DNA of 64,000 nucleotides from Lentisphaeria bacterium UBA1732. Its GTDB lineage: Bacteria; Verrucomicrobiota; Lentisphaeria; Victivallales; UBA1829. Below the pieces are notes generated by a model. The model did no database searches and was not told the origin of the DNA. It was given only the letters and a program-made list of their open reading frames with translations. The stretch covers positions 1,522-65,521 of the forward strand of contig DCIG01000013.1 of assembly GCA_002315855.1 (NCBI GenBank), given 5' to 3'. This document shows, in pieces, positions 1 to 64,000 of the stretch; position 1 is the stretch's first letter; each line of letters starts with the position of its first letter. A program made the translations under genes and the position numbers.

Positions 1-2395
1 GACATTCATGTGCGGCTACGGATCGGGAGGCGGCGTGGAACCGCCGTACAAATATAATATCATCGACGGACTCCTGCTTCATCAGCCCTATCAGATCAGC
101 CTCGACAAGGATGTTCTGACGGCATATCAGAACTGGTGCACCGCACACCCGCTTCCGACAGGCGGCTGGGGCAACTGGCCGCTGAATGCACCTGAAATGC
201 CGCTGGAAGAATCATTGGTAAAGAATGCCGCATCGCGCTGCGGGACAGCGCTGGTTATTCTCGGACGCGCCGCAGGAGAAGACAGAGAATGCAAGCTGGA
301 AGCGGGGAGCTATTATCTGACCGATCTGGAAAAAGACATGCTGAAGAAAACGACCTCCAGTTTCCGCAAAACCATCGTGGTCGTCAACTCCGGCAATATC
401 ATCGATATGTCATGGCTGAACAATTATCCTGTTCAGGGAGTTGTGTACGCATGGCAGGGCGGAATGGAAACCGGTCCGGCACTGGCAGAAGTGCTTTGCG
501 GCAACGTGTCCCCGTCCGGACATCTGGCAATGGCAATCGCCAATCGCTATGAAGACTATCCCTCCGCCTCGAATTTCGGCAACCGCAATTTCAACAACTA
601 CGCCGAAGACATCTTCGTGGGCTACCGCTATTTCGAGACATTTGCGCCCGAAAAAGTGATGTTCCCGTTCGGCTACGGTCTGAGCTACAATGATTTTGAA
701 ATCAAGCCCACCAGCGTTACGGAAAACAAAGGAACGGATTCCGGTCTGTTCAGCATGATCAGCAGTGTTTTCACCAAGGAAACGGCTCCCGGCATCACCG
801 TGAAAGCCATCGTAACCAACAAAGGCGGCGCACGGACTTACGGCAAAGAAGTGGTGCAGGTCTACTGCGCTCCCCCGCAGGGCAAACTCGGCAAACCCGC
901 CCGCGTGCTGGTCGGTTATGCAAAGACTCCGCTTCTCGCGCCTCCGCTGTCCAATCCGAAAAACGGAGCCCCGGCAGGACGCAATTCCTGTGAAGTTACC
1001 ATTACCTTCCCCGCCGCAGCCGCAGCATCGTTCGACGATTCCGGAGCAACGGGACATCAGGCGGCATGGGTTCTGGAAGCCGGCACCTACGACATCTATG
1101 TGGGCAACTCCGTCCGCAGCGCAGTCAAAGCCGGATCGTTCAAAATCGCAGATACCATCGTAACCGAACAGCTGGAATCCGCCTGTGCAGTCGATCCCGC
1201 CAACGCATTTGACCGCATGGTCGCCAAGGAAGAAAACGGAAAGCTGGTTCCGAAGTTTGAAAAGGTGGCACTCTCCGGCGCAGACATGGCTCAGCACATC
1301 CGCGAAAATCTGCCGAAGACCATCAAGGAAACCGGCGACAAGGGCATCAAACTGATTGACGTTTACAACGGCAAAAACACGCTGGATGAATTCATCGCCC
1401 AGCTCACGCCGGAAGATCTGGCGGCGCTGCTCCGCGGCGATATGAACAAGGGAAGCCGTCTCGGTCCCGATATGAACGCATCCGTTTACGGCGGCGTTAC
1501 GCAGTCGCTCCGCGACAAAGGCATCCCGGCAATTCCGTGCGACGACGGTCCGTCCGGTCTTTGGCTCCATGGCCCGGTCTCACTGCTCCCCATCGGCTCC
1601 ATGCTGGCCTGCACCTGGAACACCGAACTGGTGGAAAAACTCTACTATGAGCTGGGCAACGAAATCGATGCAAACGGATTTGACGCCATTCTCGGTCCGG
1701 GCATGAACGTGCACCGCAATATTCTCTGCGGACGCAACTTCGAGTATTTCTCCGAAGATCCTCTGCTGGCAGGCACCATCGGAGGCGCATCCGTGCGCGG
1801 TCTTCAGAACGGCGGAGTTACCGCAGTGCCGAAGCATTATGCGCTGAACAATCAGGAAGTCAACCGCAACCGCAACGATTCGCGCTGCTCCGAACGCGCC
1901 ATGCGGGAAATCTATCTGCGCGCCTTTGAAATCATGGTCAAGACCGGAAAACCCGAAAACATCATGGGCAGTTACAATCTGGTCAACGGCGAATGGGCGT
2001 CCTACAACTTCGACCTCTGCACACTCGTTCTCCGCAAACAGTGGGGCTGGGACGGAATGCTGATGACCGACTGGTGGCAGCAGGCTTATGAATCAAAGAA
2101 ATTCTACACCCGCAACAACGCTCTCCGGGTTCGTGCACAGACAGACGTACTGATGCCGGGCGAGGGACCCGACCGCAACGACAGCACAATTTTACAGTCG
2201 TACAAGCAGTGGGATGCCGCAGGACGTCCGAATGACATCACATCCGGTCTGACACTGGGCGAAATGCAGCGGAGCGCAGCCAATGTGCTGAAATATGCCA
2301 TGAGATCGCGTTCCTTCCGCAAACTGCACAACCTGCCGAATCTGTACAAGCCGGGTGCCAACTGGTTTGAAGCAGATTCCGTGCTGGCGGAATAA
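1..2395 (+). CDS. Glycoside hydrolase family 3 (beta-glucosidase/xylosidase-like) with permuted domain order; 5' end probably outside the window
   Basis: The frame is open from nt 2 to the ATG at 8. The first ~230 aa carry alpha/beta-sandwich hallmarks (VVVNSGN..., FPFGYGLSY). An Fn3-like segment follows (GKEVVQVYCAPP). The TIM-barrel catalytic domain comes last (GRNFEYFSEDP, KHYALNNQE, nucleophile motif GMLMTDWW). Confidence 0.85.
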   Translation, partial: TFMCGYGSGGGVEPPYKYNIIDGLLLHQPYQISLDKDVLTAYQNWCTAHPLPTGGWGNWPLNAPEMPLEESLVKNAASRCGTALVILGRAAGEDRECKLEAGSYYLTDLEKDMLKKTTSSFRKTIVVVNSGNIIDMSWLNNYPVQGVVYAWQGGMETGPALAEVLCGNVSPSGHLAMAIANRYEDYPSASNFGNRNFNNYAEDIFVGYRYFETFAPEKVMFPFGYGLSYNDFEIKPTSVTENKGTDSGLFSMISSVFTKETAPGITVKAIVTNKGGARTYGKEVVQVYCAPPQGKLGKPARVLVGYAKTPLLAPPLSNPKNGAPAGRNSCEVTITFPAAAAASFDDSGATGHQAAWVLEAGTYDIYVGNSVRSAVKAGSFKIADTIVTEQLESACAVDPANAFDRMVAKEENGKLVPKFEKVALSGADMAQHIRENLPKTIKETGDKGIKLIDVYNGKNTLDEFIAQLTPEDLAALLRGDMNKGSRLGPDMNASVYGGVTQSLRDKGIPAIPCDDGPSGLWLHGPVSLLPIGSMLACTWNTELVEKLYYELGNEIDANGFDAILGPGMNVHRNILCGRNFEYFSEDPLLAGTIGGASVRGLQNGGVTAVPKHYALNNQEVNRNRNDSRCSERAMREIYLRAFEIMVKTGKPENIMGSYNLVNGEWASYNFDLCTLVLRKQWGWDGMLMTDWWQQAYESKKFYTRNNALRVRAQTDVLMPGEGPDRNDSTILQSYKQWDAAGRPNDITSGLTLGEMQRSAANVLKYAMRSRSFRKLHNLPNLYKPGANWFEADSVLAE

Positions 2396-2451
2396 GCTGT
2401 GATGAAAAATTATGTCCTGATGAAAAAATCATCAGGATATGATGCGAAGAA

Positions 2452-2487
2452 GCCCTGTCGGAAATGACGGCAGGGCCTCTTTCTTTA
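2452..2487 (+). terminator. Rho-independent terminator after GH3
   Basis: The 9-bp stem gccctgtcg/cggcagggc (one G-U pair) has a 7-nt loop and is followed by ctctttcttt. Confidence 0.6.
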
Positions 2488-2527
2488 TAGAGAAAGCGGT
2501 AAATTGATAAAAAAAGAGTGATTTTGC

Positions 2528-2556
2528 TTGAAAAATAGAAAGATAAGATATATATT
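2528..2556 (+). promoter_or_regulatory. Sigma-70-like promoter of rex
   Basis: TTGAAA (2528-2533), 17 nt, TATATT (2551-2556), about 65 nt upstream of the rex ATG. Confidence 0.5.
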
Positions 2557-2621
2557 TATATTGGTTGTTTCGATAAAAAAACATCCAATTATTTCCAAAA
2601 AATCAAAGGATACCACAGCTT

Positions 2622-3326
2622 ATGGCAGACCGGATTAAAATTCTCAACTCACCATCGGTAAGACGTATGCCGTCTTATCTGCATAAACTTATGCTGATGC
2701 ACGCGGATGGGGAAAAGAATGCGTCCGCGACAAAACTTGCAGAGTACATGGATTTAGATACGATTATCGTGCGCAAGGACTTCGAGCTTACGGGAATCAC
2801 GGGGCGTCCGGGCGTAGGATATCGCACTGACGAGCTGATTGAGGCAATTCGCCGTTTTCTCGGCTGGGATATTGACTGCGATGCATGTCTGGTCGGTGCG
2901 GGGTCATTGGGAAGTGCCTTGCTGGGGTATGAAGAATTTGCAGAATACGGACTGAAAATCACCCACGTATTTGATGCCGATCCGAAGAAGATCGGGACCT
3001 ATATCCATGGGCATAAGGTATTGGATATACGGAGGCTGCATGATGAACTGAGCGGATGTGCTCCGGCAGTTGCGGTCATTTGTGTGCCGTCGCATTCTGC
3101 GCAGAATGTGGCAGATGAACTGGTGTCATGCGGGGTCAAAGCTTTCTGGAGCTTTGCCAACGTATGCCTGCAAGTTCCGGCGGACATCATCGTTCAGCGC
3201 GAAGTCATCGCGGGCGGGTTTGCCATGCTGTCCATGAAACTGACCCACCGCGGAATCAAAGGCAGTGCGGAAACTGGAGTTAATCCGGCAAATCCGGACG
3301 AAACGTCAGGGAATAAGAATTCTTAA
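2622..3326 (+). CDS. rex: Redox-sensing transcriptional repressor Rex
   Basis: The N-terminal winged helix (RRMPSYLHKL..., ATKLAEYMDLD) and the Rossmann motif LVGAGSLGSALL match the Rex family. An AAAGGA RBS lies 11 nt upstream. Confidence 0.9.
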   Translation: MADRIKILNSPSVRRMPSYLHKLMLMHADGEKNASATKLAEYMDLDTIIVRKDFELTGITGRPGVGYRTDELIEAIRRFLGWDIDCDACLVGAGSLGSALLGYEEFAEYGLKITHVFDADPKKIGTYIHGHKVLDIRRLHDELSGCAPAVAVICVPSHSAQNVADELVSCGVKAFWSFANVCLQVPADIIVQREVIAGGFAMLSMKLTHRGIKGSAETGVNPANPDETSGNKNS

Positions 3327-3359
3327 TGTCAGAGATGACACAAACATAACAAAATGAAT

Positions 3360-3378
3360 CGATTATTTCAAATAATCG
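3360..3378. promoter_or_regulatory. Perfect 9-1-9 palindrome, candidate operator in front of the hydrogenase operon
   Basis: CGATTATTT-C-AAATAATCG ends 22 nt before the hydC ATG. It does not match the canonical Rex box TTGTGAA-N4-TTCACAA. Confidence 0.35.
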
Positions 3379-3400
3379 GTTCCAAAGAAAGGTAAAAACC

Positions 3401-3916
3401 ATGTGTTGCCAAAAGTTGTCGGAAGGAGCGGCGGCAAAATTCGCTGAGCTCGACGCTTTTATTGACAGTCTGGGAATTGACTGCAATGACGAGCGCCGGC
3501 GCGGACGCCTGATCCAGGTCCTCCATCGTGCGCAGAAGATTTTCGGCTATCTGCCGCGTGAAGTTCAGATCCATGTTGCACAGAAGCTCTTCCTCTCGGA
3601 AGCAGCCGTCTCCGGCGTTGTCAGCTTCTACAACTATTTCACTACAGAACCCAAAGGCAAGTACGTCGTGGATGTGTGCCTCGGTACAGCCTGCTACGTC
3701 AAGGGGTCCGAAAAAGTTCTTTCCGAAATCGAACGCGTTCTCGGCGTCAAGGCCGACACGAATCCGACGCCGGATGGACTGTTCTCCATTTCCGCACTCC
3801 GCTGCGTGGGTGCCTGCGGTCTTGCACCGGTAATGATGGTAAACGGCAAAGTTTACGGCAAAGTTACCCCTGCGAAGGCAGTTGAAATCATTAACGAATA
3901 CAAAAAGTTGGGCTGA
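3401..3916 (+). CDS. hydC: [FeFe]-hydrogenase gamma subunit, NuoE-like thioredoxin-fold [2Fe-2S] protein
   Basis: CLGTACYVKG and LRCVGACGLAPVMMVNG are the NuoE/HndA cysteine motifs. The stop lies 2 nt before the hydB ATG. Confidence 0.85.
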   Translation: MCCQKLSEGAAAKFAELDAFIDSLGIDCNDERRRGRLIQVLHRAQKIFGYLPREVQIHVAQKLFLSEAAVSGVVSFYNYFTTEPKGKYVVDVCLGTACYVKGSEKVLSEIERVLGVKADTNPTPDGLFSISALRCVGACGLAPVMMVNGKVYGKVTPAKAVEIINEYKKLG

Positions 3917-3918
3917 TC

Positions 3919-5850
3919 ATGGACAAGATTCTTTCTCAGGCCGCACTGCTGGACGTATTTAACGCCAGCAAAGGCAAGCTGGCACTTCGCTGCATCGCCG
4001 AACATGACATCAACTCCGCCAAAAAGGAAATTCTGTGCTGCGGCGGTACCGGATGCCATGCCTCCAATTCACAAGAGCTGATGGACAATCTTCGCGCCGC
4101 CATCAAAGAAAACGGTCTTGAAAATGACGTGAAAGTCATCCAGACCGGCTGCTTCGGTTTCTGCGCTCAGGGACCGATTGTCAAGGTCATGCCGGACAAT
4201 GTGTTCTATGTTCAGGTTACGCCGGCCGACGCCCGCGAAATCGTGGAAAAGCACATTGTGGGCAAGCAGATTGTGGAACGTCTGCTCTATGTCGAACCGA
4301 TGCTGAAAGAACGCATTCACGACTATGCCAAGATGTCCTTCTATGCCAAGCAGATGCGTATTGCACTGCGCAACTGCGGCATGATCAATCCGGAAGACAT
4401 CACTGAATACATCGCCGCAAACGGCTATCAGGCTCTTGCCAAGTGCTTGTTCCAGATGAATCCGGAACAGGTCGTTCAGGAAGTGTTGAACTCCGGTATC
4501 TGCGGACGCGGTGGTGCAGGATTCCCCACCGGTATGAAATGGAAAATCGCAGCCAGTACCAAAGCTGATGAAAAATACATCGTGTGCAACGCCGACGAAG
4601 GCGACCCCGGTGCATTCATGGACCGCTCCATCATGGAAGGCGACCCCAACAGCATCATCGAAGCCATGGCAATCGGTGCCTATGCAATCGGCGCACAGCA
4701 TGGTCTGGTCTACATCCGCGCAGAATATCCGCTGGCGGTGAGCCGTCTCCAGATGGCCATCGATCAGGCTCGCGAATACGGTCTGCTCGGCAAGAACATC
4801 ATGGGCAGCAATTTCTGCTTCGACATTGAAATCAAGCTCGGTGCAGGCGCATTCGTCTGCGGCGAAGAAACCGCCCTCATCCACTCCATGGAAGGTATGC
4901 GCGGCGAACCCACCACCAAGCCTCCGTTCCCCGCGAACGTCGGCGGCGGTTACTGGGGATGCTCCACCAACGTGAACAACGTTGAAACCTACGCATCCAT
5001 CCCGGTTATCATCCTCAACGGCGCACCGTGGTATGCCAAGATCGGCAACTGGAAGCCGGAACTCGATGCCAACGGCAACTTCGTGAAGACTGTCAGCGGC
5101 AACGCCGGTACCAAGGTGTTTGCACTCGCCGGTCAGATCAACAACGTCGGTCTGGTCGAAGTCCCGATGGGCACCACGCTCCGTGAAATCATCTACGAAA
5201 TCGGCGGAGGCATCTCCGGCGGTTATGAATTCAAGGCCGTGCAGACCGGCGGTCCGTCCGGCGGCTGCATCACCAAGGAAAACCTGGACACCCCGATTGA
5301 CTATCTCAACCTCGGCAAGATCGGTTCCATGATGGGTTCCGGCGGTATGATTGTTCTTTCCAACAAGGACTGTATGCCCGCCATGGCCAAGTTCTACCTC
5401 GACTTCACCAAGGATGAATCCTGCGGCAAATGCACTCCGTGCCGTATCGGTACCCGCCGTATGCTGGAAATGCTGGAAAAAATCTGCGACGGCACCGCCG
5501 ATGAAAGCACTTTGAACAAGCTGGAAAATCTCGCCAACACCATCCGCGACACCGCTCTCTGCGGTCTCGGTCAGACGGCTCCGAACCCGATTCTCAGCAC
5601 ACTCCGCTACTTCAAAGACGAATATCTCGCACACGTGCGCGACAAAAAGTGCCCCGCCGGCACCTGCCGCAAGCTGTTCAAACTGACCATCACCGACACC
5701 TGCATCGGCTGCACCAAGTGCAAACGCAACTGCCCGGTCGGCGCAATCAGCGGCGAAATCAAACAGAAACATGTCATCGATCAGACCAAGTGCATCAAGT
5801 GCGGTGCTTGTATTGATGGCTGCCCGAAGAAAGCAATCGTCAAAGAGTGA
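3919..5850 (+). CDS. hydB: [FeFe]-hydrogenase beta subunit, NuoF-like NAD(P)H/FMN-binding protein
   Basis: Contains an N-terminal [2Fe-2S] (CCGGTGCHAS...CFGFCAQGP), GRGGAGFPTG, ESCGKCTPCR, and two C-terminal ferredoxin motifs (CIGCTKCKRNCP, CIKCGACIDGCP). Confidence 0.9.
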   Translation: MDKILSQAALLDVFNASKGKLALRCIAEHDINSAKKEILCCGGTGCHASNSQELMDNLRAAIKENGLENDVKVIQTGCFGFCAQGPIVKVMPDNVFYVQVTPADAREIVEKHIVGKQIVERLLYVEPMLKERIHDYAKMSFYAKQMRIALRNCGMINPEDITEYIAANGYQALAKCLFQMNPEQVVQEVLNSGICGRGGAGFPTGMKWKIAASTKADEKYIVCNADEGDPGAFMDRSIMEGDPNSIIEAMAIGAYAIGAQHGLVYIRAEYPLAVSRLQMAIDQAREYGLLGKNIMGSNFCFDIEIKLGAGAFVCGEETALIHSMEGMRGEPTTKPPFPANVGGGYWGCSTNVNNVETYASIPVIILNGAPWYAKIGNWKPELDANGNFVKTVSGNAGTKVFALAGQINNVGLVEVPMGTTLREIIYEIGGGISGGYEFKAVQTGGPSGGCITKENLDTPIDYLNLGKIGSMMGSGGMIVLSNKDCMPAMAKFYLDFTKDESCGKCTPCRIGTRRMLEMLEKICDGTADESTLNKLENLANTIRDTALCGLGQTAPNPILSTLRYFKDEYLAHVRDKKCPAGTCRKLFKLTITDTCIGCTKCKRNCPVGAISGEIKQKHVIDQTKCIKCGACIDGCPKKAIVKE

Positions 5851-5859
5851 GAATGAACA

Positions 5860-7617
5860 ATGAGTGAAGTTACCATTACAATTAACGGAAAGCAAGTTTC
5901 CGTACCTGCCGGCTCCACCATTCTTGAAGCCGCTCAGAAACTGAATATCAATATCCCGACCCTGTGCTACTGCAAGGAACTCGGCTGCGGCGTTTCCAAC
6001 AAGCCCGCATCCTGCCGTATCTGCCTCGTGGAAGCCACCGGCATCCGCGGTCCGCGCAAGATTCTTGCCCCGGCCTGCGCCACCCCGATCTCCCGCGACG
6101 GAATGGAAGTTTGGACCAACTCCACCCGTGCACTGAATGCACGCCGCACCGTGTTGGAACTCCTTCTCTCCGACCATCCGAGACACTGCCTGACCTGCGC
6201 CAAGAACCAGTCCTGCGAACTGCAGAAGCTGGCTGCTGAATTCGGCATCGAAGAAGTCGAATTTGAAGGCGAAAAGAACAAAATGCCCGTCGACAACTCC
6301 AGCGAAGCCATCATGCGCGACCTCAGCAAGTGCATCATGTGCCGCCGCTGCGAAACTGTCTGCAACAAAGTTCAGACCGTCGGCGCACTCACCGGTTACG
6401 GCCGCGGCTTCAAGGCCAAAGTCGGTACCGCCAGCATGATTCCGCTGGCCGATACCTCCTGCACATTCTGCGGTCAGTGCGTGAATGTCTGCCCCGTCGG
6501 TGCCATCACCGGTATCAGCTATGTCAAGAAAGTCTGGGCTGCCCTGAATGACCCGACCAAGACCGTCATCGTCCAGACTGCTCCGGCAGTCCGCGTTGCC
6601 GTCGGTCAGGAATTCGGTTTTGAACCGGGCGTTCCCGTGACTAAGAAGCTGGTCGCCGGTCTCCGCGCTCTCGGCTTCGACAAAGTTTTCGACACTAATT
6701 TCTCCGCTGACCTCACCATCATGGAAGAAGGTCATGAAATCGTCGAACGCGTTACCTCCGGCAAGAATCTCCCGATTCTGACCTCCTGCTGCCCCGGCTG
6801 GATCAACTTCATCGAACACAACTTCCCCGATCTGCTCCATATTCCGTCCTCCTGCAAGTCCCCGCAGCAGATGTTCGGCGCAATCGCCAAGAGCTACTAT
6901 GCGGAAAAGATGGGCATTAAGCCGGAAGACCTGATCGTCGTTTCCATCATGCCCTGCCAGGCCAAGAAATACGAAGCAGCCCGTCCTGAATTTGCTCCGA
7001 ACGGCGTCCGCGATGTCGACTATGTCGTTACCACCCGCGAACTCGTCCGCATGTTCCATGAAGCCGGTATCAATCTGGCCAATCTGGGAGACGAAGAATA
7101 CGACAGCCCGCTGGGGCAGTCCACCGGCGCAGCCGACATCTTCGGCGTTACCGGCGGCGTGCTGGAAGCTGCCTGCCGCTCCGTCTATTACATGATCAAC
7201 GGCAAGGAACTCGAAGGCGATGCCATCAACTTCCGTGCAGTCCGCGGTCTCGACGGCGTCAAGGAAGCTACCGTTCAGGTTGCTCCGGGCAAATCCATCA
7301 ACGTTGCTGTCTGCTCCGGCCTCGGTAATGCCCGCAAGGTGCTGGAAGCCGTCCGCAAAGACCCGAACCGCTTCCAGGCCATTGAAATCATGGCTTGCCC
7401 CGGCGGCTGCATCAACGGCGGCGGTCAGCCGTATCTGCACGGACAGACCGATTTGCTCGAAAAGCGCATGAAAGGTCTCTACACCGAAGACGAAAGCAAG
7501 GTCAAACGCTGCTCCCACCAGAACCCGGACATCCAGGCTCTGTACAAAGAATACCTCGGCGAACCCGGCAGCGAAAAGGCACATCATCTGCTCCACACCG
7601 TCTACCACCAGAAGTGA
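5860..7617 (+). CDS. hydA: [FeFe]-hydrogenase catalytic subunit (group A3-type, bifurcating-type architecture)
   Basis: H-cluster motifs TSCCPGW, MPCQAKKYE and ACPGGCINGGGQP are present, with N-terminal 2Fe-2S and 4Fe-4S ferredoxin motifs (CIMCRRCETVC, CTFCGQCVNVCP). Confidence 0.93.
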   Translation: MSEVTITINGKQVSVPAGSTILEAAQKLNINIPTLCYCKELGCGVSNKPASCRICLVEATGIRGPRKILAPACATPISRDGMEVWTNSTRALNARRTVLELLLSDHPRHCLTCAKNQSCELQKLAAEFGIEEVEFEGEKNKMPVDNSSEAIMRDLSKCIMCRRCETVCNKVQTVGALTGYGRGFKAKVGTASMIPLADTSCTFCGQCVNVCPVGAITGISYVKKVWAALNDPTKTVIVQTAPAVRVAVGQEFGFEPGVPVTKKLVAGLRALGFDKVFDTNFSADLTIMEEGHEIVERVTSGKNLPILTSCCPGWINFIEHNFPDLLHIPSSCKSPQQMFGAIAKSYYAEKMGIKPEDLIVVSIMPCQAKKYEAARPEFAPNGVRDVDYVVTTRELVRMFHEAGINLANLGDEEYDSPLGQSTGAADIFGVTGGVLEAACRSVYYMINGKELEGDAINFRAVRGLDGVKEATVQVAPGKSINVAVCSGLGNARKVLEAVRKDPNRFQAIEIMACPGGCINGGGQPYLHGQTDLLEKRMKGLYTEDESKVKRCSHQNPDIQALYKEYLGEPGSEKAHHLLHTVYHQK

Positions 7618-7656
7618 TTGACGCGGACAGATTCAGATAACCTGATCTGACTTTTC

Positions 7657-7690
7657 AGCTCTCCTGAAGAAATTCGGGAGAGCTTTTTTG
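7657..7690 (+). terminator. Rho-independent terminator of the hydCBA operon
   Basis: The 8-bp stem agctctcc/ggagagct is followed by TTTTTT. Confidence 0.7.
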
Positions 7691-7703
7691 TTGGGAGGAA
7701 TGT

Positions 7704-7751
7704 AAAAAAAAGACATTTGACAATCCCCATAATACGATTTCGTCAAATGTC
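7704..7751 (-). terminator. Candidate terminator of the PL11 gene
   Basis: A perfect 10-bp inverted repeat gacatttgac/gtcaaatgtc has a 20-nt loop and is followed on the minus strand by T8. Confidence 0.45.
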
Positions 7752-7797
7752 AGAATTGAAAAATAAAATTGCAAATCAGAAATGATGCAACATTCTA

Positions 7798-9744
7798 TTA
7801 TTCTTGAAGTTTCGCTTTCAGGATGGTGCCGCGGAAGAGGATTTGTTCACCGGGGGATGCGGGGATTAAATCATTGCCGAAATAGAAGCCGGTATGAGTC
7901 GGCTGATTATAGCAATTGTTTTCCGCCGCAAGGCTGTTGCGGTAAACAGGTTCCTGAAGGAACGTATGGAAACGGTAGTCCGTCGGAATCGTGGACACGT
8001 AAACACGGAGATGTTTGCTGTCGGAGGTGCGAAGGACCACTTCTTCGCGCCAGTCGCCGAAAATATCGCCGATCAGACCGGGATTGTTTTTCGTGCCGTT
8101 ATTGGAAGCGCAGCCGTCAAACCGCATGATGGTGTCGCATTTGCCGGATTTCCAATTGAATTTGTCAATCTGCACCTTGTCATAGAGTTCGCGGAGGAGG
8201 TCGCCATCCCACCAGACTGCGAAATTCACAGTCAGATTTGCAGGACCTTCCAGCGAAGTGGAGGTCTGGGCGTTGTTCAGGCGATAGAGCAAATCGCCGT
8301 TCAAGCCGTGGAATCCGATGCCGGCGCCCGCCCACATTTCCACGCCTTTTGAGGTGGGGTCGACATCCGCCGCCATACAGCGTCCCACATCCTGCGGGCT
8401 GGGGAAACGGCTGATGATTTTTCCGGTCTGCAAATCGCGGAACGTTGCGCCGTCGCGTTTGTTTTCGTGGCAGAAGAAGCCCTGCAACCCGTCCATATCC
8501 AGCGAGAACTGGGTAACGTGCATGGCATCGCCATGACCGAGACGAGTGCTGTACAGACCTTTGCCGTTGTCATCAATCACGCAGGAACCGTAGACGATTT
8601 CGTCTTTGCCGTCGTGGTCGACATCCGCCGTAAAGAGGTTGTGATTGCCCTGTCCGGCATAATCGCGCCCATCGGCATTGGAATCGAAGAACCAGCGCTG
8701 TTTCAGCTTTTTGCCGTCCCAGTCATACGCGGCAAGCGTGGCTCTGGTGTAATAGCCGCGGCACATAATCGCGCTGGGGTGTTCGCCGTCCAGATAGCCG
8801 ATTCCGGCGAGGAAACGGTCGCTGCGGTTGCCGTAATCATCGCCCCAGATGGACTTGATGTTATTGCCGCGCGGAGGATTGTAGTCGATGGTGTCCATGG
8901 CGGCACCGGTCGCGCCGTTGAACACCGTGAGAAACTCCGGTCCCGCCAGAATGCGTCCGTTGGAGTTGCGGTAATCGGCAGAAGCATCCCCGATTGCTTT
9001 CCCTGTACCGTCGATGGTGCCATCAGCAGTCTTGCAAATCAGTTCCGCTTTGCCGTCGCCGTCGAAATCGAAGACCATAAACTGCGTATAATGAGCTCCG
9101 GCACGGATATTTTTGCCCAAATCAATGCGCCAAAGGCGTTTGCCCGTAATCTTGTAACAGTCGAGATAAACATTGCCGGTATAGCCGTTATGGGCATTGT
9201 CGTGGGCATTCGATGGATCCCATTTCAGGATGATTTCCAACTCGCCGTCGCCATCCACATCCGCCGCGGAACAGTCATTGGCGGTATAGGTATAACGTTC
9301 TCCGGAGGGGGTGGTGCCGTCCTGCGGCGGATCAAGCGGGAGGTCGATATAACCGACGGGAGCTTGTTCGGGAAGCTGATAATCCACGGATTGATCGGGG
9401 GTTTCCCTGCCGTCAATCACAGGCTTGACCGAATACGTGCCGCCTTTTGAGTTGCGGTCGATGAAAAAAGTTACATCCGAAACAGGTGCATCGTTGATTT
9501 TTTTGCCGTCGCGGTAGACATTGAATGCAACAGCCATAGGGTCCTGTCGCAGATAACGCCAGCTGACAAAGACTTCATCGGCACTCTGACGCACCGCAAT
9601 CACCCCCCGCCCGATTTGTTCGAGTTTCAGCTTGCTGTAATCATACCCGGTGGGCGGTTTGATTTCTTTCACGGCATCTGCGGCATAAAGCGCAGACAAG
9701 CTCAAAAATGCGAGCAGAAAAACAGAAAGTTTTCGGAATTTCAT
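7798..9744 (-). CDS. Rhamnogalacturonan lyase, polysaccharide lyase family 11 (YesW-like beta-propeller), secreted
   Basis: NIRAGAHYTQFMVFDFDGDGKAEL and repeated DxDGDG calcium/FG-GAP-like blades. A signal peptide MKFRKLSVFLLAFLSLSALYA starts at the ATG at 9744; the upstream ORF extension to 9819 is unlikely to be translated. Confidence 0.8.
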   Translation of the reverse strand: MKFRKLSVFLLAFLSLSALYAADAVKEIKPPTGYDYSKLKLEQIGRGVIAVRQSADEVFVSWRYLRQDPMAVAFNVYRDGKKINDAPVSDVTFFIDRNSKGGTYSVKPVIDGRETPDQSVDYQLPEQAPVGYIDLPLDPPQDGTTPSGERYTYTANDCSAADVDGDGELEIILKWDPSNAHDNAHNGYTGNVYLDCYKITGKRLWRIDLGKNIRAGAHYTQFMVFDFDGDGKAELICKTADGTIDGTGKAIGDASADYRNSNGRILAGPEFLTVFNGATGAAMDTIDYNPPRGNNIKSIWGDDYGNRSDRFLAGIGYLDGEHPSAIMCRGYYTRATLAAYDWDGKKLKQRWFFDSNADGRDYAGQGNHNLFTADVDHDGKDEIVYGSCVIDDNGKGLYSTRLGHGDAMHVTQFSLDMDGLQGFFCHENKRDGATFRDLQTGKIISRFPSPQDVGRCMAADVDPTSKGVEMWAGAGIGFHGLNGDLLYRLNNAQTSTSLEGPANLTVNFAVWWDGDLLRELYDKVQIDKFNWKSGKCDTIMRFDGCASNNGTKNNPGLIGDIFGDWREEVVLRTSDSKHLRVYVSTIPTDYRFHTFLQEPVYRNSLAAENNCYNQPTHTGFYFGNDLIPASPGEQILFRGTILKAKLQE

Positions 9745-9884
9745 ACTTGAGGACCTTTTTTTAGAGTTGCGGGAAAGTTTTGTTTTCCAGTAATATAGCC
9801 TGTCAAAAGTACAGTTCAAGGAATAAGCAGATTAAATTCTCATAAAAATGCGAAAAAAACGGCGAAAGGTATTTTCGGGGGAAG

Positions 9885-9922
9885 AAAAATCCCGATGACG
9901 GTTCAAGGATGTGCCATCGGGA
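9885..9922 (-). terminator. Candidate terminator of the GH95 gene
   Basis: The 8-bp stem tcccgatg/catcggga is followed on the minus strand by TTTTTCTT. Confidence 0.5.
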
Positions 9923-9949
9923 GACTTTCAGGAGGTTCTGATTCGACGA

Positions 9950-12343
9950 TTACGGGCGAATCGTGATGGATTCTCCGGCTTTCGGGGCAGCTGAAATTTT
10001 CCATTCCTGTCCCTTGATACGGACACGGAACGGATTGCCGCTGCGGCTCAGAACAGTCGCCTCTTTCAGTTTGCCCTGCGCCCAGGACAGAGAAACCTCG
10101 AAACCGCCACGGGCTTTCAGACCGGACACGGAACCATCCGGCAGGGCATCCGGCAGGGCAGGAAGCAAGTCAAGCGTATAAATGCGCTGACTGTCTTTTT
10201 CTTCAAAATGCTGGCTTTGGAGAAGCATTTCCACAATGCCGTGCAATGCACCGAAGTTGCCGTCAATCTGGAAGGGAGGATGCGCGTCCAGCAGATTGCC
10301 GTACACACCTCCTCCGCCCATGACAATGCCTTCCTGATCGACCAGCACGAGCTGTTCGCGGAGGAGTTTGTACGCACGGTTGCCGTCCAGCAGACGTGCC
10401 CACAGGTCGATTTTCCATGCTTTCGACCAGCCGGTGCCTTCGTCGCCGCGATGATTCAGCACCACGCGGGCGCCATCGGCATTTTTCGTGTCGGTATAAG
10501 GGTCAATCTGGGAGCCGGGACCGAGTGCGAACAACTGCGAAATATGGCGGTGGGTGTCATTGGGATTATCCACATCGGGTCCCCATTCCTGAATCTGTCC
10601 ATAATGGCCAATGGCAATCGGACGAATCTTCGCGGCAACGTCTTTCAGCTTCGTCAGAAACTCCGCATCGGTGTCGCCCATGATTTTCGAGGCGTAAAGC
10701 GTGTCGCGGAAGACTTCGCGGATAATCGCCGATTCCATTTCACCGCCCCATGCAACCGAACCATTCTGGTTGTTGCTGCGGAAACCGTTTTCGGGGGAGG
10801 AGGATGGATTCATGGAGAGTTTTCCGTCAGGGCCTTCGACCAGAACAGACAGGAAGAAACGGCAGCAGTCTTTCATGGCGGAGTAAATCTCCGTCAGAAA
10901 GTCTTTGTCGCCGGAGTAGGCATAATGGTCGAAAAGCATCTGGCAGAACCAGCCGCCCGCGCTGAAGAACGGTCCCCAGGGGAGACTTCCGCCGGGAGCA
11001 GTCCAGCCCCACGCATTCGTGGTGTAGGCACAAGCCCAGCCGGGGGCGTTGAAATACTCTTTTGCGGTAATGCGTCCGGACGGAATCAGGGAAAGATTCA
11101 GCTTCATTGCCGGGATGAAGCATTCGGAAAGATTGGATGAATTGATTGCCCAATAGTTCATTTCATAGTTGATGTTGCTCTTGTAATCGCATTTCCACGG
11201 CATATCGTAACCATCCCCCCACACGCCCTGCGAATTTGAGGGAAGCGGGTTGTCTTCGCGGCTGGAGGAAATCATCAGGTAACGTCCGAACTGCGCGAAA
11301 AGAGCCGCGAATGCACCGTCTTCCGGATGATTGCGAAAACGTTTCAGGCGGTCTTTCGTGGTCATGGCGGCAATTTCGGGAGATTCTGTGCCAAGGCTGA
11401 GTCTCATGCGGTCGAACAGAGCACGATAGTCAGCAATATGGGCTTTTTTCGCTTCATCGTACTTCGCATCGCCGGAGGGCAGACGGGAGAGGACAGTCTT
11501 CTGCAAATCATCGGTATTGCGGTAATTCGCATCCCAGTCCAGTTTGTAGCTGGTATGAGCGGCAAGACTGAAAACGACATCCGTTGCGCCGGACACGGTA
11601 ATCGAGTCGCCTTCCGCTGAAATTTTCGCACCTTTGCCGCAATCCATGATTCTCAACGCCGCCGCATAATCGCAGTTGCCCTTGCGGTTATCGTAATCGG
11701 TATTTCCAGTCATGAGCAGGATATCCTGCCCCGAAGCAACGGTTTTGGCAGACCGAGAACGCTTCAAAGTGGCGCGGAACGACAAGGCACCGGGTTTCGA
11801 GGCAGACAAACGACCGAAAATCAGTTTCTGAGGATGCGAAGCGAAAAACTCGCGTTTGAACTCAACCTCACCTGCTTTGAAAATGACCGAAGCAAGCGCA
11901 GTCTCCAAATCAAGCTCGCGTTTGTAATCGGTGATTTGCGCATTGTCCGGCAAAATGAAGTCAAAATTCAAATCGCCAAGTGTCTGATAGGACGGGAAAT
12001 ACCCGCCGCGTTCCGTTAAATAACGGTTGACCAGATCATCGGCTTTGTGCCATTCTGATTTGCCGATGGCTTCGCGGATTTCGGGCAAATGCGTCCACGC
12101 ATCTTTTTTCCACGGGTCGTCTTTTCCGCCCGACCAGACGGTAATTTCATTCAGTTGAAGACGTTCATTTTTCGTGCCGCCGAAAATCATAGCCCCCATC
12201 CTGCCATTGCCAATGGGGTATGCTTCGCTCCAGATTGAAGTCGGAGCATTGTCGCGAATGACCAGGTCTGAAGCATCGGCAAATGCAAATGCGGCAAACA
12301 TCAGACCTGCACAAGCCAGCATTTGAAAGGAGAAAACTTTCAT
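9950..12343 (-). CDS. Glycoside hydrolase family 95 (alpha-L-fucosidase/galactosidase-like), secreted
   Basis: The N-terminus has the GH95 signature ([19 protein letters not shown]...[14 protein letters not shown]), preceded by a signal peptide. It is a paralogue of the ORF at 61329. Confidence 0.85.
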
Positions 12344-12355
12344 TTGATAAATCCT

Positions 12356-14293
12356 TTATTCGATTGGAGTAAAATGGAAAACAAAACCACCGCGTCCGAG
12401 CATGGAAGCCTTTATGACTTCTCCGGCTTTGGCTGTTCCTTTTGAAATTTCAAACGATGTGCGGTTTTCACCATCCCCGATTTTTTCGTAGGAAAACGAT
12501 TCACCGCGTCTGCCGGGAACTCTGAACTCAAAGTCGCGCTTGTCGTCTTTGCCGTTGATGCCGCCGACATACCAGTCTGTTCCCTTGCGGCGTCCCAGAA
12601 TGGCAGAATCGCCGGGTTCGCCGCCAAGATATTTCGTATCATCCCATGCGGTCGGCAAATGACGCAGGAACTGTTTCACCGGGTCCGGCAGGGAACGGAA
12701 TGAAGACGGACGGTCCGCCATGTGCTGCGCCGCAGACTCAAAAAGGACAGGCAGTGCCAGTTCATGAGCGTGAGAAGTGGTGTGCTTATGCTGGGAATCC
12801 GTAAACGCCGTGGGCGTATAATCCATGGAACCGACCACGTTGCGAATGAAAGGAAGCGTAGTATTGTGCGATGCGCCGTTTTCGGTCATGTAACCATGAT
12901 TATTGTACATTTCCGCGCCGTACACAGCCTCCATGGACATCAGATTCGGCCAGGTGCGCGCCCAGCCGCGCGGCAGAGTGCATCCGTGGAAATCAACAAG
13001 GACTTTATGCGCGGCGGCGTCTTTCAGAATGTCGATGTAATACTGCATCATATCCTGCTTGTCTCCGCCGAAGAAATCGATTTTCACCCCTTTCACGCCT
13101 TTGGAGTTCAGCCATGCAAATTCTTTTTCGCGGGCTTCATGCGTGATGAAACGATCGCGCGGACCGCCCATGACACCGGTATGATTCCCGCCGGAATTGT
13201 ACCACAGCCACACGCCGACATTCTTTTCTTTCGCATACGCCAAAGCATCGTCGATGTTTCCGCCATTGCCCATGACATCCCATTCCCAGTCAATCAGGAC
13301 ATTCGGCCATCCCATATCGGCAGCAAGGTCGATGTAGTCTTTAACGACCTTGAAATCACGGCTTCCATTGTTGTATGCCCAGTAAACCCATGCCGCCATG
13401 CCCGGCTGAATCCATGAGACATCGTCAATCGCGCATTCCGGAGCCAAATCATCCACGAGGGTGGATTCGACGACATCCGCCAGAGTACCGATGACAGCAC
13501 ACCGCCACGGAGACTTCCACGGCAGAACCGTTACAGGATTGACAGCACCGTGCCCGTTGCTTTCGCCTCGGTCGGGATAAATCGTGTGGAAAATACCTTT
13601 TTCACCCTCCACCGTGCGCAGGAGACATCCGCAGTAAGTCCCATCGAAGCCCGTTTCCGTAACAAGTCCCCAGATGTTTTTATCCGCAGAATGGAAGAAA
13701 ACGGGATATTCCTTGGTATTGCCACCCAAATCAGAGCTGCCGTATTCATGATAGATTTCTTCATAGCCGAGTTCACGCTTCTGAACACGGAAACGGTCGG
13801 TCTCCCGGAAAATATATGCCGTGTTTTCTCCCTGAAATTCGATTTTTTCATTCAGGGTGCCATTGATTTCATAACGAAACGCAAATGAATCGCGTCCAGC
13901 CCGAACTGACACACTGATTTGCTTCCCCTGTTCTCCGGAAAATACAAGAGTCCGTTCGTTCATATTCAGCCCGCACGCAGAACGCTTTCCGCTGACGGCC
14001 TTGTAACTGTCCACGACATGGCGAACAGAGCCGCTTGATGACAGTGTGAGCTTCGAAAAATCATAGTCCGCCAAGCTGGATTTCAGTCCAAGTTTCACAC
14101 GGAAAACTTCTTCACCGCTGCGTTTTACGAGCAGTGTATTGCCTTGATCCAGAAACACGCGAATCGTTCCCGGAACATCAGGCGATGTAACAATGTGCTC
14201 CGCGGAAAAAACAAAACCGGACACAACAGTGAATACAATACAGGCAAAAAGCCGTTTTGAAAAAAGATGATTCATCATCGTTGAATTTCCCAT
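12356..14293 (-). CDS. Glycoside hydrolase family 97 (alpha-glucosidase/alpha-galactosidase-like), secreted
   Basis: The core KGVKIDFFGGDKQDMMQYYIDILKDAAAHKVLVDFHGCTLPRGWARTWPNLMSMEAVYGAE resembles the SusB-type GH97 catalytic barrel. An N-terminal signal/anchor is present. Confidence 0.75.
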   Translation of the reverse strand: MGNSTMMNHLFSKRLFACIVFTVVSGFVFSAEHIVTSPDVPGTIRVFLDQGNTLLVKRSGEEVFRVKLGLKSSLADYDFSKLTLSSSGSVRHVVDSYKAVSGKRSACGLNMNERTLVFSGEQGKQISVSVRAGRDSFAFRYEINGTLNEKIEFQGENTAYIFRETDRFRVQKRELGYEEIYHEYGSSDLGGNTKEYPVFFHSADKNIWGLVTETGFDGTYCGCLLRTVEGEKGIFHTIYPDRGESNGHGAVNPVTVLPWKSPWRCAVIGTLADVVESTLVDDLAPECAIDDVSWIQPGMAAWVYWAYNNGSRDFKVVKDYIDLAADMGWPNVLIDWEWDVMGNGGNIDDALAYAKEKNVGVWLWYNSGGNHTGVMGGPRDRFITHEAREKEFAWLNSKGVKGVKIDFFGGDKQDMMQYYIDILKDAAAHKVLVDFHGCTLPRGWARTWPNLMSMEAVYGAEMYNNHGYMTENGASHNTTLPFIRNVVGSMDYTPTAFTDSQHKHTTSHAHELALPVLFESAAQHMADRPSSFRSLPDPVKQFLRHLPTAWDDTKYLGGEPGDSAILGRRKGTDWYVGGINGKDDKRDFEFRVPGRRGESFSYEKIGDGENRTSFEISKGTAKAGEVIKASMLGRGGFVFHFTPIE

Positions 14294-14329
14294 GTTTTAA
14301 TTGCTTTCTTACGTAAAGCTGAAGATGAT

Positions 14330-14490
14330 TTCAAAGTTCCCGTCCGGACTTTGGAACTAACTCTAAATATAGCTTTATTTTCAGGTTTTTCAAGGAAACA
14401 CAAACGGTTATTTTTTTGTTAAATCAAGGTTTCTGACGACAACAGCATCGAAAGCACTTTTTTGCGGATTCCGACTTTTGAAATCAGCTC
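14330..14490 (+). repeat. Divergent third copy of the conserved intergenic element (see 50214 and 56000)
   Basis: It starts TTCAAAGTTCC and ends GACAAC...ATTCCGAC-TTTTGAAATCAGCTC. Its length (161 nt) matches copies A and B, but the central part is not conserved. Confidence 0.35.
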
Positions 14491-14812
14491 AAGAATCATA
14501 TCGGACGGACGTTTGGAAATGATGTAAAAATGATTTCACGTAAAGTGAAAGAGTACAGGATGATTTTTTCATCCATTCTTTTGAATTATTTATCCATTTA
14601 TTATTTTATCTTGATGCGTTACATTAATATAGAGAGGATACCTCTATGGATTCGGAATATAAAGTATTTTTTATGGATGTACAAAACCGGACTTTGTACA
14701 GACAAATAAAGACAGGATTCCCAATTAACAGAGGTTCTCTGAAGTCAAAAAAGCTTTCAAAACATTTTCTCCAAAACATTTACCGTTCATCTTTATTCAC
14801 AATGAGGCAGCC

Positions 14813-15784
14813 ATGAAAACGAATCATCTTTCCCATGAAAAAGAAGTCCGATCAAGAATCACACGCTATACTCTGGTCGAATTACTTGTTGTGATTTCCG
14901 TCATTGCAATTCTTGCATCGCTTTTAGTGCCGATTCTTGCCGGTGCCAGAAGATCTGCAAGGCTTGCACAGTGTACCGCCAACGGCAAACAGTTCGGTCA
15001 GCTGAATATGGTGTATACCCAAGGAAACGACGGCTACGAAGTGCCGATTATCAATGAATCCCATCTTTCCGTGTGGCAGCCGCTTCTGTGGAATCAGTCG
15101 GCAGTCAATGCTCAAATGCCTGTGCCGACCGGAACCGATGTTGAAGGCGGCACAAAAGCTCCATGGGTACAGGCAGTCAAAAGCTCCAATATTTTCCTCT
15201 GCCCCGCAGATGATGATGCTGTTTCCGCGCAGCCCAAACTCGCCGGAAAAAGCTCGGATGCAGACCTCTTCCCGAAAACATCCTACGCATTCAATGCGAC
15301 AATCGTTGATGATGACGGTATTACAGGATCTCGTACCACTTGGAATAATGTCAAAAACAGACTGACTCACTTTGACAGACCGTCGATGATGATTCTCGTA
15401 ACAGATACAGCAATGCTGACCAAAGAACGCCCCAAAGACGGTTATCTTTTCAGCAATGAAAAAGTATTGGACGATCTGAGACCCGGCAGTATCATCAACC
15501 CGTGGGACCAGTGCTGCCTGCATCATGTTCCTAATGGTTCTGAATCGGATTATAATTTATCAAAACCCGATAAAAAGAAAATGACACCGCCATGGCATAC
15601 AGGAAAAACAATGAACTACACGTTCCTGGACGGACATGTTTCCAACTGGCAGCCCATGAAAACCATTATGGTCCGCAAATCCGGCAGCTATGACACCAAC
15701 CACGAAATCCGCGATGATGCAACGGTCTCTTATAAACGCGGAACATCTTACGGCATGTGGATCAACAGCATGAAGACACCCTGA
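14813..15784 (+). CDS. Prepilin-type N-terminal cleavage/methylation domain protein, HX9DG family
   Basis: The N-terminal YTLVELLVVISVIAILASLLVP pseudopilin motif is present, with a C-terminal H-x10-DGH motif (HTGKTMNYTFLDGH). Confidence 0.85.
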   Translation: MKTNHLSHEKEVRSRITRYTLVELLVVISVIAILASLLVPILAGARRSARLAQCTANGKQFGQLNMVYTQGNDGYEVPIINESHLSVWQPLLWNQSAVNAQMPVPTGTDVEGGTKAPWVQAVKSSNIFLCPADDDAVSAQPKLAGKSSDADLFPKTSYAFNATIVDDDGITGSRTTWNNVKNRLTHFDRPSMMILVTDTAMLTKERPKDGYLFSNEKVLDDLRPGSIINPWDQCCLHHVPNGSESDYNLSKPDKKKMTPPWHTGKTMNYTFLDGHVSNWQPMKTIMVRKSGSYDTNHEIRDDATVSYKRGTSYGMWINSMKTP

Positions 15785-15850
15785 TTAAATTGCGTCAAAA
15801 GATGTTTTGATTCATTCCTGATAAAAAATTTCGGATATACGAAAGACCGT

Positions 15851-16402
15851 ATGAAAATACTTTTCTTCTCTGACGTTCACGGGTCGCCGGAATGTTTCGA
15901 TCTGCTGACCGAACGTATTGCCGAATTTCAGCCGGATTTGCTGGCCCTGCTGGGCGATGTACTGTATCACGGTCCCCGCAATCCGCTGTATGATACCTAT
16001 GCGCCGGCAAATCTGGTGGACAAAATCAACGCGTACCGCGACAAAATCGCAGCAGTGCGCGGAAATTGCGACTGCGAAGTCGATCAAATGCTTCTGAAAT
16101 TCCCCATGATGGCGGATTTCACGCAGATTTTCGATGGGACACAGCGTTTCTTCCTGACACACGGGCATTTATGGTTTGAGCGCAATCTGCCCCCGGTTCC
16201 GGCAGGAACGATTCTTGCGCACGGACATACGCATATCCCCGAAATCAAAACACTGGACAACGGAATCACCGTCTTCAATCCCGGTTCCACGACATTGCCG
16301 AAACGCGGCAATCCCAATTCCTACGGCACGTGGGATAACGGAGTGCTGTCCGTCCGTCTTCTGGACGATGGACAGGTCTTCATGCAGGAAAAAACAGGGT
16401 AG
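15851..16402 (+). CDS. yfcE: YfcE-family metallophosphoesterase
   Basis: Collinear with E. coli YfcE: SDVHGS, LGDVLYHGPRNPL, RGNCDCEVDQMLL, LTHGH, HGHTH. Confidence 0.85.
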   Translation: MKILFFSDVHGSPECFDLLTERIAEFQPDLLALLGDVLYHGPRNPLYDTYAPANLVDKINAYRDKIAAVRGNCDCEVDQMLLKFPMMADFTQIFDGTQRFFLTHGHLWFERNLPPVPAGTILAHGHTHIPEIKTLDNGITVFNPGSTTLPKRGNPNSYGTWDNGVLSVRLLDDGQVFMQEKTG

Positions 16403-16427
16403 ATTTTCTGTTTTTTTCCCAAGGATA

Positions 16428-16468
16428 CGGCTTCTCCGCTTTTCAAAAACGGGGAAGCTGTTTTCTTG
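16428..16468 (+). terminator. Rho-independent terminator after yfcE
   Basis: Stem cggcttctccg/cggggaagctg (two G-U pairs) with an 11-nt loop, followed by TTTTCTTG. Confidence 0.6.
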
Positions 16469-16502
16469 TCTGAGGACTTTTCCCACCATCAGGGAAACGA
16501 AA

Positions 16503-17723
16503 TCATCTTTGCTGATTCAGCAGCTCCAGCGTATTCTCGACGCCGGGGAAATCGCGGAACATCAATCCATGTGTCTGGAAATACGGGCTGGATTCCAAAC
16601 GGTCTTTCAGAATATTGTCTTTTTTCAGGACACTGCGGTCAACGGCAAGCAGCAACCCCGTCTGCGGGTTTGCTTCGCACCACGTAAGCCGCTGTTCGAT
16701 TTGCGCAAAATACCAGCGGTGAAAAACTTCCATCGGGACACGCTGACCTTGATTCGAGGTGAAAACAAAATCAGGGAAAAACATCTGCTGTCCGCCGGCG
16801 GAAATCCAGTCCGGAGTATCGTCCAGCGTCCAGTCGCTCACTTTTTTGCGGAACAGCTCAGCAAACATGCGGACTTCTTCCGGCTGATAGGCGGAAATAT
16901 GGGTGTAATGGCTTCGCAAGCCGGTGGACTGATCCACTTTCAGTTTGCGTTTTTTCGCATTCCAATCCACCGTGCAGGACATTTCCCACTCGCTCAGCTG
17001 GCATACGGCGGGGAAGAACGAGGCAAGCTGCAAGCCGTATTTCACGGAATGCTCCAGAATACTGCCCGGTCCGTCAATCGTCAGCGTGATGCGTTTTTTT
17101 GCGAGGTCATGTTCAGCACGGAACAGGAGTCGGAAAAACTTCATATAACGAAAAAGCCGCCTCATCGCCGCCGGTTCCTGATTTTCGGAAAGCACCAAGG
17201 TCATACTGTCGGCATACAGCAGAAGCGATTGAACGAGTGATACATTATAGCGTTCCAGAAGCTCGCGGTCAAACGTTTTCTTAAATGAGCGCAGACGCTC
17301 ATTTTCGGGCAAATCGCAGAATACGCCGTCTGAAAGCGGGCGGATGTCGTCGGAAGTCTCCGCAAAAATACGCTCACGGACCTGCTCAATCTCTTCGGGC
17401 AGACATTTACGGCGAATCATTTCTGCACTGTGGCGGAACAAGGCGGCACGTGCCTGCGGATAATCACAATCCGCCACTGGCATAAATTCTGCTCTGTCCT
17501 GAATCAGTTTCAGCAGGCCATCGGCTAATTTCCGGTCATAAAAAACGGTGGTGCAAGCCTCTGCCGCCTCCTCAAGTTCAGCACGCGTACATCCTTCGCC
17601 CTCGCGGTAAAGCTGAAGCAGGTCATGAGCAATGGAAATCAGTGTTTCATCGGCGCAGTCGATAAACATAGGTTTCAGAGAGGTCGCGGCGGCACGGACA
17701 CGTATCAGATCTTTGGTCAGCAT
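16503..17723 (-). CDS. DUF790/Bax1-like endonuclease (XPB-associated)
   Basis: The size and the C-terminal PD-(D/E)xK-like motif (FFPDFVF...VPMEVFHRWY) fit the family. It overlaps the upstream helicase gene by 7 nt. Confidence 0.7.
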   Translation of the reverse strand: MLTKDLIRVRAAATSLKPMFIDCADETLISIAHDLLQLYREGEGCTRAELEEAAEACTTVFYDRKLADGLLKLIQDRAEFMPVADCDYPQARAALFRHSAEMIRRKCLPEEIEQVRERIFAETSDDIRPLSDGVFCDLPENERLRSFKKTFDRELLERYNVSLVQSLLLYADSMTLVLSENQEPAAMRRLFRYMKFFRLLFRAEHDLAKKRITLTIDGPGSILEHSVKYGLQLASFFPAVCQLSEWEMSCTVDWNAKKRKLKVDQSTGLRSHYTHISAYQPEEVRMFAELFRKKVSDWTLDDTPDWISAGGQQMFFPDFVFTSNQGQRVPMEVFHRWYFAQIEQRLTWCEANPQTGLLLAVDRSVLKKDNILKDRLESSPYFQTHGLMFRDFPGVENTLELLNQQR

Positions 17724-19108
17724 GAATACCCCCCATGCGCGGTGTATGCGTCATCTTTGCGGCGGCGTTCACTCACATTCATTTCGCTGGTGCCTTCGCT
17801 GACAAGCTCATACAGGACGGCTTCTTTGCCCTCCGCACGGCGCAGGATGCGTCCCAGCCGCTGAACATGCTCGCGTGTGCACCCGCTGCCGGACACCACA
17901 ATCCCGATATTGGCTTCCGGCACATCCACGCCCTCATTCAGGACTTTGCTCGTAATCAAAACGGGGTACAATCCACTTCGGAAACAATCGAGGAAATCTT
18001 TGCGTTCCGCGGCTTTTGTCTTGTGCGTCAGAACCGGAAGGCACAGGGTTTCGCCCAGCCGGTAAGCCGTATCGTTATCGGCGGTAAAAACGATGATTCG
18101 AGCATCGGGATTGGCACGGATAATGCGCCAGACCTCGCGGAGTTTTGCAGAGCCGCACCGGGCAATCGCACGCTGTTTCAGGTACGCCCGATAGACATCG
18201 CGTCCATTGGGACGGCGGATACACGCCAGCAGAAAATCCTGCCAGCCATGCTCACTTTGAAACGAAATGGCATTTGCACGGAGAAAAGACACATACTGAT
18301 CGTGATTGACTTTGTATTCCGCCCGTTCTTCGGGAGTAAGCCCCAGTTTCACACGCACGGTGCGATAGGGCGACAGAACGCTGTCTTTCAAATCACGAAT
18401 CCCCGCATGATACACCAGTTCACCGATTAAATCTTTCATTACGCCGAATGTCTCGCCCGTATCCGGCGTGGCGGAAATACCGAGGCGGTACGGTGCCAGA
18501 CACAAAGAGGCACTCAATCGATTCACTTCGCCGGGCAGATGATGGCATTCATCGAACACAATAAGACCGAAACGGTTCCCGATGGACGGCATTTTCAATA
18601 CAGCGGAATCATAGGTACTGACCGTAATTTCCTGTATATCGGAACAGCCTCCCCCCAGCATACCGGCTTTGCAGCCGAAATTGCGTTCCACGAGGCTTGC
18701 CCACTGCTGAAGCAGATCAATGGTGGGGACGACAATCAACGTGGAACGCTTCACCGCGGCGATTGCCAGAAATGCGAAAAAAGTTTTGCCGCTTCCGGTG
18801 GGCATTGCCACAATCCCGCGGCATTTGGACGAAAGCCAGGCCGTCAATGCGGCTTTCTGGTGCGGCATGGGCTGAAACGAAGACAGCAAAGGATGTTCAA
18901 AAAGAGTATAGGCTCGCGCCTGATCATCCGGAATATGTTTTGCGGCATAGAGTTTCCGCATGATTGTCTCATAACGGCAGGCGGCGGCACGCCACGCATT
19001 CACACGCTGGTCAAAAATGACGAGGTCGCCCAAAGTCTTGATTACGGCGTCATCGCCATCCAGCAGTAAAGTCCCCTCATGAAACCTGATTCGGCAGCTC
19101 ATCCGCAC
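17717..19108 (-). CDS. XPB/ERCC3-like superfamily-2 DNA helicase
   Basis: Motif I AMPTGSGKT, motif II VFDECHH, motif III ISATP, motifs V/VI LNEGVDVPEANIGIV...QRLGRILR. An N-terminal domain of about 70 aa precedes the core. Confidence 0.8.
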   Translation of the reverse strand: MRMSCRIRFHEGTLLLDGDDAVIKTLGDLVIFDQRVNAWRAAACRYETIMRKLYAAKHIPDDQARAYTLFEHPLLSSFQPMPHQKAALTAWLSSKCRGIVAMPTGSGKTFFAFLAIAAVKRSTLIVVPTIDLLQQWASLVERNFGCKAGMLGGGCSDIQEITVSTYDSAVLKMPSIGNRFGLIVFDECHHLPGEVNRLSASLCLAPYRLGISATPDTGETFGVMKDLIGELVYHAGIRDLKDSVLSPYRTVRVKLGLTPEERAEYKVNHDQYVSFLRANAISFQSEHGWQDFLLACIRRPNGRDVYRAYLKQRAIARCGSAKLREVWRIIRANPDARIIVFTADNDTAYRLGETLCLPVLTHKTKAAERKDFLDCFRSGLYPVLITSKVLNEGVDVPEANIGIVVSGSGCTREHVQRLGRILRRAEGKEAVLYELVSEGTSEMNVSERRRKDDAYTAHGGYSC

Positions 19109-19114
19109 CCCGCT

Positions 19115-20398
19115 TTACACAAGTGAATCACGGAGAAACGCGGCAATATCAATGATGGAATCAGCATTTTGTCCCAGCTTGAAATCAGAAGCCACAGCGA
19201 TACGGCAGGAACGCCCGTGAGACCCTTTCAGCAGGCTGCTGTCCTGCGCTGTCCCCATGGGCGGCCATACCGTCCAGAAAAGTTCCAGCGGGTCAAATCC
19301 CGGTTTGTTGTGAATATCCACATGAGTGGCGAAATCGGGAGCGAGGCGTTCATCGTCCCACCAGCGATAGGAAAACCACGCGTCTTCCTCCGCTTCCAGA
19401 ATCAATTCGCCGCAGCGGGGATGATTCAACTCTGGCGTTTCATCGCGGCGCATTACACGCGCCACACCGGGGAGAGCGGAGACCGTTCTCTGCACGTCAT
19501 CAAGGATGGACGGATCAAAACAATAAATATGGCATACCTGATGATCCGCCAATGCAAATGCACGGGAAGAATGCAGGTTCAGATAACTCATGCCGCCAGC
19601 TCTCCGGTCAGTCAGCCACCCGGCTTGAAGCAATGCCTGATTCGGATAAACGGCACGGGAAACAGCACCGATTTCATAGTCGCCGAGAATCAGCACGCGA
19701 AATCCGTTCTGCCGGGCTTCCCGCACGACCTTCGCGACCTCGCATTCAAACGCCGCAAATGCAGAACTTGTTTGTTTCGTACCGGGACCATACTTCTGAA
19801 GCGCATAATCCATGTGAGGCAGGTAGCTGAGCAGAAGGCAGTCTTCCCGATGTTCACGCGTCAAAAATTTCATCACATCACAGGTTGCCGCCGCAATCCA
19901 TTCAGTCCCGTGAATTGAGGGAAAAGGCCCCCAGTAATCCATCAAATTGAATTTTTTCCCGATGGAAGTGCAAATCTGCGAATACATCTCATCCGGCTTG
20001 CTGTAAAAACTCTGAATCATGCCGCCGTGATGCTTATGGACGGGGCCGGGGGAAAGATACAAATCGGATTCCGGTCCGGGGCACTGCTGAAGACAGATTT
20101 GACCTGTATAGCCGCCTTTTCTGCGGAAATCGCTCCAAAAGCGTTCCCCGTCATAAAGACCGGAAGACTGCTCCCAGAAAAAGGCTTTTCTCAACGGGCG
20201 GTCGAAATATCCGCTGGCCCCCATTCCATGAACCTTTACCGGAGCAGCTGTACGAAACGACGCCTGCACCGGACAGGTCAATGCGGGGAAAGGCGATGCG
20301 GCGGATTGAAGATTCAGTTCACCCCACACATCGTGTCCGGCTTCGGCATGGAATAGTTTATCCCCCAGAGCAGCACAAAACAGGACCAATGTTTTCAT
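19115..20398 (-). CDS. Alkaline-phosphatase superfamily protein (nucleotide pyrophosphatase/phosphodiesterase-like)
   Basis: LTCPVQASFRTAAPVKVHGM resembles the nucleophile-Thr motif of the PF01663-type family. VLILGDYE and SHGRS motifs are also present. Confidence 0.55.
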   Translation of the reverse strand: MKTLVLFCAALGDKLFHAEAGHDVWGELNLQSAASPFPALTCPVQASFRTAAPVKVHGMGASGYFDRPLRKAFFWEQSSGLYDGERFWSDFRRKGGYTGQICLQQCPGPESDLYLSPGPVHKHHGGMIQSFYSKPDEMYSQICTSIGKKFNLMDYWGPFPSIHGTEWIAAATCDVMKFLTREHREDCLLLSYLPHMDYALQKYGPGTKQTSSAFAAFECEVAKVVREARQNGFRVLILGDYEIGAVSRAVYPNQALLQAGWLTDRRAGGMSYLNLHSSRAFALADHQVCHIYCFDPSILDDVQRTVSALPGVARVMRRDETPELNHPRCGELILEAEEDAWFSYRWWDDERLAPDFATHVDIHNKPGFDPLELFWTVWPPMGTAQDSSLLKGSHGRSCRIAVASDFKLGQNADSIIDIAAFLRDSLV

Positions 20399-20400
20399 GC

Positions 20401-22845
20401 TTATTTCACTCCGTTCAAGGTTACAACGGGAAGATCGCCAAATGTTTCCAGATACAGGAAGCGGGCCTCATCGGAATTCGGGTCAAGCTCCACAGCCTGT
20501 CGTGCCATTTCTTTGGCTTTTTCCTTATCCTTGACAATCAGCGCCTTGCGGCCTTCCAAACACAAGTCGAGAGATTCGCGTCTTGCTTTTGATGAAATAA
20601 ACTGGAAAACCTGATACACCGTGTTCAATCCGCTCAAACCTGACGGCGGCGCAATTCGGTAGAACCAGCTCATTTTGTCGGGATCATTGAAGAAAAGGCT
20701 TACAGGCGATTTCGGGTCCAGTTTTTTTACCCCGGAAATGTAGTAATTGGAATATACACCGCTGTTGAATGCCGCACCTTGATTGAAAACCAGATAGCTC
20801 ACATCGTGTTCATCACAGTATTTCGCCAAATCTGTTTCGGTACCATGATACATCGCATTGATGTAGTCTTCCGTGCAGTCGCGGATTCGCTTCAGTCCGA
20901 ACTGCGGATTCATGACTACACCCGTCCCCGCGTATGCAAACAGCATCGGCTCTATCGTAATACCGGATGCCACCCCCTTGTTTGCCAGATGTTCTTTCGC
21001 AGTACGGAACCACATAATCAGCTGAGCTGTCTCACGCATTGCCACATCACCGGTATATCTGCGTCGGGAATCCAGCGACACCAGAAATTCCCAGATTACG
21101 AGGAAAATGAAAATACCGGTCAGAGTTTTCCGGATGGAACGCATCAGACGCGGTTTCGTGTACAGCATCGTATACGCTTCACCGGGAACCACTTTCAACG
21201 GAGCATAGCGGAATGCTCTCAGCCAGCATTGCAGAACCAGGGGAAGCGACACGGCGAGGAACAGAATCACAAATTCGTGGTAGCGCACGATATAAATGAA
21301 GCTGATGATGAAACCGCATGTGAATACCGTTGGCAGAAGAACGCGCGGCAGTGATTTGACAAAGCAGCTGCGCGGTATCCTGAATAAGGTTATCCCGATT
21401 ACCAGAAAGGCAAAAAACGACAGTGTCAGCGGAAGCTGTCCGAAGATAAAACGGAATAATCCGAAATTCATACGGCGTCCGAAAAGAAAACTTGGAAAGA
21501 AAGTCTGCGCAATACTCCACGTCGCCGAGTGCATGGACGGTGTCCACATGATACGCGCATCAAAACTCAGCTTGGAACTGTCCGCCGGCTTCATGTTGTT
21601 GAACGCCAGTTTTGCCTTCATGGTTTCGCTGAAATGACTGTAATTGGAGGCATATTCCGGCGTATTGCCGATCCATGCCCAGTTTGCGTAAAGAAGCAGG
21701 AAGAAAACGGGGACCGCAAGTCTCATCCAGCGTTTCACGGTACGCCCGTGCGCTTTGCGCCTGCGTTCAAAAACATACCACGCATAACATCCGCCCACGG
21801 CAGGCAGAACCGCCCAGACCAGCGGCGCACGAATCAGAGAATAAGTAACATTAAACGGCACTGCAAGCGCATTCAGAAGTACAGCCGCCGCGATGGTGCA
21901 CCACGCATAAAAACGAGGTTTGCGGAACGGACAGCCGCATACGAAGCGCAGAATTTCCACAAGTCCCCAGCAGGAGAAAATCATCTGGCACAAATCCCAC
22001 GTAACAAACCCCGTAAAGACGGTTGCAAAAAGAAGCGGATATTTCCAGATTCGCGGTTTACTGCAAATCCACTGCATCAGCACAAAGGACATGACAATCA
22101 GCGGAATGCAAAATTCTCCGCGCACCAAATCCTGTCCCGTCGCACGGGCAATCGCCGCAGGCGCGACCGCATGAAGAATCCCCCCCCAAACCGCCAGTTT
22201 AACCGGACAGCGCAGCAAAATCAGCCACAGGAAAAGAAAACCGGAAATCAGAGATACCCACAGCCGTATCTGCATACTCATCCACTGCGCCATATAGGGA
22301 TGATCCTGGAAAAGTTTTTCGCGCGGGGATGCTTCGGGGTCTTTGATGAGCATATTTTTCAACCGCCAGCCCCAGCCGAGAAACCACTCCAGCCCCATAT
22401 TCATCTGGGCATACGGCGGGATGTCTTCCATGTGTTTCAGCCGCACATCATGAGCTGGAACGCCTTTCCCCTCGGCAATATCCTGCGCATAGCCGAACAT
22501 CATGGCGCTTTCAATGGTGAATGGCGAAAAATTGTTGTGATGATACGGCAGAAACTGCATCAGGAAGGAGGGATTCTGTCGTTCTTTCATCGGGACCTCC
22601 CCGATTGCCTGCCCAAGCTCCAGCACCGAGGTATTATAATGGTATGTGCGCATGGCAAATGCAAGCAGCACGATCACGAAAAAGAGCAGTGCAATCACCC
22701 GGCGGCGTTTCCGCACGGAATATCCGGCAAAACCGGCTTTCTCCGTTGTTTTTTCTGCAATGTCCTCACACTCCGTATTTGCAGAGGATGCTTCTGCCGG
22801 ACTGTCAAATAACGTCCCTGTCAAAAATATTTTGCGATGCTTCAT
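20401..22845 (-). CDS. Large polytopic membrane protein with a C-terminal soluble domain and a TPR-like tail (possible GT-C-type glycosyltransferase)
   Basis: The 814-aa protein has more than 12 hydrophobic segments. The C-terminal ~230 aa are soluble and end in a TPR-like helix pair (KAKEMARQAVELDPNSDEARFLYLE). The function is inferred only from this architecture. Confidence 0.4.
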   Translation of the reverse strand: MKHRKIFLTGTLFDSPAEASSANTECEDIAEKTTEKAGFAGYSVRKRRRVIALLFFVIVLLAFAMRTYHYNTSVLELGQAIGEVPMKERQNPSFLMQFLPYHHNNFSPFTIESAMMFGYAQDIAEGKGVPAHDVRLKHMEDIPPYAQMNMGLEWFLGWGWRLKNMLIKDPEASPREKLFQDHPYMAQWMSMQIRLWVSLISGFLFLWLILLRCPVKLAVWGGILHAVAPAAIARATGQDLVRGEFCIPLIVMSFVLMQWICSKPRIWKYPLLFATVFTGFVTWDLCQMIFSCWGLVEILRFVCGCPFRKPRFYAWCTIAAAVLLNALAVPFNVTYSLIRAPLVWAVLPAVGGCYAWYVFERRRKAHGRTVKRWMRLAVPVFFLLLYANWAWIGNTPEYASNYSHFSETMKAKLAFNNMKPADSSKLSFDARIMWTPSMHSATWSIAQTFFPSFLFGRRMNFGLFRFIFGQLPLTLSFFAFLVIGITLFRIPRSCFVKSLPRVLLPTVFTCGFIISFIYIVRYHEFVILFLAVSLPLVLQCWLRAFRYAPLKVVPGEAYTMLYTKPRLMRSIRKTLTGIFIFLVIWEFLVSLDSRRRYTGDVAMRETAQLIMWFRTAKEHLANKGVASGITIEPMLFAYAGTGVVMNPQFGLKRIRDCTEDYINAMYHGTETDLAKYCDEHDVSYLVFNQGAAFNSGVYSNYYISGVKKLDPKSPVSLFFNDPDKMSWFYRIAPPSGLSGLNTVYQVFQFISSKARRESLDLCLEGRKALIVKDKEKAKEMARQAVELDPNSDEARFLYLETFGDLPVVTLNGVK

Positions 22846-24347
22846 GCCCGCCGTCTCCTTTCGCTGGAAGACCGGATGCCCAGTTCTTCCCTGTATTTTG
22901 CCACCGTTCTGCGCGCAAGGCTGAAACCTTTTTCTTCAAGCACCTTGCGAATCGTCTCATCGGACAGCGGTTTGAATGGGTCTTCGCTGTCAATCAATTC
23001 CTCAATTGCATTTTTGATTTGTTCAATTGTAACATCGCCGCTTCCGGTCTGCTGACCGCGGGCAAAGAAATCGCTGAAATGAATGGAACCGCGCGGGGTA
23101 TCCATATATTTCCCGTCGATGGCACGGCTGACCGTGCTGGGATCGACTCCGAGCTTGTCGGCAATCTCTTTCTGCGTGAGAGGCTTCAAATCCTCCGGCC
23201 CGTTTTCGATGAAATCATGCTGAATCTGCACCAGCAGCCCGGCAATTCGGACAATCAGCCGTTCGCGGGCATCCAACGATTTTTTCAGGTCATTCAGCGC
23301 ATTGACATTCTTCTGAACCTGTTCCTTGTCTGCCGTATTGACCGTTTCATCGTTCAGCATATCCAAAGCCCGCGTGGAAATCCACATCTTCGGATAAATG
23401 GCATCGTGCAGGGATTCCACATGAAATTCCCCCTGCTCGTCTTCGGTTACTTTCACCTCGCAGATGCATTCCGGTGCAACACTTCCGAACGGCAAATGAG
23501 CCACCGTAACACGGCGGAGTTCCTGTAAAAGACTGCCGAGTTCTTCCTGTGTCATCCCCATGGCACGCATGATTTTGTCAAGATGTCCGGCTTCCAGTTC
23601 CGCACTGTGATTTTGAATCAGCTCAATCAGTTTCGGATTGCACTTCGTTTTTCGTTTCAGCTGAAGCAGAATGAATTCCTGCGAATTGCGGGCGGCCACA
23701 CCGGCGGGCTCAAATGACTGAACCAGTGTCAGAGCCTTTGCCGCATCTTCTTCGGAGCAGTCCGCCAATCCGGCTATATCTTCCATCGAAAACACAAAAT
23801 ATCCGCGCTGGTCAAGATTGCGGATAATCGCTTCTGCCGCCGCCCGTACCCCGTCGGAACACTCTTCTGTTCCAAGCTGTTCCGAAAGAATCTGATACAG
23901 TGATACCTGATTTTGCAGGGAATCAATGAGAAAATCATGCCGTTCGGAAGCCTCGGATGAATTATCGTCATCCAGAGTTTCTGACTCCATTCTCTCTTCA
24001 TCGGAAAAATGGTCATCGTTATACTCGTCGCCAAACTCGTTCGGAACAGATTCCGCCGCATGAATCAGGACTTCTTCTTCCTGCTCTTTGCCGTCCTGGC
24101 GGTTTTCATCACCGCCCGTATTGGCAGACGAATATCCCGCACCGCCGCCATCCGAATATTCGGTTTCAATCAGCGGATAATCCAGAAGATAATCTTCAAT
24201 TTCCGACCGCAGAAATGGAGCACTGCATTGCAGAATTTTCTGATTCTGATATTGCGCCGGAGTCAGTTTCATCACATGTTTCTGCTCAAGAGCTTGTTTC
24301 TGTGTCTGATACTGCCCCAAAAAAGACTGATGATTGAAATCCGGCAT
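22842..24347 (-). CDS. rpoN: RNA polymerase sigma-54 factor
   Basis: The RpoN box ARRTVAKYREELGI and an HTH are present, with a Gln-rich region I and an acidic region II. The ATG at 24347 is preferred over the TTG at 24449 because a -10 hexamer lies at 24458-24463. Confidence 0.9.
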   Translation of the reverse strand: MPDFNHQSFLGQYQTQKQALEQKHVMKLTPAQYQNQKILQCSAPFLRSEIEDYLLDYPLIETEYSDGGGAGYSSANTGGDENRQDGKEQEEEVLIHAAESVPNEFGDEYNDDHFSDEERMESETLDDDNSSEASERHDFLIDSLQNQVSLYQILSEQLGTEECSDGVRAAAEAIIRNLDQRGYFVFSMEDIAGLADCSEEDAAKALTLVQSFEPAGVAARNSQEFILLQLKRKTKCNPKLIELIQNHSAELEAGHLDKIMRAMGMTQEELGSLLQELRRVTVAHLPFGSVAPECICEVKVTEDEQGEFHVESLHDAIYPKMWISTRALDMLNDETVNTADKEQVQKNVNALNDLKKSLDARERLIVRIAGLLVQIQHDFIENGPEDLKPLTQKEIADKLGVDPSTVSRAIDGKYMDTPRGSIHFSDFFARGQQTGSGDVTIEQIKNAIEELIDSEDPFKPLSDETIRKVLEEKGFSLARRTVAKYREELGIRSSSERRRRA

Positions 24348-24457
24348 GAAGCGAATGAGGGTTGTTGGTGAGCTGATGCAATGCTGAAAAGACAAATCCT
24401 GTCTTTCGCAGACATCACAATTATTATGTTGGATTGGAAATTGGTTCAAAACACCCT

Positions 24458-24486
24458 AATATACAGCAAAAACGCCTTTTTTTCAA
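24458..24486 (-). promoter_or_regulatory. Sigma-70-like promoter of rpoN
   Basis: On the minus strand: TTGAAA (24486-24481), 17 nt, TATATT (24463-24458). It is nearly identical to the promoter at 31350-31377. Confidence 0.55.
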
Positions 24487-24514
24487 GAGCTGATTTCAAA
24501 AGAGCTTGATTTCA
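24487..24514 (-). promoter_or_regulatory. Tandem copy of the recurrent motif TGAAATCA(A)GCTC / TTTTGAAATCAGCTC abutting the rpoN -35
   Basis: The minus strand reads TGAAATCAAGCTC-TTTTGAAATCAGCTC immediately 5' of TTGAAA. Confidence 0.4.
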
Positions 24515-24774
24515 CAGCCGTCTTTCTGCATTACCGGAAATCCCCTTTATTCCTTTTGGCAATGGCTTCATCTTTTCCCTTTCCGCTTTTTTTTCAAAAA
24601 AACACGCCCTTTTTTGCTCTGCTTATGTGAAAAATACCATCTTCCGTGCTATATTATAAGAATAAAATTCTGCGGTCTGTGCAAATAATTTTTTTTCTCC
24701 ACGAAAATTTGCACGTCTGAATTTTTTTCATTCTGATTACAACGTATTCACTTCATACAATTCAGGAGTTTACT

Positions 24775-27450
24775 ATGTCCGAAATGCCGAAAGCCTATTT
24801 ACCGGGCGACATCGAAGAAAAATGGTATGCGGAATGGGAGTCCGGCAAACGCTTCCATGGCACCCCTAATCCCGATAAAAAACCTTATTCCATCGTGATT
24901 CCACCCCCGAATGTTACGGGTATCCTGACCATCGGACACGTACTGAATAATACGCTTCAGGACATCCTCATCCGCTGGCACCGCATGAAAGGTGAAGAAG
25001 TCTGCTGGTTCCCCGGCACCGACCATGCCGGCATCGCAACCGAAAGCAAGGTGGACAAGGTGCTTCGCGAAACCGAAGGCGTCAATCGCCGCACCCTTGG
25101 TCGCGAGAAATTCATCGAACGCGTCTGGGACTGGAAAAAGCAGTACGGAGGCACCATCATCCGCCAGCTCCGCAAGCTCGGTACTTCCTGCGATTGGGAC
25201 CGCGAACGCTTCACCATGGATGAAGGGCTCAGCGCAGCCGTCCGCAAAGTTTTTGTGCAGCTGTACAACAAAGGTTACATCTACCGCGGCAAACGCATGG
25301 TCAACTGGTGCCCCGCCGCTCAGAGTGCGCTTTCCGATGAAGAAGTCATTTACAAGGAAGTCAACGGCAAATTCTGGCATTTCCGCTATCCTCTGACCGA
25401 CGGCTCCGGGTACCTTGTGGTCGCCACCACTCGTCCGGAAACCATGTTCGGCGATACTGCGGTGGCTGTGCCGATTGGAGACCCCCGTTACAGTCATCTC
25501 GTCGGCAAGACCGTCAATCTGCCTCTGACCGACCGTCAGATTCCGATTATCGAAGACGAACACGCCGACCCGACCAAGGGAACCGGCTGTGTCAAAATCA
25601 CGCCTGCTCATGACCCCAACGACTATCAGGTCGGCAAACGCCACAACCTCGAATTCATCAACGTCATGAATCGTGATGGCTCCATGAACTCCGTCTGCGG
25701 CAAATTCGCCGGTCTCGACCGCTACGAATGCCGCAAGCAGTGCGTCGCTGAAATGGATAAGCTCGGTCTCCTCGAAAAAATCGAAGACATCGTTCATAAT
25801 GTCGGCTTCTCCGAACGCGGCGGCGTGGAAATCGAAACACTCCTCAGCGACCAGTGGTTCGTCAAGATGGGCGAACTGGCAAAACCTGCAATCGAAGCCG
25901 TCCGCAACGGTGATATTAAATTCTATCCGGAACGCTGGACGAAAACCTATTTCCATTGGCTCGAAAATATTCAGGACTGGTGTATCAGCCGTCAGATTTG
26001 GTGGGGACACCGTATTCCCGCATGGTATCGCGGTGATGTCAACGATGAAAACCGCGAAGTGTACGTTGGCGAAACCGCCCCCGAAGGTGAAGGCTGGTAT
26101 CAGGAAGAAGACGTGCTGGACACCTGGTTCAGCTCCTGGCTGTGGCCGTTCTCCATCATGGGCTGGCCGGAAGATACCCCCGAACAGAAGTTCTTCTATC
26201 CTACTGATGACCTCGTTACCGGTCCGGATATCATCTTCTTCTGGGTCGCCCGCATGATTATGGCCGGCTTTGAATTCAAAGGTCAGCTGCCGTTCCGCAA
26301 CGTCTATTTCACCAGCATCATCCGCGACGATTTGGGACGCAAGCTCAGCAAGTCTCTGGGCAACTCCCCCGACCCGCTGAAAGTAATCGAACAGTATGGT
26401 GCTGATGCGCTCCGTTTCTCCATCGTGTACATCGCTCCGGTGGGCATGGACATCCGTTACTCCAACGAAAAATGCGAACTCGGACGCAACTTCGCAAATA
26501 AACTGTGGAACGCCTGCCGTTTCCGTACCATGCAGGGGCCCGTCTCCGATTCCTTCAACAAGCTCGCCATCCCGTTGGATAAACTCACCGCCGATGAAAT
26601 CCACATGCTCAACATGCTGGAACATGCCGCCGATGACATCAACAAGTCCCTCTCGGAATTCAAATTCCATACCGCCGCTCATGACCTCTATGAACTCGTC
26701 TGGAATAACTTCTGCGACTGGTTCATCGAATCCTGCAAACCCAGTTTCAACAAATCGGAAGAATCCAAGCAGCAGGCTCTCGCCGTTCTGGATTATGCCC
26801 TGTGGAAACTCCTGCGCCTGCTCCATCCGTTCATGCCGTTCATTACGGAAGAACTCGCTCACCTCATGGGCTTTGTCAAGGACGGCGATTCCATCATGAC
26901 CGCAGCATATCCGCAGACCGATCTGGCTCTTCCCGCCAATGCAGACACAGTTTCCGGCCTCGTCATGAAAAAATACATGCTGATTACCGCCGGACGCAAT
27001 CTGCGCCTCACCAACAATATCGCTCCGGGCAAAAAAATGGAATTCCATGTGTATCCTGTTTCTCAGGAACTCACTGATTTCCTGCGGACGGATGAACAGA
27101 CATATTCCATATCTGCCATGCTGAATGCTTCAAATATCCTTGTTAAATTCGGCAAACCCGAAGATATGAAACAGACCGCCGCTGCTGCCGGCATATCGGT
27201 TCAGTACTGCGATGCAGGTGCGATTCTGGCGGAACTGAAAGATCTGGTCGATCCTGAAGTTGAAAAGGCTAAGATGGAAAAACGCGTTGCCGAACTCAAG
27301 GGCTGGATCAAAGGCTGCGAAGCAAAACTGAACAATCAGAACTTCGTTGCTCATGCTCCCGCTCAAGTCGTCGAAGGCGTTCGCGCCCAGCTGACTGATT
27401 TGCAGGAGAAACTCTCCCGTGCCGAAGCCTCAATCAAAGTTTTGCAGTAA
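24775..27450 (+). CDS. valS: Valine--tRNA ligase
   Basis: HIGH-type motif PPPNVTGILTIGHVLN and KMSKS-type motif KLSKSLGNSPDP are present, with a C-terminal coiled coil. The protein is 891 aa. Confidence 0.95.
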   Translation: MSEMPKAYLPGDIEEKWYAEWESGKRFHGTPNPDKKPYSIVIPPPNVTGILTIGHVLNNTLQDILIRWHRMKGEEVCWFPGTDHAGIATESKVDKVLRETEGVNRRTLGREKFIERVWDWKKQYGGTIIRQLRKLGTSCDWDRERFTMDEGLSAAVRKVFVQLYNKGYIYRGKRMVNWCPAAQSALSDEEVIYKEVNGKFWHFRYPLTDGSGYLVVATTRPETMFGDTAVAVPIGDPRYSHLVGKTVNLPLTDRQIPIIEDEHADPTKGTGCVKITPAHDPNDYQVGKRHNLEFINVMNRDGSMNSVCGKFAGLDRYECRKQCVAEMDKLGLLEKIEDIVHNVGFSERGGVEIETLLSDQWFVKMGELAKPAIEAVRNGDIKFYPERWTKTYFHWLENIQDWCISRQIWWGHRIPAWYRGDVNDENREVYVGETAPEGEGWYQEEDVLDTWFSSWLWPFSIMGWPEDTPEQKFFYPTDDLVTGPDIIFFWVARMIMAGFEFKGQLPFRNVYFTSIIRDDLGRKLSKSLGNSPDPLKVIEQYGADALRFSIVYIAPVGMDIRYSNEKCELGRNFANKLWNACRFRTMQGPVSDSFNKLAIPLDKLTADEIHMLNMLEHAADDINKSLSEFKFHTAAHDLYELVWNNFCDWFIESCKPSFNKSEESKQQALAVLDYALWKLLRLLHPFMPFITEELAHLMGFVKDGDSIMTAAYPQTDLALPANADTVSGLVMKKYMLITAGRNLRLTNNIAPGKKMEFHVYPVSQELTDFLRTDEQTYSISAMLNASNILVKFGKPEDMKQTAAAAGISVQYCDAGAILAELKDLVDPEVEKAKMEKRVAELKGWIKGCEAKLNNQNFVAHAPAQVVEGVRAQLTDLQEKLSRAEASIKVLQ

Positions 27451-27481
27451 GAGTTGCATTTCCCCATTTTTCCATGGATTC

Positions 27482-27522
27482 AAGCCCCGTTTTCCCCAAG
27501 AACGGGGCTTTTTCTATTTTTT
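27482..27522 (+). terminator. Rho-independent terminator after valS
   Basis: The 10-bp stem aagccccgtt/aacggggctt is followed by a T-rich run. Confidence 0.75.
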
Positions 27523-27544
27523 CGAGAAAAAACATGGAAACGGC

Positions 27545-27572
27545 TTGACATTCTTGGAAAAAGCTGTATAAT
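27545..27572 (+). promoter_or_regulatory. Near-consensus sigma-70 promoter of rubrerythrin-perR
   Basis: TTGACA (27545-27550), 16 nt, TATAAT (27567-27572). Confidence 0.65.
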
Positions 27573-27575
27573 AAA

Positions 27576-27607
27576 ATGTAATTTTTACAATTTTGTAATG
27601 ATTACAA
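27576..27607. promoter_or_regulatory. Two adjacent 7-1-7 Fur/PerR-type operator boxes
   Basis: Box 2 is the perfect palindrome TTGTAAT-G-ATTACAA (27593-27607). Box 1 is ATGTAAT-T-TTTACAA (27576-27590). Both lie immediately downstream of the -10 hexamer. Confidence 0.6.
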
Positions 27608-27674
27608 GATTTTATTCAACCATCCCCATTCCAAAATAATCTCTCCCGAAAGGAGAAACAGAAAGGACACCATT

Positions 27675-28217
27675 ATGAAAAAGTATGTCTGCCAGATTTG
27701 CGGTTATGTTCACGAAGGCGATGAGCCGCCGGCATTCTGCCCGCAGTGCAAGGCCCCTGCCTCCAAGTTCATCGAACAGAAGGCTGAAAAGCTGTCCTGG
27801 GCGGCTGAACACGTGATTGCCAGCATCGAAGGCATCGATCCGGAAATCGTCGAAGGACTCCGCGCCAACTTCAACGGCGAATGCACCGAAGTCGGCATGT
27901 ATCTTGCCATGAGCCGTCAGGCAGATCGTCAGGGCTATCCGGAAGTAGCAGAAGCCTACAAGCGCGCCGCTTTTGAAGAAGCCGAACACGCCGCCAAATT
28001 TGCTGAACTCCTCGGCGAATGCGTTTCCTCCGAAACCAAAATCAATCTTGAAAAGCGCGTTCAGGCCGAAAACGGTGCCTGCGCCGGCAAGATGATGATT
28101 GCCAAGAAAGCCAAAGAACTCGGCTACGATGCCATCCATGACACCGTTCATGAAATGGCAAAAGATGAAGCCCGTCACGGCTGCATGTTTGAAGGCCTCC
28201 TGAAGCGTTACTTCTGA
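27675..28217 (+). CDS. rbr: Reverse rubrerythrin (N-terminal rubredoxin-like domain plus ferritin-like diiron domain)
   Basis: CQICGYV...CPQCKAP lies at the N-terminus, followed by diiron ExxH motifs ([18 protein letters not shown]). Confidence 0.85.
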
Positions 28218-28244
28218 TTCGTCTTCGATTCATCATGGATTGTC

Positions 28245-28277
28245 CCGCTGCCGGATTTTCGCCGGCAGCGGATTTTC
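28245..28277 (+). terminator. Hairpin between rbr and perR (terminator or attenuator)
   Basis: A perfect 10-bp GC-rich stem ccgctgccgg/ccggcagcgg with a 7-nt loop, followed by ATTTTC. Confidence 0.5.
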
Positions 28278-28304
28278 ACAAGACGTCTCCTGCCGGAACT
28301 CCTC

Positions 28305-28739
28305 ATGACAATGAATTGTGCAGAAAAATTACGAAAAGCGGACATTTCGCCATCGCCTCAACGCGTTGCGATTTTCGAGTATGTTCACGGCTCCAAACAA
28401 CACCCGACGGCAGAGACAATTTTCCGGGCACTGAAACCCTCCATGCCCGCTCTTTCCCTCACGACAGTATACAATACGCTGAAACTTCTGCTTCAGAAAA
28501 AAGTGATTCACGGAGTCATTATCGAAGACGGGGAAATGCGTTTTGACGGGGATACGGTTCCCCACGCTCATTTCAAATGTATGAAATGCGGACGAATCTT
28601 CGATTTTTCCACAAGCCTGACGGATGATGTGTGTGTGCCGGGACTTCCTCCTGGTTTTCAGGTCGCGGAAGCGCATTTATGCTATCGCGGCACCTGTGCA
28701 GACTGTCGGGACAGCTCAAAGCCGATTATTCCGGGATAA
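28305..28739 (+). CDS. perR: Fur-family transcriptional regulator, PerR-like
   Basis: The Fur-family fold has the DNA-binding helix (SLTTVYNTLKLL), HAHFKCMKCGRIFD, and a C-terminal CxxC (CADC). Confidence 0.8.
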   Translation: MTMNCAEKLRKADISPSPQRVAIFEYVHGSKQHPTAETIFRALKPSMPALSLTTVYNTLKLLLQKKVIHGVIIEDGEMRFDGDTVPHAHFKCMKCGRIFDFSTSLTDDVCVPGLPPGFQVAEAHLCYRGTCADCRDSSKPIIPG

Positions 28740-29871
28740 AGGCTTTCAACCCCGTTTTCTCCTCGACAAACGCGGCAATATTCCTGCGGAACGTTTCCAC
28801 CGAGAAACGGTCTGCGTTCTCCTCGCAGTCCTTTGCATTCCATGTCTTCTCCTCGAAACGCCGAATCGCGTCTGCCAGGGAATCCGCAGCCTTTTCGCGG
28901 AAAAACAGACCTGTTTTTCCATCGATAACCGTCTCCAATGCGCCCCCCTCTCCGTATGCAATCACCGGAGTGCCGGAGGCCTGCGCTTCCAACGGCACAA
29001 TGCCGAAATCTTCCGTACCGGGGAACAGCAGAGCTTTTGCTCCGGCATAAAGATTCCGCAGCTCTTCGTTGCTGACATGCCCCGCGAATCGAATCAAATC
29101 ACTCCCCTCTGCCATACTGCGAAGCTGTTTTTCCTGCGGTCCCGTCCCTGAAACGACAAGTTTGCGCCCGGCTTTCAAACAAGCCGCGACAGCCAGTTCC
29201 GCGTGTTTGTACGGTACTAATTGACCGGCCACCAGATAATATCCGCCGTCCGGCTTTTCAACGCCGTCCCCTCTTCGGAAATAACTCGTATTCACGGGCG
29301 GATAAATCACGGTGGCTTCCCGTCCGTAAATCCGTCGGATGCGGTCGGCGATGAAATTGCTGTTCGCGATAAAATAGTCCACGCCTTTCGCCGATTCCAG
29401 ATCATAATGCCGCAAATATCCCAGAAACAGTTTCATCGCCAGTTTTCCGGGAAGAGAAGCCGTGCGGTAGTATTCATCGTGCATATCCCACAGATAGCGC
29501 ATTGGAGTATGACAATAACAGATATGAATCGCGCCGGGACGTTTCCGGATGCCTTTTGCAGGGCCGGATTCACTGGACAGAATAACGTCATATTTCCGCA
29601 TATCCAGTAATTTCAATGCCAGCGGCATAAGAGGCAAAAACTTTTGACAGTGTTTGACGCCCAGCGGCAAATGCCCGATGAAAGTCTGATGAACCGGATG
29701 CCCGTCAAAGGGAGCTCCGTGGATTTTTTCAGGGTCCCAGGCGTGAGTGTACAGGTCTCCCGCATACATGCGGCAAAATTCAGCCAGGACCTGTTCGCCG
29801 CCTCTGAAATTGGTCAGCCAGTAATGGACAAGAGCAGTTTTTTTGTCATTCATCATTTTGCGCCTCTGCAC
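28726..29871 (-). CDS. Glycosyltransferase family 4 (GT-B)
   Basis: The EX7E region EDFGIVPLEAQASGTPVIAYGEGGALETV is present. The gene converges on perR with a 14-nt overlap. Confidence 0.85.
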   Translation of the reverse strand: MQRRKMMNDKKTALVHYWLTNFRGGEQVLAEFCRMYAGDLYTHAWDPEKIHGAPFDGHPVHQTFIGHLPLGVKHCQKFLPLMPLALKLLDMRKYDVILSSESGPAKGIRKRPGAIHICYCHTPMRYLWDMHDEYYRTASLPGKLAMKLFLGYLRHYDLESAKGVDYFIANSNFIADRIRRIYGREATVIYPPVNTSYFRRGDGVEKPDGGYYLVAGQLVPYKHAELAVAACLKAGRKLVVSGTGPQEKQLRSMAEGSDLIRFAGHVSNEELRNLYAGAKALLFPGTEDFGIVPLEAQASGTPVIAYGEGGALETVIDGKTGLFFREKAADSLADAIRRFEEKTWNAKDCEENADRFSVETFRRNIAAFVEEKTGLKAFIPE

Positions 29872-31241
29872 CGGATCACTTCACCGAACGTCGCGAAGAA
29901 AATATGCAGGTCCATCCAAACAGACCAGTTCTGAATATACCACAAATCGAGTGCCACCCGCTGTGCATAATCGGTGTCGCTGCGTCCCGAAACCTGCCAC
30001 AATCCGGTAATTCCGGGCTTGACTCGCGCAAAAATTTCATAGTTTTCGCCGTATTTCTCCACCTCGGATTCCACAATGGGGCGCGGTCCGATGATTGCAA
30101 TGCGCCCGGTCAGCACATCAAAAAACTGCGGCAGCTCATCCAGACTTGTCTTGCGCAGGAAGCGTCCGATTTTCGTAACACGCGGATCGTCGTTCAGCTT
30201 GAAATTTGCTTCCCATTCCGCTTTCAAAACCGGATTTTCCGACAGGATTTTTTCCAGCATCTTATCGGAATCCGCCTTCATGGTGCGGAATTTGTGAATC
30301 GTAATCGGAACTCCATCTCGCCCAAGCCGGTGCGACGCATAAATAATCGGACCCGGCCCCGATAATTTTACCAGCACCGCAAGCACAGCCATAACAGGCA
30401 GAATCAGAATGCAGATGATGATTGCAGTGCAAAATTCCAGCATGGATTTTGACACACGCGGAAAAAAATTCAACAGCTGGTTGCGGAACTGCGTTCCCGC
30501 AAGCCGGTGGATGTTTGCCGGTTCACCCCAAAGAATCGGATACCCGCCCCCGTCCGTCAGATACACAATGGACGAAAAATAACGTGTGTAATGGTACAAG
30601 TTATGCTGAATCACCTCAGGCGGAACACAGCAAATCAGAATATCCGTATTGTATTGTTTTGCGACCGCCACGGTGTCTTTCAGCCCGCCAAGGCGTTCCG
30701 ACTGCGCCGCATCATCATCCACGAAGCCGATTGGGTTCAGACCGAAGTGAATGTCCTTTCCCAGGTAGTCCAGCAGTGATTTTCCGCAGTGTCCATGTCC
30801 CGCCAGCAAAAACGGAATCTGTCCGATATGACATGCTTTCAGAATCATGCGCGTCAGATTTCGCATGGGAATCAGGAGAAGCATTGTCAGCGCAAAACTG
30901 CACAGAATCACGAAGCGCGAGTATAATTCCGCCTGCCGGTTCATTGCCAGATGCGCAAAAAAGAGCAGATACGTCAAGATCACCATCTGAAAGACGCTCT
31001 TGATTTCCTGAACCTGATTCAGCGCGATTTCCGTATGAAAAAGGTTGCCGTGGTAAAGATGAAACAACGCCCCGGCAAGCACAAAAGCACCCAGCATGGG
31101 CCATGTATCATAATACAGGCTCATTTCAAAACTTCCGCCCAACGCATGATAGACGGAGGCGACAAGAATCCACACAGCGGAAACCGTCAAAAGATCGGAC
31201 AGCAGCAGAGCAGTAATCCGAATCCGTGTCTGAAGCATCAT
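29853..31241 (-). CDS. Polyprenyl-phosphate hexose-1-phosphate transferase (WbaP/exopolysaccharide priming transferase family)
   Basis: The C-terminal bacterial sugar-transferase domain is present (DELPQFFDVLTGRIAIIGPRP...KPGITGLWQVSGRS). The N-terminal part has several TM segments. Confidence 0.85.
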   Translation of the reverse strand: MMLQTRIRITALLLSDLLTVSAVWILVASVYHALGGSFEMSLYYDTWPMLGAFVLAGALFHLYHGNLFHTEIALNQVQEIKSVFQMVILTYLLFFAHLAMNRQAELYSRFVILCSFALTMLLLIPMRNLTRMILKACHIGQIPFLLAGHGHCGKSLLDYLGKDIHFGLNPIGFVDDDAAQSERLGGLKDTVAVAKQYNTDILICCVPPEVIQHNLYHYTRYFSSIVYLTDGGGYPILWGEPANIHRLAGTQFRNQLLNFFPRVSKSMLEFCTAIIICILILPVMAVLAVLVKLSGPGPIIYASHRLGRDGVPITIHKFRTMKADSDKMLEKILSENPVLKAEWEANFKLNDDPRVTKIGRFLRKTSLDELPQFFDVLTGRIAIIGPRPIVESEVEKYGENYEIFARVKPGITGLWQVSGRSDTDYAQRVALDLWYIQNWSVWMDLHIFFATFGEVIRCRGAK

Positions 31242-31349
31242 TCAACCTCGTTCCATAAAAAATCATTCTGCCTGCGCAGAAGTCAACATAATATCCTTGA
31301 ATTGAAATAATATTTTTCAATCAGGATATTCCGCCCCACTCCGTATTAT

Positions 31350-31377
31350 AATTTACAGCCAAAACGCTTTTTTTCAA
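31350..31377 (-). promoter_or_regulatory. Sigma-70-like promoter of the wbaP-like/GT4 operon
   Basis: On the minus strand: TTGAAA, 16 nt, TAAATT. About 28 of 33 positions are identical to the rpoN promoter. Confidence 0.45.
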
Positions 31378-31522
31378 GGATGCCTCCTGAAAAACTGTTT
31401 CTGCCCGGTGTTTTCGGAATAATTCCTTAGGTACTTTTCTTGAAAATACATGCTTTTAATGGTATAGTAATAGCTGTTTTGCTTTTCTCTCTCCTGTTTT
31501 TCTGCATCCACGGATTTCCATT

Positions 31523-32695
31523 ATGAAATTTCACCAGCTCGGCGAACGCATTGAACAATATTTCATCGAAATTTTTGATGAGAAGCGGACCGGTCCTTTT
31601 GACCAGCTCGTATACGGCTTTCTGTTTCTTGCCTCGCGTTTCTACCGCAGTGCAGTCCAGTCCCGTATTTGGATGTATGAAAACCGAGTCATCCGGAACC
31701 ATTCCATTGGCTGCCTTGTCGTCAGTATCGGGAACCTGACTTGCGGCGGAACAGGCAAAACCCCGGTTGTTGAGATATTTGCGAAAACGCTCAGCAAAAA
31801 AGGACGGCGAGTTGCCATCCTGAGCCGAGGATACCGCAGCCGCGACCGTTCGTTTATCGACAAACTCCGCCATAAATTCAGTTCAAAAAAACGCGTCATT
31901 CCTCCCCGCATCGTTTCAGACGGCAAAAAACTGCTTCTGAACTCCCTGACGGCAGGCGATGAGCCATACATGCTCGCCTCCAATCTCAAAGACGTCGTGG
32001 TACTGGTCGATAAAGACCGCGTGAAATCAGGACTTTACGCAATTGAACATTTCCAGACGGACACGCTGATTATGGATGACGGATTCCAGTATCTGAATCT
32101 GAAACCGCACATCAACATTCTCCTCGTGGATGCCACCAATCCTTTCGGCAATCACCATGTTCTGCCGCGCGGTCTTCTTCGCGAGCCGATCACGAATATC
32201 CAGCGAGCCGATTATGTCTTCCTCTCCAAATCCAATGGGTCGCCCAGTCTCCAGCATTTGAAGGATTTCATCCGCAAACACAATCGCCGTGCTGAAATCA
32301 TCGAATGCTGTCATAAGCCTCAATATCTGGAAGATGTCTTCGAGCGCGGCATCCGATTCCCGCTGAATAAATTGGAGGGGAAAAAAATCGCCTCGCTTTC
32401 TGCAATCGCCAATCCAGCCAGTTTCAACGGTTTTCTGATTCAGCATGGTGCCCGAATCGTCATGAAACGCCATTTTGCCGACCACCATCGCTACAGTCAG
32501 CAGGAAATGATTGACGCAATCAACGATGCGAAAGACGCCGGCGCAGAATACATTCTCACCACGGAAAAAGACGCCGTGCGTATGCCTCGTCTGGACCGCC
32601 GCGATCTTCCGTTTTTGTTTCTCCGCATCGAAATTGACATCCTCAGCGGGCAGGAGAGCTTTGACCAGTGCATCAGCCGTCTCTGCTTTCTGTAA
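31523..32695 (+). CDS. lpxK: Tetraacyldisaccharide 4'-kinase
   Basis: P-loop context VVSIGNLTCGGTGKTPVVE and ILSRGYRS. Confidence 0.9.
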   Translation: MKFHQLGERIEQYFIEIFDEKRTGPFDQLVYGFLFLASRFYRSAVQSRIWMYENRVIRNHSIGCLVVSIGNLTCGGTGKTPVVEIFAKTLSKKGRRVAILSRGYRSRDRSFIDKLRHKFSSKKRVIPPRIVSDGKKLLLNSLTAGDEPYMLASNLKDVVVLVDKDRVKSGLYAIEHFQTDTLIMDDGFQYLNLKPHINILLVDATNPFGNHHVLPRGLLREPITNIQRADYVFLSKSNGSPSLQHLKDFIRKHNRRAEIIECCHKPQYLEDVFERGIRFPLNKLEGKKIASLSAIANPASFNGFLIQHGARIVMKRHFADHHRYSQQEMIDAINDAKDAGAEYILTTEKDAVRMPRLDRRDLPFLFLRIEIDILSGQESFDQCISRLCFL

Positions 32696-32750
32696 GATTT
32701 TTCCTGCAATACGCGCATTAAGAATTTCTTTCTTTATTTTTCACAAAATC

Positions 32751-32765
32751 AACACAATCTGTGTT
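32751..32765. promoter_or_regulatory. Palindrome AACACA-ATC-TGTGTT upstream of the ppdK promoter
   Basis: A perfect 6-3-6 inverted repeat lies 60 nt upstream of the -35. Confidence 0.25.
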
Positions 32766-32824
32766 AAAAACAATCTTTTTCTTATAAATAACTACAATTT
32801 TCGCTTTTTTTCGCACGGGAACAC

Positions 32825-32852
32825 TTGATTTTTTTCCATTCTGTTCTATATT
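32825..32852 (+). promoter_or_regulatory. Sigma-70-like promoter of ppdK
   Basis: TTGATT (32825-32830), 16 nt, TATATT (32847-32852). Confidence 0.5.
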
Positions 32853-32916
32853 AATTAGTTATCTCAAATGAATATGACGAAATATGTAAGTTCCAATCAA
32901 CGCGAAGGGAAATGGA

Positions 32917-35679
32917 ATGAAAAAGCAAGCAGCAACAAAAGTTGCAAAAGCAAACAAACAAGAAGTCAAAAAGTATGTCTACCTTTTCGGAAAAGGTATG
33001 AGCGATGGCGATGCGTCCATGAATGATCTGCTCGGCGGAAAAGGCGCAAACCTCGCTGAAATGGCAAAACTCGGTCTCCCTGTTCCGGCCGGGTTTACCA
33101 TCACAACTGAATGTTGTGTTGATTATTTCAACAACGGACAGAAAAACCCCGCCGGACTCGATGCGCAAGTCAAAGTTGCACTCGCCAAAGTCGAAAAAGT
33201 CATGGGCATGAAGTATGGCGACCCGGAAAATCCGCTCCTCGTTTCCTGCCGTTCCGGTGCCAGAAAATCCATGCCTGGCATGATGGAAACCGTTCTGAAC
33301 GTCGGTCTTGCATCTTCCACAATCCCCGGTTTGATTCAGAAAACCGGCAATGAGCGTTTCGTCTACGATGCTTACCGCCGCCTGATCATGATGTATTCGG
33401 ATGTGGTCATGGAAAAGGCGGAAGGCATTGAGCCGAAAGAAGGCGAAGCCATCCGCAAGCAGCTGGACGCCATGCTGGACGATCTGAAAAAGTCCAAAGG
33501 CTATGCTTCGGACACCGATCTTTCCGTTGCCGACCTCAAAAAGTTCTGCAAAGACTGCAAAGCACGTATCAAAAAAGTTCTGAAACGCGAATTCCCCGAT
33601 GATCCTGTCCTTCAGATGCAGGGAGCAATCGGTGCTGTTTTCAAAAGCTGGAACGGCAAAAAAGCGGTTTCCTACCGCCGTATCGAAGGCATTCCCGATG
33701 ACTGGGGTACTGCCGTCAACGTCCAGAGCATGGTCTTCGGCAACATGGGCGAAACTTCCGCCACCGGTGTGGCATTCACCCGCGACCCTGCTTCCGGAGA
33801 CAATAAATTCTACGGCGAATGGCTCGTCAATGCTCAGGGCGAAGACGTTGTAGCAGGTACCCGTACCCCGAATCCCCTGAACAACGAAACCAAAAACGAA
33901 CACAACAAGCATCTTGCGTCCATGGAAGAAATTCTTCCGGCTACCTACGCCGAACTTGTTGAAATCCGCAATAAGCTCGAACAGCATTATCATGATATGC
34001 TGGACATTGAGTTCACCATTCAGGATAAAAAACTCTACATGCTCCAGTGCCGCGTAGGGAAACGCACCGGCACCGCCGCCCTGAATATGGCGATGGACAT
34101 GCTGGACGAAAAACTCATCGACAAGAAAACTGCCGTAATGCGTGTTTCGCCTGCCCAGCTGGATGAACTCCTGCACCCGGTTCTCGACCCGAATGCCGAA
34201 AAGAGCAGCAAAGTCATTGCAAAAGGTTTGCCCGCAGGTCCCGGCGGCGCAGTCGGTCAGATTGTCTTCAATTCCGAAGACGCCATGAAGTTCGCTGCCG
34301 CCAAAAAGCCCTGCATCATGGTGCGTGAAGAAACCAACCCCGAAGACGTGGACGGTATGCGTGCTGCAACCGGTATTCTGACGGCTCGCGGCGGTATGAC
34401 CAGTCATGCGGCGCTCGTTTGCCGCGGCTGGGGCAAGTGCTGCATCGTCGGTGCGGCCTCCATCGAAGTCAACGAAGTGAAAAAGACGCTTGTGATTGAT
34501 GACAAAGTCTTCAAGGAAGGCGACATGCTGAGCTTGAACGGCACCAAAGGCTACGTCTATGGTTCCGCTCTGAAAACTGTTGACGCCAGCGAAAATCCGC
34601 GTCTCCAGCGATTCATGAAGATGGTTGACAAATTCAGAAAACTCGGCATCCGTGCCAATGCGGACACTCCGGCTGATGCCGCCGCCGCCCGTAATTTCGG
34701 CGCAGAAGGAATCGGTCTTTTCCGTACCGAACACATGTTCTACGGCGGCAGTGAGAAGCCTCTCTTTGCTCTTCGCAAGATGATTCTCAGCTCCACCGTG
34801 GAAGAACGCGTGAAAGCTCTGAAAGAACTCTTCCCCTACGTCAAGAAAGACATCCTGTCCACCATGCGTGCGATGGAAGGGCTGCCCGTAACCATCCGCT
34901 TCCTCGATCCCCCGCTGCACGAATTTGTGCCGCACTCCATCGAACAGCAGAAAGAGCTTGCCAAATCCATTGGCATTACGCTCAAGGAATTTCAGAAGCG
35001 CGCCGATGCGCTGAAGGAATCCAACCCCATGATGGGACACCGCGGTGTTCGTCTGGGCATCACCTACCCTGAAATCACCCGTATGCAGGCCCGCGCCATT
35101 TTTGAAGCCGCCGCTGAAATCATGCTGAAGGACAAAGCTTCCTGCCATGTGGAAATGATGGTCCCCGTGGTTTGCGATGTCAAGGAACTCAAGATTCAGA
35201 AGGCTCTCATTGCCGAAGTCGCCGCTGAAGTCTGCAAGAAAACCGGCATCAAAGCCTTTGACTACATGGTCGGCACCATGATTGAAATCCCCCGCGCGGC
35301 AATCCTTGCCGGCAGGATGGCGCAGGAAGCTGAATTCTTCTCATTCGGCACCAACGACCTCACCCAAATGACGTTCGGGTTCTCCCGCGATGACATCGGT
35401 GCATTTGTGGATGAATATCTCAATCAGGGCATCATTGAAAATGACCCGTTCCAGACCATCGACCCCGATGGCGTGGGCTGGCTCATCAAACATGCCGTTA
35501 CCGAAGGCCGCGCCACCCGCCCGAATCTCAAAATCGGGATTTGCGGCGAACAAGGCGGCGAACCTCGTTCCGTGGCTCTCTGCAACGCTCTTGGACTGTC
35601 CTATGTTTCCTGCAGTCCGTTCCGTGTGCCGATTGCCCGTCTGGCCGCCGCTCAGGCCGCCATCCAGGCTGATAAATAA
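32917..35679 (+). CDS. ppdK: Pyruvate, phosphate dikinase
   Basis: The phosphohistidine motif GGMTSHAALVCRGWG and the PEP-utilizer C-terminal motif GICGEQGGEP are present. The protein is 920 aa. Confidence 0.95.
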   Translation: MKKQAATKVAKANKQEVKKYVYLFGKGMSDGDASMNDLLGGKGANLAEMAKLGLPVPAGFTITTECCVDYFNNGQKNPAGLDAQVKVALAKVEKVMGMKYGDPENPLLVSCRSGARKSMPGMMETVLNVGLASSTIPGLIQKTGNERFVYDAYRRLIMMYSDVVMEKAEGIEPKEGEAIRKQLDAMLDDLKKSKGYASDTDLSVADLKKFCKDCKARIKKVLKREFPDDPVLQMQGAIGAVFKSWNGKKAVSYRRIEGIPDDWGTAVNVQSMVFGNMGETSATGVAFTRDPASGDNKFYGEWLVNAQGEDVVAGTRTPNPLNNETKNEHNKHLASMEEILPATYAELVEIRNKLEQHYHDMLDIEFTIQDKKLYMLQCRVGKRTGTAALNMAMDMLDEKLIDKKTAVMRVSPAQLDELLHPVLDPNAEKSSKVIAKGLPAGPGGAVGQIVFNSEDAMKFAAAKKPCIMVREETNPEDVDGMRAATGILTARGGMTSHAALVCRGWGKCCIVGAASIEVNEVKKTLVIDDKVFKEGDMLSLNGTKGYVYGSALKTVDASENPRLQRFMKMVDKFRKLGIRANADTPADAAAARNFGAEGIGLFRTEHMFYGGSEKPLFALRKMILSSTVEERVKALKELFPYVKKDILSTMRAMEGLPVTIRFLDPPLHEFVPHSIEQQKELAKSIGITLKEFQKRADALKESNPMMGHRGVRLGITYPEITRMQARAIFEAAAEIMLKDKASCHVEMMVPVVCDVKELKIQKALIAEVAAEVCKKTGIKAFDYMVGTMIEIPRAAILAGRMAQEAEFFSFGTNDLTQMTFGFSRDDIGAFVDEYLNQGIIENDPFQTIDPDGVGWLIKHAVTEGRATRPNLKIGICGEQGGEPRSVALCNALGLSYVSCSPFRVPIARLAAAQAAIQADK

Positions 35680-35701
35680 TCAGTTCTCTTTCCAAAAATG
35701 C

Positions 35702-35741
35702 AAAAGCCGTCTGACCCTCAAAAGTCAGACGGCTTTTTTTC
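35702..35741. terminator. Bidirectional rho-independent terminator (ppdK / kamA-like convergent pair)
   Basis: The 10-bp stem gccgtctgac/gtcagacggc is flanked by AAAA on the left and T7 on the right. Confidence 0.8.
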
Positions 35742-35789
35742 ATCGAAAAAACGGATTTCAACACCATGGCTGAAATCAGCTCGGAAGAG

Positions 35790-36857
35790 TTATTTTTCCC
35801 CTGCCTCGTGCGGATTCCACTCATCACATGCGCCGTAATAGCGAATCATATGTCCGTCCGCGATGTCGGGAAATGAATCCCCCTTCCGGTAATCCGGCTG
35901 CAACGCAACTTTTCCACCGCCCTCCGGCAAATCCAGCGCGAAAGTCGGCACCGCCAGCGAACTGAGACGCGGACGGAATGCCCGCAGAATATCCAGTCCC
36001 TTCTCAATCCCCGTTGCGAAATGGCGCACGCCCCGCACCGGGTCCACATGGAATAAATAATGCGGTTTCACCTTGCATTTGATGAGCTTGCGGAAAAGTT
36101 CCTCCAGCACAGCCGCATCATCGTTGACACCTTTCAGCAGCACACTCTGATTGATCATCGGGATGCCGCGTGATGCAAAAGTCCGGCACAGTGCCGCCGC
36201 TTCAGGCGTTACCTCGCGCGGATGATTGAAGTGCAGAGCCAGCCACAAGCAGTCGTAACTTGCCAGCAAATCGATTTTCTCCTGCGTTACGGCCATGGGA
36301 AGCACCACAGGGAGCCGTGTCCCCAGACGGATGATTTCCACAGTGGGGACGGATGCCACTGCATCCAGAATGCGTTTGAGCAGGTGGAACGGCAGAAACA
36401 GCGGATCGCCGCCTGTAACCAGCACTTCCCGGATTTCCGGTGTTTTGCGAAGCCATTCTGCGGCGGTGTCAATCTCCTCCGGCGTAATATCCTTCAGTTC
36501 GCTGCCTGTAGTCCATGCCCGCTTGCGGAAACAGAATCTGCACCGCATTGCGCATTTCCCGGTTGTCAGCAGGACAATTCGGTCGGCATAGCGGCGCACG
36601 ACGCGCGGCACCGGAGACTGAATTTCTTCCGCCAGCGGATCACAGCTTGCGCATTCGTCCTGAAGTTCCGCTTCATCCGGCAGACTTTGACGGTAAATCG
36701 GGTCGTTTTCGCCTGCCGCCGGATCAATCAGTCCCAGATAATAGCTGTTCGTCAGGACCGGATAACGCTTTTCGACCGCTTCATCCGCAGAAGAAGACGG
36801 CAGACCGAGAGCTTTTTTCGCCTCGGCCGCCGTATGATAAAAATGAATTCCCTGCAT
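35790..36857 (-). CDS. KamA-family radical SAM protein (lysine 2,3-aminomutase/EpmB-like)
   Basis: Radical SAM cluster CAMRCRFCFRKR. KamA-type motifs VLVTGGDPL and HFNHPRE. Confidence 0.8.
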   Translation of the reverse strand: MQGIHFYHTAAEAKKALGLPSSSADEAVEKRYPVLTNSYYLGLIDPAAGENDPIYRQSLPDEAELQDECASCDPLAEEIQSPVPRVVRRYADRIVLLTTGKCAMRCRFCFRKRAWTTGSELKDITPEEIDTAAEWLRKTPEIREVLVTGGDPLFLPFHLLKRILDAVASVPTVEIIRLGTRLPVVLPMAVTQEKIDLLASYDCLWLALHFNHPREVTPEAAALCRTFASRGIPMINQSVLLKGVNDDAAVLEELFRKLIKCKVKPHYLFHVDPVRGVRHFATGIEKGLDILRAFRPRLSSLAVPTFALDLPEGGGKVALQPDYRKGDSFPDIADGHMIRYYGACDEWNPHEAGEK

Positions 36858-36875
36858 GGAATCAATCAGCGAAAA

Positions 36876-38852
36876 TCAGCCGATGGGAGTACCCGGAGCA
36901 AATTCGCCGCCATCCACCGTAACCAGTTTCAAGCCGCTTTCATTTTTTGCGGCGAGAAGCATTCCGCGGGATTCAAAACCGCCGATTACGGCAGGCGCCA
37001 GATTGGCGACCACGATGATGGTGCGCCCGATCAGTTCTTCCGGCTTGTAATATTCGGCGATACCGGCGACAAGCTGACGCTGTTCAGTGCCCAGGTCGAT
37101 TTTCAGTTTCAGCAGACGCGTCTTGTTCGGGATGTGTTCTGCTTCCAGAATTTTCGCCGTCTTCAACTGAGTCTTGAAGAACTGGTCAATGCTGATCAGA
37201 CCTTCCGGCAGTTCCACGGGAGCTTTTTCCTTTTTCGACTTTGCGTCTTTCGCCTTTTCCTCCTTCTTCGGAGCGGGGGCGGCGGCCTTTTCGGCACAGC
37301 ACGGTTCCAGCTGAATACGCGGGAAAAGCGGCGGCAAATCGGTCATCTTGGAACCGGGCTTCACGTCTTCGCCGTTCTTCAACGATGCCAGATCTGTCTT
37401 ATTGACGGCATCTTCCGAAAGCCCGATGGAGCGGCGCAAATCCGCCATCTTTTCCGGCATGACGGGGAACAGCAGGCCACTGACCACCGCCAGCACATGG
37501 GTTGCGGTATACAGCACGGAACCGAGTCTCGCCGTATTTCCGGCCTTTGCCAAAGCCCATGGAGCCGTAACTTCAAAATACTTGTTGGTTTCGCGGACCA
37601 CATTGATGGCGGCGGCGATACCGCGGTCAAGTTTCATCTGACGCAGGTTCTGTTCAAATTCATCGATTGCAGCCTGTGTTTTTGCCAGAATATCGCGGTC
37701 AATGTCTTCCAGTTCGCCCGCTTCCGGAATCACACCGTCAAAATTCTTGACGGTCAGCTTCACCACGCGGGAAACCAGGTTGCCCAAATCGTTTGCCAGA
37801 TCATTGTTGAAGCGTTTTGCAAAACTTTCTTCGGAGAAAGACGCATCGTTGCCGGGCGTCATTTCCGCCAGCAGGAAGTAACGGAACGCATCCACGCCGT
37901 AGCGGTCTGCCATATCCATCGGATTGACCACGTTGCCGACGGATTTGCTCATCTTTCCACCGCCGACCAGCCACCAGCCGTGGGCGAAAATCGTTTTCGG
38001 CATTGGCAGGTTCATGGCTTTCAGCATAGTAGGCCAGTACACCGTATGAGTGGTCAGAATATCTTTTCCGATCAGGTGCATACAGCCTTTCCAGTAACGC
38101 CGGAACATTTCATCATTGGCCAGATATCCGATTGCCGAAGCATAGTTCAGCAGGGCGTCAAACCACACATAGCACACATAGTCCTTGTCGAACGGCAGAT
38201 CGATTCCCCATGCCATGCGGGATTTCGGACGGGAAATGCAGAGATCGCCCAGCGGCTTTTTCAGGAATCCCAGCGTTTCGTTCGCACGGAATGCAGGCTG
38301 GATGAAATCAGGATGTTCGTTGATGTATTGAATCAGCCAGTCCTGATACTGACTCATGCGGAAGAAGTAGTTGCTCTCGACAATCGGCTCGGTCGGTCTC
38401 TTGCAGTCCGGGCAGCAGTTCCCGTCCACCAGGTCTTTTTCCGTGAAGAAGCGTTCGCACGGGACGCAGTAATGCCCTTCGTATTCGGATTTGTAAATCA
38501 GGTCGCGGTCATACAGGTCCTGCAATACTTTCTGCACGATGTCTTTATGGCGGGGTTCCGTGGTGCGGATGAAGTCGTTATTGGAGATTCCGAGGCGTTT
38601 CCAGAGTTCCTGGAAGCGGACCACGGTCTCGTCGCACTGCTGAATCGGCGTGATTCCGTTCTTGATTGCGGCTTTTTCCACTTTCTGTCCGTGCTCATCG
38701 GTGCCGGTCAGGAACCATGTATCATCTCCGGCGGCGCGGTGGCATCGAGCCAGCACGTCTGCCAGCACGGTCGTGTAGGCATGACCGATATGCGGCTTGT
38801 CGTTCACATAATAAATCGGCGTTGTTACATAAAAGGTATCCATTTTCTGCAT
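36876..38852 (-). CDS. metG: Methionine--tRNA ligase with C-terminal tRNA-binding (EMAP/Trbp111-like) domain
   Basis: HIGH region PIYYVNDKPHIGHAYT, KMSKS region KMSKSVGNVV, a zinc knuckle CVPCERF...CPDC, and a C-terminal OB-fold tail. Confidence 0.95.
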   Translation of the reverse strand: MQKMDTFYVTTPIYYVNDKPHIGHAYTTVLADVLARCHRAAGDDTWFLTGTDEHGQKVEKAAIKNGITPIQQCDETVVRFQELWKRLGISNNDFIRTTEPRHKDIVQKVLQDLYDRDLIYKSEYEGHYCVPCERFFTEKDLVDGNCCPDCKRPTEPIVESNYFFRMSQYQDWLIQYINEHPDFIQPAFRANETLGFLKKPLGDLCISRPKSRMAWGIDLPFDKDYVCYVWFDALLNYASAIGYLANDEMFRRYWKGCMHLIGKDILTTHTVYWPTMLKAMNLPMPKTIFAHGWWLVGGGKMSKSVGNVVNPMDMADRYGVDAFRYFLLAEMTPGNDASFSEESFAKRFNNDLANDLGNLVSRVVKLTVKNFDGVIPEAGELEDIDRDILAKTQAAIDEFEQNLRQMKLDRGIAAAINVVRETNKYFEVTAPWALAKAGNTARLGSVLYTATHVLAVVSGLLFPVMPEKMADLRRSIGLSEDAVNKTDLASLKNGEDVKPGSKMTDLPPLFPRIQLEPCCAEKAAAPAPKKEEKAKDAKSKKEKAPVELPEGLISIDQFFKTQLKTAKILEAEHIPNKTRLLKLKIDLGTEQRQLVAGIAEYYKPEELIGRTIIVVANLAPAVIGGFESRGMLLAAKNESGLKLVTVDGGEFAPGTPIG

Positions 38853-38861
38853 CCTTTCGTT

Positions 38862-40601
38862 TCAGTCTGCGTACTTTGCAAGCTCTGCGCGAACTTTTTC
38901 GGCAACCACTGCGGCGACCTGATCCAGTGGAATCATTTCCGTATCGCGGCTTGCACGGGTGCGGACTTCTGCCACTCCCGCCGCCATCGACTTCGGCGTA
39001 ACAATCACGCGGAACGGAATCCCCAGCAAATCGGCATCATTGAATGCGAATCCCGCCTTTTCACCGCGGTCGTCGTACAGTGTTTCGATGCCCAGCTTGT
39101 TTAATTCCTGATAAATCTCTTCCGCCTTTTCGCCCACGCCGTCTTTGCCCGGCTGGAGAGCCAGCAGGTTTACATGGTACGGGGCAATCGAAATCGGCCA
39201 GATCGGACCGTAATCGTCATGATTGTCCTCGATAACCGATGCCAGTGTGCGCCCGACGCCGATTCCGTAGCAGCCCATCCACATCGGTTTGGATTTCCCG
39301 TCTTTGTCCAGGAAGTTCACTTTCATGGACTTGGAATACTTCAGTCCCAGCTGGAAAATGTTGCCGATTTCGATACCGTGCTTGAAAACAAGCGGTTCGC
39401 CGGTAACGGGGCAAGGATCGCCCGGTCGCACACAGGCCACATCCACGATGGTTCCTTCCGTCAGATCGCGACCGTAATTGAAGTTTTTGTAGTGCGTGTC
39501 CGGTGCATTCGCTCCGACTACGAGGTTGCTGCTGCCCGCGATGGACGGGTCGATGATGAAACGGCACTTGCCGGGGATTTCTTTCAGTCCGACGGGCGAA
39601 GCATAGCCGGGGACTGCCCCGATTGCCCGGATTTGATCATCCGTTGCAAACTTGATGTCATTTGCCTTGACTGCATTTTTCAGCTTGCACTCGTTGACTT
39701 CAAAATCGCCGCGAATCAGCACGAAGATGAGTTCGCCCTGATCGGTGCTGTAGAATACTGCCTTCCCTGTCCGGTCTGCGCTTACACCCAGAAATTCGCC
39801 GACTTCTTCAATCGTCTTTTTCCCAGGAGTCATCACTTGTTCCAGCGGGAGTTCTTCGCCGCTCTTTTCAAATTTCAGACCGGAAACGGCTACTTCGCGG
39901 TTCGCCTTGTAGCTCTTGCCGTCCGGAGACAGGAATATATTGTCTTCCCCGCAGTCCGCCAGAAGCATGAATTCATGGGACACGCTTCCCCCCATCATGC
40001 CGGTGTTGGACAGAATGGACACCACATGGGTCATGCCCACGCGGCGGAAAATGCGTTCGTATGCTTCATGAACTCTCCAGTAGTATTGGTCCAGATCTTC
40101 CGGCGTGGTGTGGAAACTGTATGCGTCCTTCATCGTAAATTCACGGACGCGGAGCAGACCGGCGCGCGGTCTGGCTTCGTCGCGGTACTTGGTCTGAAGC
40201 TGATAAACCATCATCGGCAGCTGTTTGTAGCTGTTGATTTCGGTGCGGGCGATTTGGCAGCACGCTTCTTCGTGGGTCATGTTCAGGACCATTGCCTTGT
40301 CGTTGCGGTCTTTGAATCGCAGCAGTTCCGCCCCCACGGTTTCGTAACGTCCCGATTCCATCCACAAATCCGCCGGCGATACGACCGGCATCAGAACTTC
40401 CTGACCGTCCACTCGGTTCATTTCTTCGCGGATAATCGCTTCGATTTTGTCATTGATGCGCTTGCCCATCGGCAAAAGCGTGAATATCCCGGCGGACACC
40501 TGACGTGCATAACCGCCGCGAATCAGAAATTTATGACTTGCTGTTGTTGCTTCTGCCGGATCTTCTTTAATCCGCATTCCGAATAAACGCGACATTTTCA
40601 T
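38862..40601 (-). CDS. proS: Proline--tRNA ligase (bacterial type with INS editing domain)
   Basis: Class II motifs and an insertion domain are present. The ATG at 40601 is preceded by GAGGTG; the ORF-track start at 40625 is a TTG. Confidence 0.93.
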   Translation of the reverse strand: MKMSRLFGMRIKEDPAEATTASHKFLIRGGYARQVSAGIFTLLPMGKRINDKIEAIIREEMNRVDGQEVLMPVVSPADLWMESGRYETVGAELLRFKDRNDKAMVLNMTHEEACCQIARTEINSYKQLPMMVYQLQTKYRDEARPRAGLLRVREFTMKDAYSFHTTPEDLDQYYWRVHEAYERIFRRVGMTHVVSILSNTGMMGGSVSHEFMLLADCGEDNIFLSPDGKSYKANREVAVSGLKFEKSGEELPLEQVMTPGKKTIEEVGEFLGVSADRTGKAVFYSTDQGELIFVLIRGDFEVNECKLKNAVKANDIKFATDDQIRAIGAVPGYASPVGLKEIPGKCRFIIDPSIAGSSNLVVGANAPDTHYKNFNYGRDLTEGTIVDVACVRPGDPCPVTGEPLVFKHGIEIGNIFQLGLKYSKSMKVNFLDKDGKSKPMWMGCYGIGVGRTLASVIEDNHDDYGPIWPISIAPYHVNLLALQPGKDGVGEKAEEIYQELNKLGIETLYDDRGEKAGFAFNDADLLGIPFRVIVTPKSMAAGVAEVRTRASRDTEMIPLDQVAAVVAEKVRAELAKYAD

Positions 40602-40689
40602 GGGATTCACCTCATTGTTCCACAATGCCGTCCTCCACGTTTGGCAACGGACATTATGTGCTTGTTTCTGTTAAAAAAATACAACCAAT

Positions 40690-40717
40690 AATATACAACT
40701 CTCCCGTACTTTTTCAA
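40690..40717 (-). promoter_or_regulatory. Sigma-70-like promoter of proS-metG
   Basis: On the minus strand: TTGAAA, 16 nt, TATATT, about 80 nt upstream of the proS ATG. Confidence 0.5.
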
Positions 40718-40808
40718 GCTATTTTCCGAGAATCCCCCTTTATTTATTTAGATACGCGCGTAGGAACACACGCACACGCCCGAAAGAAACACTCCGTTCT
40801 TCGGAAAC

Positions 40809-41186
40809 TCAATGCGGTGCCAGAAGCGTAAACGGATACCACGGCAGATTTCTCAGAAACATGAAGCCAAGCAGCACAAACAGTATCGTATACGCCACAA
40901 CAGGCTTCAATGTCAGCCGGTGCCAAATCAGCAGGCATACGATTGTCAGCACCGCCGGGATGAACAGAATATTCTGGGAAAAACTCTCTGCAAAATCCCC
41001 GTGAAGCAGGGCCGCCAATGCACGCGTATTTCCGCATCCGGGACAATACAGACCCGTTACTTCATGGAAGATGCACGGAGGCCAGAATCGGTATTGGGTC
41101 GGCGGGAAACAGTAGAGCAGGACTGCAAGTCCCGCCGCAGCCGCCCCGCCTGCACCGCAAAGAGCAATTTTCAGCTTTTTCGACAT
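40809..41186 (-). CDS. DUF2752-family membrane protein
   Basis: The hallmark TGLYCPGCGNTRA motif is followed by TM helices. Confidence 0.75.
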   Translation of the reverse strand: MSKKLKIALCGAGGAAAAGLAVLLYCFPPTQYRFWPPCIFHEVTGLYCPGCGNTRALAALLHGDFAESFSQNILFIPAVLTIVCLLIWHRLTLKPVVAYTILFVLLGFMFLRNLPWYPFTLLAPH

Positions 41187-41281
41187 ATTTTATCTGTTTT
41201 GCCCTGTTGAATCAATCAGCCCGTAATTGATTTCCGCTGCCCCGCGATGGCTGCCCCTGTGCAAATCTTCCTTGAAATGTT

Positions 41282-41800
41282 TTATTGTTCAGAAGATGCC
41301 CCGTTTTGAGGGACTTGCGTTTCCTGAACGATTTGTGATTCTTCCAAGACGATTACATCGTTTCCGCATTCTTCCTCTTCCTCCTCCATTTCGTCGTAAA
41401 CGATGCCGTCCGAATCAAAACGGTGTTCTACTTGATTTACCCCGAAAGTAAACAGCACAATTGCAATCGCAAAAATAACAAGATATCCCGCTAATCCAAG
41501 CCCGAATGCAAGCCACATCCATTTCTTCGCTGTCTTTGCCTCTTGAATAGCCTCGTCCGCACGATTCAGAGATGCCAGCGTTGCCACCTTGGCAGAATGG
41601 ATTAAAGACACCACCCCGAAGATGTTGCAGCAGAACAGGGTAACCAGAATCGAGCCGACCAGCCCGCTGGAAAGATTGATCGTTTCCTGTTTGTTTTGAA
41701 TTTGAGACCGGACTGTCTCTTCTTTGACCGCTTTCCCGCAAGACGGACAGAATTCTGCATCCGCCTGTGTGATTTCATATCCGCAATGTTTGCAAAACAT
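41282..41800 (-). CDS. Zinc-ribbon / CD225 (dispanin-like) membrane protein with acidic C-terminal tail
   Basis: N-terminal MFCKHCGYE...CPSCG zinc ribbon. CD225-type segment LFCCNIFGVVSLIHSAKV...AKKWMW. An AGGAGG RBS is present. Confidence 0.7.
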   Translation of the reverse strand: MFCKHCGYEITQADAEFCPSCGKAVKEETVRSQIQNKQETINLSSGLVGSILVTLFCCNIFGVVSLIHSAKVATLASLNRADEAIQEAKTAKKWMWLAFGLGLAGYLVIFAIAIVLFTFGVNQVEHRFDSDGIVYDEMEEEEEECGNDVIVLEESQIVQETQVPQNGASSEQ

Positions 41801-41815
41801 AATTCCTCCTGCCCG

Positions 41816-42232
41816 TTATGAATGAAGAAGTTGTCGAATAAATTCATGAAACTGTGTGGATTTCCCCAAATAATACGGCAGACTTTGAATAAAACCCCAA
41901 AGCAGTCCGATTAAAATCCCGATCCATGCCAGTATCTTTGCCATTTTCGCGCTGTGTTTTGCCTCTTCAATCATTCCGCTTTCCGCATAAATGGACACTC
42001 TCGCGGCGAAAACCACCGCCGCTATCCCAAGCGGAGGACAGCAGCAAATGGTCGCGATAACCGCAGGAGCCATCCCGTCATTGATGGTAACCGGAGGCGG
42101 CGGAACAGGACGGACTTGCTCGTTTTCAGACATTTCAGCACTTGCCGTCCGGGCATTCCCCGTTGGGGTGCCGCAGACCGGACATTGCACCGTCCCTTCG
42201 TCGAATTTTTGACCGCATTGTTTGCAGAACAT
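41816..42232 (-). CDS. Zinc-ribbon / CD225 (dispanin-like) membrane protein
   Basis: MFCKQCGQ...CPVCG zinc ribbon. CD225-type segment ICCCPPLGIAAVVFAARV...AKILAWIG. The ATG at 42232 has an AAGGAG RBS. Confidence 0.7.
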   Translation of the reverse strand: MFCKQCGQKFDEGTVQCPVCGTPTGNARTASAEMSENEQVRPVPPPPVTINDGMAPAVIATICCCPPLGIAAVVFAARVSIYAESGMIEEAKHSAKMAKILAWIGILIGLLWGFIQSLPYYLGKSTQFHEFIRQLLHS

Positions 42233-42269
42233 TTTGTTTCTCCTTTTGAATTTTGCTCTTTGATGGGAT

Positions 42270-42644
42270 TCAGTCAAGGATGATGCTGATTAGAATGAAC
42301 AGCATGGTAAACAGCATGGACAGTACGCCGAATACGATACCGATCCACGCATGAAAACGCGATGAACGGTTCGGGTGCTCCCGGTCGGATTCCAGGGCCA
42401 TAATCCCGCAGGTCAATGCCGGAATACCCACAGGAGGTCCGCACAGAATCGAAGCAACCCCAAGATAATATGCCCAGATTGCATATTTGTTCGGGGGCAG
42501 CACGAGGTCGAGTCCCGCATCATTGCAAACCACTTTTGGCGGTATCGGCTTGTCATCGGATGCCGCATTCTGCAATTCTTCACCGCAGTGAATACAGAAT
42601 CGTGCATCCGCTTCATTTTCTTTCCCGCATGATGAACAGAACAT
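42270..42644 (-). CDS. Zinc-ribbon / DUF4190-like membrane protein
   Basis: MFCSSCGKEN...CIHCG zinc ribbon, followed by two TM helices (GVASILCGPPVGIPALTCGIMAL, AWIGIVFGVLSMLF). Confidence 0.65.
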   Translation of the reverse strand: MFCSSCGKENEADARFCIHCGEELQNAASDDKPIPPKVVCNDAGLDLVLPPNKYAIWAYYLGVASILCGPPVGIPALTCGIMALESDREHPNRSSRFHAWIGIVFGVLSMLFTMLFILISIILD

Positions 42645-42671
42645 CTTTTTGAACTCTCCGGTTGATTATAG

Positions 42672-42716
42672 GAGCTGTTTTCAAAAATCATTGGCGAATG
42701 AATTTGAAATCAGCTC
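42672..42716. promoter_or_regulatory. Inverted pair of the recurrent motif (GAGCTGTTTTCAAA ... TTTGAAATCAGCTC)
   Basis: 14-nt arms with one mismatch and a 16-nt spacer, 28 nt upstream of the ATG at 42644. Confidence 0.4.
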
Positions 42717-42897
42717 ACGGAAGCACTCTGAAAATACTCTTTGCCCCGCGGAATCCGTAATCCGCAGAAAACAAAACAATACTTCGCCCTATATTTTACA
42801 CCGTCCCGTTCAAAAATTCAAGAATAAAGTTGAAAAAAATCAAAAATCAGGACACAGAAATCCCATCTTTGGGAAAAGAATGTTTTTTCAGGAAATC

Positions 42898-43719
42898 TTA
42901 TTTCCCTTGCAGAAATTCCGCCATCTTGACAAACTGTTCCACGGTAACCCGTTCCGCTCGAATATCGGGGTCCACATCCGCTTCTGCCATCGCCGCACGA
43001 ACGGAATCCGCATCAAATACGGCGGCAATCTGTTTGAACATTTTTTTGCGGCGGTGGGCAAAACCCGTTCGCGTCAGTTTGGAAAGTGTCTGGCGCACGG
43101 TCTGCGGCAGAATATTGTCGCGCCGTTTCAAGGCAAGCAGTGCCGAATCCACCCCCGGCACGGGGAAGAATACTTCCGGCGGCACGTTGCGCACGATCTG
43201 CCCCTCGTAGGATGCCAGAATCCGCACGGAAAGCGAAGAATAGTCATCCGTTCCCGGCTCTGCGATGAAGCGCATGGCAACTTCTTTCTGGAGCATCAGC
43301 AGAAAATCGGTCGGCGGATTTTCCAGTTCCAGCAGTTTGGTTACGACGATTGTTCCGGCGCTGTACGGCAAATTGGAAATCACGCGGAAATCCTGCCCCT
43401 GGTACAGTTCCTGATAATCCACGCGGCAGGCGTCCGCCTCGATGAGTTTCACGCCCAGCGGCGCAATCGCGGAACGCAGATAGGCTGCCAGTTTGCGGTC
43501 AAACTCAATCGCAGTCAGTTCACAGCCGGATGCCGCCAGTCCGCGCGTCAAAGCGCCGAATCCCGGTCCGACCTCCAGAATCTTCTGTCCCGCCTGCGGT
43601 GCCGCTTCCCGCACAATCAAGGTCAGAAACTGCTCATCAATCAAAAAGTTTTGTCCCAGTTTCTTGCTGGGTGCAACCCCAAGATGTTCCATTAAGGATT
43701 TCAGTTCGTTTTTGGTCAT
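42898..43719 (-). CDS. rsmA: 16S rRNA (adenine1518/1519-N6)-dimethyltransferase
   Basis: KKLGQNFLIDEQF and the SAM motif ILEVGPGFGALT. Confidence 0.92.
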   Translation of the reverse strand: MTKNELKSLMEHLGVAPSKKLGQNFLIDEQFLTLIVREAAPQAGQKILEVGPGFGALTRGLAASGCELTAIEFDRKLAAYLRSAIAPLGVKLIEADACRVDYQELYQGQDFRVISNLPYSAGTIVVTKLLELENPPTDFLLMLQKEVAMRFIAEPGTDDYSSLSVRILASYEGQIVRNVPPEVFFPVPGVDSALLALKRRDNILPQTVRQTLSKLTRTGFAHRRKKMFKQIAAVFDADSVRAAMAEADVDPDIRAERVTVEQFVKMAEFLQGK

Positions 43720-43833
43720 GACAATTGGATTCCTTGAGCTGTTTTCGATTGGTTGTGCGCTCCGGCTTGAAATTCTTTGCGCAGTCGGCGGACAGGGTGA
43801 TGTGTACCTGCAAATGACGGTCAGCGGACTTTT

Positions 43834-44109
43834 TTATCGCTGATAGGGGCATCCGTCAATGCTTGCATCGCCTTGTATTTTGCGGTCAGGCTCTCCGTAT
43901 TTCGCATGGAGCTGATCTCGGTTTTTGTTCAAACGCCCTGACGGACAGCTCGCAAATTCGGTTTTGACCCGTGCCGCAAATCGCGACAGAATGCGTTTCA
44001 CATTCCCCGAATGACATGCCGGACACTCCGGTTCCGCAATTTCCGAACTTATATGCAAAATTTCAAAGCGTTTTTCACACTCGTTGCAGATATATTCATA
44101 AAGCGGCAT
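43834..44109 (-). CDS. FmdB-family (CxxC_CxxC_SSSS) zinc-ribbon protein
   Basis: MPLYEYICNECEKRFE...CPACHS. The ATG at 44109 lies 1 nt after the corA-like stop codon. Confidence 0.7.
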   Translation of the reverse strand: MPLYEYICNECEKRFEILHISSEIAEPECPACHSGNVKRILSRFAARVKTEFASCPSGRLNKNRDQLHAKYGEPDRKIQGDASIDGCPYQR

Positions 44110-44110
44110 A

Positions 44111-45037
44111 TCAATGCCTTTCAAAACGCTTGATGAGCCAGTATACGAAGAATGCAAGCCCTGCCATCAGAATGAAAAATGCCGGGAAGAAGATATACCA
44201 GTTTTCCGCTCCGCAAATCATCGTCAGTTCGCTCATGCCGAATACCCCCGTGAAAAACGTCGGTATCGACACCGCGATCACGATTGCATTCATATTCTTC
44301 ATCAGCACGTTCAGGTTGTTGTTGATGATACCCGCTCGCGCGTCCACCAGCGAAGACAGAACCTGTGAATTGACTTGTGCCTGATCAAGGAACTGATGAT
44401 TTTCGATTTGCAGGTCTTCCAGCAGTTCCAGATTTTCCTCGGTGAATTGGAAGCGGTACGCGCTGGCGCGCATTCGTTCCAGCACGCGGCGGTTCCCGCT
44501 CAGCGCATTCACGTAGTAAACAAGGCTTTTTTCCAGCGTGAACATATCCAGAAGACTGCTGCTGTCGTAAGTTTCATTCAGCTGGGTTTCGATTTCTTCA
44601 CTGCACATGTTGATTACGCGCAAGTGGCTCTCGAAATGCCGGATGGTCTGCGCCAGTGCGCGCAGAAGCACATCCTGAATAGTGTACACCTTCGTGGCGA
44701 TTTTCCCCGTAAATAATTGAAGCTCATCATCTACCACAATGACGACTCTGTCCGGAAAAAGAAAAATACCCATGGACTTCACGCGGAACAGAAAATTATC
44801 ATCCGCGGAATAGTTCTTCGGGTATTTGATGATGATCGCCGTGTAGTTGTCCTCGAATTCAATTCGGGGAGTTTCGTCGGTGTCGATGGAGGAGGCCAGA
44901 GTATGATGATCGATTCCGAGCACTTCCGTCAGATACGTTTGCTCTTCCGGTTCAGGAAGAATGTAAATATCGACCGGGATGGTGCCGCCGCCGGAATGTG
45001 CGATACGACCGTCGGAGACAGAGAAGCATTTCTTCAT
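44111..45037 (-). CDS. CorA-family divalent cation channel with GMS in place of the canonical GMN motif
   Basis: A cytosolic domain is followed by two C-terminal TM helices. The signature region reads IPTFFTGVFGMSEL. Confidence 0.75.
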   Translation of the reverse strand: MKKCFSVSDGRIAHSGGGTIPVDIYILPEPEEQTYLTEVLGIDHHTLASSIDTDETPRIEFEDNYTAIIIKYPKNYSADDNFLFRVKSMGIFLFPDRVVIVVDDELQLFTGKIATKVYTIQDVLLRALAQTIRHFESHLRVINMCSEEIETQLNETYDSSSLLDMFTLEKSLVYYVNALSGNRRVLERMRASAYRFQFTEENLELLEDLQIENHQFLDQAQVNSQVLSSLVDARAGIINNNLNVLMKNMNAIVIAVSIPTFFTGVFGMSELTMICGAENWYIFFPAFFILMAGLAFFVYWLIKRFERH

Positions 45038-45070
45038 ACTGAGGCCCTCCGGGAGTTATCTGATTGAAAA

Positions 45071-46153
45071 TCAGTTGTTCTTCTTGAATTCAGCCATGAA
45101 TTCGGTCAGGCGTTCAATGCCCTCGAACGGAGTGGCATTGTAGATGCTGGCGCGAATGCCGCCGGCGGAACGATGGCCCTTCAGACCGAGCATTCCGGCT
45201 GCGAGAGATTCTTTGACGAACTTCGCTTCCAGTTCTTCGCTCGGAAGACGGAACACAACGTTCATCTTGGAACGGCTGCACGGGCAAACAGGCGAATGAT
45301 AGTAGCCGTCGCTGTTGTCGATGGCTTCGTACAGTGCGGCTGCCTTGCGGTTGTTTTCCTTTTCCAGCACTTCCAGTCCGCCCATTTCCTTGACCCAGTT
45401 GGTGATCAGACCGAACATGTAGATGCCGAAAGTCGGCGGGGTATTGTACAGTGAGTTATTGTCGATATAGGTGCTGTAACGGAGCATGGTCGGCACGTTG
45501 GCCGGTGTGCGTTCCGCCAGATCCTTGCGGATGATGCAGACTGCCACGCCGCTGGGACCGAGGTTCTTCTGTGCTCCGGCATAAATCATGCCGAACTTGG
45601 AAACATCAATCTTGCGGGACATAATATCGCTGGACATATCAGCAATCATCGGTACGCTGGCCGGGCATTCCGGGAAAGACTGGAACTGGGTGCCGTAGAT
45701 GGTGTTGTTCGAAGTGATGTGGAAATAGGCGGCGTCTTCATCAACCTTCATTTCGCTGACTTCAGGAATATACGTATACTTGTCTTCCTTGCTGGAGGCA
45801 ATCACTTTCACATCGCCGAACAGCTTGGCTTCCTTGATTGCCTTGGAGGACCATGTACCGGTATCGGCAAACTCCATCGGCTTCCCGGGAATTGCCAGGT
45901 TCATCGGAATCATGGCAAACTGCATACTTGCACCACCCTGAATGAATACCACGGAGTGCGTTTCCGGAATGCCCATGATGTCGCTGAAATTCTGAATTGC
46001 ATTGGCAAGAATTTCATCAAAAAGTTTATTGCGATGGGAGTGTTCCATGATTCCCACGCCGCTGCCGCGGTAATCGCAGAATTCTTTTTGTGCCTGTTCC
46101 ATAACGGCCTTCGGCAATGCCGCCGGCCCCGCATTGAAGTTGAAAATGCGCAT
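45071..46153 (-). CDS. serC: Phosphoserine aminotransferase
   Basis: N-terminal FNFNAGPAALP, and a PLP-lysine region YAGAQKNLGPSG. Confidence 0.92.
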   Translation of the reverse strand: MRIFNFNAGPAALPKAVMEQAQKEFCDYRGSGVGIMEHSHRNKLFDEILANAIQNFSDIMGIPETHSVVFIQGGASMQFAMIPMNLAIPGKPMEFADTGTWSSKAIKEAKLFGDVKVIASSKEDKYTYIPEVSEMKVDEDAAYFHITSNNTIYGTQFQSFPECPASVPMIADMSSDIMSRKIDVSKFGMIYAGAQKNLGPSGVAVCIIRKDLAERTPANVPTMLRYSTYIDNNSLYNTPPTFGIYMFGLITNWVKEMGGLEVLEKENNRKAAALYEAIDNSDGYYHSPVCPCSRSKMNVVFRLPSEELEAKFVKESLAAGMLGLKGHRSAGGIRASIYNATPFEGIERLTEFMAEFKKNN

Positions 46154-46395
46154 TTTCTTTCTCCATGGTGTTTAAGGCTCTCTCCGCTTCGTTCATTCTG
46201 CGGATTCACCTCGTTGAATATCGGATACCGAATCGATTTAAGTATCCTGCATTGTAAACGGAATATCATATAATATACACCCGTTTCAGATGTTATGCAA
46301 GCTAAAATAACACGCTGTCTCCGATTTTCCATGCTTTTCAGGGATTTGCCTTGCTTTCCTCCTCGTTTCTTCACTTTTACCGAAAAACTTATCCC

Positions 46396-46432
46396 AAAAA
46401 AACGGACTGCATCGTTTCTGACACAGTCCGTT
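46396..46432 (-). terminator. Rho-independent terminator after araA
   Basis: The 9-bp stem aacggactg/cagtccgtt is followed on the minus strand by T7. Confidence 0.7.
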
Positions 46433-46462
46433 CTTTTTCATCGGTTTACAGATGGAAACAAC

Positions 46463-47911
46463 TTACTTGATGGTAACCATTTCGATACCCGCCATGCGGG
46501 CGAAGTCTTCCATGTATTCCGTGCTGAGTGCAGGTGCGTTGACGCTGTGGTGTGCACCGCCGGCTTCAATCCACTGGCGGGCTCCTTCATGCAGATTGGG
46601 TTTCGGAATCCACAGGGTGCTTGCCACGGGCAGATTGCTCAGCGGCTGATCCGGTTCCACGATTTCCAGTTCGTTCACGATCAGGCGGAAATGATCGCCC
46701 AGATCAATTACGGTGGCATTGATGGCCGGGCCCGGCTTCGTTGTGAACACGAGACGCGCGGGTTCCAGATTCAGTTCAGGATAATCCGGGGTCGAGCCGA
46801 TGCCCAGATGATGCACTTCCAGAGACGGTGTCCCCGCTGCGATGGACGGGCAGACTTCCAGCATGTGCGCGCCCAGAACGCGCTGACGGCCCTGTTCAAA
46901 GTGATAGGTGTAGTCTTCCATGAAGCTCACGCCGCCTTCGAGACCGGCTGCCATGACTTTCATGGTGCGTGTCAGTGCGGCTGTCTTCCAGTCGCCTTCC
47001 GCGCCGAAACCGTATCCCTGTTCCATCAGACGCTGGCTCGCGAGACCGGGCAGCTGATCCAGACCGTACAGGTTTTCAAACGTGGTGGTGAATGCGGTTG
47101 CGCCGATTTCATCCAAAAATGCGCGCAGACCGATTTCCTGCTTGGCGGCGGCGAAAATGGACTTCTTGGCCACATCGCTGGTGCTGGGCACTTTGTAAGT
47201 CGCGTAGTATTCTTTGACCAGTGCTTCTGCTTCCGCATCCGACACGGCGTTGATGTACTTCACGACGTCCTGAATGGCATAGCCGTTGCAGGAGTAGCCG
47301 AACTGAATCTGTGCGGAAACCTTGTTGCCTTCCGTCACCGCCACTTCACGCATGTTGTCGCCCAGACGCGCCACTTTCATGGTCTTGCAGTCTGCCCAGG
47401 CAGCTGCCACACGGGACCAGATCGCGATTTCCTTGACCACCTGCGGGTCCTTGTAGAAACCGTTGACCACCTTGCGGGCGATGCCGAGTCGGGTGCAGAT
47501 GAAGCCGAATTCGCGGTCGCCGTGAGCGGCCTGATTCAGGTTCATGAAGTCCATATCCATGGTGGACCACGGAATGTCGCAGTTGCACTGCGTGTTCAGG
47601 TGGAGCATCGGCTTCTGGAGAAGTTTCAGTCCGTTGATCCACATCTTGGCCGGGCTGAAGGTGTGCATCCAGCAGATAATTCCGATGCAGGAATCATCTG
47701 CATTGGCTTTCTGGATTGCCGCAATGATTTCTTCATTCAGCGTTGCCACGGTCAGAAATTCGATCTTGATCGGAATTTCTTTCGCCGCGTTCAGGGCATC
47801 CACAACCACTTTCGAGTTGTCGGCGACCTGCTTCAGCGGACCTTCTCCGTACAGATGCTGACTGCCGGTGATGAAGTAAATTTTGTACTTGGAAAAATCA
47901 ATTTTGGCCAT
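46463..47911 (-). CDS. araA: L-arabinose isomerase
   Basis: MAKIDFSKYKIYFITGSQHLYG is collinear with the E. coli AraA N-terminus. The ATG at 47911 has an AAGGA RBS. Confidence 0.92.
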   Translation of the reverse strand: MAKIDFSKYKIYFITGSQHLYGEGPLKQVADNSKVVVDALNAAKEIPIKIEFLTVATLNEEIIAAIQKANADDSCIGIICWMHTFSPAKMWINGLKLLQKPMLHLNTQCNCDIPWSTMDMDFMNLNQAAHGDREFGFICTRLGIARKVVNGFYKDPQVVKEIAIWSRVAAAWADCKTMKVARLGDNMREVAVTEGNKVSAQIQFGYSCNGYAIQDVVKYINAVSDAEAEALVKEYYATYKVPSTSDVAKKSIFAAAKQEIGLRAFLDEIGATAFTTTFENLYGLDQLPGLASQRLMEQGYGFGAEGDWKTAALTRTMKVMAAGLEGGVSFMEDYTYHFEQGRQRVLGAHMLEVCPSIAAGTPSLEVHHLGIGSTPDYPELNLEPARLVFTTKPGPAINATVIDLGDHFRLIVNELEIVEPDQPLSNLPVASTLWIPKPNLHEGARQWIEAGGAHHSVNAPALSTEYMEDFARMAGIEMVTIK

Positions 47912-48596
47912 AATAGGCGTCCTTTCCATGTTTTCGGTTGTAATGTTTTTGTATCAGGGAATCTTTCAGTCTCGGTGCCCGCGGGTTGACCTGCTCGGTG
48001 ATGAATGCCATCTTGCAGAGTTCTTCCAGTACGCGGGCATTGTATACCGCCTTGGCTCCCGTTGCTCCCCAGGTGAACGGACCATGCCCGGCCACCAGAA
48101 CCATCGGGATTTCCGCCGGATTCAGATTCTGCTTCTTGAAGCAGTCAATGATTTGCAATCCGGTTTCGGTTTCGTAGTCGTTGCGGATGCGGTCATCTGC
48201 CATGAATTCCGTGCAGGGGATGTCTGCCGCCAGATGGTCGGCATGGGTTGTCCCGTACAGCGGCACGGCGCGGGCGGCCTGGGCCCACGCCACGGCAAAG
48301 GTGGAATGTGTATGCACGATACCGCCCAAAGTCGGGAACGCTCTGTACAATTCCAGATGCGTATTGGTATCACTGGACGGACGCATGGTCCCGTCGACCA
48401 CTTTCCCGTCTGCCAGACTCACAATCACGATGTCGGACGGTTTCAGCTTGTCGTAATCCACGCCCGACGGCTTGATGGCGAATACGCCGGCCGCCCGGTC
48501 CACGCAGCTCACATTGCCGAATGTATAAATCACGAGGTCGAGCTTCGGAAGCTCCATATTGGCCTCGTAGCATTCCTGTTTCAGTGCTTCGTACAT
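47898..48596 (-). CDS. araD: L-ribulose-5-phosphate 4-epimerase
   Basis: Class II aldolase/adducin fold with GNVS, HTHS and HADH motifs. It overlaps the araA start. Confidence 0.9.
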   Translation of the reverse strand: MYEALKQECYEANMELPKLDLVIYTFGNVSCVDRAAGVFAIKPSGVDYDKLKPSDIVIVSLADGKVVDGTMRPSSDTNTHLELYRAFPTLGGIVHTHSTFAVAWAQAARAVPLYGTTHADHLAADIPCTEFMADDRIRNDYETETGLQIIDCFKKQNLNPAEIPMVLVAGHGPFTWGATGAKAVYNARVLEELCKMAFITEQVNPRAPRLKDSLIQKHYNRKHGKDAYYGQN

Positions 48597-48598
48597 GA

Positions 48599-50185
48599 TT
48601 ACAGACCTTCCTGTTCCATCATCTTGCCGAAGGTCAGATAACGCTGATACAGCTCTTCATACAGCTGCCCCATTTCCTTGTTGGGATAATATTCAGCATC
48701 GAAACCGGACCCCATCTTGTCCATCGCGTCTTCCACCTTGGCATAGCGGCCCGCGGCCACTGCACCGAACATGGCGGAACCCAGCGCACAGGTCTGATCG
48801 CACGCGGCAATCTTGATCGGCAGCTGGAATACATCCGCGCACATCTGCATGATGAACGGAGACTTGCGGCTGATGCCGCCCGTCATGATCACGTTGTTGA
48901 TTTTGATGTTCTGGGCTTTGAAGTGATCCACGATGGCACGTGCGCCGAAAACGGTGCTTTCTGCCAGTGCGCGGTAAACCATCGGGGCTGTCGTCCCCAG
49001 ATTCAGTCCGCAGATTGCTCCGGTCAGCTTCTGATTGGCGTTCGGGGTGCGGCGGCCGTTGAACCAGTCAAGTGCAAGCACTCCTGTCTGACCGGCGGGA
49101 ATTGCCGCGGCTTCCTGTTCCAGCGGACCGATTTTCACGTCGCCGGCGTAGGACAGCAGATTCTTGAACCATGCGTACACATCGCCGAATGCAGACTGTC
49201 CTGCTTCCAGACCGACCATGCCCGGAATCACGGAACCGTCGACCTGACCGCAGATGCCCGGGATGCAGGAATCCGCTTCCGGTGCCACCAGAATATCGCA
49301 GGTGCTGGTCCCGCAGACCTTGACCAAATCGTAGGCGTGAATTTGTGCGCCCACTGCTCCGAAATGGCAGTCGAAAGCACCCGCCGCAACTACCACATTC
49401 GTGGTCAGTCCGAGACGGTCTGCCCATTTCTGGGAAAGTTTTCCCACAGCCTTGTCGCCTGTGTAGGTTTCGGTGAACAGACGGTCGCGGAGACCGTCCA
49501 GCAGGGGATCCAGTCCGGCGAAGAATTCGTTCGGCGGAAGTCCGCCCCAGCTTTCATGCCACATGGCCTTGTGGCCTGCTGCACAGCGGCTGCGGATCAT
49601 CTTCAGGGGATCGATGTTCCCTGTCAGTTCTGCCGGAATCCAGTCGCAGTGTTCGACCCAGCTGAATGCTGCTTTGCGGACCTTTTCGCTGGCGCGCAGG
49701 GTGTGCAGGATTTTGGCGAAGAACCATTCGCTGGAATAGATGCCGCCTTCATACTTGGTGTAGTCGATTCCCTTCCACGCTTTCGCATAGCTGTTGATTT
49801 CATCGGCTTCGAAGATGGCCGTATGGTCTTTCCACAGGATGAACATCGCGTTCGGATCATCTGCAAATTCGGGGAGCATTGCCAGCGGAATGCCTTCGCG
49901 GTTCACGGCACATGGTGTGGACCCCGTCGTGTCGATGCCGATGCCGATGACCAGCGACGGATCGATCCCTTTCATCACGCCCTTGATGACGACTTCCAGG
50001 CTCTCCAGATAATCCAGCGGGTGCTGACGGAACTGGTTGTTCGGTGCATCACAGTATTTCTTCTCGCTCCAGCGGGGATAATTCTGCACGCAGGAACCCA
50101 GAATTGCACCGTTTTCCACATCGACCAGAACAGCGCGCACGCTGTCGGACCCGAAATCCAAACCGATTGTAAGTTGATTTGCCAT
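48599..50185 (-). CDS. araB: Ribulokinase (FGGY family)
   Basis: N-terminal IGLDFGSDSVR, FGGY N- and C-terminal domains, and its position ahead of araD-araA. Confidence 0.9.
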   Translation of the reverse strand: MANQLTIGLDFGSDSVRAVLVDVENGAILGSCVQNYPRWSEKKYCDAPNNQFRQHPLDYLESLEVVIKGVMKGIDPSLVIGIGIDTTGSTPCAVNREGIPLAMLPEFADDPNAMFILWKDHTAIFEADEINSYAKAWKGIDYTKYEGGIYSSEWFFAKILHTLRASEKVRKAAFSWVEHCDWIPAELTGNIDPLKMIRSRCAAGHKAMWHESWGGLPPNEFFAGLDPLLDGLRDRLFTETYTGDKAVGKLSQKWADRLGLTTNVVVAAGAFDCHFGAVGAQIHAYDLVKVCGTSTCDILVAPEADSCIPGICGQVDGSVIPGMVGLEAGQSAFGDVYAWFKNLLSYAGDVKIGPLEQEAAAIPAGQTGVLALDWFNGRRTPNANQKLTGAICGLNLGTTAPMVYRALAESTVFGARAIVDHFKAQNIKINNVIMTGGISRKSPFIMQMCADVFQLPIKIAACDQTCALGSAMFGAVAAGRYAKVEDAMDKMGSGFDAEYYPNKEMGQLYEELYQRYLTFGKMMEQEGL

Positions 50186-50213
50186 TTTCTTTACCTTAAA
50201 GTTGTTGTTTTTC

Positions 50214-50368
50214 GAGCTGATTTCAAAAACCGCTGACGGAATGATTGAAAAAGTATCTTCACACGGTTGTCATGATTTGTTTGAGGTGGCCGATTGCTGT
50301 GCCGCCGCCGGAAACGCTCTCCTGACAAATGCGAATGAGTTTTCAAATCTCCCCCCAGAACTTTTGAA
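50214..50368 (-). repeat. Conserved noncoding element, copy A (araB leader / intercistronic region)
   Basis: It aligns over about 155 nt with 56000-56156. Shared minus-strand blocks are TTCAAAAGTTCTG, ATTTGAAA, TGTCAnGAGAGCGTTT, GCCACCTCAAAC, GACAAC, ATTCCGTCA and TTTnGAnATCAGyTC. Confidence 0.6.
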
Positions 50369-50412
50369 GTCCGCTCTTTATGTTTGAATGAGTTTGTTTT
50401 TTCTCTTTGTCG

Positions 50413-51387
50413 TTACGTTTGCGAGGTCAGAAGCATACTCTCCTTCACCTCATGCTGAAATGGTTCGCCCGCCAGCATCCGCTTGAACTCCCCGATGACG
50501 CAGTCCGACATCCGCCTCACTTCATCGTTGAATGACCCCGCAATATGCGTTGTCAGCAGGACATTCGGCAGGGTGTAGTACCGCGAATCCTTTGCCGGCG
50601 GTTCCGGCTCCGTTACGTCAACCAGTGCCGTCAGATCAGGTCGTTTTTCCATCACATCCAGCATGGCTTCTTCATCCACTTGCGCACCGCGCCCCGTATT
50701 GATGAATACTGCCCCGGTCCGCATGGATTCAAAATGCTCTCTCCGTATCGTGTTCCGGTTGTCTTCCCGGTTCGGCAGGTGATTGCTGATGACAAAAGCC
50801 GTGCGGAATGCTTCCTCGATGGACACCGTGCGCCGTTCCGCTCTCGAAGGCACCACCACCACTTTCACATCCATGCGAGACAGATGTTCCTGCAGAATAC
50901 TGCTGATGGTTCCGGCTCCAATCAGTGCCACGGTTTCCCCGTAAGCTCCTGGGCCCACATAAGTAACCTTCCGGTCCCAGTCTCGCGTCATGCGGGCTTC
51001 CCGGATATTCCGGTAGTAGCCTTTCAGCGACAGAATGATTTCCGACAGACAGAATTCCGCCACCGGAATGGCATTCATGCGCCACGCGCTGATTACCTTG
51101 ACTTGATTTGCAAAGCATTGCCGGGCGAAAGCATCCGTCGCTCCTGCCGCATAAAATACGGCCTTCAGTTTCGGCATCTTTGCAATCAGTTCATTCGTAA
51201 CCTGCGGAAATCCCCAGGTCGAGAAAAGCACTTCCGCATCCGCCAGTTTTCCGTTCTCCGCATCCGCACCTGTGCATATCCCCGGAATCATGTCCGTCAG
51301 CTCCTCAAGCTCCTTGATTTGTGCTTGCGAATACACATATTCCACGTTTGAAACGGAATCACAGAAGATTGCGCTCTTGAATTTCAT
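50413..51387 (-). CDS. D-isomer-specific 2-hydroxyacid dehydrogenase family protein
   Basis: NAD-binding motif VALIGAGTISS, and catalytic-region motifs (TGRGAQVDE, THIAGS). The ATG at 51387 is preferred over the GTG at 51414. Confidence 0.8.
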   Translation of the reverse strand: MKFKSAIFCDSVSNVEYVYSQAQIKELEELTDMIPGICTGADAENGKLADAEVLFSTWGFPQVTNELIAKMPKLKAVFYAAGATDAFARQCFANQVKVISAWRMNAIPVAEFCLSEIILSLKGYYRNIREARMTRDWDRKVTYVGPGAYGETVALIGAGTISSILQEHLSRMDVKVVVVPSRAERRTVSIEEAFRTAFVISNHLPNREDNRNTIRREHFESMRTGAVFINTGRGAQVDEEAMLDVMEKRPDLTALVDVTEPEPPAKDSRYYTLPNVLLTTHIAGSFNDEVRRMSDCVIGEFKRMLAGEPFQHEVKESMLLTSQT

Positions 51388-51538
51388 TATGGATTTCTTT
51401 CTGCTTGATTGCACATCCGGCGCAAACCGGATATCAGGGTTTCGCTTCCTTGTCCCGATTCTTCTTCCGCGAGGACAAGTCTGACTGGGGTATCTTTAAT
51501 AGATATAACATAACACGAAGACGATTGCAATTCAACTG

Positions 51539-51564
51539 AAAAATAGAAGAAAATTTCTATTTTT
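51539..51564 (-). terminator. AT-rich hairpin downstream of yihY (weak terminator candidate)
   Basis: A perfect 10-bp inverted repeat aaaaatagaa/ttctattttt with a 6-nt loop. Confidence 0.3.
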
Positions 51565-51618
51565 ATCGAACCGGTTTCAAAAAAGCTGTTTCACGAAACT
51601 TTTCATTCCCGCACAAAA

Positions 51619-53028
51619 TCAATTCTCCCCGGCTGACAGTCTGTGCTGGTCTTTCGCCAGCATCAGATTCCGGTTCGCAGGTGATTTCTCCGCCTCTTCG
51701 CTGAGTTTCCTCAGGATTTCCTCATCGTATTGTGCTTCGTTCGGTGAATACGCCATAAATCCTGCATTGATAATGCGTTTCAGAATCGTCATCGGCTTCA
51801 TTTCATCAAACGGCACTTCGCAGAAATACAGATTTTCGTTCCGGTTTTCCGGCGACACCGCTTCAAAAACAAGCCCCGCCTGTGCCAGAAATGACAAGGT
51901 CCGCCGCGTGATTCGGATCGGGATTTGCAGTTCCACCGCCAGTTTGTCTGCCGCAACCGGACCTTCATGATTCTGAATGCGATGTCCCAGTGTCCGCATA
52001 ATCCGGATGCAGTTGATGAAGAAATACCGCATACAAATCGGCCTGTCTGTGGGGTAAAACTCAAAACTGTTCACATTCTGTATCGAGAAAGTCAGTTGCG
52101 CGCCGAACAGAATCAGCGTCCAGCTGCTTTGGAGCCACACCAGGAAGAACGGAAGAGCCGCAAATCCTCCGTATATCGTGTTGTATGAGGTCAGAATCTT
52201 CTGCAAATACATGTACACGTATTGCAGAATGATGTATCCTGCCCCCGTGAAAAGTCCAGACAGCAGAGCCGCCTTGATTTTCACCGTCGTATTCGGTATG
52301 AAAAGGTACAGGAAAAAGAAACTGATCCATGCCAGCACCAGCGGCGTTACATACCTCAGCAGAGGAATCAGATAATGATGACCCGGCAGGATTTTCAGCA
52401 CGATTTCCATTTGCGAAACTCCGAATGCGCAAATACTGATCAGTGCCACCGCAATCACAGGACACAGCAGAAGCAAAGTCAGGTAATCGCTGATTTTCCG
52501 CAGCAGCGTCCGCCCGCGGCGAATCCCCCACATTTCGTTGAAGCAATGTTCGATGTTGGACAGCAGTCTCAGCGCGGTCCACAGCAGCATTCCGATGCCG
52601 ATGCCCGTAACAAGTCCCCCGGATGCCGATTGCAGGGTCGCCTCGGCAAACCGGATGATGAAGTCCGCAACCTGTTCCTGTCCCACAAAATACGTCTTGA
52701 ATCTCTGTTCCACGCCGGACAGATTGAATCCCCTCAGGATTCCCAGCAGCAGCGCCACAATCGGCACAACGGAAAGCAGAGTCAGGAATGTCAGCGATGC
52801 CGCTTTTGCCTTGCAGTTGTTATGACAGAATTTACTGACCGTAAGAATGAAAATTCGTCCCATCGAAATCGGAAACACCTTCCGTTTCGGCAATTTGGAA
52901 GACCATATTTCCCAAATATCTGTCTCAAGATACCGTTTCAGTTTCATCCAGAAATTTTCCGGTCTCTCTTCCTGTGCGCCATGATTCATGGCTCCCGCAT
53001 CCGCATCAGCGTTAAGCATAGTGTTCAT
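51619..53028 (-). CDS. YihY/BrkB-family membrane protein with C-terminal winged-helix-like extension
   Basis: The YihY core is present (KAKAASLTFLTLLSVVPIVALLLGI plus 6 TM segments). A C-terminal cytosolic domain of about 150 aa contains the HTH-like LAVELQIPIRITRRTLSFLAQAGLV. Confidence 0.8.
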   Translation of the reverse strand: MNTMLNADADAGAMNHGAQEERPENFWMKLKRYLETDIWEIWSSKLPKRKVFPISMGRIFILTVSKFCHNNCKAKAASLTFLTLLSVVPIVALLLGILRGFNLSGVEQRFKTYFVGQEQVADFIIRFAEATLQSASGGLVTGIGIGMLLWTALRLLSNIEHCFNEMWGIRRGRTLLRKISDYLTLLLLCPVIAVALISICAFGVSQMEIVLKILPGHHYLIPLLRYVTPLVLAWISFFFLYLFIPNTTVKIKAALLSGLFTGAGYIILQYVYMYLQKILTSYNTIYGGFAALPFFLVWLQSSWTLILFGAQLTFSIQNVNSFEFYPTDRPICMRYFFINCIRIMRTLGHRIQNHEGPVAADKLAVELQIPIRITRRTLSFLAQAGLVFEAVSPENRNENLYFCEVPFDEMKPMTILKRIINAGFMAYSPNEAQYDEEILRKLSEEAEKSPANRNLMLAKDQHRLSAGEN

Positions 53029-53040
53029 TCCTTGTCTGTT

Positions 53041-53067
53041 GAGCTATTTCAAAAGAGTTGATTTCAA
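53041..53067 (-). promoter_or_regulatory. Tandem copy of the recurrent motif (TTGAAATCAACTC-TTTTGAAATAGCTC)
   Basis: It has the same tandem layout as 24487-24514. It sits in the 35-nt gap between tauE and yihY and overlaps the tauE stop codon. Confidence 0.4.
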
Positions 53068-53915
53068 TAGCCATTGGCTTTGGTTGCATTCTCAATCGTT
53101 TCATAGGTCATTCCGTCCGGAACCGTTTCCCCTCCTCCGCCGTCAGACGGCCAGAGCAAACGGATTGCGGACAGAATGGAAATCACCTGCACGATGATTT
53201 CCAGGTGCTTCATCGGAATCCGTTTCACAAAATAGATGCCGAGAAACGCCCCCGCCAGCACCAGCGGAATCATCGGCAAATCCGCCATGATTGCCCGTTG
53301 CGTGATTCGTCCCTCCAAAATGAAAATCGGCATCTTGATCCAGTTCATCAGCATGAAATACCAGGCGCATGTGCCGACAAATTCCATTTTCTTCATCCTC
53401 ATGCTCATCAGGTACAGCACCGCAACTGGTCCGCCGGCATTGGCCACTTGTGTCGTGAATCCCGAAAGAATCCCCGCCGTAATGGAAAATACGGGATGAC
53501 TTGGCACCGGCGAATCCTTGAACCATGTTTCCCGGATTACGCTGATTGCCGACATCACCAGAATAATCATGCCGATCATCTGCCGCAGAAATCCCGTCCC
53601 TGCAAAACGCAGCGTCAGGAAGCCGATTCCGATTCCGGCCAGTGCACACGGCAGCAGTTTCAGAATGACTCTCCTGTTGCAGCGTCTCCGGTAATACAGC
53701 ACGGCGAAAATATCCCCCGCGCACAGCAGAACAAGCGGAAGCCCCGTGGAAAATCCGGCATCCTTCTGGAATGCCATTGCCAGAAATACGATCGGCAGCA
53801 TCCCAAGTCCCGGAATCCCCGACTTGTTGATGCCGATCAGGACGCTGGAAATCATCAGCACGCACACCTGTCCCCAGCTCATGTCATGGAAAAAATAACT
53901 CATCCATTCCGGCAC
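53064..53915 (-). CDS. TauE/SafE-family anion exporter
   Basis: A polytopic membrane protein with duplicated 4-TM repeats (LIGINKSGIPGLG..., FTTQVANAGGP). Confidence 0.8.
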   Translation of the reverse strand: MPEWMSYFFHDMSWGQVCVLMISSVLIGINKSGIPGLGMLPIVFLAMAFQKDAGFSTGLPLVLLCAGDIFAVLYYRRRCNRRVILKLLPCALAGIGIGFLTLRFAGTGFLRQMIGMIILVMSAISVIRETWFKDSPVPSHPVFSITAGILSGFTTQVANAGGPVAVLYLMSMRMKKMEFVGTCAWYFMLMNWIKMPIFILEGRITQRAIMADLPMIPLVLAGAFLGIYFVKRIPMKHLEIIVQVISILSAIRLLWPSDGGGGETVPDGMTYETIENATKANGY

Positions 53916-53924
53916 AGTCTCACC

Positions 53925-54581
53925 TCACACAAGCCCGTCTTGTTCTGCGTTCAGACGCTCAAAAAACGCATTCATGAACTCCGCTCGCTCCGCCGCCAGT
54001 TTCCGCCCCGGTTCCGTCAGCATTTTCTCCGGCAGATAACGCAGTTTCACCAGATATTCGCGGTACGCCGAATCTTCTTTGGAATACGAAGCGGACCCCA
54101 GTGCCTGTTCTGCCGTATTGTGCAGACACGCCCCGATTCGTCCCGCAAAATGAAACGCCCGTGCCACTCCGAATGCGCCCAGAGAATCCAGTTTGTCCGC
54201 ATCGTATACGATTTTCGCCTCAAGCGTCGCCGGAACTGCACTCCCCCGGTAACGGTGTGTCCGCACAATATCCGACACATGGGCAATCAGCCCCTCATCC
54301 GTATCTTCCCCGATCTCTTCCAGAATCCGGCGCGCTTTCTCCGCCCCGATTTGTGCGTGATCCAGCTTCCCGTTGGACGCCAATTCCTCCGGCCTCGCTA
54401 TATCGTGGAGCAGCGCACCCAGCACGACCGCAAACGGGTCTCCGGGGCACTCCATCGATGAAATACGCTCCGCATTGTTCAAAACACGGAGCGTATGGGC
54501 AAAATCATGACACTGCGGCACATCGGTCAACTCTTTCCGGACGGCTTCGTAAACCTTTGCCCGCAGAATTTCCCGATTCAT
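53925..54581 (-). CDS. HD-domain phosphohydrolase
   Basis: H...HD motif (HDFAHTLRV..., LGALLHDIARPE). The ATG at 54581 avoids a long overlap with glgC; alternative starts lie at 54599 and 54635. Confidence 0.75.
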   Translation of the reverse strand: MNREILRAKVYEAVRKELTDVPQCHDFAHTLRVLNNAERISSMECPGDPFAVVLGALLHDIARPEELASNGKLDHAQIGAEKARRILEEIGEDTDEGLIAHVSDIVRTHRYRGSAVPATLEAKIVYDADKLDSLGAFGVARAFHFAGRIGACLHNTAEQALGSASYSKEDSAYREYLVKLRYLPEKMLTEPGRKLAAERAEFMNAFFERLNAEQDGLV

Positions 54582-54582
54582 C

Positions 54583-55935
54583 TTACTTCTTTTCTCCATG
54601 ATTCTTGGCTTCAGGAGGATTCGACTGCATCGCACTGGGACGGCGGACGCATGGTTCGCTTGTGCCGTTCAGATTGTGGCGGTGTTTCGGAATCACGGTC
54701 AGCCATTCATCTTTTTTGCCCAAATCGACCACATAGTAGTTTTTCGCATCTTCATTGCGGTCGTAGCCGATGGCCGTCCCTGCCGGAATCATATTGTGCT
54801 TGTCGATGATGGCATTCCGGATGCGGCAATGTTCCCCGATATCCACGTCGGACAGCAGAATCGAGTTATGCACCGACGCATAGCTGTGGACGCATACCTT
54901 GTTGAACAGTACCGAGTTCGTTACCACGCTGCCCGACACGATGCACCCGTCGCACACGATGGAGTTGATTGCCTTCCCGATTCGTGCATACCCGGTTGCA
55001 TCCACATCTTCGTTGTGGATGAATTTCGCCGGCGGCAGACTGTAATGATAGTTGATGATTGGCCATTTTTCGTTGTACAGATCCAGCTGCGGCGACACGG
55101 AACGCAAGTCCATGTTTGCCTCGAAATAGGCCTTCAGAGTACCGACATCCCGCCAGTACGGCTTGACTTTCGGGTCTTGTCCGGGAATTACGTTCGTATA
55201 GAAATTGTACGCATACAGGCGGTCCGTATGCACCAGCGACGGAATAATGTCTTTCCCGAAGTCATGACTGCTCTGTTTCGCGCTGTGGTCGTTCTTCAGC
55301 AGGCTCAGAATATCGTTCGCATCGAAGATATAGTTGCCCATGGAGGCGAGACACATGGTCGGATCATTCGGCAGGGGCGTAGGCTCTTTCGGTTTCTCCT
55401 GGAATCCGACGATTTTCCAGTTTTCGTCCACTTGCACAATCCCGAACTGACTCGCTTCCTCTATCGGCACTGGAATACATGCCACCGTTGCGATTGCATT
55501 GTTTGCCGTATGGAAATCCACCATCTGACTGATGTCCATGCGGTAAATATGGTCTGCTCCGAACACTGCCACAAGGTCGGGACGGAAGTCTTCAATCAGG
55601 TTCGCGTTCTGATAGATTGCATCTGCGGTCCCCTGATACCATTCCCGTTCCTGCGTCTGCATCTGAGCTGGCACAGGCACGATGAAGTGCCCTCTCTGCA
55701 TCGGGTTCGCGGTATTCCACCCGTTGATGATATGTTCAACCAGACTTTGGGATTTGAATTGTGTCAGTACGAAGATACTGTCAATCCCGCTGTTGACGAA
55801 ATTGCTTAAAACAAAGTCGATGATGCGGTATTTCCCGCCGAACGGTACTGCCGGTTTCGCACGTTGGTCAGTCAACGGTGCAAGACGGGTTCCCTCACCG
55901 CCGGCCAAAATCATTCCGAGTACGGAAGCTCTCAT
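54583..55935 (-). CDS. glgC: Glucose-1-phosphate adenylyltransferase
   Basis: N-terminal ILAGGEGTRLAPLTDQRAKPAVPFGGKYRIIDF and a left-handed beta-helix C-terminal domain. A GAGGTG RBS is present. Confidence 0.93.
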   Translation of the reverse strand: MRASVLGMILAGGEGTRLAPLTDQRAKPAVPFGGKYRIIDFVLSNFVNSGIDSIFVLTQFKSQSLVEHIINGWNTANPMQRGHFIVPVPAQMQTQEREWYQGTADAIYQNANLIEDFRPDLVAVFGADHIYRMDISQMVDFHTANNAIATVACIPVPIEEASQFGIVQVDENWKIVGFQEKPKEPTPLPNDPTMCLASMGNYIFDANDILSLLKNDHSAKQSSHDFGKDIIPSLVHTDRLYAYNFYTNVIPGQDPKVKPYWRDVGTLKAYFEANMDLRSVSPQLDLYNEKWPIINYHYSLPPAKFIHNEDVDATGYARIGKAINSIVCDGCIVSGSVVTNSVLFNKVCVHSYASVHNSILLSDVDIGEHCRIRNAIIDKHNMIPAGTAIGYDRNEDAKNYYVVDLGKKDEWLTVIPKHRHNLNGTSEPCVRRPSAMQSNPPEAKNHGEKK

Positions 55936-55999
55936 AAATACACCTCGCTGGTTAAAATGTTTTCATGATTAAATTGTTTTTAATTTTCTTCTTGCTCCT

Positions 56000-56156
56000 G
56001 AACTGATCTCGAAAGTTATTGACGGAATTTTTTGAAAATGTTTCTTCGCGCAGTTGTCGGGAGTAGTTTGAGGTGGCGGCTGAGACAGTAACCGCCCAAA
56101 ACGCTCTCATGACAGATGACAAAGAGAATTTCAAATATCCCGGCAGAACTTTTGAA
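56000..56156 (-). repeat. Conserved noncoding element, copy B (glgC leader)
   Basis: See copy A. It has the same blocks in the same order and the same length, and ends 64 nt upstream of the glgC ATG. Confidence 0.6.
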
Positions 56157-56184
56157 ATTAGCTTCTTAAAAGAAGATCCACTAA

Positions 56185-56213
56185 ACAATAACATCCTTGT
56201 CTCTATTTTTCAA
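56185..56213 (-). promoter_or_regulatory. Candidate sigma-70-like promoter of glgC, upstream of element B
   Basis: On the minus strand: TTGAAA (56213-56208), 17 nt, TATTGT (56190-56185). Confidence 0.35.
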
Positions 56214-56270
56214 GAGCACGATGTGGAAATTTTTCGTTTTTGTATGCTCCGTTTTTGGGACTGCGGCACC

Positions 56271-58160
56271 TCACAGCCCAGGAACAGTCATTTGTTCGGC
56301 TTTCTTTACCCACATCGCATTTTCAAACAGCCCTGCCGCAAAAACATTTGCGTTCTGGTAACGCGAATTAAGCACAAACAAATCATACCCGTTGAACAAA
56401 AACAGATACGGTGTTTCCTCGTGAATCAGACGGTGGAACTGATGATAAAGCTCATTCCGTTTCTTCGGGTCGAAACACTGCCGGATTTCCATGATCAGCC
56501 TGTCGGCCTCCGCATTGTTGAACGAAATATAGTTGCTGGATGCTTCCTGCTTCAGTCCGTCCGAATGCCACAGCTGATACGGGTCAGGGTCGGATATGCT
56601 CATCCTCCATGCCAGAATCACCGCATCAAACTGTTTTTTGTCCACGCGTTCCAGCATGACGGACCATTCCAGTGCCAGAATCTCCATTTTCACGCCCGCT
56701 TTCGCCATGTCTTCCTTGATGATGGGAAGCATTTTCGCATAACTCTCTGCGGTATTCGGATAAATCACCGTAAATTGCAGAGGCCGCCCGTCCAAATCCA
56801 GAACGCCGTCCCCGTTCGTATCCTTCCACCCCGCCTCGCTCAACAGCTTTTTTGCAGTTTCGATACTGTACGGATAAGGCTCGATGCTCTCGTCGTATGC
56901 CGGTGAATTGATGTAGAATGGTCCTGATACCGGTCGCGCCAGATCATGCAGGATGTCATGGATAATCCGCTTGCGGTCCACCAGATGGCTCAGTGCCTGC
57001 CGCGTCCGCTTGTCCTGAAACACCGGATTCGTCTGATTCAGCCCGATATGGCTGTACGAGAAACTCGGCAGTTTGAGCTTTTTCAGGAATCCCGTCTTTT
57101 CGTCGAATTCCGGCGTATCCGTGCGCGTCATCCATTGTTCCGCCGTCAGCGAATCCGCGTCTATATCCTTTGATTTCAGTGCTTGCAGCCGCGTATTCGG
57201 GTGCTGAATCAGGTCAAACACCATGTATTTGATGGACGGCATGAATCCCTGTGTCCGCCCGTAGTATTTTTCAAATCTGCGGAAAATCACTCGTTTCCCC
57301 TTTTCCCATTTCTCGAACTGATACGGCCCGCATCCCACAATCATCCGGTTGCGCTCATTGTCGTCGTTGAATTTCGCACCGTCGAACTCGCCCTCGTAGT
57401 CGTAGTAGAAATGTTTCGGCAGCGGCTGAAGTCCCAGCGTGATTTCCCGCGAAAGCATGTACGGCTTCGTCCATATCACATCAAATTCGTAGTCGTTTTT
57501 CACCTCGATACGGTCAATGTCCGCCAGATACGACCTCAACGGCACCGCATCCACTTTCTCATTCTTCACCACGTCCACGAAAAATTTGAAATCCGTAGCC
57601 GTTACTTCCACATTTTTCCATTCTTTTTTTGTAACCGGATCGGTGAAATCATGCCACAGTATCCCTTTCCGCAGTTTGATATGATAGACCAGCTGATCCT
57701 CCGAAACACTCCATGACTCCGCCATTTTCGGCACAAACTCGTCCAGATTCTTCAGATTCCGTTCCGCCAGCGAATCGTAGGTGATTCCCCAGAAATCCGA
57801 CACTGTCGCATCGTTGTTCAGGAGCATGTTCATGTTGCCTGTATCGGACGAAATCGCCTTGATGTAGCGTCCCCCCGCGTCCGCATTCGCATCGAAAAAT
57901 TCTGCATTGCCGGGCTTCACGTCCCCTGTGGATTCTGTATGCTGCGCCGCACCGCTTCCGGCGATGGATAATCCCGTCATCCCGATACCGGTGATGTTCA
58001 CGCTGTCCAGTTTTTCGCTGATTTCCGCCAGTCTCTTTTCCAGATTCTCTGTGTGATAGCGCAGCTGATCGAATGCTGTTACCAGCGAATACCCGAAGAA
58101 CACGATTGCCAGAAAACACAGCACCAGCAGTGTTGTGATCATTGGATTTTTATTGGACAT
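56271..58160 (-). CDS. ABC-transporter substrate-binding protein, family 5 (peptide/oligosaccharide-type), membrane-anchored
   Basis: The SBP_bac_5-like core is present, with an N-terminal TM anchor MITTLLVLCFLAIVFFGY. The ATG at 58160 has a GGAAAGGTG RBS. Confidence 0.8.
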   Translation of the reverse strand: MSNKNPMITTLLVLCFLAIVFFGYSLVTAFDQLRYHTENLEKRLAEISEKLDSVNITGIGMTGLSIAGSGAAQHTESTGDVKPGNAEFFDANADAGGRYIKAISSDTGNMNMLLNNDATVSDFWGITYDSLAERNLKNLDEFVPKMAESWSVSEDQLVYHIKLRKGILWHDFTDPVTKKEWKNVEVTATDFKFFVDVVKNEKVDAVPLRSYLADIDRIEVKNDYEFDVIWTKPYMLSREITLGLQPLPKHFYYDYEGEFDGAKFNDDNERNRMIVGCGPYQFEKWEKGKRVIFRRFEKYYGRTQGFMPSIKYMVFDLIQHPNTRLQALKSKDIDADSLTAEQWMTRTDTPEFDEKTGFLKKLKLPSFSYSHIGLNQTNPVFQDKRTRQALSHLVDRKRIIHDILHDLARPVSGPFYINSPAYDESIEPYPYSIETAKKLLSEAGWKDTNGDGVLDLDGRPLQFTVIYPNTAESYAKMLPIIKEDMAKAGVKMEILALEWSVMLERVDKKQFDAVILAWRMSISDPDPYQLWHSDGLKQEASSNYISFNNAEADRLIMEIRQCFDPKKRNELYHQFHRLIHEETPYLFLFNGYDLFVLNSRYQNANVFAAGLFENAMWVKKAEQMTVPGL

Positions 58161-58195
58161 AAAACACCTTTCCAAAATTAGGATTGCTCCTCATC

Positions 58196-59068
58196 TTATG
58201 CTTGAATAACCTCATCAAATAGTACTTTTCCCTTGTAGTCAATTACAAAAAAGAGTGAAGTATTCAGTGTTGCCACAAAACCGTTTTGAAAAATTATCTG
58301 TTCATTTCTGAATATCTCTTTTTGTTCGGAAAGCTCACGAAATGAATTATAATCAATACCTCTCCAGCAATGAGACGAGATACTGTTTAGTTTGAAAATA
58401 TTCATTTTGATTAACTGCTTGAAATTCTCAGCAGTAAAATTTCTTGCATTATTGTATCGTAAACCATTTTTACGGACATAATCTTTATAGGTTGAATACT
58501 TGTCGTTTTTTTTGAAAAGAAGACCGAAACAAACAAATCTTTTTTGATATTCCTCATCAAAAAATGACTTGCAGTCTTTATAGGACTCCAGCATCGGATA
58601 ATTTAAGTATAGTTTTCCTCTTTTTAGATTCGTTTCATCACAGAAAAAATCAAGCATTTCGTTCAATTCTGCACTGTTTCTCTTTACAATGGAAATGATA
58701 TTTTGATCTGTTAATTCATTCCGTTTTTCACAGACAGTGGTATGATGAATTTCACAGTCGAAAAAAAGATAAATGGAAGAAAATTGCTTTTTCTCAAGAA
58801 TATTCAAATATTCTTGGATTTTCTCAATTTCTTTTTTTCGCGTTTTCCCCTGTCTATCAAATAAATTCAGCGTTTTTTGATAACTCTCTCTTAAAACAGA
58901 TACAATGTCTAAAAAGCCATTGTCCTCTTTCAATAAAACATAAAGTTTGTGAATATTAAAGCCCACGATGGACATTTCACAGCTGATTTGAAATCGTGAT
59001 GTGAGAGAACTCAAAAAAATGGAATCAGCCTCGCCTTCTACTATGAACAATATGGAATCCTTTCTCAT
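58196..59068 (-). CDS. TOPRIM-like protein (RloB/AbiLii- or DUF4435/AriB-like), partner of the upstream ATPase
   Basis: N-terminal ILFIVEGEADSIF and a later acidic cluster IYLFFDCEIHH. The start overlaps the ATPase stop (ATGA). Confidence 0.5.
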   Translation of the reverse strand: MRKDSILFIVEGEADSIFLSSLTSRFQISCEMSIVGFNIHKLYVLLKEDNGFLDIVSVLRESYQKTLNLFDRQGKTRKKEIEKIQEYLNILEKKQFSSIYLFFDCEIHHTTVCEKRNELTDQNIISIVKRNSAELNEMLDFFCDETNLKRGKLYLNYPMLESYKDCKSFFDEEYQKRFVCFGLLFKKNDKYSTYKDYVRKNGLRYNNARNFTAENFKQLIKMNIFKLNSISSHCWRGIDYNSFRELSEQKEIFRNEQIIFQNGFVATLNTSLFFVIDYKGKVLFDEVIQA

Positions 59069-60174
59069 TCCGAAAATGCTCCATTCACATACAGAGTTTC
59101 CAGATTGTGTGCTTCTCTCAATTCCCGTTCTGTCGAGTTTTTAAGGCATTTAATTGCTTTTTTAGTTATTAGAAAGCAACAGTCCGGTCTCGTAAATTGA
59201 TTTTGCATCAAATACGTGTCATGAGTCGTCAAAATTGTCTGAATCTCGCTGTTCCCGTTAAGCAGTTTTACAACTTCTTTTGCCGCTTCATAATGATAAA
59301 AAGCGTCAAATTCATCAATAAACATGAAAGACAAATTATCTTTTCCAACTACAGAATACCAATAAAACAATAACCATAATGCCCGTGTCCCCGCTGATGC
59401 AATAAAACTGAAGATTGCTTTATTTTTCCGCTTGTCAAAATACGCATACAATGTATGGCATCCGTTATTTACCTCAAAATCCAAATCGTATGGCAAATCA
59501 AATTTCTTCAAAAAGGATTGAAAATCTTTTAGCTTTTCACTTTTGAATAATGCTTCGTCTAAAATCTCTCCACCGTTTTTTAAGCCGCAATAAGTGTTTC
59601 CATCGGATGAAGAACGAAACCATAGCATCCCATTGCAGAAATTCATCAACTCCGTCAGAATAGGCGAAGTCCCGCTTGGTGTGTTGTTATAAATATACTT
59701 GATGACAGAGAGTTTATTGTCTGGTAAAGACACATTCAAAGTCCCTTTGAGTGTGTCATCCACAAATTGTTTTTCCGAATTCCTGTAATCATAGTCAATA
59801 AGTACCTTCCTCCCGACTTTTATCTTCTCATACAGTAACTCCATACTTCTGCTTTTTCCGTATGAATAGGTTACTTCTCCGCACGAAAACGAAAAAGTAT
59901 AAGTAAATGATACTTCCTCTTTTGATTCATTTAAATTACTATAATATTCTAAAAATTTTTCAGATAATTTTTGTTTATCCGTTAAGTGTTGAACAATATC
60001 GAAGATTGCAAGACCTAATGACGTTTTTCCGCTTCCGTTTTTTCCATAAATCAAAGCCTTGTTGACAATATCGTCTTTGACCAATTCCTGATTAAAAGAA
60101 TAATCAGACGCAGTTAAGTCAAACGTTAAGTCCTTAAAACATTTGAAATTTTTGACTCTGATTTTCTTCAGCAT
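59065..60174 (-). CDS. ABC/SMC-type AAA ATPase (AAA_15/AAA_21-like; OLD/AbiLi/AriA-like)
   Basis: Walker A GKNGSGKTS at about aa 45. Walker B/D-loop region FMFIDEFDAFYH and H-loop-like LTTHD near the C-terminus. A GGAGAA RBS is present. Confidence 0.75.
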   Translation of the reverse strand: MLKKIRVKNFKCFKDLTFDLTASDYSFNQELVKDDIVNKALIYGKNGSGKTSLGLAIFDIVQHLTDKQKLSEKFLEYYSNLNESKEEVSFTYTFSFSCGEVTYSYGKSRSMELLYEKIKVGRKVLIDYDYRNSEKQFVDDTLKGTLNVSLPDNKLSVIKYIYNNTPSGTSPILTELMNFCNGMLWFRSSSDGNTYCGLKNGGEILDEALFKSEKLKDFQSFLKKFDLPYDLDFEVNNGCHTLYAYFDKRKNKAIFSFIASAGTRALWLLFYWYSVVGKDNLSFMFIDEFDAFYHYEAAKEVVKLLNGNSEIQTILTTHDTYLMQNQFTRPDCCFLITKKAIKCLKNSTERELREAHNLETLYVNGAFSE

Positions 60175-60474
60175 GATTGTTCTCCATTGGTCCCTTTTAT
60201 GGTTGTGTTGTAGTGAATAAGCATATTTTCTAAAAATAACCGAAACATAATAACTGTATGTACCATGTTCCCCCCGTTATTGTTTCGTTTATCTCCATTA
60301 TTATAGCATAGTACACAGCCTTTTTCAAACTTATTCCCCAAAAAACAATAAAAATTGTCTTTCTCCTCCATTTTTTCCGTTTAATTCATCCTTTCAAGTT
60401 GATTATCACGCCGTTTATGCTATCTTACATTATATCCATTTTGAAATTCTTCTCCTGAAAAAACGGTATATCCC

Positions 60475-61308
60475 ATGGAAAAATTATCCTCTGCCTCCCC
60501 CTGCTGCGGTTGCGAATCTCAGCCGCTTTCTGCTCCCGCCCCTGACCAAAGCGCGGAAACGCCTGTTTCTTCCTCATCCTCAATCACTCCGCTCCCGAAA
60601 TACTGCATTCTCAGCGGCAGCATGATGAAACTCATTGCCGTCATCACCATGACGATTGACCATATCGGTTACTACATCATGCGTTATTATGACCAATGTT
60701 TCGTTTCTTTTTTCAAAATCGGCTCTTACGACTTCACTGCCTACTATCTTTCCCGCACCATCGGACGCATTGCCTTCCCCATTTTCTGCTTCCTGATTAC
60801 GGAGGGTTTCCTGCACACCCGCAACCGCCTCCGCTACGGCTTCCGGCTTCTCCTTTTCGCTCTGGCCTCCGAAATCCCTTTCCACTTGGCCGCCAATGCC
60901 AAGCTCTATGAAAACGATAGTCATAACGTCTTTTTCACACTCTTTTTAGGTTATTTGGGCCTTTGTGCCGTGGAATATTTCCGCCGTAAAAAATCTCTTC
61001 AGATTGTCTCCGTCGTTCTCCTGTTCCTGATTGCCGGTCATGCAAACTGCGATTACATGCACCAGGGCTTCTGCTTCATTCTGCTCATGTATTATCTGCG
61101 CTCCTGCCGCATTGTGCAGGCCGTTGCCGGCAGCGCACTCCTGCCCAATCCTCTGGGTGTCCTCCTTGCCTTTATCCCCATCAATCTTTACAACGGCAAA
61201 CGCGGCTTCATTCAGCACCCCGTTCTGCAATATCTCTTCTATCTGTTTTATCCCGTTCACCTCCTCATTATCTACTACTTCGCACATTACAGTCTTCACC
61301 TCATCTGA
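60475..61308 (+). CDS. traX: TraX-family membrane protein
   Basis: MKLIAVITMTIDHIGYY and a multi-TM body. The first ~50 aa (Ser/Pro/Cys-rich) may not be translated; an alternative ATG lies at 60622. Confidence 0.7.
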   Translation: MEKLSSASPCCGCESQPLSAPAPDQSAETPVSSSSSITPLPKYCILSGSMMKLIAVITMTIDHIGYYIMRYYDQCFVSFFKIGSYDFTAYYLSRTIGRIAFPIFCFLITEGFLHTRNRLRYGFRLLLFALASEIPFHLAANAKLYENDSHNVFFTLFLGYLGLCAVEYFRRKKSLQIVSVVLLFLIAGHANCDYMHQGFCFILLMYYLRSCRIVQAVAGSALLPNPLGVLLAFIPINLYNGKRGFIQHPVLQYLFYLFYPVHLLIIYYFAHYSLHLI

Positions 61309-61328
61309 ACTCACCGCAAGCACATCCC

Positions 61329-63521
61329 ATGCACTCGAAATCTCTTGTTCTTTCCGTTCTCCTGTTTGCCGGGGCATTCGCTCCGTGCGTTCTGTCTGCT
61401 TCCGACTTGAAACTCTACGAAAACACCCCCGGCTCCTCATGGGAATCTGAGTTTTACCCCGTCGGAAACGGCACGCTCGGTGCCATGACCAATGGCGGCA
61501 TCGAACGCGATGAACTCCAGCTCAACATTGATTCCCTTTGGACTGGTGATGACTGCCCCGACGGCAATTACGACAAAATGGGGAGCTACCAGAATTTCGG
61601 CAGTCTCTTCGTCCGGTTTGAAAACATGTCCGATGTTTCGGACTACCGCCGCGAACTCGATTTGGAAGAGGCCGTCATTGAAACCGAAATGAACGTCAAT
61701 CGCCTCAAACACGAGCGCAAACTCTTCATCAGTGCCCCCGACAAAGTTCTCTGCTACACGGTCGAATCCGAACAGAAGGTTTCCGGTTCCGTTTCATTCG
61801 CTCCTGCACAGCGCGGCTGTCAGATCACCGCTGCCCGGGATATGCTCACCATCAGTGGCAAAATTCCCGGAAACAATCTTCAATACCGCGGTCTTCTCCT
61901 CCTCACGGGCGATGGCGCAATCTCCTCGGAGGACAATCAAATCGTTTTCCGCAACTGCAAAAATCTCCGTCTTCTGTTTACCGCAGACACAGATTACGCC
62001 CTCTCTGCCGCCTCAAATTTCCGCAATCCCGCCAAACTTGCCGCCCTCGACTCCATCCTGAATCACGCGTCCGCCCGTTCCGATGATGAACTGGAGGAAC
62101 GCCACAAAAAAGATTATGCCCGCTATTTCGACCGCGTCGAATTTGAGCTGGAAAACCACGATGCCGATCTCCCGACCTCCAAACGCATTGCCAATGCGAA
62201 ACAGGGCAGATTCGATACTGTGCTCCCCGTTTTGATGTTCCAGTATGGACGGTATCTGCTGATTTCCAGCAGCCGCCCCGGCTCGCTCCCTGCCAACTTG
62301 CAGGGTATTTGGAACAACTCGAACAATCCCGCCTGGCACAGCGACTATCACACAAACATCAACATCCAGATGAATTACTGGGGTGCCGAACCTGCCAATC
62401 TTCCCGAAATGCACCGGCCGCTCTTCGATTTCCTCCGCGAAAGCATTCCCGCCGCCTCTGCCGCCGTCAAACGTGAATTTCCCGGCAATGACGGCTTTGC
62501 TTTCCGCACCAGCATGAATCCTTTCGGCGGCATGGGCTGGAAATGGAACTGGCCTGGCGCCGCCTGGCTGGCGATGCACATGCACCTGCACTGGCAATAC
62601 ACCGCTGACCTCGATTTCCTGAAAAATGAAGCATATCCCTACTATCAGGGCTGCGCTCGTTTTTGGGTCAAGTACCTGAAAACGCGCCCCGATGGCACGG
62701 TTGTCGTCCCGAATGGATGGTCGCCGGAACACGGCCCCGCCGAGGATGGCATCGCTCACGATCAGCAGATTGTCGCCGAGTTCTTCGATGCCTTCCTCTC
62801 TGCCTCGCACACCCTCAATATTCAGGACGAACTCGTTTCTCAGGTCGCCCGCCTTCGCAAAAAACTGCTCGGCCACAAAATCGGCAAATGGGGTCAGCTT
62901 CAGGAATGGGAAACCGACCGCGATGTCAAAGGCGATGAACACCGCCACACCTCGCATCTCTACGCCGTTTACCCCGGCTCATCCATCAATGCCGTGGAAA
63001 CTCCTGACTTCTTCCGCGCCGCCCGTGTCGCTTTGGAAGGCCGCACGCTGACCGGAGACTCCCGCCGTTCCTGGACGTGGCCTTGGCGTACTGCTTTGTG
63101 GGCTCGGTTCCGCGATGGCGTGAAAGCGCAGGAAATGATTCGCGGCTTGCTTCAGTTCAATACGCTTTCAAATCTTTTCACCAATCATCCGCCGTTCCAG
63201 ATGGACGGCAATTTCGGCTTCACGGGTGCGCTTTGCGAACTCTTCCTCCAGTGTCCCGGTGATGAAATCCACATCATGCCATGCTCTTTGCCGCAGGAAT
63301 GGAGTAAAGGCTCTCTCCGCGGTCTTTGTGCGAAAGGTGCTGTCACGGTGGATATTGATTGGGAAAATGGCAGCCCCTCAGAAGTTGTCCTTTCATCGAA
63401 AAAAAGCGCTTCCGTCAAGGTCGTTTTCCCCTCGAAAATGACTTATGGCGGACAGTCCTCCTCCGAATTTTCTCTGACCCTCCAACCCGGTACCCGCTAT
63501 CAGTTCAAAAATGCTCGTTGA
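61329..63521 (+). CDS. Glycoside hydrolase family 95, second paralogue, secreted
   Basis: SWESEFYPVGNGTLGAMTNGG...LQLNIDSLWTG and the GH95 core are present, with a signal peptide. Confidence 0.85.
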   Translation: MHSKSLVLSVLLFAGAFAPCVLSASDLKLYENTPGSSWESEFYPVGNGTLGAMTNGGIERDELQLNIDSLWTGDDCPDGNYDKMGSYQNFGSLFVRFENMSDVSDYRRELDLEEAVIETEMNVNRLKHERKLFISAPDKVLCYTVESEQKVSGSVSFAPAQRGCQITAARDMLTISGKIPGNNLQYRGLLLLTGDGAISSEDNQIVFRNCKNLRLLFTADTDYALSAASNFRNPAKLAALDSILNHASARSDDELEERHKKDYARYFDRVEFELENHDADLPTSKRIANAKQGRFDTVLPVLMFQYGRYLLISSSRPGSLPANLQGIWNNSNNPAWHSDYHTNINIQMNYWGAEPANLPEMHRPLFDFLRESIPAASAAVKREFPGNDGFAFRTSMNPFGGMGWKWNWPGAAWLAMHMHLHWQYTADLDFLKNEAYPYYQGCARFWVKYLKTRPDGTVVVPNGWSPEHGPAEDGIAHDQQIVAEFFDAFLSASHTLNIQDELVSQVARLRKKLLGHKIGKWGQLQEWETDRDVKGDEHRHTSHLYAVYPGSSINAVETPDFFRAARVALEGRTLTGDSRRSWTWPWRTALWARFRDGVKAQEMIRGLLQFNTLSNLFTNHPPFQMDGNFGFTGALCELFLQCPGDEIHIMPCSLPQEWSKGSLRGLCAKGAVTVDIDWENGSPSEVVLSSKKSASVKVVFPSKMTYGGQSSSEFSLTLQPGTRYQFKNAR

Positions 63522-63566
63522 AACTGATTCAGCTTTCCCCGTACCGTCTTTTAAGGAATTTTTATC

Positions 63567-64000
63567 ATGAAATGTTTGATTCTTGCCGCAGGTTATGCCA
63601 CCCGCCTTTATCCCCTCACGGAAAACTTCCCCAAACCTCTCCTCAAAATCGGCGATTCCGCGATTGTCGACTGGCTGGTCGATGACATTGACACGTCCGG
63701 TGTCGTGGATGAATACGCTGTCGTTACCAACCACAAATTCGCTCAGCATTTTCGCGATTGGGCGGCTGGGAAAAATCAGACCATCCGCGTTGTGGACGAT
63801 GGCACATCCACCAATGAAACACGCCTCGGCGCGGTCTGTGATATTCAGTTTGCCTTCGATGAGCTTGGCTGGGATGATGATATGCTGGTGATTGCCGGAG
63901 ACAATGTCCTCGACTTCAGCCTCACCGCCCTGCTTCGTTATGCGCAAACGAAAGGCACCAGCTGCATTATGCGCTACTTCGAGCCATCAGACAAAAAACT
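63567..64000 (+). CDS. Sugar-phosphate nucleotidyltransferase (NTP_transferase family), 3' end outside the window
   Basis: My own translation gives MKCLILAAGYATRLYPLTENFPKPLLKIGD..., with an AAGGA RBS 10 nt upstream. The frame is open to the window edge. Confidence 0.8.
   Translation, partial: MKCLILAAGYATRLYPLTENFPKPLLKIGDSAIVDWLVDDIDTSGVVDEYAVVTNHKFAQHFRDWAAGKNQTIRVVDDGTSTNETRLGAVCDIQFAFDELGWDDDMLVIAGDNVLDFSLTALLRYAQTKGTSCIMRYFEPSDKK

Follow-up and report, generated by a model that had tools for sequence, protein, structure and literature searches.

A low-GC islet in a Lentisphaerota genome carries a PDC-M12 gene pair, a candidate anti-phage module related to AbiL

The 64-kb stretch of Lentisphaerota (Victivallales) DNA analyzed here, called the window, contains an AT-rich islet of ~2.3 kb that holds two overlapping genes, termed A and B. 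Judged by profile matches, the pair is a full-length member of PDC-M12, a family already catalogued in PADLOC. The islet is probably an acquired PDC-M12 operon, a mobile relative of AbiL, in which A is an ATPase and B would be a Toprim-type nuclease, and the two would together provide defense by abortive infection. PDC-M12 is one of 145 "phage defence candidates" (PDC), namely multi-gene candidate no. 12, and the profiles of this set were built from genes that lie inside BREX, DISARM and type I RM loci (Payne et al., bioRxiv 10.1101/2024.01.29.577857). A literature search for "PDC-M12" found no paper that mentions it. The islet adds a chromosomal Lentisphaerota example to this widespread candidate defense family. 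For the source genome alone it is ordinary, a lone accessory module whose design class is known.

The first-pass annotation of this DNA described two minus-strand ORFs that overlap by ATGA, and both the ORF listing and the sequence confirm them (Table 1). The two reading frames are intact, and every conserved catalytic residue is present. The GC content is 0.29-0.36 throughout positions 58150-60400, which is the lowest-GC stretch of the entire window. A and B combined have a GC content of 0.33, compared with 0.52 for GlgC, 0.50 for SBP, 0.50 for TraX and 0.55 for GH95. Thus, the low-GC block reported earlier is real, and the host genes (0.50-0.55) fall slightly below the 55-57% originally assigned to them. 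GC3 deviates in the same way as GC, being 0.365 in A and 0.316 in B, versus 0.62-0.65 in the four host genes.

Table 1. Features of the islet and its borders (positions are those of the window)
Feature	Position	Strand	Remark
Host SBP_bac_5 solute-binding protein gene	56271..58160	-	Pfam SBP_bac_5 3.5e-78; GC3 0.64
B-SBP spacer, 35 nt	58161..58195	-	SBP ribosome-binding site GGAAAGG
Gene B	58196..59068	-	290-aa PDC-M12B protein; putative Toprim-type nuclease; distant RloB/AbiLii relative
B NT269-270	58259-58264	-	Conserved columns
B K226	58391-58393	-	Conserved columns
B YK194-195	58484-58489	-	Conserved columns
B GKLYLNYPMLES	58583-58618	-	Conserved columns
B DxE motif FFDCE, aa 102-106	58751-58765	-	Conserved columns
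B beta1-Glu motif ILFIVEGEAD, aa 6-15	59024-59053	-	Conserved columns
A/B stop/start overlap ATGA	59065..59068	-	Operon; translational coupling probable
Gene A	59065..60174	-	369-aa ABC/SMC-clade ATPase; PDC-M12A; AbiLi-like
A C-terminal motif RELREAHNLE	59098-59127	-	Family-specific
A C-terminal motif RPDC	59179-59190	-	Family-specific
A H-loop LTTHD, aa 315-319	59218-59232	-	Invariant among homologs
A Walker B/D-loop FMFIDEFDAFYH, aa 283-294	59293-59328	-	Invariant among homologs
A signature-like SAGTR	59383-59397	-	Invariant among homologs
A Walker A GKNGSGKT, aa 44-51	60022-60045	-	Invariant among homologs
67-aa ORF (orf67)	60168-60371	-	Probably no gene
A-TraX intergenic region	60175..60474	.	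Upstream islet end; GC 0.33
Sigma-70-like promoter candidate TTGAAA-17-TGcTATAAT	60300..60328	-	~125 nt upstream of the A ATG

Protein A has the ABC/SMC-type layout originally proposed for it. All of the motifs noted at the time are present and kept in homologs; the Walker A, signature, Walker B/D-loop and H-loop motifs are invariant across 15 homologs, and A is therefore a putative catalytically competent ATPase. The best profile match is to PADLOC PDC-M12A (PDLC04426; 5.1e-116), with residues 1-368 aligned to model positions 1-368 of 369. PADLOC AbiLi (PDLC02335) is also matched (6.3e-40), covering model positions 49-281 of 326 only. Among Pfam families, AAA_21 (8.7e-19), AAA_15 (1.2e-11), SMC_N and AAA_23 all score over their cutoffs. 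As a single sequence, A has no match in the PDB. A profile search finds as its nearest solved structures the retron Ec83 ATPase, SMC, AriA, PtuA and Rad50.

Protein B matches PADLOC PDC-M12B (PDLC04430; 6.7e-37), with residues 1-288 aligned to model positions 6-247 of 251, and also matches three further PDC-M12B models. Thus, in the PADLOC comparison that had been proposed, both proteins match PDC-M12 over their full length, and the suggestion that the pair may be a new variant does not hold. The C-terminal region of B, residues ~110-290, had appeared to carry nothing that could be placed; it contains motifs conserved across the family (GKLYxNYPMxES, YK, K226 and NT). The extra length of the window protein consists of two insertions (~residues 63-95 and 107-125) common to a "long-B" subclade, whose members have 285-301 aa versus ~250 aa elsewhere in the family. 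The window protein is at most 41% identical to any other B found.

Two acidic clusters had been noted, with the spacing expected of a TOPRIM nuclease, and both are present. Of the 129 family representatives, at least 90% keep E11, and D104, which lies within FFDCE, is invariant. The second acidic position of the DxD motif is E106, a Glu in the window protein; at this position Asp is near-invariant (at least 90%) in 24 closer relatives, and the column lies outside those conserved at 90% or more in the 129-member alignment. E13 is not conserved, and the position of D15 is occupied by a near-invariant Glu in the closer relatives.

The Toprim nature of B is indicated at the level of the family. 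B itself does not significantly match Pfam RloB, DUF4435, OLD-like Toprim or PADLOC AbiLii, and even at E<=1 there is no match to RloB, AbiLii or DUF4435. Its match to Pfam Toprim (E=0.055, 14.1 bits) lies under the 23.1-bit cutoff. Among the 129 family members, 37 match Pfam RloB (E<=0.01; best 6.7e-08) and 28 match PADLOC AbiLii (E<=1e-3; best 9.5e-08). These matches align over the core from the beta1-Glu to the beta3-DxD motif, or RloB positions 2-91 of 195. The RloB gathering score of 31.5 bits is reached by none of the ten members whose bit scores were inspected (best 28.3).

The AF2 model of B (pLDDT 92) has a predicted beta-alpha-beta topology that places E11 and D104 at the C-terminal ends of strands beta1 (residues 5-10) and beta3 (residues 98-104). 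The C-terminal half is predicted to be helical and specific to the family. Two confident models were used in Foldseek searches, that of B against PDB and BFVD and that of a compact family member, P0008, against PDB, and neither gave a match at E<0.05. In the search with B, the OLD entry 6njv ranked second (E=0.09, TM 0.21-0.28) and was the only nuclease among the top matches. The same entry, 6njv, is the structural match of AbiLii according to a 2026 FEMS review (PMC13064643). Topoisomerase II-beta was a further relevant Foldseek match, at E=0.09-0.3. As a single sequence, B has no PDB match, and B-family profiles match only the Toprim-domain protein 1t6t, weakly (E=0.042), with both motifs aligned. 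An hhalign comparison of the B-family profile with P2 Old aligns the VEG motif at a non-significant probability of 0.5%. Because no Foldseek match is significant, we infer the nuclease fold and Toprim assignment of B from the family-level HMM links and from conservation of motifs and topology. The earlier TOPRIM proposal thus draws on motifs, topology and the RloB/AbiLii links of the family; B itself fails the RloB, Toprim and DUF4435 thresholds, and its Foldseek matches are non-significant.

Clustered at 50% identity, the PDC-M12 family comprises ~1,900 representatives. Each of the 129 B relatives sampled matches PDC-M12B, and each of five partner ATPases taken from other loci matches PDC-M12A. 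At 61 of 64 family loci, a B-family ORF adjoins A, and it overlaps A in every such case. Identities of A/B to the window pair are 64/41, 63/38, 62/38, 54/35 and 39/27% at five loci; the two proteins co-diverge, and B diverges faster than A in every comparison. The pair is the sole non-replication cargo of mobilizable Escherichia plasmids of 4.0-4.4 kb (ColE1/Rop), is carried by Vibrio inoviruses (Tubulavirales phages) and is present on 51 IMG/VR contigs. Carriers of the family thus include tiny ColE1-type plasmids, inoviruses and numerous further viral contigs. A tblastn search of plasmids with A returned only PDC-M12 loci and one uninformative Vibrio match. At loci L120 and L128, the pair adjoins an integrase or an rve transposase, and at eight of nine loci it is AT-richer than its flanks. 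The window pair shares with the rest of the family its gene order, orientation, overlap and sporadic distribution associated with mobile genetic elements. It differs in having a long B with two insertions and in the missing palindrome described below.

The general design, an ABC-type ATPase with a Toprim-like partner in a module of foreign composition, is that of the AbiL, OLD and PARIS class, as the first-pass annotation proposed. The closest named relative is AbiL of Lactococcus lactis (AbiLi + AbiLii), likewise an operon of two genes, the first for a Rad50/SMC-like ABC ATPase and the second for a Toprim-like protein. AbiL belongs with the Pfam RloB family (PF13707) and with RloA/RloB of type I R-M loci. 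In contrast to AbiL, only the N-terminal half of the B family can be aligned to RloB, and the C-terminal half is family-specific. The Abi phenotype of AbiL has been shown experimentally (PMC13064643).

PARIS also combines an ABC ATPase with a separate Toprim effector, and DUF4435, the domain of AriB, had been considered for B. DUF4435 is absent from B, from 24 closer relatives (E<=1) and from 129 relatives (E<=0.01), and no PDB match to AriB was found at E<=10 for B or B-family profiles. Protein A matches two PADLOC "AriA" models of 304 and 373 positions (3.8e-21 and 4.9e-11). However, the lengths and match ranges of these models track AAA_21 (304) and AAA_15 (374), and we therefore read the "AriA" matches as apparently generic. 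AriA has 464 aa, and A is ~100 aa shorter; the profile of A matches the AriA structures 8ux9 and 8v45 weakly (E=0.028). Membership in PARIS was rejected because DUF4435 is absent and the "AriA" matches appear generic. In Vibrio phage records, DefenseFinder-type annotation marks the ATPase only ("Paris_II__AAA_21") and no complete system.

OLD-family nucleases and Gabija GajA, which have anti-phage roles, share with the pair an ABC ATPase, a Toprim domain and the Glu...DxD metal-binding motif. In these proteins a single polypeptide contains both domains, which A and B carry on separate ORFs; at 369 aa, A is also short, without their long insertions. No significant sequence or Foldseek similarity of B to the OLD or GajA Toprim was found, 6njv being the best match. 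The Hma-embedded candidate HEC-01 resembles the pair in its two-gene ABC ATPase and TOPRIM layout and in its discovery by embedding. It is a separate family by HMM, with a marginal match of B to HEC-01B (E=0.048), and, as the nearest analog tested in the study that defined the PDCs, it gave no protection against the phages tried (bioRxiv 10.1101/2024.01.29.577857).

Upstream of A, the promoter candidate is the best site scanned, with 11/12 matches and an extended -10 TG. It is a consensus match, and its function as a promoter is putative, as Lentisphaerota promoters are uncharacterized. The ORF that contains this candidate, orf67, was considered as a third gene and rejected; it has no counterpart in any relative. 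At family loci, a palindrome of 17 bp, CCGTA-N7-TACGG, lies beside the promoter at 27 of 31 non-redundant loci versus 0.12 expected. This conserved palindrome beside the promoters of PDC-M12 loci is new here and is probably an autoregulatory operator. In the A-TraX region of the window, no such site occurs with two or fewer mismatches, and the single site with three mismatches (60240-60256) is at chance level. The other copy without the palindrome, L130-132, is likewise inserted in a Lentisphaerae chromosome, immediately before a host gene that runs in the same direction.

At the other end of the islet, the distance of 35 nt to the SBP gene, as first given, is correct with the ATG at 58160; the ORF listing extends SBP to a TTG at 58175. 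The spacer contains no terminator-like hairpin, and therefore transcription from the islet probably continues into the SBP gene. On the minus strand, no promoter-like site occurs in the final 600 nt of B. The SBP gene may thus be co-transcribed with A and B.

Composition supports horizontal acquisition of the pair. Both GC and GC3 speak for the acquisition proposed in the first-pass annotation, and the search for an unoccupied site, genes for mobility or repeats in the flanks found none. A comparison of the SBP-traX junction had been suggested, and no unoccupied junction exists among accessible relatives. A search of genome contigs with SBP gave 33 loci (32 related species) at no more than 57% identity, with TraX, GH95 and GlgC absent nearby. 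A search of metagenomes with TraX gave 80 loci at no more than 48% identity and without synteny. In exact-protein look-ups (B, GH95, SBP and a variant of A), every returned locus is occupied. The islet is present in all same-species contigs and in sister strains of ~99% identity, and is thus older than the split of these strains. Because it is fixed in every strain sampled, with a divergence that matches that of its flanks, composition alone argues for acquisition. As originally stated, the flanks examined hold no integrase, transposase or direct repeat of significance, and the window has no tRNA; Rfam elements were not found either, and the islet does not lie in a defense island. A XerC/D-like recombinase ~8 kb from A on the parent contig, past the end of the window, appears unrelated.

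Taking the comparisons together, we infer a defense role as the leading explanation of the pair, along with nuclease activity of B, a split between sensor and effector, operator function of the palindrome and read-through into the SBP gene. By analogy with PARIS, OLD and Gabija, ATPase A would act as sensor and scaffold that restrains nuclease B. A trigger from a phage or other mobile element, or loss of a labile partner, would then free or activate the nuclease, which would cut nucleic acid (tRNA or DNA) and abort the infection. In PARIS, the sensing of Ocr by AriA sets AriB free to cleave tRNA-Lys, and the system behaves like a toxin-antitoxin pair (PMC13064643). Such behavior would explain why PDC-M12 can be the sole cargo of tiny plasmids. 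The window copy would have lost the palindrome and kept only a strong sigma-70-like promoter. A more far-reaching version of this model, which we regard as speculative and rather doubtful, makes PDC-M12 a self-regulating, toxin-antitoxin-like immune module whose own product binds CCGTA-N7-TACGG, a site kept beside differing promoters across phyla and phages. In that version, B would join a minimal Toprim core to a C-terminal half without a detectable structural relative, amounting to a new nuclease architecture. Here the operator would be lost, the module fixed and turned into a constitutive promoter for the host peptide-transporter gene, with B still diversifying. The operator-like palindrome, the fast-evolving B and a B fold without a significant PDB neighbor are leads for work on PDC-M12 and AbiL.

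Toxin-antitoxin behavior could also be the main purpose. If the pair serves chiefly as a selfish addiction module that stabilizes its carriers, an anti-phage effect would be secondary or absent and the solitary, fixed islet a stranded remnant, kept because the cell dies if A is lost and B remains, or because it drives the SBP gene. The small Escherichia plasmids, the filamentous phages and many viral contigs that carry the pair fit this explanation, as do a palindrome that resembles type II toxin-antitoxin autoregulation, the behavior of PARIS and the failure of HEC-01 to protect. Since genes within BREX, DISARM or RM loci served as seeds for the family models and AbiL has a shown Abi phenotype, we consider a mainly selfish role rather unlikely. 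Toxin-antitoxin behavior and defense are compatible, however, so the difference is a shift of emphasis and hardly a true alternative. A second departure from abortive infection concerns the mode of defense. The domain content is that of a split OLD or GajA, 6njv is the nuclease that B recalls in Foldseek, and the SMC/Rad50-like heads nearest A are DNA-binding ATPases; A and B might thus form a constitutive complex that recognizes and nicks or degrades invading DNA, in a restriction-like, non-abortive manner without a sequestered toxin. Such a complex seems quite improbable, given the non-significant similarity to OLD or GajA Toprims, the short A without their long insertions and the closest HMM links, which lead to AbiL, reported to be abortive.

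Abortive-infection defense must also be weighed against decay. The islet could be a degenerating or domesticated remnant without current defense function, its AT-rich promoter now serving to express the SBP transporter gene downstream. The absent palindrome, fixation in all strains, the terminator-free 35 nt before SBP and the similar, palindrome-less setting of L130-132 are consistent with this possibility. Between sister strains, B has five nonsynonymous and three synonymous changes, versus two and 19 in neighboring genes (Fisher p=0.008), an excess that could equally mean relaxed constraint. We nevertheless consider a remnant very unlikely. Both ORFs are intact with all conserved catalytic residues, and the five amino-acid changes in B all fall outside the conserved columns. 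Gene A, with one change in 1106 nt between these strains, is under strong constraint.

Both overlapping minus-strand ORFs described in the first-pass annotation are present: the 369-aa ATPase gene (A) and the 290-aa gene for its putative partner (B) share an ATGA overlap, and every motif quoted earlier was found in the two peptides. The low-GC islet was also recovered. The combined GC content of A and B is 0.33, the lowest of any stretch in the 64-kb window, and a 300-nt sliding window gives 0.29-0.36 over ~58150-60400 versus ~0.46-0.59 on both sides. However, the adjacent host genes measure about 50-55% rather than 55-57%, which leaves a clear contrast. Third-position GC (GC3) is 0.365 in A and 0.316 in B, versus 0.62-0.65 in the GlgC, SBP, TraX and GH95 genes. 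The 35-nt gap between B and the SBP gene holds if the ATG at 58160, which follows a GGAAAGG, is taken as the start of the latter. As claimed, the window has no tRNA, and no meaningful repeat flanks the islet; no Rfam family matches within 55500-61500.

Features of the islet, its surroundings and related loci
Feature	Sequence	Position (strand)	Remark
Gene A	window	59065-60174 (-)	
Gene B	window	58196-59068 (-)	
B used for strain comparison	L186	3448-4320	
SBP gene	window	56271-58160 (-)	SBP_bac_5
Promoter-like site	window	60328->60300	TTGAAA-17-TGcTATAAT
Best palindrome-like site	window	60240-60256	3 mismatches
Palindrome	L129	7910-7926	
Palindrome	L128	5900-5916	
Palindrome	L120	1505-1521	
Palindrome	L126	7006-7022	
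Palindrome	L127	4771-4787	
Palindrome	L124	2854-2870	
Palindrome	most of L133-L182		
Walker A	protein A	G44-K-N-G-x-G-K50	invariant
Signature-like motif	protein A	S260-x-G-T263	invariant
Walker B/D-loop	protein A	D287-E-F-D290	invariant
Histidine	protein A	H318	invariant
Family-specific C-terminal block	protein A	RPDC 329-332 + RE[L/I]R[E/K][A/G]HN[L/I]E	E351, R353, H356, N357, E359 invariant
PDC-M12 pair	L130-L132	8001-10024	
PDC-M12 pair	L124	2879-4850	
323-aa ORF	window	14813-15784 (+)	
80-aa ORF (orf80)	window	55952-56194 (-)	
TraX gene	window	60475-61308 (+)	Pfam TraX 2.5e-34
XerC/D-like recombinase	L001	308-1204	298 aa

Protein A scores above the Pfam cutoffs for AAA_21 (8.7e-19), AAA_15, SMC_N and AAA_23, and it matches the PADLOC model PDC-M12A end to end (5.1e-116), followed by AbiLi (6.3e-40). 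Its motifs are invariant in an alignment of 15 homologues of 35-65% identity (see table). The nearest solved relatives of the A profile are the retron Ec83 ATPase (9.9e-06), SMC heads, AriA (0.028), PtuA and Rad50; the Rad50 match runs through the N-terminal P-loop region and the others through the signature/Walker B region. A is an intact ATPase of the ABC/SMC clade, for which no close structure was identified. Matches of A to PADLOC "AriA" models of 304 and 373 positions were set aside as evidence for PARIS, because these models track Pfam AAA_21 and AAA_15 in length and match range and were read as generic.

Protein B matches four PDC-M12B models, the best over its full length (6.7e-37). 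Pfam gives only a sub-threshold Toprim match (E = 0.055; 14.1 bits versus a cutoff of 23.1), and NCBIfam gives nothing useful. Only 24 relatives came from a word-indexed search, with 38-40% identity for the closest. At E<=1e-3, an exhaustive profile search recovered 1,873 representative clusters, of which 745 remain at E<=1e-30; most are ~250 aa long. Thus, the family is large and the B of the window is a divergent long member. Among 129 representatives, G12, D104, G151 and P158 are invariant, and E11, F103, N156, Y157, M159, Y194, K195, K226 and T270 are conserved in at least 90%. Closer relatives share the pattern VEG...E, FDxD, GKLYLNYPMLES, YK, K, NT.

The acidic residues of B had suggested an RloB/AbiLii or AriB-type Toprim nuclease. 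All 129 representatives match PDC-M12B, 37 match Pfam RloB (best 6.7e-08) and 28 match PADLOC AbiLii (best 9.5e-08). The RloB alignments inspected pair B-family residues ~5-105 with RloB positions 2-91 of 195, and none reaches the gathering score of 31.5 bits, 28.3 being the highest seen. Because the inspected matches are confined to the N-terminal part, the B family is taken as a sister of RloB/AbiLii with only the N-terminal Toprim core in common. AlphaFold2 models of B (pLDDT 92.0, pTM 0.90) and of P0008, a compact family member (pLDDT 94.3), were obtained with high confidence. In B, a strand (5-10), helix, strand (31-36) and helix precede two inserted helices, a strand (98-104), a helix and a strand (152-157). 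E11 and D104-x-E106 fall at the C-terminal ends of the first and third strands, the expected position of the acidic residues of a Toprim fold. B is likely, though unproven, to be a Toprim-like metal-dependent nuclease.

[quoted passage not shown] We found no paper naming PDC-M12. The window pair is therefore a true and intact member of this family, which is catalogued but uncharacterised. AbiL is the closest named system, and PARIS, OLD and Gabija are analogous in design; the pair belongs to neither PARIS nor Pfam RloB by their own criteria. The most useful leads are a palindrome shared at the level of the family and subunit B, which evolves fast and is a structural orphan.

In every context examined, a ~370-aa ATPase gene lies directly 5' of B with overlapping reading frames, and 61 of 64 loci with an A gene have an adjacent B-family ORF. 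Identities to the window pair (A/B, %) are 64/41, 63/38, 62/38, 54/35, 39/27, 36/30, 35/26 and 36/27; they drop in parallel, with B lower than A in every pair compared. Family-wide, B is far more diverged than its partner. PDC-M12 pairs make up the only cargo of mobilizable ColE1/Rop Escherichia plasmids of 4.0-4.4 kb. They are also found on 51 IMG/VR contigs, in other Lentisphaerae chromosomes (L130-L132) and in filamentous phages of Vibrio, where the depositors' tag, "Paris_II__AAA_21", marks the ATPase alone. In L120 the neighbour is a tyrosine integrase; in L128 it is an rve transposase, accompanied by Bro-N, RhuM and Macro genes. In eight of nine loci, the window included, the flanks are less AT-rich than the pair. 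In L130-L132, from another Lentisphaerae species, it is a low-GC insert (0.42 versus 0.51-0.55) amid housekeeping genes, and a co-directional heparinase II/III-like host gene starts 0-57 nt past B, mirroring the B-SBP layout of the window. On L124 (a Logan SRR6824195 contig), the pair lies directly upstream of S13-S4-S11-RNA polymerase subunit D. This order, the archaeal arrangement, suggests that the family may be present in archaea too.

The host is a Victivallales-type Lentisphaerota. None of 32 related species with an SBP orthologue or paralogue retains synteny, the neighbouring genes being absent, as they are from all 80 metagenomic TraX loci. The case for a horizontal origin of the islet is based on its composition and the mobility of the family elsewhere; no empty site stands behind it. 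All same-species contigs carry the islet, and two sister-strain contigs of ~99% identity share the gene order of the window (TraX / A-B-SBP-orf80-GlgC). Nucleotide identity is 99.9% in A and 99.1% in B, versus 98.1-99.6% in the flanks; the islet is thus older than the strain split. Between the sister strains, B has five nonsynonymous and three synonymous differences, A has 1/0, and SBP and GlgC together have 2/19 (Fisher p=0.008). The changes in B (V44G, T66K, R199C, W235R and Q261K) touch no conserved column (0 of 5). The excess in B could stem from diversifying selection or from a relaxation of constraint.

Upstream of A, a 17-bp palindrome, CCGTA-N7-TACGG, is found in 58 of 64 loci with at most one mismatch, and in 27 of 31 after collapse to A clusters below 90% identity. 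Background frequency (18 matches in 1.91 Mb) predicts 0.12 in 31 upstream windows (Poisson P ~5e-54). The half-sites do not vary, whereas the spacer, though A/T-rich, does. The palindrome usually ends ~46-87 nt before the A start codon (full range, 8-115 nt). A TTGAC/TTGA -35-like element follows it after ~5-8 nt in many loci, and a TAnnTTTG motif, the Bacteroidota -7 element, after ~20-25 nt in others. That the position is kept in hosts with promoters as different as the sigma-70 and Bacteroidota types argues for a binding protein encoded by the module; thus, the palindrome is a candidate autoregulatory operator. It is absent from 60175-60474 of the window, where the best site is at chance level. 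The other exceptions are L130-L132 (Lentisphaerae copies that, like that of the window, are chromosomal), one locus truncated at a contig end, and the E. coli plasmid type, where the palindrome has two mismatches.

The best promoter-like site upstream of A in the window lies inside a 67-aa ORF annotated by gene callers. This ORF has no counterpart in relatives, so we rejected it as a gene and treat it as leader and promoter sequence. The first-pass annotation also proposed that the SBP gene may be read from the islet. Because no terminator-like hairpin was found between B and the SBP gene, such read-through is plausible but unproven.

Several other features of the region were observed. The second-lowest GC stretch in the window (14001-15500; 0.42 in a 1.5-kb window) overlaps the 323-aa ORF. 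Between the SBP and GlgC genes, orf80 has no Pfam match and lies in a second small low-GC patch (55900-56350; GC 0.36, GC3 0.43); sister strains conserve it at 99% identity, and public annotations list it as a gene. JGI and Logan calls on the same contigs miss TraX and place two or three short ORFs (50-164 aa) on the opposite strand instead, although TraX is called on one sister-strain contig. Finally, the parent contig EMG_10000343 (L001) encodes a XerC/D-like tyrosine recombinase (Phage_int_SAM_1 + Phage_integrase) next to ApbE, beyond the 3' end of the window and ~8 kb from A, which is probably a housekeeping enzyme with no relation to the islet.
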